Of a DNA stretch of 64,000 bases, positions 1 to 64,000 are shown in pieces. Every line of letters starts with the position of its first letter. The stretch's first letter is position 1. Source of the DNA: Octopus sinensis (taxonomy: Eukaryota); contig NC_043013.1 of NCBI RefSeq assembly GCF_006345805.1, forward strand, positions 22,134,001 to 22,198,000. Reading direction: 5' to 3'. The notes under the pieces were generated by a model, which saw only the letters and a program-made list of their open reading frames with translations, did not search any database and was not told the origin of the DNA. Made by a program: the position numbers and the translations under genes.

Positions 1-165
1 AACTCAGTTTTATTTCTCTCATTCCTTCCTGAAACTCAGTTTTATTTCTCTCATTCCTTACTGAAACTCAGTTTTATTTCCCTCATTCCTTCCTGTAACA
101 TAATTTTAATTCCCTCATTCGTTCCTGAAACTCAGTTGTATTTCTCTCATTCCTTCCTGTAACTC
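1..165. repeat. Minisatellite, about 5 copies of a 32-36 bp unit
   Basis: Repeating AACTCAGTTTTATTTCTCTCATTCCTTCCTG(A/T); runs off the left edge of the window. Confidence 0.85.
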
Positions 166-915
166 TGGTTTGAGTCAAAATTGTAGAAAGGAAATATTAT
201 CGTAGTTTGTGGTATGTAGTGGTGACCAGACATTTCAAATTGATGCTGAAATTACATCTTCAGTCTGTGCATACAATGATTAGCCTCCAAAAGGGAACAC
301 AAGAAACCTAAAGGACCATGAACCCATGTATTTAAGGGAAGAGACAATATTCTAACAGTTTTATTGTTTGAGTTGAGGGTCCACTCTATGTGATGCCATT
401 TGCTTTTACTGCATGGTCTGGCTTACAAATCAACACAGTCACTAGTTTAAGCATTCAAACATTGTCTCTATCTCTCCAAACCCTGCTGCATTTCTCATGG
501 AGTTTTTGGTCCTCAAAAGTTGTCTTAATATATTAGTCAATCTGCCGGGTTTTGGCTGTCAATTTTACTCTGCAAAATTCAATTTATATCAAATATGCAG
601 TAAATGATCTTCAGTCATATTCACCATTGTTTTACCTCTGGAAGAAATTATGTTTATGATATTAATATGATTCCTTTAGCTTCAAAAAAAAAAAGAAAAA
701 ACAAGCAGTATTTCAGGTTCCAAAAAACAAAGTTTTCCATGACATTGAAATGAAAATTAAATTTTGTCAAGTTATTTTTGTACATTATTAAACAAAAGCT
801 TATAAAAAAAAAAGAAAACAAAAACATCGGACTTAATTGAAAAAAGGAGTGACAGATGAGAAAAATGAAATTTAGAAAGATTTTCATATTATTATTGTTA
901 TCATTATTGTTGTTG

Positions 916-949
<34 letters not shown>

Positions 950-1317
950 CTTTTTTTTCTCTTGTCATCTCCCCGCTCCCGTTCTTTCTTTCTTTTGTTG
1001 TCCCCTTTCTCCCCTTTTACCTTTGCCTTCTTATTCTCTAAAATCCCAACAACTTGATGTTGTTCCCTTAGATTTTGAGATCTTGATGTAATATTTTGGC
1101 CCGTGGTCATCCCACCCACTGCAACTCTTACCCTACCCTACAACCCCCTCTTCATAATTAGCATCCCTGTTGATGGATAAACAATACAGCCACATGGCCA
1201 CCACCACTTTTATTTGGGGATTACAGTCGCACAAAAGTACAATACCAAAATCAATGATGACCCAAAAAACAAAAAAGTATCATTTCTAAGAAGACTAAAT
1301 GTTTGTTGTGAATTGTT

Positions 1318-1543
1318 ACTCTTTCTCTTACTTGTTTCAGTCATTTAACTGCGGCCATGCTGGAGCACTGCCTTTAGTAGAGCAAATTGACTCCAGGACT
1401 TATTCATTGTAAGCCTAGTGTTTATTCTATCGGTCTTTTTTGCCGAACTGCTAAGTTACGGGGACGTAAACACACCAGCATCGGTTGTCAAACGATGTTA
1501 GGGGGACAAACACAGATACACAAACATATGCACATACACATAC

Positions 1544-1576
<33 letters not shown>

Positions 1577-1740
1577 CGACAGACTGCTTTCAGTTTCCAT
1601 CTACCAAATCCACTCACAAGGCATTGGTCTGTTCGAGGCTATAATAGATGACACTTGCCCAAAGTGCCATGCAGTGGGACTGAACCCGGAACCTTGTGGT
1701 TGGTAAGCAAGCTACTTACCTCACAGCCACTCGTATGCCT
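1318..1740 (-). mobile_element. tRNA-derived SINE, family 1 (abundant Octopus-type SINE with internal TA/CA tract)
   Basis: Reverse complement of the 18153-18570 copy. Other copies at about 2840-2980, 8718-9090, 11445-11760, 25212-25602, 30043-30420, 34285-34420, 53935-54300, 59415-60005, 61242-61616 and 63775-64000. Confidence 0.85.
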
Positions 1741-2501
1741 GTTGTTAATAATCTCATAATTCTTCAAACTATTGACCTCATCTTTAGACTTTAGACTTGG
1801 AGCAATCTTTTCATCGGTCTCATCTTCGCCATTGTCATCTTTATGAGATGCTTCATGCTTAGATGTGTACAAAGAGTCAGAGCAGTTTCATCCTAGGAAT
1901 CTTTATTTAAGCTAACGATAATAACATTTTTAATTATAAGGCTACTAATACATATAGCTCTTTCTGCTACAGGTACAAGGCCTAAAATTTGGGGTGGGGG
2001 AGGGGATTTTGTCGATTATTTTGACCCCAGTACTCAGCTGGTACCTATGTTATCGACTCTGAAAGAATGCAAAGTTAACTTTGGCAGAATCTGAACTTGG
2101 AAGATAAAGACGGACGGAATGCCATTAAGCTTCTTGCCCAGCGTGCTGATGACTCTGCCTTACACCAAGCAAATAATTAAAACTTACCAAAGGTGTCGCA
2201 CAATGAGATTGAACCCAGAACCCCAAGGTTGTTCAGCAAACTCCTTAACCAAACAACAATGCCTGCCTCTTCCCATTAATTTCATTTAAAAAAAAAAAGA
2301 GAAAACCAATCTAACATCAACTTATTTAAATGAAAAATATTTTATCTGCAAAGATTAGGTTAATGGCACCAAAAAATTATAATCTTTTTATTTCTAAAAT
2401 GATATATGGTTTCTTTTTGTAATTATTTTAACGAGCTACATTAATTTTTATTGCTGTATTTAATTACAATTTATTGATTGGTTATTGATTCTGTTGTACA
2501 G

Positions 2502-2636
2502 GTCATCCACGATGTCCATCTCGAGCCAGCCCACATCATACGTAAGAGAAGTGTTGACCAACCACTTCGTATTTACTTACATTACGATAAAAGTGTATCG
2601 CTTTTGCCATCAAGGAAATACCGGGATTTACTTCAG
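2502..2636 (+). CDS. LMLN: Leishmanolysin-like peptidase (invadolysin), internal coding exon A (propeptide region)
   Basis: tacag|GTC...CAG|gtaggc; 135 nt, phase 0-0. Encodes VIHDVHLEPAHIIRKRSVDQPLRIYLHYDKSVSLLPSRKYRDLLQ, resembling the LMLN N-terminal segment (V..VHL...H..KR.VD..LRI...YDKSV) with a basic RKR site. Confidence 0.88.
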
Positions 2637-3293
2637 GTAGGCTTATGTTGTTGTTGTTGTTGTTGTTATTGTTGCAGTTCTGTCTCTGAACTATGACCTC
2701 CCTGTCCGATACTTATAAATTAATATATCAATTTTAGCTTTGTTTCATTTTATATACTTGTGCTATATTTAAAGCGATATTATCTTTATGCAAAGCAAAT
2801 ACTATTTATTGCTATGATAGAATTCAAGGTGTTCAAGATACACCTGTGTGGTTATGAACCACATAATTTTGGGTTCACTGCATAACACCTTGGGCAAGTG
2901 TCTTCTAATATAGCCCTAGGCTGACCAAAGCCTTGTGAATTTTATTGATTTGGTAGATAAAAACTGAAAGACGTCCAACATATATTCTAAAATAAAAATA
3001 GTATTGAATATGATTTCAACCAGTTAAGAATATGATTTCAACCATCAAACTGATAATGGTTGGCCAAAACTTTGAGGCCACTGTTAATAATACTCTTGTT
3101 TTAAGATGGTTGAGTGTGATTTAAGGGAGATTTGGTTGCTGTTTCTATTTTGTTAAACAGCTTGAAGAAACTACAAGGCTGTTTCTCTTGATAAAAGTAT
3201 GGAGTACAAATGTACAAAAACAAAATAAAGGAGACAGATGAAGAAACAACAAACAAGATGTATTCGTCTGATGCTCAGGAAAAATGGAAAAGC

Positions 3294-3330
3294 CTTTGAT
3301 GTTTTGAGCCTAAGCTCTTTGTCAGAAAAG
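3294..3330 (-). ncRNA. Decayed minimal hammerhead ribozyme motif
   Basis: Minus strand CTTTT CTGACAA A GAGC TTAG GCTC AAAA CATC AAAG. Equals the 56950-56985 type motif after CpG decay (CGA>CAA, CGAAACG>CAAAACA). Confidence 0.5.
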
Positions 3331-4224
3331 AATTAGTAAAGAAAACAAAGAAAGAAAAAATACATTTTTTTGGATTAAGGTTTCACATGTTGAAATGACT
3401 GGAAGGAAGTGGTTGAATGGAAGGAGAGATAACAGTGACTTGGCTAAAGTGTATGCACAAGTGTGTATGTGTGTGTGTATGGGTGAATGCATGTGTATGT
3501 ATGTGTAAGCAAGCATAAGATTATGTGAGTCTCTGTGTGAGTATATGTATGAGAGCAAGTGTGTGTGTACATATGGGTATATACTTGTGTATGGGTATGA
3601 GTATTATAAAACATATAACTAGATCACAAAAAGTACAAAAAAATGGATAAACAATACATAATAAGTAAAAAGACTACAGCTGGATGCCCCTCCGAGAGTG
3701 TAGTGGGTGCTTTTTATGTGCCACCAGCACAGGGGCCAGAGGAGCTGACATCGACCATGATCTGATGTTGCTTTTTATGTGCCACCGGCACAAAAGCCAG
3801 TCAAAGCGGCACTAGCATCAGCTATGTTTGGATGGTGCTTTTTACGTGCTACTGTCATGGGGGTCACCACTGCAATTTTGATTTAATTTGATTTTCATAT
3901 TGATGTTGATGTACTTAACTCAATAGGACAGGTGCTATTCAAATCATTTATACTTCCAATGATTCGAATAACACCTGCATTTGACTCCATTTCTTAATTC
4001 ATCATTTCACTTAACCCTGGAATTTCTACCTTTATAAGTAGGCTGTAATATCTTTGGGACTTATGTGAATTTATGATACCCTGGTAACTATTTATTTGTT
4101 TTTCCTTTTTATTTGTACACATTAAAAAAATACTTGCACACACACATGCACACATATATACATCATGCTTGAGGAGACCTATTGAGTCAAGAAAATCAAA
4201 ATCAAATGGAAATTGTAGTTGTGA

Positions 4225-4504
4225 TCACCATGCCGGTGGCATGTAAAAGGTTCCATCCAAACGTGGCTGATGCCAGCGCCCCTTTGACTGGCTTCTGTGC
4301 TGGTGGCATGTAAAAAGCATCAACCAATTGTGGTTGTTGCCAGTCCCCTCTGGCCCCTGTGTCGGTGGCACATAAAAAGCATCCAGCTGTAGAAACACTA
4401 CCAGATCAGAATGGGGCCTGGTGCAGCCTCCTGGCTTCCCAGACCCCAGTCGAACCATCCAACTTATGCCAGCATGGAAAACAGACATTAAACAATGAGG
4501 ATGA

Positions 4505-4505
<1 letters not shown>
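4225..4505 (+). mobile_element. Non-autonomous retroelement family 2 with (GAT)n tail (RTE-type 3' end)
   Basis: ...CATCCAGCTGTAGAAAC...CCAGCATGGAAA.CAGACATTAAAC.ATGA(T). Shared with copies near 3670, 13215, 13903, 28720, 29320, 37620, 39645, 43130, 44025, 48632, 50145 and 56425. Confidence 0.75.
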
Positions 4506-4543
<38 letters not shown>

Positions 4544-4698
4544 GTATGTATATATGTATATGTATGTATATATGTATATGTATGTATATATGTATATGTA
4601 TGTATATATGTATATGTATGTATATATGTATATGTATGTATATATGTATATGTATATATATGTATATATGTATATATATATATGTATGTATATATATG

Positions 4699-4747
<49 letters not shown>

Positions 4748-5119
4748 GTATGTATATATATGTATATATATATATGTATATATATATGTATATATATATA
4801 TATGTATATATATATGTATAGATAGTATATATATGTATATATGTATATATGTATATATATATATGTATATATATATATATAGATATATATATATATATAT
4901 GTATATATTATATATGTATATATATATATATTGTATATTTGTATATATATATATATGTATATATATATATAGTATATATTTGTATATATATATATATATA
5001 TATATATTTACATATATATGTATATATTTGTATATATATATATATATATATTTACATATATATGTATATATAGTATATATATATATATATATATATTTAC
5101 ATATATATGTATATATATG

Positions 5120-5204
<85 letters not shown>

Positions 5205-5608
5205 GTATATATAATATATGTATATATATATGTGTATATATATATGTATATATATATATGTATATATATGTATATATATATATATTATATATATATATAT
5301 GTATATATATATATGTATATATATATATGTATATATATATGTATATATATATATGTATATATATGTATATATATATATGTGTATATATATATGTATATAT
5401 ATATATGTATATATATATGTATATATATATATGTATATATATATATGTATATATATATATGTATATATATATATGTATATATATATATGTATATATATAT
5501 ATGTATATATATATATAGTATATATATGTATATATATATGTATATATATGTATATATATATATATATGTATATGTATATATGTATATGTATATGTATATA
5601 TGTATATG

Positions 5609-5653
<45 letters not shown>

Positions 5654-5810
5654 GTATATGTATATATATATATATGTATGTATATATATATATATGTATG
5701 TATGTATATATATGTATATATGTATATGTATGTATATATATGTATATGTATATGTATGTATATATATATACACACACAATTAGTTCATGTATATATATAT
5801 ATATATATAT

Positions 5811-5841
<31 letters not shown>

Positions 5842-5850
5842 CATACACAC
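4505..5850. repeat. About 1.35 kb (TA)n/(TATG)n compound microsatellite
   Basis: Almost pure alternating TA with TG interruptions. Source of the YIYI ORFs, including the 474-aa one. Confidence 0.97.
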
Positions 5851-6222
5851 TCACACATAAAAAGAGAAGTAGCTACAGTTGTTCATAGCTATATATACAC
5901 ATTTGGTCTTGTACATATGGATGTGAATATAAGGCGATACAAACGATGTGTCTCATGCTACGTTGTGCACACCAAATGTACAGACACCCATTCTTACACC
6001 AGGTCAGTTGGATGCATATATCTACATTAGTTATCTACAAATATCAGTCAAATGTAAATAATTCCTCGTCTCTTAAATATAGAACTGTACATATATATAT
6101 ATCCATACAGATATACAGACTGTGACAACAAGTACTCAAGTAACCAGCATACATAAGTAGATGTGTGTGGCGATTAAGGTAATTACTTTGTGTTTATGGT
6201 ATTATTTCATTTCTCTTTCCAG

Positions 6223-6305
6223 AAAGACATTTTACCCAAAGCTGTCCGTTACTGGCAAGACACACTCAGGGTTCGGGCCACACGTGTACCAATTCGACTG
6301 CGCAG
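6223..6305 (+). CDS. LMLN: LMLN internal coding exon B
   Basis: Polypyrimidine tract ttctctttccag|AAA...AG|gtata; 83 nt, phase 0-2. KDILPKAVRYWQDTLRVRATRVPIRLR(R), in frame with exon A. Confidence 0.87.
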
Positions 6306-7329
6306 GTATAATAACACCTTTCTTATATTTAATTATGTTGTGAACGTCAGACTAAGGTGAACGGTTGACTGTTGAGAGATGTTTTTAGTTTCTTCGTAGA
6401 GCATTTGTGGACTTTGACTAATCTTGTTTATTAGTATATTGCAGGTACGTTATACAATGACTAGAGTTTCTCTCTCGCTTTATTAGGAGATAACAATTGT
6501 GGATCTGGAGGATTGAGTGAAAGTGGGAAGGGATAAAGGGGGAATAATATCAAGTAACTAGAAAAAAAAAGGGCTAAGTGTGGTGTGGTGTACTTCTTTA
6601 CCTATGAGAGAAGTTGACTGTAAGAGGTTCCTCAATTTTCTGTGATGAAAGGATCAAAGATGTGATATGCTCTGGATTGCAAAAAAGTGAGTTGGTGCTA
6701 ATCAAGACATCAGTGGATTGGGGGTAGTGAGGGGGGGGGTATGGAATGACAGCAACACATTTGACCTCTCTGATAGGAAGAAGGAAGGGTCATTAAAAGA
6801 AGTTATTAATTAAGGTGAACGTGTGGGGAAGTGAGGAATGGCTGCAAATAGATGGCACAGAATATGAGGGATGATGAATGGGACATGTGGGAGAGGTTGA
6901 CTGAGAAAGGCCATGGAAGAAGTAGTGATAATAATCATAGGGTAAAATAAGCCTTACAAAGGGGATTTGGGGTCACATTAAGTTGTGAAACACTTAACTG
7001 GAAAAGTCCCTTCCATCCTGTGTAAACATGGAAGAACAAGTGTAAAGTGATAATGTTGACGATGATGATGATTATTGGAGTAATTCAAAAGTAATTATGA
7101 TTGTTATTCTCATCAACATTGTCATTGTTGTCACCATCATCATCATCATCATCATCATTGTTGACACTGTTGTTGTAATTATTATTAACGAGCTAGCAGA
7201 ACCATTAGTACATTGGATAAAATGTTTAGCAGCATTTCTTCTGGCACTTCGTTGAAGTTCCATTAAGGTCAATTAGTAAACCAATTATGTTTTTATTTCA
7301 CATTAACTTCAGCCCTGTCTGCCCTTGCA

Positions 7330-7745
7330 ACACACAATCCATATAAAAGATCTATATTTGGTTCCATTTCTACGATTATATTCTCAGGTTTCTATTTCCT
7401 GTTGCATTTTCTTCTCTTCTTTCTCGAGTTGCGTCTAAAATTCTTATCTCCTCACTGGTCTTGCTAATTGCTTTCTTATTTATTAGAAAACTGCTTTATT
7501 TGTTCATTTTATGTTCTTTAAATATTTGATAAAAATCTTCCCCTATTTTCTAGAAGGGACCTTCTGTCTACTCCAGTTTGAATCCATCCATCGTTGTATG
7601 TTAAATATATTCTGTCTCCATGAACATTATTTTCTTGTCTGTGTTTCTAAGTTCTCTTACTTGTTTAAAATTTTTTTCCATTAAAACTGAACGTGATTAC
7701 TGAGACAGCTGCTGTTTTATAATTAGTTACTGTTTTCTTCTTTTT
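7330..7745 (-). pseudogene. Ancient non-LTR retrotransposon RT C-terminal relic (R4/Dong-like)
   Basis: Broken minus-strand translations AVSVITFSF...ELRNTDKK and DRIYL....G..IQ resemble the AVPVLTYSF...DRLYLPR..GGRGL segment of restriction-endonuclease-like LINEs. Stops and frameshifts present. Confidence 0.3.
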
Positions 7746-7829
7746 CCTTTTATTAAATTATGTTTCTAATAATAGGCACAGACACGGCTGTGTGGTTTGC
7801 TTTCCAATCACATGTTTCAGGGTTCAATC

Positions 7830-8236
7830 CAGGGATGTGCTGCCTAGGTAGGCAAGGTAGACAGCACCTACCCTGAATAAAATAGATTGATAGTAACATT
7901 TTCTTTTTATGGCAAAATATGCACCTAATTCAATAAAATTAGGAAGGTTACTCTGATTACTATGCATAAAATGCAAATTATTTTATTTTTTATAGATTAG
8001 GTAGCCATAATTCACCCCTGCTTTTCAATCTCAGTATTTAAGGTACATATAGTCCTGCTGTAGCACACATGCTGCGTACACTCCTACAACACTATTTTCT
8101 TTACGGGCTATAAAGGCAGAAGTAAACCTGTCTCCAACTCAGTAATGTGCCTGTTTTTCACTTATTTTTTTATGTATTTTACTATATAGACATCACCAAC
8201 TGCCTACCCTGAGTAATTACTGATGGCACATGCCTG
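7830..8236. mobile_element. hAT-type MITE inserted into the B box of a family 1 SINE
   Basis: TIRs CAGGGATGTGC / GCACATGCCTG (10/11 match); 8-bp TSD GTTCAATC (7822-7829) / ATTCAGTC (8237-8244). The SINE head (7776-7829) resumes after 8237. Confidence 0.8.
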
Positions 8237-9564
8237 ATTCAGTCCCACTGCGTTGAACCTTGGGCAAGTATGTTCTACTATAACCTCAGGCCAACCAAAG
8301 CCTTGTGAGTGGATTTGGTGGACAGAAACTGAAAGTAGCCTCTCGTGTGTGTGTCCCACCACTGCTCGACAACTGGTGTTGGTGTGTTTATGTCCCCATA
8401 ACTTAGCAGTTCAGCAAAATAGGCTGATAGAATAAGTACCGGGCTTAACAAAAAATAAATATGTACTGGGGTCAATTCATTTCGCTAAAAATTCTTCAAG
8501 GCAGTGCCCCAGCTTGACCACAGTCTAATAACTGAAAAGAGACAGAAAACTGAAAGACCTGATCTTCTTGGTGGATTCTTATTGGAACATGTCTTTGACA
8601 CATGTCAGCTTTTTGTTGCTTTTAATCATTTTTTCCTTGCCATTTACTAATGTATTCGATGTTGTCTTCTAGCTTTCTGATTTTGGGATCTTTAATGACC
8701 TTCCTTTACCTTTCATGCTGTGGCCATGCTGGGGCATTGCCATGGAATGTTTAGTCAAGCAAAGCAATGCCTATACTTATTCTTTAAAGAATGCCTATAC
8801 ATATTCTATCAGTCTTCTTTACCAAATTGCTAAACTACAAGGACGTAAACAAACCAACACCAGTTAGCAAGTGCTGGTAGTGATGGACAGAACAAAGACA
8901 AACACACACACGAGCACACATGCATATATGTATGTGAAAAGCTTCCGCATAGTTACCGCCAACAAAGTCCACTTACAAGGTATTTGGTCAGCTGAGGGCT
9001 ATAGCAGAAGATACTTACCCAAGGTGCCAGGCAATGGGACTGAACCCCAAACCACGTGTTTGGTATGAAAGTTTCTTAATCATGCATCCAAACCTATCTC
9101 GATTATTTTGATTAAATCTCAAATTTTGAGGCAGATTTTGCACATTTCCCTTGTCTTATTTTCACAAAAAATGTCTTTCCTGAAATGTTGAGAACTTTTG
9201 GTGCCATGCCTTCGCTTTGTTGTCAACTCTTGAAAGACCATTCCAAAGATCCATCCCTAAGAGTCGAAATATCCACTCTTCACGGCAAAAGCTATTTGCA
9301 TGCAGAAGAGTTCGGCCAAGGAATCAAAGGTGTCAGCAACAGACAAAATAGTCGCAGGAACACTGAGTCCTCCCATAATATTACTCTAATGGCAAAATGT
9401 CTTTGTGGTCGTGGGCAAGAGTCAAAACAAAAAATTTTGACTCCAACTCCTCTACTATTGGCACCTCCAACTCCGACTCCTCCTTATGTAATTAAGTGAT
9501 AGTGGTCTACATATCTCATAAAGCATATGCATACGCTTGTACTTTGAGTAGGCCTTTATGTTAT

Positions 9565-9715
9565 AACTGTACATTATTTACATTCGACGGGTATTTGTGC
9601 CCGTCTTGTTTGTTGTTAACACAATGTTTTGGCTGATATACCCTCTAGCCTTCATCAGGTGTCTTGGGGGAAATTTCGAACCTGGGTTCTCATTCCTAAG
9701 GTATTTTTCAATGTT
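9565..9715 (-). mobile_element. 5'-truncated copy of the hammerhead-bearing element (HHR at 9618-9663, GAAA mutated to AAAA)
   Basis: Reverse-complement match to 27800-27945. Minus strand GACAC CTGATGA A GGCT AGAGGGTATATC AGCC AAAA CATT GTGTT. Confidence 0.75.
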
Positions 9716-9976
9716 ATAACTGGTTTATATTAAAGAATAAAGATATTGGGAATCGGAGTCGGTATAGTTTTACTGAATCTAACTCTGACTCCAGCTACTC
9801 ATTAATTGTTTCCGACTCTGATTTTCAGCCCTGATAATGGCTCTGTGTGTGTGTGTGTATGTGTGTGTACATATAAGTGTTATGGGGAAGTGTGTGTGTG
9901 TATGTGCAAGTGTATATGAGTGAGTATGATAAAGGAGTGTGTGTATATGTGTGTGTGTGTGAATAAGTGTTACGAA

Positions 9977-10008
<32 letters not shown>

Positions 10009-10847
10009 AATAAGTGTTACAAATGTGTGTGTGTAGTGTGAAGAAGGTGTGTCTGATGTCTCCGAATTTGTCTGATTGTGTCATATGTAGTGCTATGGAG
10101 TGGCACTGTTATTGATGATAAAGTATTGAAAAAAAAAATTAGCTTGTTCGTTTCACCACTGAAGATTGCCATCACAATGGCATCATTGCAGACATGGCAC
10201 TTCTTGACATCATTCGGTCAGTCAATCATCATCACCATCATCAACAGCATATTGTACTCATTATATCATTAAACCACCACCACCATTATCATCATCATCA
10301 TCATCTTTGATGTCATCACACGTCATCATCATAAATTTTTAAATCCCTGTTTTATTACTGTTGTTTGACCCTAGGTCTGTTCTGGTTGCTTTGTCTGTTG
10401 ACCAACAGCATTCCAGCTATGACCATTCCATCATTATTTCCAGACCTAATACGTATATCTTGTGTCCTACTCTGATTGAAATGGTTGGATGCAGTGTGAT
10501 TTGAAGAAAATTTCACTGCTATTTCTGGCTCGCCACATGACCACGTAGGGGCATCACGGACATTATCATTTGTTGTCAGCGTTATTGCATGATCAATCAT
10601 TGCACTAGTGCTGATTGATTACCATCATCACCATCACTATAGTCTCTATCAACATTGCAATCCCTGATAACAATCACCAGCTTCACTTGAATCACAATTA
10701 TCTGTGGTACCATGGATGATGATTGTGATGACTCTTATGCTAATGATGATGGTTAGTATTAATCTTGTTCACTGCTACTGCATCATCTTTTCTAGATTCA
10801 TGCCTAGAGAATGACTAATTTTGTAAGATCATAATTTCTCTATATGA

Positions 10848-10899
<52 letters not shown>

Positions 10900-11761
10900 T
10901 AAGACTAACAGTATTTTTTTTTTTCCTAAAACATTTAATCTTATTTCTAATTCATTTTGCTTATTTTTTTTCTCGTTCTCTTTTCTGTGTTTTAAGTATT
11001 TATTTACAAAGTAACTTATCTGTGATTATTATCTTTGTTTCTTTATTTTCATCTTATCTCTCATCTCCATCTGATGCATTTCTGATCTGCAGCACTTGCG
11101 GCATAGAATGTAACCTTAGAATTTGTTTATTATTTCTAGAAAGCTCTTGGCGCCTCAACCAAATGAATACATTATGTAATAGCTTAACTAATTTTCATGT
11201 AGTAATTCTTGCTGACATCCATGCTTGCGCACATGTATTGTTTCTAGTGTGCTTCTTTTTGCCATGGTGCTGCTGTCCACCACTCTCTCACCCATGCCCT
11301 CCCTGGTGCTGGAACCCATTAAAATGCACCTAGTACACTCTGTAAAGTGGTTGGTGTTAGGAAGGGCTCCCTGATCCCCATCTAGGAAAACAGTGGGTGT
11401 AAAGCGACAACTTTGATGATGATATATATATATATATATATATCCCACACAATTCTGGGTTCAGTCCCACTGCATGGCACCTTGGACAAGTGTCTTCTAC
11501 TATAGCCTAGAAGAAACCTGCCATATGTGTGTATTTGTGTGTGTGTGTTTTTGTTTGTCTCCCACCACCGCTTGATAACCATTGTTGGTGTGTTTACATC
11601 CCTGTAACTTAGCTATTCAGCAAGCGAGACTGATAGAATAAATACCAGGCTTAGCAAAAAAAAGAAAAAATGTTCTGGGGTCAATTCGTTCGACTAAAAA
11701 TTTTTCAAGGTGGTGCCCCAGCATGGCCGCAGTCTAATGACTGAAACAAGTAAAATATAAA

Positions 11762-11795
<34 letters not shown>

Positions 11796-12391
11796 AATAT
11801 ATATATATATGTTTATAGGGATAAAATTAGATAAATCCCTGTACGCCTGTCTGCTTTCACGCACATACAAGGAATCAGAAGTTCCTGGATCATTAACACG
11901 TGGGAATATTTTGATAAATAATTGACAATTCCTGATTCATTTCAAAGAATGGATGGTGAAGATGTTTTATTGTCAGCAACCTCATATCTCTGGTTATAAA
12001 TAAATATCATAGAATAGTTTATAGATTGTTGCTGTTGGCAACAGTGACGGGTCTGTGGCATGAATGAATTAAATACTTAATTAGTTTCTGTTACTGAGTT
12101 CAATTCCAGCTTCTAAACTTTCATTCATTTGGGCTTCAGGCACTTCACAAATATAATCTCTGCAGTGGGTTCCCACAGATGAATTGGGTTACACTGATTT
12201 GAAGAAGATTTCACTGTCATTTCTAACTGGTCAAGCAACCACAGAAAGTAGTGGTTTCCAATCGGTTTAGCTTCCTGATGCACTTAGAGATCAGACAAAA
12301 TATTGGAAAGTAGAAAAATTACTTGTTTATTTTGTGTAGAAAATTAAGAATTACTGGTTCATTTTTCATGGAATAATATCTTAATATTCTG

Positions 12392-12595
12392 AGGCGGAAG
12401 CTGGCAGAATTGTTAGCAAGCTGAGCAAAATGCTTAGCAGCATTTCATTTGTCTTTGTGTTCTGAGTTCAAATTCCACCAAGGTTGACTTTGATTTTCAT
12501 CCTTTCAAGGTCAATAAGTACCAGCTGTGCACTAGGTTCAACATAATCAACTTTCCCTGAGATTGCTGGCCTTGTGCCAAAATTTGAAAGCAATA
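12392..12595 (+). mobile_element. tRNA-like SINE, family 3 (GAGTTCAAATTC B box; TTTCATCCTTTC..GGTC.ATAA core)
   Basis: Recurs at about 1965-2160(-), 30735-30940(+), 31585-31795(-), 32445-32660(+), 40560-40757(-), 46280-46492(-) and 62375-62565(-). Confidence 0.75.
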
Positions 12596-12635
12596 TTAGT
12601 TAGTATTTTGATGGCTATTTGTTGTTGTTGAGTGA

Positions 12636-12930
12636 CCTCAGATCAACCTCGGATCAACCTTGGACCAACCAGACCTGTGGATCAACCTCAGATCAACTGG
12701 ACCTGTGGATCAACCAGACTTGCAGGTCAACCTCAGATCAACTGGACCTGTGGATCAACCAGACTTGCAGGTCAACTTCAGATCAACCAGACTTGTGGAT
12801 CAATCTTGGATCAACCAGACCCGTGGATCAACCTCAGGTCAACTGGACCTGTGGATCAACCTTGGATCAACCAGACTTGTGGATCAACCTTGGATCAACT
12901 AGACCTGTGGATCAACTTCGGATCAAACAG
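12636..12930. repeat. Modular GATCAA minisatellite
   Basis: Shuffled modules CCTCAGATCAA / CCTTGGATCAA / CCAGACCTGTGGATCAA / CTGGACCTGTGGATCAA. Confidence 0.9.
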
Positions 12931-13396
12931 ATCTTGTCTCTCTTGTCTTTTGAGCTTATCTAAAACTGCTTTGGCTAATGTGTTCTTACCTTCTTTTAAG
13001 GTGTTACTCGTTAGAGATTTGTCTGGTATACTTGTATGGTTGAGTGACAACATTGAGATTCATACTGTCACTTCTGTGGCTCCTGTCTTTTGGGTCAAAG
13101 TAGATTTACATCAGAAATGTACTCACTGCTGAGCACACGGGAGATGCCAAACTCTTGTAAAAGTTGAGATTTATGGCCTGTTAGCGGCTTGTCCTCTCTA
13201 AAGAGACAGGTAAATAAAAGCACCCATTATACTCTTGGAGTGGTTGGCATTATGAAGGGCATTCAGCCTTAGAAACCATGCCAAATCAGACTAGAATCTG
13301 GTGCAACCCCTCAGCTTACCAGCTCTGGTCAAACCGTCCAGCCTATGCCAGCATGGACAATGGATACTTAAATGATGATGATGATGATGATGATGA

Positions 13397-13435
<39 letters not shown>

Positions 13436-13738
13436 TTTAATCCCTTCCATAAGCATATAACCTTCCTGTTTTTTTTTAAAAAAAGCAAAAACCCTGAGGA
13501 GATTCTACTGTATGTTATTGAAAATGGTAATTAATTCTCATCATTGGATATAATCTAATTCTTGAAATTATGCATTTATTTCTAGGCTGGAATCAAAATT
13601 TACATGGGCTTTTTTAAAAAATTTATTTGCATTCAGTTTTTACCTTGGAACTATGTTAATGAATTAATTTACATCCTTACCAACTCACCATCTTCTCACC
13701 TTTTATCATGCATTTATCTATCTATCTACCTATCTATA

Positions 13739-13823
<85 letters not shown>

Positions 13824-13902
13824 ATAATATATATATATATAGGAAAATAGAACACAAAAGAAAATTAGAACTCAAAACATGAGTGTGTGTGTGTGTATGT
13901 TG

Positions 13903-14335
13903 TCGTCATCATCATCATCATCATCATTTAGTGTCTGTTTTCCATGCTGGCATGGATTGGATGGTTTGACTGAGGTCTGGCGAGCCAGAAAGTTGCACCA
14001 GGCTCCAATCTGATCTGGCAAAGTTTCTACAGCTCGATGCCCTTCCTAATGCTAACCACTCCGAGAGTGTAGTGGGTGCTTTTTACATGTCACTGGCATG
14101 GGGGCCACTCAGAGGGTACTGGCATCAATCACGTTCGGATTGTGCTTTTTATGTGCCACCAGCACGGGGGCCACTCAGAAGGTACTGGCTTCAGCCGTGC
14201 TCAGGTAGTGCTTTTTACATGCCACCAGCTCGTGAGCCAGTCAGCGGGTACTGGCATCGGTCATGTTTGGATGGTGCTTATTATGTGCCACTAGCATAGG
14301 AGCCAGTCAGGGGTACTGGCATTGACCATGTTTGG
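13903..14335 (-). mobile_element. Family 2 element with internal ~62-bp tandem units
   Basis: (CAT)n tail at left, conserved body, then about 4 units of GTGCTTTTTAYRTGCCAC..GCA.....GCCA.TCAG...TACTGGC. Confidence 0.8.
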
Positions 14336-14381
14336 AAGAAGTTTTCAAAATGCCTCAAGGATCCAAAGTTGTGCATTATAT

Positions 14382-14783
14382 ATACTCTTTACTCTTTTAC
14401 TTGTTTCAGTCATTTGACTGCGGCCATGCTGGAGCACCGCCTTTAGTCGAGCAAATTGACCCCAGGACTTATTCCTTGTAAGCCTAGTACTTATTCTATC
14501 GGTCTCTTTTACCGAACCGCTAAGTGACGGGGACATAAACACACCAGCATCGGTTGTCAAGCAATGCTGGGGGGACAAACACAGACACACAAGCATATAC
14601 ACACACACTTATATATATACATATATACGATGGGCTTCTTTCAGTTTCCGTCTACCAAATCCACTCACAAGGCATTGGTCGGCCCGGGGCTATAGCAGAA
14701 GACACTTGCCCAAGATGCCACGCAGTGGGACTGAACCCGGAACCATGTGGTTGGTAAGCAAGCTACTTACCACACAGCCACTC
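14382..14783 (-). mobile_element. Family 1 SINE, near-complete young copy
   Basis: Retains many CpGs; highly similar, in inverted orientation, to 18153-18570. Confidence 0.9.
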
Positions 14784-14796
14784 ATATATATATATA

Positions 14797-14849
<53 letters not shown>

Positions 14850-15724
14850 TTGTATTGTTTGTAGAAAACATAAATCCAGGGAAGAAGCACACTCTAAGAT
14901 GTAGAGCAGTTAGTATTATAATAGGGGTGGCTGGTTTATGTGATTGCTCTGGGTTTCTCATTCATAAGGGGTTTGACCTTATGGCATATCATCAGATCCC
15001 AAAATCTGTTGGCCTAAGACCTTTTTAAAATATGGGTGGGGAGAATGGGGATCTGACGATAATCAGTAAGGCCAAACTCCTTATGGCCAGGAAACCGAGG
15101 GTAATCCCATAAACTGGCCTTCTCCATTAAAAAATATATATATATAGAGAGAGAGAGAGATATAGATATAGATAGATAGAGAGAGAGAGATATAGATATA
15201 GATAGATAGAGAGAGAGAGAGGGAGGGGTGTTGGTGTGAGAGAAGTGAAGATGATGATGAATAGTGTTGTATTTCAGATACTTTTCATCTGTTGATAATG
15301 ATATTAGGAAAGGATATTCAACATGGAAATAAATCCATAATTATGCAAAAATAATGCCAAAAATGGGTTTAACTATGATAAGAAATTTTTCACTCTAACC
15401 ATTGAGTACTGGTAACGCATACTACTACTACTACTACTACTACTGCTACTAGTGTTGCTGCTGTTGTTGTGATGATGGTGGTGGTGGTGGTGGTTTTTAC
15501 TATACTCAATACTGGTGTAAATTATATTATCAGTTTCATTGCAGATTTATTTATTTATTTATTTATCTGTTTATGCAACATAAAACTATAAAAATATAAA
15601 CCAACTTAACTCAGAACAACAACAACAACCGAAAACTATTACAACAACAACGTCATCGACTATGATGAGACTTTATCTCAAAGTTTATTTACAAGGTTTC
15701 CCTGTTTTGTTATTCATTGTTATC

Positions 15725-15838
15725 TCACCACCACCACCACCACCATCACCACCACCACCATCATCACCACCACCACCATCATCACCACCACCACCATCAT
15801 CACCACCACCATCATCACCACCACCACCATCATCACCC
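15725..15838. repeat. (CAC/CAT)n triplet microsatellite
   Basis: Direct reading; gives the poly-His and poly-Pro ORFs. Confidence 0.95.
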
Positions 15839-16942
15839 CCTTCCTTTCTTCTCCCTCCCCGTTTCTGTTTATAGATTTTTCTCCATTATTTACTTTGCCA
15901 TTCATCCATCCATCCATCTCCCCCAAACCACTCGCCACCACCACCACCTACCCACCCCACCCACCCTCGCCTCACTTCTCTCCTGATAATGTCTTCCTTC
16001 CACACAAAAAAAGAGTTCCACTGATTCTGTTTAGTCAAACCTGGAGACAGAAGTTTCTCATTTGTTTGTAAAATCCCAACAAATCTGGAAAAGATGGAAG
16101 TGTTAAAGAGAGAGTTTGACATTTTGACATTTTCTTGTCGGAAACCTTGTAAACTGGATGTGTGTCAGGGTGGGGGTGGGAAGGGGGTGTTTCGGGATAA
16201 TTAATGCAGCAATCTAAAGGGGGTGGGTTATTTATTTTTGCTGGTTGGTCGGTTGGTTGGTTAGTTGTTTATTGAGCTGATTATATTGGAGCAGGAAAGA
16301 GTTGTGAGGTTTCTCTTTTGTTTTTGTTAGTATCTACTTTTATAGAGAGAGAAAAACAAGTTGTTGTTGTTGTTGTTGTTTCACTTTAGCCCCAGGTTTG
16401 CCCTGATTTGACTGGCTTATGATGAAAGGTGTTCTAGCTGTGACTTTCCTGTGTATTTAGAGCTACACTAACCAATGCAATCTTCTTTTTTCGAAGATGG
16501 TAGAGTGTGATTTAAAAGAGACTTCACTGCTCTTTCTAGCTGCTCAAGCAACCTTAGGGAGCAGCTGTTCTCTATCATTTCGACTTTGTTGACACTCTGA
16601 AGATCAAACACAATGTTGCTAGACTACTTTGGTAGTAAAAAATTACTCACACATTTTGTCCTGGAAATTGAAAATAATTGACTCATTTCACATGGAAAAT
16701 TTTTCTAAATATTCGTTTTTAAGTTTAAAATTTAGAAAAAATTATATGGGAAATTAATGCTTACCAAGTTGTGCATTACGAAGCTATGAACAAAATGTGT
16801 TTCCTGATGTTCAACTATTAACATGGATTTTCTAAAGTTTTAAATTACATTGCTAAAAGTTCAAGTTGCACCTAGATACTCATTGTGGCTCATTGTTTGA
16901 GATGGAGGGTCTTCTAGTAATCTCATCAGATGACATTGTTAA

Positions 16943-17163
16943 CCCTTTCGTTACTGTATTTCTGTTGAGATGCTCTGTGTTTCTTTCAATTACTTTAAAT
17001 ATAACAAAGAATTTAGTAAAATAACTTAGTTATCATTCAGCTAGTGTTGGAAACATAAATTGTGACTAAGGTTTGGTGGAAGATTTTAATTCAAAACTTA
17101 TGAAAGCAAGACATTTATATTACAGAATCAGAGCTGGTTTCAACCAGGTTGATAAGGAAAGGG
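16943..17163. mobile_element. piggyBac-type MITE
   Basis: TTAA|CCCTTTCGTTAC ... GATAAGGAAAGGG|TTAA: TTAA TSD and CCC-starting TIRs. Confidence 0.8.
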
Positions 17164-17560
17164 TTAATCAGCTACTGAACTCAGGGGAATCTGAGCTCAG
17201 GATGTGAAGATGGGTTATTAGCAATTCTGCCAGCTTGCTGCCGTAGAGTCAGAACGAATATTGTAAGGCATTTTGTTTAACACTCTGTCAGCTCCGCTAA
17301 TCCACTGGCATTGTGAGACGGGTTTGGTTAGCACCATTTAGTCCACAAGAGAGATTGGTCAGTTCGTTGACCTTGAGAAGCATAGAATCAAACGGTTTCA
17401 GTTCTTTAGCATTGATGGAAGAGAATGAGGGAAAGAGTGGAAAGTTCTGGAAGGTTTTGTTAGCCATAAAAAATCCCTCTGCTTGACAACACAAATGTTT
17501 GAAAATGTTTGAAGTCCTTCCTATACTTCATATGTTGTTGGCTTTGGCAATCTGGATGCA

Positions 17561-17601
<41 letters not shown>

Positions 17602-18072
17602 TCTCCCTCTCTCTCTCTTTATCTCTCTCTCTCTCATATATATAAAGACATGTACATAAATACAAAGGGATAAATAAACTTGCAAACGCATATAAACCTC
17701 TATATTAACTCACACTTGTACAGGAACTCATATGTATATATATACACAATATGACATCAGCACACGAATGTATAAACAGTTGCTCTATTACACATATACA
17801 CAACTACATAAACACACACTTGATTGTACACATACTCACACACACTTGAATGCAAACGTAGAGGCTTGTACACTTGCACACACACTTCTACAGAAATGTA
17901 TGTACAAGCATGTTCATAACCATACATAATCTATACATATGTATGTATATATGTGTACACATGGATAAGTAAATCAAGTTTGCCTAAGCATATAGAAACA
18001 TGCTACCACACATAAATATACACTTACACACAAACATATGCGTAAGCTTATATATATATACATCATCCATCC

Positions 18073-18148
<76 letters not shown>

Positions 18149-18152
18149 TGGA

Positions 18153-18570
18153 GTACAAGTGGCTGTGTGGTAAGTAGCTTGCTTACCAACCACATGGTTC
18201 CAGGTTCAGTCCCACTGCATGGCACCTTGGGCAAGTGTCTTCTACTTTAGCCTTGGGCTGACCAAAGCCTTGTGAGTGGATTTGGTAGACGGAAACTGAA
18301 AAAAGCCCGTCGTATATATGTATATATATATATGTATGTGTGTGTATATGTTTGTGTGTCTGTGTTTGTCCCCCCCCCCCAACATCGCTTGACAACCGAT
18401 GGTGGTGTGTTTACGTCCCTGTAACTTAGTGGTTCAGCAAAAGAGACCGATAGAATAAGTACTAGGCTTACAAAGAATAAGTCCTGGGGTCGATTTGCTC
18501 GACTAAAGGCAGTGCTCCAGCATGGCCACAGTCAAATGACTGAAACAAGTAATAGAGTAAAGAGTAAAAG
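18153..18570 (+). mobile_element. Family 1 SINE, near-complete copy
   Basis: A-box-like TGGCTGTGTGG, B-box-like GGTTCAGTCC, CORE-like CCTTGGGCAAGTG, internal microsatellite, GAGTAAAA-type tail. Confidence 0.9.
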
Positions 18571-20509
18571 AATATATATATATTTATATATACACACTCA
18601 TGCATACACACACACACGCACACATATATATATATAAACCTGTGAAATTCAAGAGCAAGTGGCTGAGTACTCCACGGATACATGTACCCCTAAAGTAGTT
18701 CTCAGGGATATTCAGTGTGATACAGAATGTGACAAGGTTGGTCCCCTCTGAATTACTGGTACAACTCATGCCACCTGAGTTGACTGAAGCAACTGGAAAT
18801 GAACTGTCTTGCTCAAGGGACTCAATGTAAAGCTAGGAATCGAACTCCTGACCTTGTGGTAGTGAGCCGAGTACCCTAACCACTTCGCCACCCCTCTCCA
18901 CTCCATGACCAATACCTACATTATTGGATCTACCACTATAACCAGTACCAAAACTACAAACGTCACCACCACCACCGCCACCGCCATCAATGTGCAGCCA
19001 GGTTCACTATTTCGGCCTCTTTGTGATTGGTTGCCAAATACATTGGGAATCTTCAACAACTTAATTATCTGCTCCACTGGTTCCGGCACTCAGTCATAAA
19101 ATGGTACTCCATTCCTCTCTCTCTTTACTCCTTCTTTCTCTCTCCTACTCTCTCTTGCCCCTCTCTCTTTATAATACTTTAACTGTATCTCTCTCTCTCA
19201 CTCTCTCTAACCTTTTCTCTATCTCTCTATCTTTCTTTCTCTACCGATCTCTCTATCAACCTTGCTCTATTTCTCTACCTCCCCTCCCCCTCGCCTTGCA
19301 TCAACTCTTTCTCTCTTTCCTTCTCTCTCATTTACTCTCTCTTTCCTTCCCTTTCTTCCCATCTCTCTCTCTCTGTCTCTCTCTCTCTCTTCCCTTCTAA
19401 CATCTGCCTATCTTCTCCCTTACTCTCCCACAATTTTTCCCTTACCTCTTTTCTTACTCTCTCACTTCCGTCCCCCATCCCCATACTTTTCTCTTTCCTT
19501 TTTCTCTCCCTCTTGAAACCCACTGCATGCTCCTTTCCCTCCCTCCCTCCCTCTCTCCTCCCTCTCTCTCTCTCTCTGAATCCCTTGTGTACACACACAC
19601 ACGCACACACACACACACACGTGCCCTGCTTATTTTCTCTTTTTCTCTCTCCCCTACTTCATTTCTGTCTTCTCTCTTTCTTACCATCTCTCCCTTCCTC
19701 TTCTGTCTCCATTATTCTCTCTTCCTCATCTTAGTCTCAACTTCAAAACAATTTCATAAAATTCTCTTCTGCTCATTGAATCTCTCCACTGTTGTCCTGA
19801 TTTGTTTAATGATGCACACAGCATCGTTCTCTGCGCATTTGCACACTTTTTAAATATTTCTTCAATTTTGATTTGATTTCTTTTTTTCTATATTCATTTA
19901 TTTTATTTCTTTTGATTTTTTTTCTTCATAAAATTTCCATTTTTCTTCACCTGTTTTACATGATTCTTCCATGTTAACATGTCTAAGAAAGTTTCTTTTC
20001 TTTTCTTTTTTTTTTTTCATTCTTTATGCTTCACCCCTACAAAACCAGAACTTAAAAAAAAAGACAAGAATAAGGTGATTCTGTTTTTGTCATGTTTGCT
20101 TGCATGATTGAGGGTCCACTGCAGCATTTTAGAAATTATTGAAGCCAGGAAAGTCCAAAATTCTTTTCATCACTGATTACTAAGCAAAATGAAAATGTCC
20201 TCAGACCAGTGATTAGAGAATGTGGATGCATGGGTTGATTGAGTATTGAACCATCGGCTGAGAGGTTGTAGGCTCAAACTTTGTCCATAAGCACCAAGTA
20301 ATGGCAGCAGCCACTGCTCTGCATGCACGGTGAAGATAATTGACTCTCGATAGCCAAATCATCTTAACTATAAATTCTGTTGTTTAGCCCCAGGCAAGCC
20401 ATGATCATGTGGATCTACATCATCTATCTAATGTGTTTTTGTTTTTAAGACATTAGAATGTGATTTGAGGGAGATTTGGCTGCTATTTTTAACCAGTTAA
20501 GTTACCACA

Positions 20510-20700
20510 TAGAGAGACAACTGTGCTGGTATGGTCATGTGTTGCGAATGAATGAGGACAGCTGTGTGAAAAAGTGTCACACCCGAGCAGTTGAGGGAAG
20601 CTGTGGAAGAGGTAGACCCAGGAAGACCTGGGATCAGGTGGTGAAGCACGACTTTGAACATTGGGCCTCACTGAGGCAATGACTAGTGACCGAGACCTTT
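20510..20700 (+). mobile_element. RTE-clade LINE ORF C-terminal fragment
   Basis: RQLCWYGHVLRMNEDSCVKKC....VEGSCGRGRPRKTW matches the RTE W.GHV.R...GRP..TW motif. Another copy lies on the minus strand at about 37195-37610. Confidence 0.8.
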
Positions 20701-22213
20701 GCAGATATGCTGTGCGGGTGCCATTTGTGTGACACCGGTATCTGCCATGACTGTGATTTTGCTCAGCTTTATGTGTCTTCTCAAGCATAACATAATGCTA
20801 ACGGTCTCAGTCATTGCCTCCGTGAGGCCCAACGCTCAAAAGGAACCCGGCCACTTTGTCTGAGTTCCTTTCAAGTGTTGGGCCTCACACAGGCAAAGTG
20901 ACAAATAGAAAAGGCAGGAAGAAGAGACAGAGAGAAATTCAAATTTCTGTGGGAAAAAAGGCTTCCTTTTTAAGTCCAAAATTTTATTCCGGAAGCAATT
21001 TGTTTCTCATTAGCTTAACCCTACAGAAATTGGTGTTTTCCACTATCCTGTGGATTTTTGAGGATGAGAAGGTATTTGGCTAGTATCCATGACAACCAAA
21101 CTTTTTTAACCAAGCTCTTTTCTAATGTCCCTTGTTCTACACTAACATTATTCAGCTTGGTCACACAACGAAATCTTTCAAAAGATAAAAATAACAAAAT
21201 TAATGGCTGTTCATTAACTGAAAGCATCCCAGCTGTGTCAATATGATCTTTCAGTCCGTGCATTTTGGACTTTATACTTTTAAGATAGTGCAAAGTGAGT
21301 CGAGGGACATTTAGCTGCTATTTCTAGTACACTGAGCTTCTGCTTAGAATCTTCCTCATTATTCATGTCTCACAAATGATGTTCCCTCCAACAATAACCA
21401 GTTCCATGTACAAGGGAAAGATTTGCTACAGATACCAATATTGAACGGCAGCCTTACTATATTCCCTGTAGTACATGAACTGAGCTATCTCTCTGTTTTT
21501 AACTTATTTTTGTTTAATTAATTAATTAATTTTATAAATGTATTTAATCTTTAATCTTTTGTAATAGAAACAGCACTTTATTTTACATTCTATGCTATTA
21601 ACTGATATAATTTTTTTTTTTTTTCAAATCTCTATATTTGTTATTTCTCATTTTCTTTTTAATCAAGAATCTTCTAGAAGATAGTTTAGGCTAAAAACAC
21701 TGACTTTTTGTATTGATTAACTTTTAAAAGCATAATTTCTGTTTTTTGTTAACATAAAACTGTTTACTTTCCATATTTCTTTTTTCATTACTGTGTGTTT
21801 TTAATCTCATCCTTCCTTGTAATGAGTTCAAAACTTGCCAAGGCAGGTTTTACATTTCATCCTTCTTGTATCACTAAAATAATTACCTGTAATATACCAG
21901 GGTTGACTTAATACTGTTACTACTTCAACTACAACAGTTGACTTAATCTCTCTCCCAGCTAAACACCAACATCATTTGTCCCTGGATTATCATTACAGAC
22001 ATTCAGACCATTATATATGCTTTCTTGCTGTAGTGTCCCATCAGATGTGGTTCCTTCCTAACTTTCCCCCCAGACCAGTCTTAGAGATCTCAACAAAGGG
22101 TGATGAGGACTCGTTTCCTCCTCAGACCAATCCACACACACAAACAAACTAGTTCCTGGTCCCTGAATTAGCAAGCTGTGAATTCCCACCTCACATCCAA
22201 ACTTAACTTAATC

Positions 22214-22719
22214 AGAAAATTACTATTTTTAATCTCACAACGAGAAATATTCAGCAACAGTACTTTGGAGTAAAGCTTGTTTGCCAACATAACATGGCAG
22301 GATGAAATTTAGCCCCAGGAGACATCGTCTCCAGCTGGCTATACGACACGATCTGTGTTCTTATATTTTCAAATAAGAGAACCTAGCACCCCCATTAAGC
22401 TCAAAACTATACCTGTGTATTGCAATTTCTGGGTTATTTTCCTTCACCAGCACAGAATAATTGTTTGGCTAGTGGCAGTGCTGCCAAATTCCTGTTTGAA
22501 ATATATAGCTTTCAAAGTGACAACTAGTCACTGATCTATAAATTAGAAAATTACTATTTGTAAATCTCATAATGAGAGATATTTAGCAACAGTACTTTGG
22601 AGTAAAGGTTGTTTGCCAACATAACATGACAGTACTAGTTTAGGACGAATGTTGCTGTAATTTAGCCCCAGGAGACATCATCTCCAGCTGGCTATACAAC
22701 ACGGTCTGTGTCCTTATAT
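22214..22719 (-). mobile_element. Penelope-pLTR/retrozyme-like partial tandem element (~330-350 bp unit)
   Basis: Direct repeats 22214-22366 and 22545-22719 flank a hammerhead motif. Distantly homologous to 55359-55851. Confidence 0.7.
22413..22455 (-). ncRNA. Minimal type-I hammerhead motif, eroded (A6G)
   Basis: Minus strand CTGTG CTGGTGA AGG AAAATAA CCCA GAAA TTGCAA TA CACAG. Stem I CTGTG/CACAG; palindromic stem III ATTGCAAT; AUA triplet. Confidence 0.6.
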
Positions 22720-22819
22720 GAATTATATTGAATTACCTATTTCTATTCCTGTCCCCTCTTCTGTCTTTCATCCAGAAAACACTGAAGTAAATGCTTCATT
22801 CTAACCTTTTTCTCAGAAA

Positions 22820-23079
22820 CTTTGGTCTGGGAACAGGGGATGCAGGGGGTGCTAGCACACCTGCTTTTAGGGGTACAAAATCAAAATTATCACCCCTACT
22901 TACTTTTCTTGGGTTTAGAAAACAGTGTGTAAAAAGTGATCTGTCAATGTAGCTTGAAGTTAGGGTTCTTCTGAAAGAACAAAAGATAAAAATAAATTTT
23001 TAAAAAACAATAAAACCTTTGTAAAAAATTTTGAACCTAGGTTTGCACCCCTTAAACACATTTTGTTCCTGGGCCAATG
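22820..23079. mobile_element. hAT-type MITE
   Basis: Imperfect TIRs CTTTGGTCTGGGAAC / GTTCCTGGGCCAATG; 8-bp TSD CTCAGAAA (22812-22819) / CTCAGAAC (23080-23087). Confidence 0.7.
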
Positions 23080-23482
23080 CTCAGAACTACTGCTCCCTAA
23101 AGCTTTCTCTCCACAGACTTTACCAAGCAGAAATTGGAGCTGTACATCAACTTCTCCACCCTGGATGGGAATGTGTCTGCTAAAACTATGAGCACTTCCT
23201 CACCTTTCCGGACTAGAATGTTAAAAAATGAAGAAGGAATTACCATAGCATTGGGAGTGGGGGGTGTATGTGTGTGTGTTTGTGTGTGTGTATATGTGCG
23301 TGTGTGTATGTACACCAATATTTATTGTAGATAGTCAAATGAAACAGTTATCTACCTATCTCTTACTTTTAAATCCTTGTGTGAACAATAGCTTCATTAG
23401 ACATTTTGTTCTCAAAAACAGAATACAGCAGGACAGTAATCTTGGTTTCATTTCAGTTCAGTGTTCTTTAAGGATGTGTGTG

Positions 23483-23538
<56 letters not shown>

Positions 23539-23818
23539 TGTGTGTGTGTTTGTGTGTGTGTGTGTGTATATATATATGTAGAAAATTGTTTTTTCTTTGT
23601 CCAAAAGAGTAAAAATCTAAAGAAATGAAGCTGAAGGTGCACTTGGTAGTCTTTAAGATTTATTTATATGAACTGTACTCATTCCACAAATTCATGAAGT
23701 AGTTTGAGATGGATGGATGTAAAGCTATGCTGTAATCATCTCAAATCTGACCAGAGTTTGAAAGTTCATTTCTTTTTATGGAGAGATTTTCATTTAAATT
23801 GCCACCAAATTGAAGTAT

Positions 23819-24578
23819 TGCTGTGGCAGACACCCCGAAGTGAGAAGTGGACTGTTCCACTACTGATAAATAGTGGACAGACACAGTAAGCAGTGTCAGT
23901 TCATGAGGTACAGATGTTCAGGCCAGTCATGCAGACAACGAAGTTACGTTGTCATAAAGCAGGGCATATCAGTGGCAACGAGGATACCTCCCACTGTATA
24001 ATGGTGTTGATACATCAGTGACGACGAGGAGTCAAACTACATGCAGTGGCAGATAAGACACAACACAGATGGACCATGTAAGAAGACACAACAACTACAC
24101 ACAGTGAAAAATTTGAAGAAGGATTTAAATCAGATTGCTATGTGTTAGTAACACTACCGGTAAACAATGTAGACTGGTACTACCTGTGGCATTCTGAGGA
24201 GAAAAATAATCCTGTCTTGAAGAAAAAATAATTATAATAACAAGTCCGTGTGAAGGATTTAAGTCAGGTTGCTATGTGTTGGTAGTGCTACCAGTAAACA
24301 ATGTAGATTTGTACTACCTACCTGTGGCATTCTGAGGAGAAAAATAATTCTGTGTGGAAGAAAAAATAATAATTCTGTATGGGGGAGAAAAAGAAATGGA
24401 AAAAGAAAAAAAATAATGTGTGAAAGAAGAAACAAATCTCAAAGGGGTGAGGTGTTGTGGCAGACACCCCCAAGTGAGAAGTGGGCTGTTCCACTACTGA
24501 TAAATAATGAGTGAGGTATGCTGTTCGGGCCAGTCATGCAGATGACGAAGTTATGTCATCATAATGTGGGACATATCA
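23819..24578 (+). mobile_element. TRIM-like miniature LTR retroelement
   Basis: TG...CA direct repeats 23819-23971 and 24453-24578. PBS TGGCAACGAGGAT (23973-23985) right after the 5' LTR; purine tract AAAGGGGTGAGG (24441-24452) right before the 3' LTR; no coding capacity. Confidence 0.75.
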
Positions 24579-24949
24579 AATACGTAGAACAGTGAAGACT
24601 CTTTAGTTTTGTGAGTTACAAGCTGACCTCACTAGAGTTGGTGTCATGTTAAAATGCACCCTGTACAGTCTATAAAGTGGTTAGGGAATAATAAGAGGCA
24701 ATGTAGATTCGAGAGGACCCATAAACTTTGCCTTGTAGTGATGATGCCATGATAAAATACATCATTTATCCTCTGTTCCGTGCTTGGTGTAGGAAAGAGA
24801 TCTGGATGTAGGAGCCTTACCAAATTGGTACATGCAAGTGTAGCATGGTTGTCTGACCAATGTAGGAAGGTAGTAACTCTAAATAACAGCTGGCTTGGGC
24901 CGTGATGATCCTTCCAACCTATGCTGGTATGGTGCAGAGTGAACAGTAT

Positions 24950-25180
24950 GATCATACAGTATTGAAAGCACAAGTCCTGCTCGGCTGGATGTGCCACAAG
25001 GTTTGCAGACAACGGGTGGAGCCATGCAGTTGCTGAGTGGTGCCCAAAAGAGTGGAAAAGGCCACTTGGAAGGCCTCCACAATAATGGGAAGATGATTCA
25101 GTCAAGCAATTTGGGAAAAGAATGGTACAATCAAGACAGAATTGGAAGTGCATTGTGACCAGTGGTGTATAGCAACATCT
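24950..25180 (+). mobile_element. Degenerate RTE-type LINE C-terminal fragment
   Basis: AGCATRFADNGWSHAVAEWCPKEWKRPLGRPPQ*WEDD resembles WAGH..R..DNRW...EW.P...KR..GRP..RW.D. Confidence 0.65.
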
Positions 25181-27273
25181 GATGTCTGTCCAATACTGTG
25201 ATATATATATATGCCTGTTTGGTAAGAAGCTTGCTTCTCAACCACATTGTCCTGGGTTCAGTCCCACTGTGTGGCACCTTGAACAAGTGTCTTCTACTAT
25301 AGCCTCGGGCTGACCAAAACCTTGTAAGTGGATTTGGTACATGGAAACTGAAAGAAGCCTGTCATATATATTATATATAATATATGTGTGTGTGTGTATT
25401 TGTGTGTCTGTGTTGGTCCCCTCACCACCACCATCGCTTGACAACTGTTGGTGTGTTTACATCCCTGTAACTTAGCAGTCCAGCAAAAGGTACCAATAGA
25501 ATAAGTACTTGGTTTACAAAGAATAAGTCTTAGGGTTGATTTGTTCAACTGAAGGAGGTGTTCGAGCATGGCCACAGTCAAGTGACTGAAACACATAAAA
25601 GAATAGATGTGTGTGTGTATGTGTGTGTTTGTAATGTTTAAACTATTTCACGCAAATCAGTTAACATGGAAAAATACAAAGAAGAAAATGCATTTTTCCT
25701 TTCATTTTACAGTGAATTCATTTCAAAGTATATTATTACAGCCAAATAATTTCAAAATAAAATAATATGCATTGAAAAATAAATTATCACAATCAAATTA
25801 TTCCAAAAGACATTATTCTGAAATATATCCAAAAGGCATTTCTACAATTAAATCATTTCATGATGATGGATTCCAAAGTACATTCAAATAATTTCAGAAG
25901 ACCTTATTAAAACTCTCCAAGTCCATAATTACAAAAATACATCAAAATACATATAATTTCAAACCGGTTTCACTTCTTGCTGGAGATATTCATTGCAACG
26001 TATATGTGTAATGGCTTGCCTTCAACATATAATATAGTGGGAAAATTGGTCATCAGCTCTAATTTGCCCTAGGCAGTGTGCTTAAATAATATTGTGTATG
26101 AATGTGCAGCATACTTTGTGAAGGTACAACCTTTTTGTCTTTTAATAACTTAGAGGATGAAAGGCAGCACCCTTGAACCTTTTCAAGGCTTCTGTGACTG
26201 CTGAGACCATGGAAAGAAATTATCTGTCTGCAGGAAATCTGGTCTTGTAACAGAGAGGGCCAGGTATAGTATTAAACAAGGAAACGGATTAAATTCCTCA
26301 TTAAAGAATTGGAACAGTTCTGTTCTTTTGTGCTTCCATAAAGTTTCCATCTCCCAAATTTCACAAGGCTTTAGTTGACCCAAAGCCCTGATGGAACCCA
26401 TTGCTTAAAGTGCTGCGCCAAACCCATTTTGTTGTGAAACCGGCTTCTTAACCACACAACTATGGTTTGAAAGTTTAAAGAAAGTTTCCTAATAAATCGT
26501 GTTTGGTCAAGAACCAGCAGGTGCCCTGCAGTTATTTAGACCAGTGGAAATATCTTGAATTCCATTGATTGGATTGGTTTCTATACTTCAACTGTACTTT
26601 TGAAGATTTTTGAATCTCTTTGATCCATTTTCTCTCTGGTGTTATTTTCATAGCTACCTTGTATCTCTTAACAGGTTCCTCCAGTTTCAAACCCATATAC
26701 TTACATGTCTGTGGAAGTCTTGGATTGTTTCTGTCCTGGAATGACTTTTTCCATTGTTTGTTGTTGTTGTTATATTTACTGTTCTCCTTTCATCACAAAA
26801 CACTCTGAACAGTGTAAAAGCAATTGCTCAGGACATGTGCATTCATGATGATGATGATGATGATGATATCTTTAGTATCGTAATAGTCATCATTTTTGTC
26901 CTTTTGTCCTTGGCGTTTTTTTCATTTATAATGGTGATGATGATGATGATGGTAGTGTTTGGAGGTGGTGGTGGTGGTAGTAGTAATGATGACTGCCATC
27001 ATCATCGTCGTTGTCATCATCAGCATCCTGAATTCTGTTATTTCTCTTCCTCACATCCCCCACCCCTTCCTTGTAGAATGGCCAGTTTATAGGTGAAGTT
27101 ATTGATTACATATAAATCAGTGAAATTGGTAAAACCAAACCAGCATTTTCACTCCTCATTTACATATTCATTTCTGGTTCTACAGCTCCTGCTTTTTCTT
27201 TGTTCTTTCTCTTCTTCTTTCACTTCGGTTTTCCAATTCTCCTCTTGCTCTCCTACTTTGTTCTTCTCATTTT

Positions 27274-27304
<31 letters not shown>

Positions 27305-27327
27305 GCTACTACTACTACTACTACTAT

Positions 27328-27360
<33 letters not shown>

Positions 27361-27622
27361 CTCTTATGTCACAATCCCCTCTCTTGGTGCTGCCGACACA
27401 GTATTTGGCTGTCTTGAAAATAAGCAAGTCATGGTATATTAATATCTCCTCCGGAAGAAATGGCCATCCAAGACTGTTCACTCTTTCATTCTTCATCTGA
27501 CCCCAATCCCCCCCCCCCCTCATTGACATCCAGTCCGTTTTATTGCCAGAACCATTGCCCCCCTCCTAATAGATACAAATAGGATTTCATATTCTTCCAA
27601 ATATTTTAAATCTTTTCCCTTG

Positions 27623-27740
27623 GAACTCGGCATCTTGGGGTTAGCAGCCCGCGCTCTTAACCATGGGCATATGGCATAGTGGTTAAGAGCACAGGCTACT
27701 AACCCCAAGATGCCGAGTTCAATTCTAGGCAGTGACCTGA
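27623..27740 (+). mobile_element. tRNA-like Pol III head with an inverted 5' duplication
   Basis: Head GGGCATATGGCATAGTGGTTAAGAGC...GAGTTCAATTC has A/B boxes. 27623-27663 is the reverse complement of 27680-27720 (38/41). Confidence 0.75.
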
Positions 27741-27749
27741 ATGATGATG

Positions 27750-27798
<49 letters not shown>

Positions 27799-27850
27799 TA
27801 ACATGGAAAAATATTTTAGGAATGAGAACCCAGGTTCGAAATTTCCCCAA

Positions 27851-27896
27851 GACACCTGATGAAGGCTGGAGGGTATATCAGCTGAAACGTTGTGTT
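27851..27896 (+). ncRNA. Minimal type-I hammerhead ribozyme motif, intact core, sense to LMLN intron
   Basis: GACAC CTGATGA A GGCTG GAGGGTATAT CAGCT GAAA CG TT GTGTT. Stem I GACAC/GTGTT, CUGAUGA, stem II GGCUG/CAGCU, GAAA, palindromic ACGU stem III, GUU triplet. Confidence 0.75.
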
Positions 27897-29260
27897 AACA
27901 ACAAACAAGATGAAGACAAATATCGGTCAAATGTAAATAATGTAAATGATTCCTCATCTCTTAAATATAGAACTGGAGAACTTTCTTCATGCTACACAAA
28001 CTGAAACACTGACTTCTTTTCTTCTCTTCATTTCCATTTATTATTGAATTTTCCTCTTTGTCCCATTTCTTCTTTGGTTTAAAACATTGCTGGTCAGTTT
28101 CCAATTTTATCTTCTTTTGTCTTTCTCCATTTCATACCAAGTCTTCTGATCAGGCTCCACTGACCATTTCACTCCACCAAGACTTGCAAATTTTGGTTCT
28201 AGATCAGAATGTTCATGTTAGAAGCTAAACCTCCATGAAACATCCCCCACTCCCCACCACCACCACCACCACCACCACCACTATCACCACCACCACAGCT
28301 ACAACTGCCTTTACAATAATTGATCACATGTTCAAAGTCTCAGCGCAGCTTATCTTACATTAAATGGCTACAAACAAACAAACAAAAACAAAAAACAAGG
28401 CTTTTTTTAGTCGGCTTCCTCTTCTGTGTCATTAATGGCAAATGTATTTTTAAGCTGGCATATCAAATGTTAATCTCTTCAATAATCCTGTTATTGTAGA
28501 GTTACATAAAAGCATTCATGTATTTCAAAATAACTGAAAGATAAGCATTTTATGTAATGATATTTCAGGGAGTTTTGTTTTTGTTTTTGCTTTGCAAAGT
28601 CCATCATGTGTCATGCAAAAACCTGTGATATGTTCCTGCTGACATGCAGTGACACAGCATTGGTTCACCATTAGTCATCGTTGTCAAGGTCTGTTCAAGT
28701 GAAGCCTACCATCATCACCATCATCACTTACACATCCATCTTCCATGCTGGCATGGGTTGGACTATTTGGCTGGAGCCGGCAATCCAAAGAACTGCACCG
28801 GGTTCTGTCTGTATTAGCATGGCTTTTTATGGCTGGATGCCCTTCCTACTGTTAACCACTTCCCCAGTGTGGACTGGATGAGTTTTATGTGGCACCAACA
28901 CTGGCAGGGTCACCAGGTAATTTGCGAGACAAAGATCCTTGGTGGGGCAGGGTATTGAAGGAGGTGGCCTTGTGCCTAGTGATGAGAGGCTGGAGAAAGT
29001 GGGGGAGGGACAGAAACAGGCGTCTTGCTGTGGGGGAGAGACATGGTTACCCCAAGCAGATGGAGAAAGTGGGAGAGAGTGAGAGTGATCAAGAATGAGT
29101 GAGAGTTAGAGAGTGCAAGCTGGAGCAAAGGTGAGAAATAACAGGTGAGAGATGATGATAATGTGGCAGGGCATACTCTCAAGGGATGGAATGAGAATAT
29201 AAATGAGGGATGTGTATATATGTGTGTGTGTGTATATATATATATGTGTGTGTATACAAA

Positions 29261-29311
<51 letters not shown>

Positions 29312-31824
29312 ATATATCATCATCATCATCGTTTAACGTCTGCTTTCCATGTTGGCATGGGTTGGACGATTTGACTGAGGACTGGCAAACCTGATGGCTG
29401 CACCAGGCTCCAATCTGATCTGGCATATATATGTATATATGTATATATATATATATATATATTTGTAGATATATATATATACATATATATATATGTATGT
29501 ATATATGTATATATATCTATATATATATGTGTGTATATACATATGTATATATATATATGTGTGTGTGTGTGTGCTTTTATATGAAGGTGCATGTCCTGAG
29601 GGTTAGGGCATTGTACTCACAATTGCCAGATCCTGGTTTCAGTTCCCAGACCAACCCATGCATTGTTTCCATTAGCAAAGTACTTCGCTTTATGTTGCTG
29701 CATGTCTCTCAGCCCTAAATGGATTAACCTTATGATGGACCGGCTTTCTGATCACGGCTAATGTTGGCTCGATAAGGTTGGCAGCAAGATTGCATCATCC
29801 GAAAGCTAAAAATGATGCAAAGACAAATAACTAAAACAATCACTCTATGATAGGTTGTTGGCTAAATGTTATGAAATGTCATTTGATGACTTATCCAGAG
29901 GACAAAAAGGCAAAATTGCTGACCCTTCTCGACTGGTGGGAAACAGGGAAGTAGGCTGTCAGTAGACTTTTCCCTAAAGGCACCCATGGACCTGGTAGCT
30001 GCATTAGACTGGGTGAGGGATGAAGTCATTGCACTAAAGAACAGGTGGTTAGGAGACTTGCTTGGCAACCATGTGGTTTTGGAGTTCAGTCCCACTGCAT
30101 GGCACCTTGAGCAAGTGTCTTCTACTATAGCCCTGCTTTGATCAATGTTTTGTGAATGGATTTATATATGGAAACTGTGAGGAAGCCTGTTGTACAAACA
30201 TATATATATGTATGTATGTATGTGTGTGTTTCTGTTTGCCCCCTTTGACAACTGGTGTTGGTTTGTTTTTGTCCCTATAACTTTGTGGTTTTGGCATAAG
30301 AGACTAATAGAACACTAACAGACTTAAAGGAAATAATTACTGGAGTTGATTTGTTCAACGAGTCCCTTCATGGTGGTGCCCCAGCATGGCCACAGTCCAA
30401 TGAGTGACTAAAGATAAAAAGTACAATATATCGAGTGGAAAATTTCATGAAAGTTCTGCTTGTTAACTGAATTGAGTGCTGATCAGAGGATTTCTAGCCA
30501 TGACCCTCCTGTCTTTTTAATAGCACATCATCAATTGGGTCCTTATGATGGGGTTTGGGGAGTAATTTAAAGCAGAGTTTGCTGCTATTTCTATCAAACT
30601 GAGTGACTACATAGAGGCTCGCTCATCTGTTTGCATTCAGTTTTCTAGGTGAAGGTGTTGGCTGCACCATTCCAGATGTCCAAGACATGTCAAAAATGGA
30701 AACAACGTTCATATTTCTTGGTCCTTTGCTGGTCAGCTAGTAGAACCATTACTGGCCAATATGCTTAGTGGCATTTCGTCTCATTTTACATTTCTGAGTT
30801 CAAATACCCCCAAGGTTGACTCTGCCTTTCGTCCTTTTGGGGCTGATAAAATAAGTACCAGTCATATACTGGAGTTGATATAATTAACCCCCGCCCCCAC
30901 CTAAAATTACTGGCCTTGTGCCAAAATTTGGAGCCAATGTTTTTTGGTCCTAAAAAAGTGAAATGGAAGTATTTCTCAGGCGATGTTAGTTGTTACTTCT
31001 GTCTGTATAAGATGCCAGTTCGTTAATGGGAGAGGCTTGCATTTCTTTCTTTTGTCTTTCACCATCTTATTCCAAAGACGGTTTCCAAACACTTATCACT
31101 TTTTATTTATTTCTCTCTATGAATCCATTAAATACACATTCCATGCGATCTTTACATACCAATCAAATAAACGATTCTAATTGAATTTAAATTGTCTAAC
31201 AAATTTTATTATATTTTATCTGTGGTAAGTGTGTTTTATAAATTGACTTTTATTGAAATTAGATAAAAAAAAAACATACCTTAAGATAATGATGAAAGGA
31301 AAAAGAACAACTAGCATTTTTTCTCAAGGAAATTGCTCAACGCTTAATATATTTTTCTGTAAATATATTTTCTCAGTTTCAGAATGTATGTATATGTATG
31401 TGTGTGTGTGTGTGTTGTTTTTTGTTTTTTTTGTGGAAGATGAGTTGTTTGTCAATGTCTGCAGGGCAGTGTTTATGTTCCACACTAAATTAAATTCAGT
31501 TTTAACATCAATGTCTTAAAGTACAATATAAAAATGTATATAAAATTCCCTGTATATTTACTTTAAATTTAAAATAATAATCCTTTCTATTATAGGCACA
31601 AGCCCTGAAGTTTGGGGGAAGGGGGGGGCAGTTGATTAGGTGAACTCCAGTAAGCAGCTGGTACTTAATTTATCAACCCCGAAAGGATGAAAGGCAAAGT
31701 TAACCTCAGTGGGATTTGAACTCAGAATGTAAAGACAGATGAAATACCACTAAGCATTTTGTCCAGCGTGCTAACGTTTCTGCCAGCTTGTCACCCTATA
31801 ATAATAATAATAATAATGATAATA

Positions 31825-31884
<60 letters not shown>

Positions 31885-32920
31885 GAAGAAGAATATAATA
31901 TCTGATGAAAATATTTTTTTAAAAATTGGATGCTGACTAAAATAGCAATGTTTATGCTGTCTCTATTCTGTTGTTGTTATTGATATTGTCGTTGCGGGAG
32001 CATTGTGGATGGATAATGTCTTGTCCAGGAACTTACTGTTCTGAGATGACATCTTGGCTGGGCTGACTTCATCCGCCATTCTTTTGGTGCCTGTTGTTAT
32101 CAGGTGTCATGATATCCTGAGAATAGTTTAATCAGTTTGTTGCCTAACAAAAGCAAAAAGGTAAAGTCCCTGATATCCCTAATACATACCTGGACAAAGC
32201 AGTAACAATGGATCGACAGAATCAATAGGACATTGAATATAATTCCTTTTGATATTTAGTTACATTCCTTTACATTCTGAGTTCAATTCCTGCTAGGGTT
32301 GACTTTATCATTCATCGTTGTAGAGGCCAAAGAAATAAGCCTCTTTCAAGTACTCAATGTAATCCAGTTGACTGAACCTCATGCTTCAAACTAAAAGCAA
32401 AGAGAAAGAAAATTGTGGCTTTGTTCTTCTATCATCATCATCATGGCGAGATGGCAGAATCATTAGCATGTTGGACAGAATTTCCAGTGGCATGTCTTCG
32501 GCTCTTTACATTCTGAGTTCGAATCCTGCTGAGGTCAACTTTATCTTTTGTCTTTTCAGGGTTGATAAAATAAAGTACCAGTCAAGAATTGGGGTCCAGA
32601 TAATTAACTTGCCTCTTCCCCCTAAAAATTGCTGGCCTTGTGCCTAAATTTGAAGCAAGGTGTTGTGATACAGTAGAATGTTTCCATATGCTGTATCTAC
32701 ATTCCAGTTTCAATCCATAGTTACACCTATTTACTACTCAAAGTTGGAACAGTCATGGATGGAATGACTTTGATCATAAGACTGCTTGATCATGGCTTAT
32801 CTAGGATTAAACCACAACAGTACCATGTAATTGTTATTTTTTTTTCTTGAAACCCTTTCATGGCTATATTTCTGATATGGGTTTGATTATTTACAAATAT
32901 TTATCAAAGCAATTTAGAAT

Positions 32921-33278
32921 TAACACGAGCACTCAGAGAGTGCAAACCTCTGCCAAGGCAACACCAATGGCCTCTGAACAATTAACCAGAAGAGATTTTC
33001 AAAATGAGAATATCTGAAATAAACTCGATTGCTCTCACAAACAAGAATACTAAAAATGAACCCAACTGTTCTCAAAAACTAAGTAAAAACAAAACTGGAA
33101 AAATAATCCAGAATCCTTGTCTGGTACTGGATTGATCCCAAAATCTAATCAGTTTGTGCCAAACATACCTGAAAATTACATCCGAATCCATCCAGCTGTT
33201 CTTGAGATATCTTGTCCATAGACAAACAAACAAGCAAACACGACTGAAAACAATATCTCTTTGCTAAAACGGAGGTAA
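32921..33278 (-). mobile_element. Helentron-associated / DINE-like non-autonomous element
   Basis: Minus strand starts TTACCTCCG, has a (GTTT)n tract and a subterminal inverted GGCAGAGGT, and ends with the hairpin GCACTC-TCT-GAGTGC. Confidence 0.6.
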
Positions 33279-33401
33279 ATATCCAATCCCAGAAAAAGAG
33301 TCAAACTCTTGACTCTCGTCCCAGTAATTCAATAATACCTAACCCGCTTGGCCATTGTTTTTCCTCAGCCAATAATCTATAATTCCTCTGTTTTATTCCA
33401 G

Positions 33402-33513
33402 GAAATGCAAATCAGGGAAGGTAGGCTACGAAAACCAAACACTATTTTGCAGAGGAGAATGTGACAAAAAAACCATCTGTGGTGACATCACCATACCTGA
33501 GGAACACCTGGAG
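33402..33513 (+). CDS. LMLN: LMLN internal coding exon C
   Basis: ttttattccag|G...GAG|gtaata; 112 nt, phase 2-0. KCKSGKVGYENQTLFCRGECDKKTICGDITIPEEHLE, with the LMLN C.GEC....CG...PEEHL pattern. Confidence 0.9.
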
Positions 33514-34754
33514 GTAATAATCACTGCTTTACTTTATACTTACTCTATCTTACACTTTGTGGGAGTAAAAGGAATTTTATTTATTCATTTTTTTTCCTTT
33601 TAATACTCTCTTCCTCTTTCTTCCTCTCTTTAATTCTCTCCTGTTGTATTAATTAATTAACTGATTGGCTTGGGTCTAAATCTCTCAGTGGTGGTTAATT
33701 AAATGTTTAACTTTCCAGACTATTAGCATCATCTTTAGATATGTTCATTCATAAGGTTGGCCTGCGATAAGAGCATTACTATCCTTAGTTTAGAGATAAA
33801 GGTTCCTTGTTCAAATCCAGTTTGGTATTATGTATATATCTAGGAATAAAACCTCTGATGATAATTGGAGATCAGACCGGTCAGTGCATAGTCATCCTCT
33901 TCATTTGATGTCCACTTTTCCATGCTTGCAGATTTTCTGTGGCTGGATGCCCTTTCTGTCCCCAACCCTCACCTGTTTCCAAGGGAAGTAACATTTACCC
34001 ATGGCCAGACATGTTTTTACTGACTATTGGAAATGAAAGACACTGCTTGTATGACAGTGATATTCATTTACAGCTATCACAATATACTAAGACAAGAACA
34101 CACACACACACAAGCACACATGCATGCATACACAAACACGCACACACACACACACACACAACACATGCATGCACACACACAAACACACACGCATGCATGC
34201 ACACACACATACACATCCACAAACACATGCACACACACAAACACACATGCATGCACACACACACACACACCACACACTTCTACACGGTTTCTATTTACCA
34301 GATCCCCTCACAAAGCTTTGGTCAACCTGGGACTGTGGTAGAGGATGCTTGCTCAAGGTGGTAAGCAGTGGGACTGAATCTGAAACCATGTGGTTGGGAA
34401 GCAACTTTCTTAACCACACAGGACTTGATGGGGATGCTGGCGTGGGTGAATGGAACGCAGTTGTATGGGCAGGTGTTGAGGAAACAGCTAGGTTTCTTTC
34501 TCTTGCATTTTACAAAGTTCAGCCTAAACAAATTAATGTGTGAAAGACAAGATAGGAATTTGGAAAGAAGTTTCTAAAAAGATTTCTAAACATTGAAATA
34601 GTAATCAAAGGGGTCCATAGACAGAAAAATGGTTGAGGACCCCTGGTTTAAAGACTTCTTGGTAGGGTCTCGTCTGATTTTAGGACACATTTGTTATAAA
34701 TATTATACAATGTCTTTGATGAATAATTTTTGATGAAATATTTTTTGTTTGCAG

Positions 34755-34921
34755 ACATGTTTTTGTGTTGATTGTGATGAAAGCAGCAAAGGTACAAGAG
34801 GGCCTGGGGTCAGCAATGCTGACTTCATCCTTTACGTAGCCACACTCTCTTCAGAACGTTGTCGCCATGGGAACACAGTTGCCTATGCAGCTTACTGCCA
34901 ACAAGAAAGAGCTCTCGACAG
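34755..34921 (+). CDS. LMLN: LMLN internal coding exon D
   Basis: tttgcag|ACA...AG|gtaagg; 167 nt, phase 0-2. [55 protein letters not shown](R); the ADF.LYV and [10 protein letters not shown] motifs are typical of family M8. Confidence 0.94.
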
Positions 34922-36278
34922 GTAAGGAATGGAATCCCTTCCACATCAACCTCACTTCACACTAATGCCATAAAAGCAAGCAACAACACAAAACACCAAC
35001 CCTTCAATCAGAAACACTTTTCTTTAGTTCTTTCTTCTTCTTCTTCTTCTTCTTCTTTTTTTCCCTTTCATCATTGATTCTCTCTCCTTCCTCTTTTTCT
35101 TCCCTCTGTCTACTTTCCCTTCCCTCCTCCTCCTGTCTTGTCTCTTTATTTCTTTCTCCTCCTCCTTTCACTCCCTCTTTTTTCCCCTCTCGCCCTCATT
35201 ATTGTCCACATTTTTTGTTGTCACTTCTCTCTCTCTCTCTCTCTCTCTCATATTTGTTCCTTTTTCTCTATAATTTACAAACTCTCTTCAAAATGCCACA
35301 ATGAATATTTCTAAAGCAGAATATCGCAACATCTGCTCACATAATTAGAAAAAAAATCCTTTAATTATTTCAAGAGCAATTTAATTAGGAAATAAAAAAA
35401 AAAAAAAGACTAAATGAAATTAGGGAGGAAAGAAATCTGTTAATTGTGAATTGTTAAACTGGATAACAGGACTTTATCCAGATCTTTGGAACAAACTTGC
35501 AATTCTATAAAAACACGTAACTGGCCGATTTATTGTTCTTAGGTAGAAGTTAGACGTTGTCGCTTTTTCCTTTTGTCTTGTTTTCAAACATTCTTAGAAA
35601 TGTCACTGCAGTTCTGTCTATCAATGTTCTCCCTACCTCTCTCTCTCTCTCTTCCTCTCTCCTTCTCTCTCTCTCTCTCTTCCTCTCTACCTCTCTCTCT
35701 CTTTTTCTCTCTATCTCTCTCCCTCTTCCTTTCACCCTCTCTCTCTCTTTTTCTCTCTCTCTACCTCTCTCCCTCTTCCTCTCTCCCTCTCTCTGTCTAT
35801 CCTTGTATGTTCGTCTATCAATTAGTGTCTCTCTCTAGCAATCTGCATCTGTCTATCATCTTGTATATATCTGTCTGTCATTCTGTGTCTATCCCTCTAT
35901 CACTGTGTCAGCTGTTATTGTGTGTGTGTGTGTGTGTCTCTCTCTAACCCATAGTGTGTCTGTCTATCACTCATAGTGTGTCTGTCTATCAGTGTGTTTA
36001 TCCCTCTATTATTCTCTGTATCTCTCTCTCTCTCTATCACTGTACATCTCTCCCCACCACTCTGTCCATCATTTTTTAAAGTCTGTCTAGCTTTTTGCTT
36101 GTCTCTAATCCTAACCTCCAAAGTCTCTATTATCCAGTCTCTAATTATCTAGCATTACATCAGTCATATCTGCCTGCTTGCCTGTCTGTCTGTCTTTCTT
36201 TCTTTCTTTCCTTCTTTTCTTTTCTTTCTTCCTTTCTTATTATTTTGTAAATTATATTTTCATAAATCCTCTCTCTAG

Positions 36279-36384
36279 GCCCGTTGCTGGATATTTTAGT
36301 ATCTGTCCATATTTCCTATCAACAAGTCCACAGCAAACCAAACAGCTTTTGTCGACTATTAAACACGAAATCCTTCATGCATTG
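36279..36384 (+). CDS. LMLN: LMLN internal coding exon E with catalytic HExxH
   Basis: ctctctctag|G...TTG|gtaagt; 106 nt, phase 2-0. PVAGYFSICPYFLSTSPQQTKQLLSTIKHEILHAL; HEILH at 36364-36378. Confidence 0.95.
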
Positions 36385-36455
36385 GTAAGTATCGGTTTAT
36401 TGACAATTTTGCTAACTACCAGTAGTCCTCTCTATTTCAGCATATTTGTATGTAA

Positions 36456-36945
36456 ATATATATATATATATATATGGTCTTTGTCTACTCCTTATGTAGA
36501 GTTTGACCCCCTCATGTACCTACATCTTACAACCATCATGGCATCTGATGTGGCTTTTTAAACCAGACAATGTTCTGAAAAGACACCCACATAGGTTGCA
36601 CCTCTGATTTGGACCACCAGGAGTTACAGTTAAGTTCTGATCTTTGTGAATCTTAAAATGTCTTTTGAGGCCTCCATTAGATTTGCAAACCTTCTGGCAT
36701 ACACAGCATTCAAAAGTGTGCACAGACATATAGTCAGAATAGTTGGTGGAATTTCGTTTTCCATGCGTTCGCAGATGAGTTTTAAGGCCAGCCAAAGACA
36801 GGCATGGTCTGTCACAGATTGTGCACACAAAAAAGGCCATTGTCATTCACCTTCTTGATTGTTTCAGTCTTCCTTAGATCTCTTTTGAGTCTTACTTGCA
36901 TTATCCTGGCCTCTTCCAATATTTTCACTCCACATTTAGAGCGTT
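36456..36945 (-). mobile_element. RTE-clade LINE 3' end encoding three C2H2 zinc fingers
   Basis: GVKILEEARIMQVRLKRDLRK (frameshift) then CTICDRPCLSLAGLKTHLRTH, CCVCQKVCKSNGGLKRHFKIH, CNLCGCLFRTLSGLKSHIRCH; stop, short 3' UTR, (TA)n tail. Second copy at 43572-43937. Confidence 0.8.
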
Positions 36946-37827
36946 GGCCTGAATACTTTGTGGGAGCCATATATATAAAAATATAATTAAGATACCATTA
37001 AATTAGGTACTTAAATTGAGGAACAATTCTGCCTCAGATATTACAAAAGAAACAATGTTAATATTTTTTATGTGCCACCAGCACGGAGGCCAGCTTGTTG
37101 CTCTGTCAACGATCACGCTTGTATGGTACTTTTAGTGCTCCACTAACATGGATGCCAGTCATTGAATTTGATTTCGATTCCGATTCACTTGCCTCAACAG
37201 GTCTTCGCAAGCAGAGTTTAGTGTCCAGTGAAGGAAAGGTACGCCTAAGTGGGCTGGTTACACCCCTGGCATAGGCCACAAGGTTATGGTCTCACTTGAG
37301 TTTGCCGAGTCTTCTCAAGCACAGCATATTTCCTAAGGTCCTGATCACTAGTCATTGCCTCAGTGAGGCCCATGTTCAAAGGTCATGCTTCATCACCTCA
37401 TCCCAGATCTTCCTGGGTCTACCCCTTCCACAGATTTCCTCAACCATTAGGGTGTGGCACTTTTTCACACAGCTATCCACATCCATTTTCGCCACATGGC
37501 CATACCAGCGCAGTCGTCTCTTACACACCACATCTGATGCTTCTTAGGTCCAACTTTTCTCTCAAGGTGCTAACACTCTGTTGAGTATGCACACTGACAT
37601 TACACATCCATCGGAGCAAGCTGGCACGTAAAAGCACCCACTACACTCTCGGAGTGGTTGGCATTAGGAAGGGCATCCAGCTGTAGAAACTCTGCCAGAT
37701 CAAAATTGGAGCCTGGTGCAGCCATCTGGTTCACCAGCCCTCAGTCAAATTGTCCAACCCATGCTAGCATGGTTAGCGGACCTTAAACGATAATGATGAT
37801 GATGATATATATATACATGTCTATAAA

Positions 37828-37869
<42 letters not shown>

Positions 37870-38393
37870 CATGTATACATATACATGTGTGTGTGTGTGT
37901 ATTAGCTATTAGCAACAAAAGTAGTCTTCATAATGAATATTCATTTGCTCATCTAACTTAACTTGTTTTCAATGCTGTAAGCTGCAATGTATGTATATAT
38001 GTGCATATATGCATATATACATGTATATATGTATGTATGTACAGATGGATGAATGTGTGTGTGTATGTGTATGTGAGTTGCCCCTCATGTTTGCTGGTTT
38101 GTAAACAATGGCTTCTTGCTGGTACCAATGATCTGCAGTCCAGCACTAAAGTGATTCTCACATGGGGTTCTTGACATGTTGTGCAATCTCTCTAAACAAA
38201 ACAGTCCTTAGATGGTCCTCTTTGTTTCTAGTTCACTGCATGAAACATGTCTGGGCAGTTGTTTGGTAGACAGGGAGATTATTACCTCCCTTGGAAACAA
38301 GCAGGGGTTGGTGATAGGAAAGGCATCCAGGCATTAAAATGTGGATGATGGTGATGATGATGATGACGATGATGATGGGGCATCCAATCTTAA

Positions 38394-38612
38394 GTGTTTA
38401 GCATTTAATCTGACTATATCCAGCCAAAACATTCTACTTGTTTTACGTGCAAACTGGCCATATGTGACCTCTCATGCCTAACCTACAATGTTGTGTAAAA
38501 ATAAACAGTCACATCACTAAAATCTTGAAGCCATGAGATAATGCTTGAAAAATTCGAAACAGTTTGAATAAATAAGCCTTATATCTCATGGGATAACCTG
38601 GATGCTAAATGG
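38394..38612. mobile_element. Degenerate piggyBac-type MITE
   Basis: TTAA flanks; TTTAGCATT / GATGCTAAA subterminal inverted match; terminal CCC eroded. Confidence 0.45.
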
Positions 38613-39254
38613 TTAAAAGACTGCTTCAAAGAGTCCTGTTACACTTGTCAAACCTATTCTGGCATCGAAGAACAGACATAAAACAATGATAACGAAGATG
38701 ATGATATAACCTGGATGTAATTGAATATGGCACTTCTTTGTTTTGATGCATGAAGATTCTTGGCTGTAAGAGTAACTGTTGGGGTTCTTTAAAAAAAAAA
38801 GAAGAAACAGTTTGATCCTTCTTGATAATCCCAGAGACTTTTATAACATTTTTTTGTTGTTGTTGTTTTCATGGTTTTCTACTTCCATTCTTCACCAAAC
38901 TATTCTCTTGCCCCTTATTTCTCTTCCTTACTCATCTCTCATCCTTTACTATTTCTCTCTTTATCCATCGAATCCCAGTTATAATCTTCTCCTTTTCCTT
39001 TCTAGTTTTCTCTTACTCTGGTTTTATGGATGTCATTTTCTATGGTTTAAGCACATTCACTAATCCGTCTGATGTTTGGGAAATTTCCTTTTTTCTACCA
39101 ATAATAAATGTGTTGCCAATACAAAACCCTGCTATGCATCTCCTCTCCTAATGCTTTCACCACCAGAACACTTGGGCTGGTGTCATCAAAACATTTACGG
39201 GTGTTCAAATTAAATTTAATGTTGACTATCATCATCATCATCATCATTATTTTA

Positions 39255-39291
<37 letters not shown>

Positions 39292-39644
39292 TGTGTGTGT
39301 GTGCACGCATGTGATGCTTGAGGTCTCAGCACTGCTTCTACTGGTTATGAAGTTTGTCCATTGAGAAGTTGTTTCTGTTTCATAGCATTCACCATGATTA
39401 TGATAGCTTTGAGAATATGAACAAAACAGAAAAGAATAAAATATTTTGAATTGATTAGAGAACTAAAAAGAAAACAAAAAAAAAACATCTCTGAGCATGA
39501 GAGTGAAAATTACTCCTGTTGTTGTTTGAGGAACTGAAACAAAACAGCTGTCAAAGAGAGTCAAAAAGAAATTAATAAATATATATTAATTAATTAATTT
39601 ATTTATTTATTTATTCATATATATATGTGTGTGTGTATGTATAA

Positions 39645-40122
39645 TATCGATGCCAGCGCCACCCCGACTGGCTTCTGTGCCAGTGGCACATAAAAAGCAC
39701 CATCTGAACGTGGCCAATGCCAGCCCCGCCTCGACTGGCTCCTTTGCCGGTGGCACATAAAAAGCACCATCCGAACGTGGCCGATGCCAGCACCGCCCCG
39801 ACTGGCTTCTGTGCCAGTGGCACATAAAAAGCACCATCAGAACGTGGCCGTTGCCAGCTCCGCCTTAGCTGGCTTCCGTGCCAGTGGCACATTAAAAGCT
39901 CCAACCGATCGTGGCCGATGCCGGATCCTCCTGGCACCTGTGCAGGTGGCACGTAAAAAGCACCCACTACACTCGCGGAGTGGTTGGCGTTAGGAAGGGC
40001 ATCCAGCTGTAGAAACTCTGCCAGATCAGACTGGAGCAGCCCCTGGCTTCAGCCCCGGTCGAACCGTCCAACCCGTGCTAGCGCGGAAAACGGACGTGAT
40101 GATGATGATGATGATGATGATG
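39645..40122 (+). mobile_element. Family 2 element with about 5 tandem ~62-bp GC-rich units and (GAT)n tail
   Basis: Repeated CTGGCTTCTGTGCCAGTGGCACATAAAAAGCACCATC.GAACGTGGCC; CpG-rich young copy. Confidence 0.85.
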
Positions 40123-40784
40123 ATATATATAATTTCAATATGGAGCAAATAATTCATGAGAAAAAAAAAATTCATGAAAAATGAATTTACAAAGAGATCA
40201 TTGACTCTTTTATTATCTAGTGTAACAATTTAAAAATGATAATAACAGAATCAATAATATAGGTGATTGCAGGCCCCCAAAAGAGAATTAAATAGCTGAA
40301 GGATTAAAATTAATCAAAGGACATACTAAGTATCTCTACCTGCTTGAAATAACAATCAAAACTCTTATTTAAATCACCAATATATATATATATATAGTGA
40401 GATAACAGGGTAATGATGTTAATAGGAAAGGTTAGGAAGGTAAAGGAAGAGGGTGAAATAGAATAAAATTAAATGAAAAGCAGCAGAGTAGAAGGAAGTC
40501 TGAGGAGGTTTAATTTTCTGCAGTAGTTTTGTGGATATAAATGTTATAAAGGCTCATGGATGTAAATTTATGGGGAGGGGACTAGTCAATTACACATCAA
40601 CCCCAGTGTTTCACTGGTACTTAATTTATCGACCCCGAAAGGAGTAAAAGCAAAGTTGACCTCAGCAGAATTTGAATTCAGTTCAGAATGTAGTGACAGA
40701 CAAAATACTGCTTAGTATTGCGTCCAGCATACTACAATTCTGCCAGCTTGATGCCTTAATAATAATAATAATAATAATAATAAC

Positions 40785-40818
<34 letters not shown>

Positions 40819-40942
40819 GTAGTAGTAGAGTAGTAGTTGTAGTAGTAGTAGTAGTTGTTGTTGTTGTTGTTGTTGTTGTTTCTGCTGCTGTTGTTGTTGT
40901 TGTTGTAATGATTATAATAATAATAAGAAGAAGACAATATTT

Positions 40943-41276
40943 GTTGTCATAGGTACTCTAGAAATGATATCAAAAGGGGCTGATTGCTACCTAGCTCAGT
41001 ACAAGGAAACCCCAAAATGGCAGAAATTCAAAAGATAGTGCTCGTGGGAACTGCCCATATCCTACGCGAAATACTTTCTATGTAATCTCAAGTTTTAAGG
41101 CACACACAATTTTGTTATAGTTTCTTAAACACTCTCTAGAACAACTCTTTGTACAAAACCAAATATATGGCACCCTAGGCCTAACACCAACATGAACTTC
41201 CAACTTGATCTCTCTTGAGGTCTCTGGATGAGACTTGCAGCCAACTTGTCCAATGTAAAGCAAAAGTCAAACATAG

Positions 41277-41305
<29 letters not shown>
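40943..41305 (+). mobile_element. R4/Dong-like LINE 3' end (REL endonuclease C-terminus) with (AAT)n tail
   Basis: VIGTLEMISKG...GNPKMAEIQKIVLVGTAHILREILSM* matches the V.GALG...IQK.VL.GTAHILR C-terminus. Flanked by TAA-type repeats. Confidence 0.7.
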
Positions 41306-41308
<3 letters not shown>

Positions 41309-43571
41309 CAGTGTGTTTTAATCTAAGGAGAGGCCAGCAATTATGTAGGAAGGGGCTTAGCTGATACCACTGACCCCTTGAAAAAGATGAAAAGCAAATT
41401 TGACTTTGTAGGATTTTCGCATTTACATTTCTACCTCTTGGTCAGTTACCCAATTCCTCTGCATCTCTGCAAGTCACTTGCCAAACAAGTAGAACAACTA
41501 CGACTCCAGTATTGCATAATATCATAGAATATACAATAATGTATATTCTACATTAAGCAAATTTTGATGTCTAAGTTGGTGTAGAAGTTAGTGTTGTATA
41601 CAAGTGATCAACTGAAAAAGAAACAAGAAAACAAAAGCAAAAAGATTTATAAACAAGTTAAAAACATTTCTTGTTGCATTAAATTTGACAGAAAATCAAA
41701 AAGTTAATATTTCCTGACTAAACTGTCATTCAGAAAATATCTGATATGAAAGAAATGAAAAACAGGATAAATGGAAAGAAATTTGGAAAGAAAATTAAAT
41801 TTTAAAAGAGAAATGAAAAAAAAAAATTTTAATCTCCTTTGTCAATCAATTTCCAAGAATCCTTTCTCACTTATGAATTGATCAAATTATCTATTTTATA
41901 ATTTTGTATCGGGTTGCTACTGAATTCTAGCAAAAAGGTCATTATTTAGTATCTGTCTTGGAGAAACATGTCTTCTTATGATTATATTATTATCATGTCT
42001 AAGATCATTTTTCAGCACCTATTTGGTAAAATCTGCTTTAACACCATTTTGAACAGTATTTTGAACAGCATACATTAGAATTTTAATCTAACAAGTTTAG
42101 GAAGCTTTTAAAAACTCTTGACCTCCAGTTCACATTGAACCTGGAAGGAGATTTTATTCGTTTAATTATTTTGGAAGTGTTTCAGATCTGCTCTCTTTCT
42201 TTCATTCTTTTTCCCCTTTTTTTCTTTCTGAGAACCATTGTAGTTTGATTGGCACCTTGTTTCTGAGTCCTTAGTATTAGGTCCTCAACTGATAAAGGAA
42301 AAAAAGTATGCCAAAGTTGTTATTGTGCGTTATATTGCCAATGCAATAAGAAGCGCCAAGATTTTGCCAAACTTCTGCTTCGTTAAGAGATAAAATAAGA
42401 TTAAAAAAAAAGTATGCTAATGATAATAATAATAAAATTAACCACAACATCATGTATGTATCTATACCCACCACACATACACCCACCACCATCACCATAT
42501 TTCGTTCTATTTAGTTAGTTTCTAATAAGATTACACACACACACACATATACACATACACACATATACACATACACACGTGTGTGTGTGTGTGTGTAATA
42601 TTAAAGATTAGTTTGATAGAAGGATAAATGGAATCTTTCAGCTTTATTATAATCTGGTTGTTCATATGTGTCTGTGTGTGATTGTGTGTGATTTGCTAGT
42701 GTGTATATGAGATGGTTTGTATGTGTTACTTGATGTGTGTGTGTGTGTGTATGTATGTAATGTGTATGTATATGTAATTATATAATATACATTCACTATT
42801 AATGTTATGAAGAAAGAAACGGAAAGTGTATTACACAATTTCTGTGAAGAAAATGTGTTAAAAGCAATGATGTCTTCAGTGCCAAATTGTCTACTTGGAA
42901 TCACTTTTGGTGAATTTTGGATAAACCTCTTTATTTAATTTCCTTATAGAATGGTGAGGTGCCAATATTGGCAGCTTAGCTTGTCTTAACTACAACTAAC
43001 TGGATTTGCAAAATGGTTATTTTTATAATGAAGTGAGATGCAAAAATAAGTGCAGAGTTAAACATTCCATCTAACAACTGCATGGAGCCAGGTTCAGTTT
43101 TGTTGTGCAGCACCATTCAAGTGTAGGCTGATGCCAGTGCCACCTGACTGGCCCTCGTGCCAGTGGCACACAAAAAGCACCCACTACACTGTCAGAGTGG
43201 TTGGCATTAGGAAGGGCATCCAACTGTAGAAACCTTGCCAGATCAGATTGGAGCCTGGTACAGCCTCCTGGCTTGCCAGTCCCCAGTCAAACCATCCAAC
43301 CCATGCCAGCATGAGAGGCGGACGTTAAGCGACAACAATGATGATGATATATGTATATGAAGGTGCACAGCTAAGTAGTTATAGTATTCATCGGAGATGG
43401 TGTGAGAGGAAAAATTAAGTCATAGAATTCATATATACACACACTGACATAGAACCAACGTTGAACCCTTTATTCGTAATATTACCGAGTCTGGAACATA
43501 ATTATGGTCTGTCTATAGCACTTACTCAGCATTACTTAACACCTTTGGGTCTCAATGACACCATTTTCTCT

Positions 43572-43937
43572 TATATATATATATATGGTGGTTGTCTACT
43601 CCTTATGTAGAGTTTGACCACCTCCTGTACCTACACCTTAGCACCATCATGGCATCTGATGTGGCTTTTTAAACCAGACAATGTTCTGAAAAGACACCCA
43701 CGTAGATTGCACTGCTAATTTGGACCACCAATACCTGCAGATAAGTTCTGCTCTTTGCGAATCTAAACATGTCTTTTCAGGCCTCTGTTGGATTGCAAAC
43801 CTTTTGGCATACACTGCATTGGAAGGTGTGCACAGACATATAGTCTGAATAGTTGGTGGAGGTTCATTTTCCATGTGTTCGCAGATGAGATTTGAGGCCA
43901 GCAAAAGACAGGCATGGTCTGTCACAGACTGTGCACA
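43572..43937 (-). mobile_element. Second RTE C2H2-tail fragment (frameshifted)
   Basis: Clear nucleotide similarity to 36475-36830; CTVCDRPCLSFAGLKSHLRTH; (TA)n tail. Confidence 0.8.
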
Positions 43938-45286
43938 CACACGCACGCATGCGTGCGTACACATAAATATACACATAGATATACGTATACACATACACAC
44001 ACACACACACATGCACACACACACCATCATCATCATCATTTAACATCCGTTTTCCATGCTGGCATGGGTTGGACAGTCTAACCAGGGCTGGTAAGCTTAG
44101 GGGCTGCACCAGGTTCCAGTCTAATTTGGCATGGATTCTACAGCTGGATGCCCTTCCTAATGCCAACCACTCCGAGAGTGTAATGGGTGCTTTTATGTGC
44201 CAGCAGCACATGTGCCAGTTATATGACCCCAGTATCTGCCACGACTATGATTTCACTTGGCTTGATGGGGTTTGGGTTAGGGTCATCTTTTGCCAATTAA
44301 ACACATGCATTATTTATTTGATCTTCACTTTAGTTTCATTAATATATCATTTCTGGTTTATCTCTCTGTCAGAGTTCCTTTGTCACACAATGTGTGACAT
44401 CTTCCCTACCTATTTCATTGTAGACCCTGCTTCTGGGTTTGAAACTATTTCTGCAGTTCCTCTACTGTTTCTGCTAGGAGGAACATGCTGTCACAATATA
44501 TGACACACTACAGAAAGCTCAAAGAGCTATAATGAACAAATAGGGGACTGGGCAAAGAGCCCTAGCAGACATGTATCTATTTTAGAACTTTCTCTATTGA
44601 AATCATTATTGATCCTAACCCTGCTAAAAGCAGTCTCGGACAGGAAGAAGGTATGCACAGCTCCGGTTGAAGACATTCTTCTCTCCATATTAATGAATAC
44701 AAAGTAAAGGGGTTTGTCCTTAATTACGAACTTCTAGTGCAGTTGTCTCACCAGAAATTAGGCATCTGTAGTTTCACGACCTGTGGAGTTACAATTATAT
44801 ATGGCCATAAGTATAAATACATGCGCACGCACACACACACACACACCACACACACACACACACCAGGTGCTACATAAAGAGCACTGGAGCCGGTGCTATG
44901 TAAAAACCACCCAGTACAATCTGTAAAGGGGTTACGGTTAAGATGGGCTTCCAGCTGTAGAAACCATGCCAAAACATGCTGGAATTTGTCAAAGTGTCTA
45001 ACCCATGCCAACATGGAAGAATGGTAAATGATGATGATGATGATAACGATGACATACTTTCTTCATGTACAATAAAATAGTCATAGATCTCACCACAGCA
45101 TCTAGTCCATCCTCTTCTCATTCGCTACAAACTCTGATCAAGAAACATCCTGATCTTCAATAATTACTTTGTTTTTCATTTAACTCTCAACAACAGCTTC
45201 ACTTTATTTTTCTTATTGTCAAACATTCATAAATGAAACTGATTATTTGCGTATAGTCTTGTGTGTGTGTGTGTGTGTGAGAGTGT

Positions 45287-45323
<37 letters not shown>

Positions 45324-45329
45324 GGGTTT

Positions 45330-45660
45330 CATAATGCATGGCAATATGGACTGCCACCTCTTTGCATTGATTCAAGTCTGAGCTGTGAAACAAAGAATTA
45401 TTGCTGCCTTAATTGCAGTCAGTGCTAATGGTAGCATTGCTGCGATGATTACGGAAGAAATGATAAATTCTGACGTGATGATTGAATTCTTTGATGGCAA
45501 CCAACCTTCTATAATCACGGAAAAACTAATTCTTGTAAAGATTATTACAAAAATATTGTCAAACTTTTGATTTTAAGAAGAAATGAATGCATGTTTCTTC
45601 TTTATTTACTGCAATTAAACTCTGTCAAAAAATTTGTTTCGATAAAATAAAATTTTAAAA
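45330..45660 (+). pseudogene. Highly decayed IS630/Tc1-like DDE transposase relic
   Basis: IIAALIAVSANGSIAAMITEEMINSDVMIEFF and downstream MFLLYLLQLNSVKK resemble the SLI.AIS..G.....EG..N...F..F and FLPPYSPQLNPIE motifs. Confidence 0.35.
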
Positions 45661-47087
45661 ATGGACAAAAGCAAAACAAATTTTGCTAAGAACTGTAATC
45701 AAAAACCTGGCAAGAAAGAAGCATTAATGAATCTAGAAATGCAAATCGGCAAAGCGTTTTTTGATGTCTTTAGAAAATATCGTAAACTGGCTTTCAATGA
45801 AATGCTTGTCTTGGTGATCTTGGTTTTGGTTATGTTGTGTTGAATATTTTTGGTGCGATGCTGTAACGGCAGTTATTTCCTCTGAATGGAAAAAGTAGCT
45901 TGGCATTAAAAGCATCAGCTTACCTGTGCTGGAGAAATTGCTGTGTTGGCATGGACAAATTAAATAAATGGATGTTGAGTGCTGGCTGAGAAAGTGCTGC
46001 TGCAAGCTTTCACTGGGAAAGTATTTGATGTAAAAGAAGAGGTGAAGTCAACATTGGGAAAATGTAACGAGGTCAGACCCCCAGCATGTTGGTCCCTAGG
46101 AAACAAAAGACAAACCCATTGGGCCGCGGGGGTGGGGTGAGGTGGTGTAGGTGGTGGTGGTGGTGGTGTTGTTGTTGTTGGTGTTGTTGTTGTTGTAACA
46201 TGATAAACCTGTCCACATCATTCTAAAAAGGGATTCTAAATATATGAAATTTAGAGAGCGGGGAAACAGACATGAACTGGTTTCAGATTTTGGCACTGGG
46301 CCAGCAATATTACAGGAGGGTGTAAATCAATTATATTGGCCCCAGTACACAACTGGTACTTATTTTATCAGCCGTGGAAGGATGAAAGGCAAAGTCCACT
46401 CAGCAGAAATTGAACTCAGAACATAAAGATGACTGAAATGCCTCGAAGCCTGTTGTCCGTTATGCTAATGGTTCTGCCAGCTGACTGCCTTAACAGAAAT
46501 TTTTCTTGATACAATAAAGTAACAGACGATATTTTTTAATTGCCAGCAGCAACATATTTATTTTCACCATTTTGTGTTAAAAAAATTTTTTTTTTAAATC
46601 ATAGAAAAAAATTTTCATTTTTCTTTAAAGAAAGAAAATTAAAAAGAAGAAACATAAAAGTTTAGAACGGAAATTTCTTCAATAATTAAAAAAATCATTA
46701 ATGAATACACTTAATTGGATTGATACAAACAGTCAGCTATTTGTTTAGTAATCTAACTTCCTGTTGACTTGGTCTGATATGTGTGCCTGTGTGTGTGTGC
46801 ACATGTGTATATGTCTATGTGAGGGTATATATACTTTTATATGTATGTGTATGTGTATAAATATATGTATGTGTGTGTGTGCATATGTCTATATATGTGT
46901 AGGTTTATATATATATGCTTTTATATGTATGTGTATGTGTATAAATATATGTGTGTGTGTGTGCATATGTCTATATATGTGTAGGTTTATATATATATGC
47001 TTTTATATGTGTATGTATGTATATGAATAGATGTGTGTCTGTGTGTGTGAACAAATTGTTCCTTTGGGATTGTTCAAGTGATGTAAT

Positions 47088-47115
47088 CCCTAACCCTAAC
47101 CCTAACCCTAACCCT
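47088..47115. repeat. Short interstitial (CCCTAA)n telomere-type repeat
   Basis: About 4.7 perfect CCCTAA units. Confidence 0.85.
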
Positions 47116-47138
47116 TATAAAAGTTGAAAATCAATTAA

Positions 47139-47446
47139 CCCCTTACCCGGCAGAAACGAATATATGCATTTTGACCGAAATCGTTTTTTTCTATCTCTGG
47201 CGAGTTAACTCGTCAAAAGATAGACTCGCCAAAATCGACAGCAAACAAGTTCCTTCGTCTAAAAACGGGTTAACTCGTTTCTACCCAAAGTGGTAATTTA
47301 AAATCAATATTATTGAATTAAAATTCATAATAAATAAGGTTTGAAATATACCTCGAAATCACCATTCAAAACATAGTAAAATAAAACAATTAAAAAATAT
47401 GTCTGAAAAAATACATTTATTTTCAAAATAATTGTTGGGTAAGGGG
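47139..47446. mobile_element. piggyBac-type MITE
   Basis: TTAA|CCCCTTACCC ... GGGTAAGGGG|TTAA: perfect 10-bp TIR and TTAA TSD. Confidence 0.85.
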
Positions 47447-47629
47447 TTAAGGCTGTTGATAATTTTTTTTGTTTTTTTTTCCTCCATCTACAGAGAAATC
47501 GGTGAATGTAACATATATGTTATGTCTACAGCTTTTCCACTCAGCTTCAAAGCAACCAGATAATTAATTCATAAGAGTGGCCGACACCAGCATCACCCAA
47601 CACACTTTCATGCAAGAAAGCTCAGATAT

Positions 47630-48175
47630 AAACAGACATGCACACACATACACATGTATATGCACACATGCATACATACACACACCCACCCACACATATA
47701 TATATATATGCACACTCACATGCACGCACACACATTTATATGCACACATGCAAACACACACACATGTATATGCACACACAAACACACTCACACACATGTA
47801 CATGCACACACGCACACACACACACATGTATATGCATACACGCACACACACATACACACTCAATCACATGTATTTGCATGGACGCATGCAAACACACACA
47901 CACACACACACATTTATATGCACACATGCAAACACACACACATGTATATGCACACACACTCTCACACGTATATGCACACATATACGAACACACACATGCA
48001 CACACACACACAAACACACTCACACACATGTATATGCACACGCACACACACACATGTATATGCATGCACGCACACACTCAATCACCTGTATTTGCATGGA
48101 CGCATGCACACACACACACACTCACATGTATATGTGCACACACATACACACATGTATATGCTCACACACACACAC
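47630..48175. repeat. CA-rich compound microsatellite/minisatellite
   Basis: Repeating CACACATGTATATGCA modules; source of the HTHT ORFs. Confidence 0.9.
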
Positions 48176-48373
48176 GCCATGTTTTCTGGAATGCAATTCA
48201 ACATAGCATATCATGAAAACATGTGATGTATGCATTCAAACAACCTTACTACCTAAATCTTGTTGCATTCCGCATGGAATTTTTGGTCCTCCAGAATGTC
48301 TTGGTGTCTAAGTTGACCCATCTCATAGCATGGCACTAACCTGTGCATTACTAATTATTTCAAATAAATGACA

Positions 48374-48492
48374 CTTCATTAGGTTACAGCTGTTTCTGCT
48401 ATAAGAAGCAGTACAATCAGCAAGATGCTGCTCAACCACTCAGCTCTGAGTGCACTGCTTCTTAGAGCAGAAACAGCTGTGAGCTAAAGAAG
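48374..48492. repeat. Inverted repeat (~42-bp arms, 35-nt spacer)
   Basis: ACAGCTGTTTCTGCTATAAGAAGCAGT (48386-48412) vs ACTGCTTCTTAGAGCAGAAACAGCTGT (48454-48480), one mismatch. Confidence 0.85.
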
Positions 48493-49373
48493 TTGATTCC
48501 CTTCCTGTTCCTTTGACATTCAATGATTTATATTACACTCTTTACTTTCCTATCACTTTATTCTAAAGCTTATGTATTTTGACTTTTGACAAATGGCTGT
48601 TAGTATTGCTATACCTAGACAAGTTCATTATATCATCATCATCATCATCATCATCGTTTAACATCTATTTTTCATGCTGGCATGGGATGGATGGTTTGAC
48701 TGAGGTCTGGAGAGCCAGTGGCTGCACCAGGCTCCAATCTGATCTGGCAATGTTTCCACAGCTGGATGCCCATCCTAATGCCATCCACTCCAAGAGTGTA
48801 GTAGATGCTTTTTATGTGCCACCGGCACAGGAGCCAGTCAGGCGGGCCTAGCATTGATCACATTCGGATAGTACGTGCCACCAGCACAGGGGCTAGTCAG
48901 GGGGTACTGGCACCAGCCACATTCAGATGGTGCTTTTACATACCAACCAGCATGGGAGACAGTCAGTGGGTACTGGCATCAGCCACATTTAGATGGTGCT
49001 TTTTACGTACCACCGGCATGGAAGCCGCCAGTCAGGTGGACCTAACATTATAATATAAAAAGATGGAATTAGCAAGCTTTAAACCAATTCACTACAATTG
49101 TATATCCAATAACAGAATTCCTGTATGTTAACATATGGTAGCCAATACATGTAGAGGAGCTTTGTAAAGCATCCTATAAGGTTATTACCCAGATGATAAT
49201 ATATAATATATATATATATAAAGTTGAACGGAATTGTGTTTTAATATAGCATGTTTGAAAGAAAAGCTGCTTTGTATTCACACACACACATATATATACC
49301 CATATGCACATTTTTAATTTTGGCATATACTCCTATTATATTACTTTTCTGTGTATTATTTGATGTATTTCAG

Positions 49374-49471
49374 GGTTTTACAGCTGGGCTGTATGCATTT
49401 TATCGAGATCAAGATGGTAACCCTCTGACCACTCGGGAAGGATATGACAATAAACCTATATACAACCGCAC
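49374..49471 (+). CDS. LMLN: LMLN internal coding exon F
   Basis: tatttcag|GGT...AC|gtgagt; 98 nt, phase 0-2. GFTAGLYAFYRDQDGNPLTTREGYDNKPIYNR(T) continues HEILHAL-GF as in M8 peptidases. Confidence 0.93.
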
Positions 49472-50931
49472 GTGAGTAAACTTCCTTTAATTGGTAGAAG
49501 CATAAGTGAAGAAGGGGAAAGTCTTTGCTGTATTTTGCTATGTCTAGTGTTCCAAGTTCAAATCCTGCCATGGTCAGCTATGCCTTTCATCATCCTAGGA
49601 CTTTCATTCTTCAAAGATCAATAAAACGTATGCTTGAGTGCTGAGGTTAATTTATTTGACTAGAGATACTGTGATTGAGAAGAGCCGTCAAGCCAAGTGA
49701 AAAACAATCATGGATAATGCTGGTATCACGTAACTGGCACCTGTGCCAGTGGCACTTGGAAAGCACCTTTTGAGTGTTGGGCTGCATGGAGGCAATGACT
49801 GAGACCTTTGGCATTATGTTGTGCTTGAGAAGAAGACCCATCAAGCCAAGTAAAATCACAGTCGTGGCAGATACTGGTGTCACACAAATGGTGCCTGTGC
49901 CGCTGGCATGTAAAAGCACCCATTACACTCTCAGAGTGGTTGGCGTTATGAAGGGCATCCAGCTATAGAAACCATCCCAAATCAGACTAGAGTCTGGTGG
50001 AAATGAATTCCAAAAGACATAACTTATCCTTCAGGAATTGTCTTTGAATGACCTGGTTAAAACAGCCAGCATACAGGTTCCTCTCTGAAGATTTTCTGCT
50101 GTTCAGCTCTTCCCAGAGTTCCTTATTACTTATCAAATCATGGACCCTGTGCTGGTGGCACGTAAAAAGCACCCATTACACTCTCGGAGTGGTTGGCATT
50201 AGGAAGGGCATCCAGCTGTAGTAACCATGCCAAATTAGACTGGAACCTGGTGCAGCCACTAAGCTTACCAGCCCTGGTTAAACTGTCCAACCCATGCCAG
50301 CATGGAAAACGGATGTTAAACGATGATGATAATGATGATGATATATGTGTCATGTATCTGATATAGAATGTGAATCCATATCATACTTCACAGATTTGGT
50401 ACAGCCGATACAGTATGCATATGTGTGTGTGGATGTGTCAGTGTGTGTGTAGCATGATTAGATTCCCATTAAATTCCACTCCAATTGCTCTTCTAGAAGA
50501 TGAGACTCTAAGGCTGACACTGTTATGACTTGAATATGTTCTTCAGCAGTGACAAGTGCTGTCTTATTAGCATGGCTCATTGACTCAGACATTTCATGCC
50601 ACGTGGCACCTGATGTTACGCCACCTTCAACATTGTACGTGAATGGAAGAAGACAAGCTAATAATGGTGATAGCAGTAGTGATGCTGTCAGTGGTTGATG
50701 TCAACGACACTTTGATACATACAATGCTAAAACCAAGGATGACGATAATGGTGGTGGTGGTGGTGGTGGTGGTGGGGATAGTGCTGACCATAATGGCATT
50801 GGTGCCAAGACTACAGACAATATAGACAGCTGCTTCTGTTGGTGATGATCTCAACCAATAAAACAAATGACTTCATTAAATATTTGTAATTCTCTGCAAT
50901 GAGAACCCATAACTCTGTACATACAGAATGG

Positions 50932-50970
<39 letters not shown>

Positions 50971-51448
50971 TGTGTGTGTGTGAGTGTGTGTGTGTGTGTG
51001 TGTTTGTGTATGTGTGTGTACGTGTGTACATACACACCTGGTTATGTATTTCCATATCTGAGTAGACACATATTACATTTTGGGTGATTTTGTTTTATAT
51101 TTATGTCTTTGATTTTTGTGTAATTCATGTGTGTTTGTGTATTTACATTCGAGTGTGTGTGTGTGTGTGTGTGCGGGTTATATTTTATGTATCTTTACTT
51201 CAGAATAAAGCATTGATTTATATCTGATTCTTTATGTGCCTGTATAGCAGATGTGTGTGTGGGTTTGTTTCTGCGTATATGTGTGTGTGTTGTGTTGTCT
51301 ATGTGTGCGTGCACGTGTGTGTGTGTGTGTGTGCGTGCGTGCGTGGTGTGTGGTGTGTGTGCGTGCGTGTGTGTGTGTTGCATTCATGAATGTATGTATC
51401 TGGAAGAATTCTTAGTCAGATGAATCAACCCCGGTCCATACTTTTTTA

Positions 51449-51504
51449 ATCCCACATCACCAGTTCTGCTTACCAAAAGTGGCCCACTTGGCACCGTGCA
51501 TTCG
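51449..51504 (-). pseudogene. 28S rRNA fragment (~55 bp), duplicated at about 51643-51693
   Basis: Minus strand AGTGGGCCACTTTTGGTAAGCAGAACTGGTGATGTGGGAT matches the conserved eukaryotic LSU segment AGTGGGCCA(C/T)TTTTGGTAAGCAGAACTGGCG.TG.GGGATGA. Confidence 0.8.
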
Positions 51505-52380
51505 TTGTCGCATTAGTTTCAAAAAGTATGGACTCTATTAGTTTCTTTTGCCAAACTGCTAAGTTACAAGGGCTTAAACACACCAACACTAATTAGCAAA
51601 TAGTGTTACGGACTCACAGACACACACACATTCACACACACAATCCCACATCACCAGTCTCTTTACCAAAAGTGGCCCACTTGGCACGTCATTCAGTTTC
51701 GTCATTAGTTAAAAAGTATGGACTCTATTAGTTTCTTTTGCCAAACTGCTAAGTTACAAGGGCTTAAACACACCAACACTAATTAGCAAATAGTGTTACG
51801 GACTCACAGACACACACACATTCAACAGGCTTCTTTCAGTTTCCATCTACCAAATTCACTCACAAGGCTTTGGTTGGCCAAGGGCTATAGCAGAAGACAC
51901 TTAGCCAGGGTGCCATACAGTGAGACTGAACCAAGAATCATATGGTCAGCAACGATGTATCTCGAATCCCCTACACTATGGAAGAAATACATTCCTGAAA
52001 AAACTTCATACAGCATAATATTCTGAAAATGTAAAATTGATTTTCCTGCATGTTTCTGTAATAAACCCCTTAAAAGCAGACTCATGATGAAAGGGAGCCT
52101 TGCTGTCAACATCCCTTTTTATTTTGTTTTTTTTTATTGCATCAGGGACCACATTTATTCTTTTATTCTTTTGCTTGTTTCAGTCATTTTGACTGCAGCC
52201 ATGCTGGAGCACCGCCTTTAGTTGAACAAATCAACCCCAGGACTTATTCTTTGTAAGCCTAATACTTATTCTATTGGTCTCTTTTGCCAAACTGCTAAGT
52301 TACAGGAATGTAAACACACCAACATTGGTTGCCAAGCAGTGGTGGAGGGACAAACACAGACACACACACACACACATATA

Positions 52381-52921
52381 CAAGGGTGAGCCAAAAAGTA
52401 ATGCCATTTTGTTTAGGACAGGTATAATTAATTACCAACTCAGGAACATGTATCATACATCAAAAGGAAGCTGGTCTTCTGTGGATCACCTCCCTACTTC
52501 TCAACAGTCACTATTTCTATCAATAACAATGTTCCACCTTCGAATGAGAGCATGTATCCCTGCCCTGTAAAATTCTGTTGACTGTTCTTTGAGCCACTTC
52601 TTCACTACAAAGTCAAAGAGACAACACCTTCTTTCAAAGGCTCATAACAAGTGATGAAACATGGGTTCATCATTATGAACCGGAATCAAAGAGGCAGACA
52701 ATGGAATGGTGCCACCGAAAAAGTTCAAAACACAAAATTCAGCTGGAAAAATTATGGTGACTGTGATTTGGGATGCTCAAGGTGTCATTCTGGTTGATTT
52801 CTTGCCAAAAGGAAAAACAAGAAACTCATAATAAGCTTCATTTTGATGTATGATTCATGTTCCTGTGTTGGTAATTATACCTGTCCTAAACAAAATGGCA
52901 TTACTTTTTGACTCACCCTCG
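52381..52921. mobile_element. Internally deleted and rearranged mariner element inside a family 1 SINE (52158-53140)
   Basis: TA|CAAGGGTGAGCCAAAAAGTAATG ... CATTACTTTTTGACTCACCCTCG|TA with ~90-bp inverted ends. Plus strand LITSDETWVHHYEPESKRQTMEW / KIMVTVIWDAQGVILVDFL; minus strand WLKEQSTEFYRAGIHALIRRW. Confidence 0.9.
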
Positions 52922-54307
52922 TATGTATGTATATATATACACACATATATATATATATATATATAAATATATATACATATATGACAGGCTTCTTTCAGTT
53001 TCCGTCTACCAAATCCACCCAAGTTTTGGTCAGCCCGAGGCTGTAGTAGAAAACACTTGCCCAAGGTTCCACACAATGGAACTGAACCCGGAACCATGTG
53101 GTTGGAAAGCAAGCTTCTTACCACACAGCCATGCCTGCACCTCCCAGATATAGTTTTAAAACCAAAACTGTATGGTGTAATTTGGAGGAAATTTGGCTGC
53201 TATTTCGGGCAGATTGAGTGACCGTGTATAAAACTCCTAATGTAGTAACATCGATGACAATGATTTGTTTTTATCAGATCAATCAAAACTGCCCTGCATC
53301 CTCCCACTCTGCAAAAATATAAATTCTTCCTATATTTTCAAATATAACACTAGAAAACTTCCTGAAAATGCAAAAAAAAAAAAAAAAATTGAGAGAGAAA
53401 AGGAAAGAAAGAAATGGCATTTTTTTGTTGTTGTTGGTTTTACTTTATCTTTCACACCCACCACCCGCCCATCCTCACTCCAATCTAATAGAATTAGTCT
53501 ACATTATCTTGTTTGTATGTTGGTTTTTTTTTTTTTTTTTTTTTGTTTTTCTAATTCCTAATTGAATTAATTTTCAGTGATGTCACACCAGCAGAGTATA
53601 TCTGATTAGATTGGAGCTACTTGATATCCAATTCCTGAATTTCTGGATAAAAGCCATTATCTACTCTGCTGGTGAAAGGATTGGCTGGCGGCGGGGGCGG
53701 TAGGAGGTTGTTGGAGTGGGCATATTAGGAAAGCAAATGAATAATTAAAGGGAATCTAAGAAGTTGGAGGAGGGAGGAGGAGGAAGAAGGGAGGGTAAGG
53801 GGAGGGGAGGAGTGTTTGTTGGAATATGTGTGGTTTTATAGAACTGCATGTATATGCGTGTGTGTGTGTGTGTATTTATAGTTGAATAAATTTATATGTT
53901 TGTATAAACATACACACACACACACTCACGTATCTTTTCTCTTTTATTTGTGTCAGTCATTAGGCTGTGGCCATGCTGGGGCACCATCTTGAAGAACTTT
54001 TAGTTGAATAGAATGCCCACCCCACCAACACTACCACTCTACCACCACCACACCAGTACTTCTCTTAAACCTGATGCCTATTTTATTGGTCTCTTTTGCC
54101 AGACAGCTAGGTTACAGGAATGTAAAAACGCCAACACTGGTTATTAAGCGGTGGCGGGGACAAACACAATCACACACACACACACATACACACACACACA
54201 CATATATGATGGGCTTCTTTCAGTTTCCATCTACCAAATCTACTCACAAGGCTTTGGTCAACCCAAGGCTATAGTTGAACCTGGAACCATGTAGTTGGAA
54301 AATAAGC

Positions 54308-54341
<34 letters not shown>

Positions 54342-54342
54342 A

Positions 54343-54680
54343 AGGCACATAGCTCAGTGGTTAGAGTGTTGAGCTTATAATCGTGAGGTTGTGAGTTCAA
54401 TTCCGTGACCCGGCTGCGTGTTGTGTTCTTGAGCAAGACACTTTATTTCGCATTGCTCCAGTTAACTCAGCTGTAGAAATGATTTGTGACATCACTGGTG
54501 CCAAGCTGTATCGGCCCCTTTGCCTTTCCCTTAGATAACATCAGTGGTGTGGAGAGGAGAGGCTGGTATGCATGGGTGACTGCTGGTCTGCCATAAACAA
54601 ACCTTGACCAGATTTGTGCCTTAGAGGTGCCAACTTTCTAGGTGCCATCCCATGGTCATTCATGACTGAAGCGGGTCTTG
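54343..54680 (+). mobile_element. tRNA-derived SINE, family 4
   Basis: TAGCTCAGTGGTTAGAG A box, GAGTTCAATTCC B box, CORE-like CTTGAGCAAGACACTT. Related sequence at about 29585-29830. Confidence 0.7.
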
Positions 54681-54969
54681 GTATTATATGGATGACCTGA
54701 TTGATAGACTTAAAGATGTTGAAAACAGCTCCATCCATACCGTTGGAGTCCAGAAATGGTCTAATATGAATTCAGGCCACAACATCACCACCTGATCCTT
54801 AGATACATGTGTATGCATAAAGAACATAAGACACCAGTAAATGTTTACCTATCCATTGTAAATATCTCCATACATTCAAAATATCCATTGTGAGACCCTT
54901 TCTTAAATGAAAATTTCTATTTTCAGCCACAGGTTAAGAATGTGTGAGTGTGTGCATTAATGTTATATA

Positions 54970-55022
<53 letters not shown>

Positions 55023-55076
55023 TTGTTGGGGGGGGTGCAAGATTCTTTATGTGAGCTCATGGTTTTGAAGCTTCTT

Positions 55077-55283
55077 CTGTTGTGTCTGGGGGGAGTCATT
55101 TTCATTTTGTGCCTTATAATTTAACACACTCACCAGTAAAATTTCCACTTCTTTCTTATTTTTATTTTCCTAAAATTTTCATTGCATCAATTGAAAAGGT
55201 TGTAAGATGCAATGAAAATTTTACCACTGAGTGTGTTAAATTATAAGGCACAGAAAGAAAATGACTCCCCCCAGACACAACAG
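55077..55283. repeat. Foldback (nested inverted repeat) element
   Basis: ~55-bp outer arms CTGTTGTGTCTGGGGGGAGTCATTTTC...AACACACTCA and its reverse complement; inner arms TAAAATTTTCATTGCATC / GATGCAATGAAAATTTTA. Confidence 0.85.
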
Positions 55284-55305
55284 TATATATATGTGTATAT
55301 ATATA

Positions 55306-55352
<47 letters not shown>

Positions 55353-55358
55353 TTATAT

Positions 55359-55975
55359 ATAATAGAAATATTAAAATTACTAAGTCTTTCTAAAGGAGAT
55401 TACAGCAGCATTACTGGATATTAATAGTTATTGCCATACTAATATGGCAGTCTATAAATAAGACTAAATCTGTCGCTGATTAGCTCCAAGAGGCCGTCGC
55501 CTCTAGCTAGCTATATGACACACGAACCTGCGTCCATTACAACCTTCGAACTGGGGAGGTCAGCTGCTTCACCTTGCTAGTCAGACATCTGCAGACATGT
55601 TTCAGGGTTGTTGCCCTTTATCAATGCAGCGTAGTCAGAACCAGCAGGTGTTGCTATTGACCGTCTGTTCGAAGATTTTATTTACCTAGTTACAGTGGAA
55701 TACATCCACTTGTTTTCAATAATAGAAATATTAAAATTACTAAGTCTCTCTAAAGGAGATTACGGCAGCATTACTGGATATTAATAGTTATCGCCATACT
55801 AATATGGCAGTCTATAAATAAGACTAAAGCTGTCGCTGATTAGCTCCAAGAAGGTTGTAATGGACGCAGGTTCATGTGTCATATAGCTAGCTAGAGGCGA
55901 CGGCCTCTTGGAGCTAATCAGCGACAGCTTTAGTCTTATTTATAGACTCCCATATTAGTATGGCGATAACTATTA

Positions 55976-55979
<4 letters not shown>
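55359..55979 (-). mobile_element. Penelope-pLTR/retrozyme-like element: 360-bp partial tandem plus inverted arm
   Basis: Direct repeats 55359-55491 / 55719-55851; 55850-55979 is an inverted copy of 55418-55547. Embedded in (TA)n and contains a hammerhead motif. Confidence 0.8.
55589..55629 (-). ncRNA. Minimal type-I hammerhead ribozyme motif with U3-A8 core
   Basis: Minus strand CTGCA TTGATAA AGGG CAACAA CCCT GAAA CATGTC TGCAG. Perfect stems I and II, palindromic ACAUGU stem III, GUC triplet. Confidence 0.72.
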
Positions 55980-56032
<53 letters not shown>

Positions 56033-56194
56033 TTATATATATGTATGTGTGTGTATGTATACAGCAACATTCGTCCTAAACCAGGACTGCCATGCTATGT
56101 TGGCAAACAATCTTTAATGGGGAATTTTCTTATATATTTACGTTTATGAATTTGTGTTGCAAGATTCCTGATATGGAATCATGTGTTGAAACAG

Positions 56195-56416
56195 ATATTG
56201 TTGTATTTCAAGATGGTCATTTTCTTTTGGCTCTTTATTTATTTGCCAAATAAACACACGCTATATATTTGTTCTTCTCTCGTTTGTTACTGTTCTTATT
56301 TTTTAATTAGAACAGCAATAAAGCAAGTTAGAACAGTAATAAACGAGTGATAAGCAAATATATAGGGTGTGTTTATTTGGCAAAAAAGCAATGATCATCC
56401 CAAAATACAACAATAT
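56195..56416. repeat. Diverged foldback (~90-bp arms)
   Basis: TTTGCCAAATAAACACAC.CTATATATTTG...GTTACTGTTCT mirrored by AGAACAGTAAT...CAAATATATAGGGTGTGTTTATTTGGCAAA; outer ATATTGTTGTATTT / AAATACAACAATAT. Confidence 0.8.
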
Positions 56417-56949
56417 ATATATATATCATCATCATTGTTTAATGTCCGCTTTTCATGCTAGCATGGGTTAGATGGAGACTGGCAAGCCAGTAGGCTGCAC
56501 CAGGCTCCAATCTTGATCTGGCAAAGTTTCTACAGCTGGATGTCCTTCCTAATGCCAACCACTCCGAGAGTGTAGTGGGTGCTTTTTACATGCCACCTGC
56601 ATGGGAGCCACTCAGGTGACACTGGCATTGATGGCGCTTTTTACATGCCATTGGCACAGAAGCCAGTCGGAGAGGGACTGGCATCGACCAGTCGGGTGTG
56701 GGAGGGGGGTGCTGACTGGCATTGACCGTTCAAGGATCGAGATGCAGGAAAAAAGTTACCTTCAAGCAATCTATAGTAAATATAAAAAAAAACTTTCAGG
56801 GACACTAGTTGTTTATTGAGATGGAAGGTTTATTGTATCGAGGTATGATAAATTGAAAGTTAATCCAAACATGAAAACACAAAAAAAACACAACAACGCG
56901 AGGACGTGGAACAAATATAGTATTATTGGACGCTCAGGAAAGAAGGAGG

Positions 56950-56985
56950 GTTTTAACGTTTCGAGCAGAGCTCTTCGTCGGAAAC
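56950..56985 (-). ncRNA. Minimal hammerhead motif with variant core CCGACGA, inside a CpG-rich element (~56850-57060)
   Basis: Minus strand GTTT CCGACGA A GAGC TCT GCTC GAAA CG TT AAAAC. Confidence 0.6.
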
Positions 56986-57095
56986 ATAGAAGGAAAGATC
57001 CAGGGAAGGGAAGACAGAGGAAAAAAATCGCCAACGGTACACACGCGGTCACATTTTGACATACATACTTATATATATATATATGTATACATACA

Positions 57096-57472
57096 TCTTA
57101 TATCTCTATATATAAAAGGCAGTTTGTCTGTGTGTGTTTCTGTGTGTCTGTTAGGTTGTACCCTCACCCTGACCACGGCTTTCAACCGATTCTGATGAAA
57201 CTTGACACACACATAGCCCAATGTCATAATTCAAAACTAACGCAGCGAAAATTTTGAAAAGTTCCCCCAGTTCTGAAAAAAATCGATAAATTCGACATGG
57301 GGTCGAGAATCAGAAACACAAACCACAGACTGTCTAGGGGACGCAACTCGACCTTTTTAACTAAAAAAAAAATTTACCATCATTTTTTTTCCATTTTTTG
57401 GCTATAACTCTCTAAAAATGCTTTATAGTTATTTCCCTTACAAACCCGAGCAACGCCGGGCGATACTGCTAG
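57096..57472 (+). mobile_element. Non-autonomous Helitron
   Basis: A|TC start (57096 or 57103), subterminal hairpin CCCGAGCAACGCCGGG (57445-57460), CTAG|T end, no TSD. Confidence 0.8.
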
Positions 57473-57479
57473 TATTATA

Positions 57480-57511
<32 letters not shown>

Positions 57512-57617
57512 CATTTATATGACTGGCTTCTTCCAGTTTCCCTCTATTAATGTTACTCACATAGTATTGGTTAGCTTGCAACTACAGCAGAGGAGACCAG
57601 CTGACTGTGGCCATGAT

Positions 57618-58210
57618 ATAATAATAATAATAATAATAATTGTGTACAGTGCTCAGGTGCACTACAACTCATCTAAAGTGTATATATAATCAGGTGTAGT
57701 TTCGACGGATTTCGGGAAGCATGAGGGCCTTAAAGGATGCAGTGTCATGGCAGTCAACAACTGATGCAGGCAGTTTATTCCACGCTTCAGCAACCCTGAG
57801 CGTGAAAAAATGTTTCCGAAAGTCATGGGAGCTGTGCTGTTTTCTGACTTTGTAGGCATGTCCACGTGTGTTAGACACATGGAGATCAAAAAGGTGTTCA
57901 GTGTTGTTGTTGGTGAGGTGGTTGATAACCTTGTGGGTGTTTACCAAGTCCGTCGCTAGACGCCGGAGCTTCAGCGAATCCATGCCCAGGGAAACAAGGG
58001 GCTCAGAATATGGTAGGTGTCTGATGGAGGGTATGCGTTTGGTTGCACGTCTCTGGACAGATTCCAGGAGGTCAATGTTCTGAGCAAGATAGGGATTCCA
58101 AACTGATGATGTGAATTCCAAGTGTGGTCGTACCATAGCTGTATACAGTTTTAAATAGATGGCTGGAGAGCAGCTAACAAAAGTCTTGCTGAGTGATGCC
58201 AAGACACCCT
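57618..58210 (-). mobile_element. CR1-group LINE 3' end (RT C-terminus), 5'-truncated, (ATT)n tail
   Basis: LYTAMVRPHLEF..SVWNPY....IDLLESVQRRATK...TRGH..K.....FFTLRV...WNKLP are canonical CR1 ORF2 C-terminal motifs. Confidence 0.92.
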
Positions 58211-60309
58211 CGTTTGACTTGAACCCCTAACTGCATGGTTACCAAACAAATGTCTTAACCACCCAGTTATGCCTTCACCTGCAAACCTTTTACTGTTATG
58301 ACAACCTGCTTCATCAACCACCACACACACACTCATATATGTTCGTGTATGTATATATATATATATATACATCAATGTATTCTGTAGAAATCCAAGGTGT
58401 GATCTCTTGAAGGACATAGCTGTGTTCTCTTGTATTATTTAATTCTGTGCCTGAAGAATTTCTGATGGGAGATATCCAACATGTTTTCTATGACATGGGA
58501 CTGAACCTGGAACCATGTGATTGGGAAGCAAGCTTCATACCACACAGCCACATCTGTACCTATATATATATGTATATATATATACATACACATATATACA
58601 TATATACACATACGCGCATACACACACATCTTTAATCATGCATAAGTATGTTGATACATATGCATTATATTCATACACACACATTCTGAAAAAATGCTCC
58701 TTCAAAGACATATATACACTCACATATTGTGTGTGTGTGTGTGTTTGTGTGTTTGTTTAGCAAACTACCACTTAACTGATATTAGGAGATTATATCATCA
58801 TCAACATCGTCATCATTTATATTTTCAAATTTTTCCTTGACATCTCATTCCAGTATATTCCGTGTTTGGATTTTCTTTCAATTTAGTTTGCAATGAGAAA
58901 CAATATAAGGATTACATAATTCACCAGGAAAAAAAAAATTAATAGAGAGGCCAAAAAGATTGAATATGCTGAAAGTGAAAATCAAAAAGAAAATGGAAAA
59001 GAAAAAAAACAATTTTAGTAAATCGTTGAATACATCAAATCAACATTATGAATTTGTTTAACAGATACTTTTTATGTTAGAAATATTTCATTTGGAGATT
59101 GAAATGAGAGGAAAATTATATTTAACTAAATAGAATTTTGATAAATAAATACATTAATTAAATTTGAATAATTCCTGCCAAGATCAATGTTATCTAATGG
59201 GAGTTAAAATCTATAGATCCAAGCAATTTGGATTGATTTTGTTGATATGAATATACTTGTATTTTTCCACTAAATAGGAATGGAATTCTGTTCTTCTCTC
59301 ACATGAAGATCCTTGTGATTCTTGCCTCTATGAAAATCCCAGTTCTCTCCTCTGTGAACAGTTTTGTGGTTTTCGTCTATCCTTTTTGTGTGACAGAATC
59401 AAGGGTCCTATTTAAGGTGCAGGCATAGATGTGTAAAGAAGCTTGCTTCCCAACCGTTTGGTTTTGGGATCAATCCCATTGCTTGGTACCTTCAACAAGT
59501 GTCTTCTTCTGTAGCCCCAGGCTGGATATGGTAGATAAGAAAATGAAAGAAGCTCATTTTGTGTGTGTGTCTCTTGGATATCCTGCAAAAAAATATGAAA
59601 TGAGTGTCACTGTCATACAAGCGCTGTCCCCTGTATGACAGTGGGGAAATTTTAGTCAAACTAATCGACCCCAGCACATATTTTATCTTTTTTAAGCCTG
59701 GTACTTCTTTCTATCAGTCACTTTTTGCCACATCTCAGTTACAGGGGCATAAACAAACCAATACTGGTTGTCTAGTAGTAGTGAGGTACAAACACAGCTA
59801 TTAACAGACACTCTCATAGATATATATATACTTATCTCTATTTACAAACACATCCACTGGGCTTCTTTCAATTTCCGTTTCCTAAATTTACTCGCAAAGT
59901 TTTGGTCAGTTCAGAACTGTAGTAAAAGACAGTTACCCAAAGTGCCACATTGTGGGACTGAACCTGAAGCCATCGTGGTTGGGAAGCAAACCTCTCAATC
60001 ACACAGCCCTTGTCTTTCTTATATAAACGAGCGATCCTACTTCATGTTGGAAGTATTGGCTTTCTGATTGATTCTTTTACAGTTATTTCACTTCACCTCT
60101 TTCCGGATCAAGCAGATCAACAATGAAATGTTTTCCAACCATGACCTTCTAGCCTTTGTTTTTCTTCTTGTATATCAAGCACAGTGTTATCAAATGTTTA
60201 CTTCTTTATTTAAGACTTCAGGATGTGGTTTGAGGGACATTTAGCTGCTATTTCTAGCTGGTCCAGTGGCCATGTTGTCTTGGTTCCTGAGTTGTGTCTG
60301 AATTCCTTT

Positions 60310-60692
60310 TTCATGGCATTCCATTGGTTACAATGAGGAAGGTCCCAGTTGATCCAATCAATGGAACAGCCTGCTCGTGAAATTAACATGCAAGTGGCTG
60401 AGCACTCCACAGACACGTGTACCCTTAACGTAGCTCTCGAGGATATTCAGCGTGACACAGAGTGTGACAAGGCTGGTCCATTTGAAATACAGGTACAACA
60501 GAAACAGGAAGAAAGAGTGAGAGAAAGTTGTGGTGAAAGAGTCCAGCAGGGTTCACCACCACCACCTGCCAGAGCCTCATGGAACTTTAGGTGTTTTTGC
60601 TCAATAAACACTCACAATGCCCGGTCAGGGAACCGAAACTGTGATCCTATGAATGTGAGTCCGCTGCCCTAACCACTAGGCCATTGTGCCTC
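60310..60692 (-). mobile_element. tRNA-derived SINE, family 5
   Basis: Minus-strand head TGGCCTAGTGGTTAGGGC. Body and tail are shared with about 18640-18890. Confidence 0.65.
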
Positions 60693-60979
60693 CTCTGTGT
60701 CTAAATAGGTGTGAAATGTAATCTTAATCAATTAAAAAAATTTTTTTTTAAATATCCAGCACCTTCAAGGTGTGAGTATTTAATTGAAACACATACACAC
60801 ACACACACACACTGATTTATCACCCCTGTCAACATCATCTTTACATTGTATTATCTCCATCATTTTAATCCTTATTAATACCAACTTCAGAAGAGGATTA
60901 TGGTCCTGGGCCAGGATGAAACCTCAGATATTATTTCTCTGATGTAGATCTGCTCCAGCAGAGGCAAGTGACACAAATT

Positions 60980-61011
<32 letters not shown>

Positions 61012-61975
61012 AACAATAAACATGCCGAGGCTCCCTCTATGCAGTTGCTCAATATGCTAGAAATAGCAGCCAGATTTCCCTCAAATCACTCTTCCATTCT
61101 AAACTGGAAGTGTACAGTGAACTACGTTGTGTCTGATGTGCAAACAGACAGGATGGTCAAGGCTGGAATACTTTTGGATCATATGTTTGTTCAATAAGAC
61201 CTGACCATCTGTCATCATCATCACCATCATCATCATTTCTATTCCTTTACTTGTTTTAGTCATTTGACTGTGGCCGAGCTGGAACACCACTTTGAGGGGT
61301 TTTAGTTGAACAAATTGACCCCACAATTTATTTTTTAAGCCTAGTCCTTATTCTATCAATCTTCTTTTGCTGAACCGCTAAGTTATGAGAACATAAACAC
61401 ACCAACACCAATTGTCAAGCGATCATGGGGTCAAACACACAGATATATATACACATATGTATTCAGTGGGTTTCTTTCAATTTCCATCTACCGAATCCAC
61501 TCACAAGGCTTTGGTCAGCCCGAGGCTATAGTAGAAAACATTTGTCCAAGGTGCCACACAATGGGACTGAACATGGAACCATGTGGTTGGGAAGCAAGCT
61601 TCTTACTGCACAGCCATCATAATTTTTATGTGCCATCATTCTCAACATCTTCCTCTTCACTACCACCACCCAACACCACCACCACCACCTTCACTACCAT
61701 CCTCAACAATAGTCACTTACATGACCACCACCACCACCATCTTCATCACAACTTTCCTCAAAAATTCAGGCACCACCACCATGCACCCACCCTCTTCTAC
61801 CACCACCACCACCACCCATACACCCACCCTCTTCTACCACCACCACTACCATACACCCACCCTCCCCTACCACCGTTTGTCAGTCATGCTGTGTATTCAT
61901 TGTTCAGTGCCAAGCTTAGCTCCAGACAGATAATTTTTGTTAAATGCAATAATTACAATATAGATGATCAAACAG

Positions 61976-61989
61976 GTTTCCATGGCAAC
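61976..61989. promoter_or_regulatory. RFX X-box-like motif
   Basis: GTTTCCATGGCAAC fits the palindromic X-box consensus GTTNCCATGGNAAC, in non-repetitive-looking sequence. Confidence 0.4.
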
Positions 61990-62871
61990 TACCTCACATG
62001 GAGGTGAGGTAAATGATACAAAAGTATTATTAATTATGTACGAGAAGTGGGAGATTAACAAGAGGTGTTCTTTGCATATTAAAACACAGAAATAGAAAAA
62101 AAAAGCAAATGCCCATAACGCTTTGAGTCTAAAATTATAGTAAATTGTTGGCAAAACAGATGAAAGATGGTTACATAAATAGATAATGTTTCTATGACGT
62201 TTTGGCTTGGCACAAAGCCACAGATGTATTCTGGAGAGAAACGGTCGATTCAGTCGATTCCCTGTGAAAGAAATACCAACAGTTACTTGTGTTTTTTTGA
62301 GCTTGGAGAGATAAACGGTTTAGTTGGTCCCCGAAGGATTTGATCTCGGGATATAATGGGTCCTAAATACATGTTAGTTTCAAATTTTGGCACAAGGCCA
62401 GCTAAGTTGATTACACTGACCCCAGTACATAATTGGTACTTATTTTATCGGCCCTGAAATGATGAAAGGAAAAAGTCAACCTCAGCAGGATTTGAACTCA
62501 GAACGTGAAGGTGGACAAAATGCTGCTAAACATTTCGCCTGGTGCTAACAATTCTGCCAGCTTACTTCCCTTGGCTTTTAAATACATATTACAAGGAATT
62601 TTTATCCACCCCTTGATTGGTTCCCTTAGAAGACAACATTGATTTCTGGGTTACAATATTGATTTCTAGAACTAGCCAAAGGTCAAAAATCGGGCAGAAG
62701 AACAAGGGTCATACCGACCCAAATAAGTGACTGGTATTTATTTAATTTAACCTGGTAGGATTTGAACTGTGGGCATAAGGGAACATTATGCAGTGCTAAC
62801 TAGCTGGACTAATTTATGTTACCCATCACTCTGACAGACAACATGATGTGTGTGTGTGTGCATGTATGTAT

Positions 62872-63528
62872 ATCTGCGATGAGGGATCAGTTTCTGACTG
62901 AAGAATGAAGGCTTTGAATGACCCGTTTGTCTTTTTGTTCGTCCCTTCGTGTATTTCACGTTATTTATTTATGTAAAGGTTTATTATATATTTCGCAGCG
63001 TACGTGCATAATAATTTCTTTATGTTTATCATTTCAAAACCCCTGCACGATGTCTTTAAACTATTTTCTTTCCTTCGATTCCTTCTCTCCCTCTCTCTCT
63101 CGGTCACTGTCCCCTCTCTCTCTTACCCCCTTCTCTCTCTTATCCTCTTGCAACTTGCTGCCTCGTTTCCATCGGCCACTTGTTCAACATGTGTCTCATC
63201 ACCGAAAAGGTACTTATTTTTCCATGCTGTTGATATTGTTTTTGTGTCTCTCTGTTTGTCTCAAAGCCGTAGGGCACCTGTGTCATCCATGTTTTTAACC
63301 GTTACTGTCCCCAAAAAAGATTTTTCGTTTCATGTTCGTCTCTGTTGCGTTTCATTCTTTCCTTCTGTGGCTGGCTGATTCAGAGCGGATCTCAGAATTA
63401 AACAGCCGAAATCTGCGATGAGGGATCAGTTTCTGACTGAAGAATGAATGCTTTGAATGACCCGTTTGTTTTTTTGTTCGTCCCTTCGTGTATTTCACGT
63501 TATTTATTTATGTAAAGGTTTATTATAT
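62872..63528. mobile_element. Young partial-tandem element (118-bp direct repeats, 539-bp period) in TA/TG microsatellite
   Basis: 62872-62989 and 63411-63528 differ at about 2 positions; CpG-rich interior; no TG..CA ends. Confidence 0.65.
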
Positions 63529-63610
63529 GTATGTATATATAATATATGTGTGTGTGTGTATATGTATTCATATATATATGTATATATGTATATGTATATA
63601 TATATATGTG

Positions 63611-63655
<45 letters not shown>

Positions 63656-63667
63656 GTGTATATATAA

Positions 63668-63705
<38 letters not shown>

Positions 63706-64000
63706 CCCAAAAAATGTTACATAGATTTATTAATGGGCATGACAATTTCAAATGACCAGATGAACTGTTTCCTTTCTTTTACTGGTTTCAGTCATTTTGA
63801 TTGTGGCTATGCTGGAGCACCACCTTTAGTCAAGCAAATCGACCCCAGGACATATTCTAGTACTTATTCTATTGGCCTCATTTGCTGAACCGCTAAGTAA
63901 CAGGACGTAAACACGCCAACATCAATTGTCAAGTGATGTTTGGGGGACAAACACAGACACACAACCATATACACACACACACAACTATATACACACACAC

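What the first reader, a model, noticed from the sequence alone, without database searches (positions are those of the whole stretch)
22214..22719. Diverged sister family shows covarying hairpins outside the ribozyme
Seen: same partial-tandem layout and antisense hammerhead position as the 55.4 kb element, but with a C3-G8 core and different stems (CTGTG/CACAG vs CTGCA/TGCAG; ATTGCAAT vs ACATGT). Collinear hairpins change on both arms: GGAGAC-ATC-GTCTCC vs AGAGGC-CGTC-GCCTCT, and GTCCT-GGTTT-AGGAC (best preserved in the fragment at about 56060-56115) vs AGTCT-ATAAATA-AGACT. Inference: the whole unit is a structured RNA under selection, with extra domains possibly used for RT recognition.
Basis: partly seen in the sequence, partly recalled or inferred. 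Interest (0 to 1): 0.72.

Follow-up and report, generated by a model that had tools for sequence, protein, structure and literature searches.

The report
Folded retrozyme family riding Penelope enzymes
This is an old, damaged copy of a small protein-free jumping repeat with a hammerhead ribozyme motif (a known class, retrozymes); its many sister families keep the same predicted fold through paired changes, and the best-conserved part likely serves as the landing site for a borrowed Penelope-type copying enzyme.

Summary
Observation largely confirmed. 22214-22719 is a decayed 1.5-unit copy of a ~355-nt non-coding repeat (family B); the 55.4 kb element (family A) is homologous (68.5% identity, score 187 vs shuffled maximum 71). 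The genome holds further sister families (13 majority sequences, six deep lineages). A structure predicted from B alone is kept in the others: 208 of 268 double changes stay paired against 78 of 277 single changes; 0 of 2000 shuffles reach this. No single pair is significant genome-scan-wide. The hammerhead is on the element's sense strand, not antisense, and this copy's core is mutated. Insertions show the Penelope footprint, with two fixed 3' ends at homologous places in 7 of 7 families tested. Reverse-transcriptase recognition is inferred; no autonomous partner was found and RNA is not shown. Verdict: new member of animal non-LTR retrozymes with good comparative structure. The scan has noted this element class and the two fixed ends many times before in this genome.

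The parts
22214..22546 (-). Full unit of family B (333 nt here, about 355 in the family); fixed main 3' end at 22214
   Evidence: 307 of 333 aligned bases match the family majority; 21-nt deletion
22545..22719 (-). 5'-truncated upstream unit (majority positions 182-356), no hammerhead; forms the partial tandem
22413..22455 (-). Type I hammerhead motif, palindromic stem III; core position 6 and stem II mutated in this copy; predicted cleavage between 22418 and 22417
22456..22500 (-). 5' arm of the long rod that extends hammerhead stem I
   Evidence: rod including stem I, 41 pairs, 32 with a compensatory change in another family
22368..22412 (-). 3' arm of the long rod
22345..22359 (-). Small hairpin opening the conserved domain
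   Evidence: 93% of cells paired; mostly conserved or wobble changes, 1 compensatory cell
22310..22341 (-).
22632..22646 (-).
22282..22299 (-). Hairpin 3, inside the closing helix
22214..22269 (-). 'Tail': 45-56 nt between the second (inverted-arm) 3' end site and the main 3' end; holds the 3' strand of the closing helix and a 3' hairpin
22516..22532 (-). Hairpin at the unit start (follows the main end site in tandem or circular RNA)
   Evidence: 12 of 12 double changes paired
55362..55979 (-). Family A copy: unit plus partial unit (55362-55851, minus) and inverted arm (55850-55979, plus); hammerhead 55589-55629 with U3-A8 core
   Evidence: 30 of 33 units have this core
56060..56116 (+). Family B fragment with intact hairpin 2; ends at majority position 298, the second end site
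   Evidence: (56 of 57 match)

Best explanation
The stretch is a decayed genomic copy of a dispersed, non-coding, ~355-nt hammerhead-motif repeat (a non-LTR retrozyme) whose sister families share one predicted fold through compensatory changes and which is likely copied in trans by a Penelope-like reverse transcriptase-endonuclease. Proposed cycle: tandem transcripts are cut by the hammerhead, probably as a dimer through the palindromic stem III (inferred from PMC4209133); the long rod holds the two cut ends together, which would favour circularisation (inferred); the enzyme likely binds the conserved 3' domain and starts cDNA at two fixed sites 45-56 nt apart, far from the ribozyme cut; more than one lap gives partial tandems, and the second start gives the inverted arm (ends shown, mechanism inferred). 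Selection on the fold acts on source copies only; inserted copies such as this one decay neutrally (shown).
For: Homology A-B. Majority sequences fold at z -5.3 to -10.2 on the hammerhead strand in 11 of 11 tested. B-only structure on a sequence-only alignment of 13 majorities: 77.5% of 1149 cells paired vs 63.1% null, 208 paired double changes vs 74.6, 57 of 103 pairs with a compensatory change vs 33.7; 0 of 2000 partner shuffles reach any of these; A1 vs B alone 16 of 22 double changes paired, null mean 5.2, max 13 in 5000. On 40 real copies, ribozyme excluded: 76.5% paired vs 68.4%, 384 vs 171 double-change cells, 0 of 500 shuffles; slid controls 38-46%. Stem III is an exact palindrome in 12 of 13 majorities with seven different sequences, J being one base off (D read). 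Penelope footprint as described in 10.1101/2021.04.23.441226: inverted arms with two outward 3' ends in 19 of 30 A, 18 of 27 B, 9 of 24 D, 15 of 24 E loci. Main plus second end account for 230 of 271 outer 3' ends in seven families. Region 186-239 is 72% identical across six lineages vs 65% for the hammerhead and 38-51% for the rod arms. Autonomous RT plus GIY-YIG elements with sense-strand palindromic hammerheads exist in the genome.
Against: No single pair passes a tree-aware G-test against all column pairs (best E 0.8, and that pair is not in the structure); 8 proposed pairs pass only the within-structure threshold of 0.05. In one search two of five measures did not exceed shuffles (pairs with a double change 49 vs 48.0; further pair types 131 vs 142). 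RNAalifold on the 40 decayed copies recovers only 26 pairs and not the distal rod, hairpin 2 or the closing helix. G-U over A-C bias for the sense strand is weak (44 vs 34, p 0.31; 41 vs 24, p 0.046) and the sense z-score is the stronger in only 7 of 11. No similarity to the unit in the 3' regions of the autonomous elements examined (56 loci, some overlapping, from 147 of 5029 candidates). B copies do not sit in TA microsatellites as A and E mostly do. Stem II of B has an A-G opposition next to the core. Majority sequences include a CpG-restoring rule of mine.
Confidence: 0.7

Rival explanations
1. The fold is selected only for compactness, stability or circularisation of the RNA; the enzyme recognises short end sequences, not the hairpins.
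For: Published retrozyme circles are predicted to be highly self-paired (PMC7229834 passages). The rod keeps pairing with almost no sequence conservation. Hairpin 2 is lost in family K. Several families end in a similar short T-rich motif.
Against: The domain at 186-239 keeps unpaired bases invariant (22 invariant columns of 63, against 10 of 44 in the hammerhead; partly biased because some families were found with a pattern from this region), which stability alone does not need. The second end is at a homologous place in 7 of 7 families.
Confidence: 0.3
2. The units are solo pseudo-LTRs or 3' fragments of an autonomous Penelope-like element not yet found, so the fold belongs to that element's end.
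For: 24 of 57 Xenopus retrozyme families match Repbase elements, nearly all Penelope-like ends (bioRxiv 10.64898/2026.07.22.740005). Only 150 of 5029 GIY-YIG candidates were scored.
Against: Units join head to tail to themselves, up to about 3.5 units at one locus. In 265 other loci plus the window and 30 more no ORF ran into a unit; the two same-strand cases examined (L172, L358) have the element's own end and a TA run between ORF and unit.
Confidence: 0.12
3. Same element, but copied from linear tandem transcripts with template jumps; no circle, and the ribozyme only trims the RNA.
For: No circle or RNA is shown here; only 1 of 9 Xenopus dimers cleaved in vitro; Penelope minimal hammerheads cleave weakly (PMC4209133).
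Against: Junctions fall at the same place, away from the ribozyme, and the rod pairs both sides of the cut, as expected for a circular template; circles are shown for coral, mussel and axolotl retrozymes.
Confidence: 0.3
4. The covariation is an artefact of CpG decay, short palindromes or alignment.
For: CpG positions mutate at 0.19-0.30 in five older families and did produce the window's stem III variant; few independent lineages.
Against: Alignments used sequence only; the structure came from B alone; many changes are transversions or A-U/U-A swaps; partner-shuffled and slid controls are far lower.
Confidence: 0.04

Closest known systems
Metazoan non-LTR retrozymes (Cervera and de la Pena 2020, PMC7229834; passages read)
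   Same: Non-coding unit of 170-400 nt (mussel 350-390), type I hammerhead, tandem copies, low GC, predicted highly self-paired fold, Penelope-like elements in the same genome.
   Different: Here copies are mostly dispersed 1-2 unit partial tandems with inverted arms and two fixed ends, not long arrays; a fold conserved across families outside the ribozyme was not in the passages seen. RNA, circles and cleavage were shown there, not here.
Animal retrozymes as non-autonomous Penelope-like sequences (Li, Clavereau, Pollet 2026, bioRxiv 10.64898/2026.07.22.740005; parts 1-3 of 5 read, abstract to discussion)
   Same: Proposes mobilisation by Penelope-like enzymes; many families per genome.
   Different: Based on co-occurrence and sequence similarity to pseudo-LTRs in Xenopus; here no sequence link to an autonomous element was found, but the insertion footprint and a conserved fold were.
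Endonuclease-bearing Penelope-like elements (Craig et al. 2021, 10.1101/2021.04.23.441226, passages; Cervera and de la Pena 2014, PMC4209133, parts 1-2 of 4)
   Same: 5' truncation, partial tandems, inverted 5'-truncated arm, tail on one end, sense hammerhead with palindromic stem III, U3-A8 core variant.
   Different: No ORF; tail 45-56 nt instead of 30-40; stem II short (4 bp) and stem I extended into a rod.
R2 elements and their SIDEs (review PMC6765202, passages)
   Same: Analogy only: protein binds structured UTR RNA, and ribozyme-bearing non-autonomous parasites use it in trans.
   Different: Different enzyme, ribozyme (HDV-like) and target.

Membership tests
Metazoan non-LTR retrozyme | Type I hammerhead motif in each unit | tested here: met
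   canonical core in 30 of 36 B units; mutated in the window copy; Rfam gave no hammerhead hit
Metazoan non-LTR retrozyme | Non-coding unit of about 150-450 nt in head-to-tail repeats, no LTR | tested here: met
   units of 342-366 nt for complete majorities; tandem copies; ORFs within the unit were not scanned separately, but no RT or endonuclease match lies in the window
Metazoan non-LTR retrozyme | At least two consecutive complete hammerheads (the 'active' criterion of Li et al. 2026) | tested here: not met
   Not met by the window copy (one hammerhead); other B loci such as L008 and L005 have consecutive full units
Metazoan non-LTR retrozyme | Self-cleavage | not testable with these tools
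   needs in vitro transcription
Metazoan non-LTR retrozyme | Expression as linear and circular monomers | tested here: inconclusive
   only assembled contigs of runs guessed to be RNA
Penelope-like element, non-autonomous | Fixed 3' end, 5' truncation, partial tandem, inverted arm, tail | tested here: met
Penelope-like element, non-autonomous | Ends shared with an autonomous element | tested here: inconclusive
   none among 56 loci, a small part of 5029 candidates
Penelope-like element, autonomous | RT plus GIY-YIG ORF | tested here: not met
   no match in the window

The most novel reading that the evidence does not exclude
The ~170-nt 3' domain, more conserved than the ribozyme across lineages only 46-73% alike, is a dedicated binding and start-site element for Penelope-type (telomerase-related) reverse transcriptase that fixes two internal priming sites on a circular RNA: a natural, covariation-defined minimal substrate for an enzyme whose RNA recognition is not understood.
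Probability: 0.4. Interest if true: 0.72.

Novelty: new member of a known kind. Interest (0 to 1): 0.46.

Why it matters
How Penelope-like enzymes choose their RNA and make partial tandems, inverted arms and tails is open (Craig et al. 2021 passages; Li et al. 2026 discussion). A 355-nt element with a dozen diverged families gives a comparative structure and two mapped start sites, hence a defined substrate and defined mutants. The class itself is known, this copy is a relic, and the scan has already reported the same class and the two ends many times in this genome.

Tried and rejected
Rfam scan of the window: 128 matches, all below gathering score, microsatellite-driven; no hammerhead family. 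Expression: no RNA holder listed; 14 runs guessed to be RNA hold family A words, and the runs laid are contigs only, covering both units in pieces, with no ends, strand or circle readable; used as no evidence either way. Partner search: GIY-YIG loci by BLAST, profile HMM, local alignment and covariance model gave only independent insertions of A, E and F copies; best local scores 52-75 were at the level of shuffles (max 63-77.5). The sequence after family I in L195 looked like a 5' UTR but is a local duplication. Flank sharing among loci was dominated by other common repeats and output was cut. Metagenome pattern scan: 120 stretches, none above 8.6 bits with the profile; chance. Within-family covariation: none expected or seen. 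Weak model hit at window 23709-23851 (E 0.039) not pursued. PMC5785218 was not held; seen only as a title in a reference list. No supplements were read; they may list cephalopod retrozymes. Searches listed no paper on cross-family covariation outside the ribozyme in animal retrozymes; the library lacks most subscription journals. Loci dropped before counts: overlapping duplicates (L003, L006, L018, L248 and similar) and clusters of fewer than three copies.

Full report
Setting. The window is G000:C17:22134001-22198000 of a 2.72 Gb animal genome; earlier scan notes call it an octopus, which I did not check. Rfam finds nothing relevant.

The observation. 22214-22719 is one full unit and a truncated second unit on the minus strand, with a type I hammerhead motif at 22455-22413. 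A search of the genome gave 2784 first-look candidates for this family (B) and 2423 for the 55.4 kb family (A); 40 of each were scored. Majority sequences of A (33 units) and B (36 units) align end to end at 68.5% over 337 columns, local score 187 against at most 71 in 1000 shuffles. The window copy is a relic: 307 of 333 bases match the family majority, hairpin 2 is deleted, core position 6 and stem II are changed, and its predicted folding energy is -86.8 against -124.0 kcal/mol. Its stem III variant is two CpG decays of an inferred 8-nt palindrome.

More families. A hammerhead pattern, chance neighbours and a pattern from the hairpin 1 region (5795 exact matches against 3 for the reversed control; 100 listed, 70 loci fetched) led to families D, E, F, G, H, I, J, K and subfamilies A2-A4. 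Thirteen majority sequences, from 3 to 64 segments each, are 46-95% alike; B, D, I, K, E and A1 are 48-73% alike and were not found through the hairpin 1 pattern.

Covariation. I folded the B majority alone (103 pairs with probability over 0.5) and counted on a sequence-only alignment. In the 12 other majorities 77.5% of 1149 cells pair; 208 of 268 double changes pair but only 78 of 277 single changes; 57 of 103 pairs have a compensatory change. Shuffling partners among columns with the same B base, which keeps each column's history, gives 63.1%, 74.6 and 33.7; 0 of 2000 shuffles reach the observed values. With one sequence per lineage the count is 87 against at most 52. Per helix, paired double changes over all double changes: unit-start hairpin 12/12, rod with stem I 127/173, outer helix with hairpin 1 21/23, closing helix 26/30, hairpin 2 8/9 but only 67% of cells paired; the small hairpin before it, hairpin 3 and the 3' hairpin are conserved with 0-1 compensatory cells. 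On 40 real copies with the ribozyme excluded, three of five measures beat all 500 shuffles and two did not. RNAalifold on those copies gave 26 pairs, 19 with double changes. A tree-aware G-test of my own (25 simulated alignments) found no pair significant against all column pairs and 8 proposed pairs under 0.05 within the structure, two of them in hairpin 1. So the aggregate signal is strong, the per-pair signal limited by few lineages. Within families, non-CpG paired and unpaired sites mutate alike (B 0.043 vs 0.034; A1 0.017 vs 0.015; K 0.009 vs 0.012): selection acted on source elements, not on inserted copies.

Ribozyme. Cores vary in known or plausible ways (C3-G8 in B, D, E, F, G; U3-A8 in the A group, a variant reported in PMC4209133; C at position 4 in I, J, K), and stem III stays palindromic while its sequence changes. 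PMC4209133 describes such motifs as dimer-dependent and weak in vitro. Cleavage is untested here.

Insertion footprint. Copies have a fixed 3' end downstream on the hammerhead strand, variable 5' truncation and often an inverted arm ending 45-56 nt short of the main end. In seven families 134 of 271 outer 3' ends are at the main site and 96 at the second, which lies 13-20 nt after hairpin 3 inside the closing helix (J's main end is under-sampled). This matches the Penelope layout in Craig et al., with a longer tail. Neither end is at the ribozyme cut (about position 130), so reverse transcription is inferred to start internally. Sequence identity across six lineages is highest in the domain around hairpin 1 (72%), then the unit-start hairpin and tail (66-67%), hammerhead (65%), closing domain (56%) and rod arms (38-51%).

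Partner. The genome has several RT plus C-terminal GIY-YIG families, some with intact 775-781 aa frames and sense-strand palindromic hammerheads; one has the same core and stem III as family A. None of the 56 loci examined shares the unit's sequence or fold. The enzyme class is inferred from the footprint; the specific partner is unknown.

Verdict. A new member of animal non-LTR retrozymes, behaving as a non-autonomous Penelope-like element. Earlier scan notes on this genome reached the same class and the two fixed ends; they are not independent support.

Noticed in passing
window 14930-15135: A ~205-nt near-palindromic repeat whose two head-to-head arms each carry a type I hammerhead-like motif (right arm 15048-15108); 1398 first-look candidates, nine other copies aligned keep core and stems. 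Possibly a minimal Penelope passenger, unrelated to families A and B.
   Followed up: partly
L108-L111, L109, L088 and L303-L309, L089, L090, L314: Several Penelope-like families with C-terminal GIY-YIG, some with intact 775-781 aa frames, each with its own palindromic hammerhead 220-1170 nt after the ORF; most end in TA runs.
   Followed up: partly
L268, L273, L280 (family K): Young family (about 1% non-CpG divergence) that has lost hairpin 2 and lengthened hairpins 1 and 3: a natural deletion variant for structure tests.
   Followed up: partly
L304, L305, L309, L088 3' ends: One autonomous family ends in a short T-rich motif like the main end of families D and K; alignment scores were not above background. 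Weak lead for the partner.
   Followed up: partly
window 55100-55290: An inverted repeat with arms of about 50-60 nt just left of the family A copy; weak Rfam hairpin hit at 55109-55251.
   Followed up: no
L195 (G000:C1:27364000-27371000): Local duplication holding family I fragments interrupted by short foldback copies of subfamily A3.
   Followed up: partly
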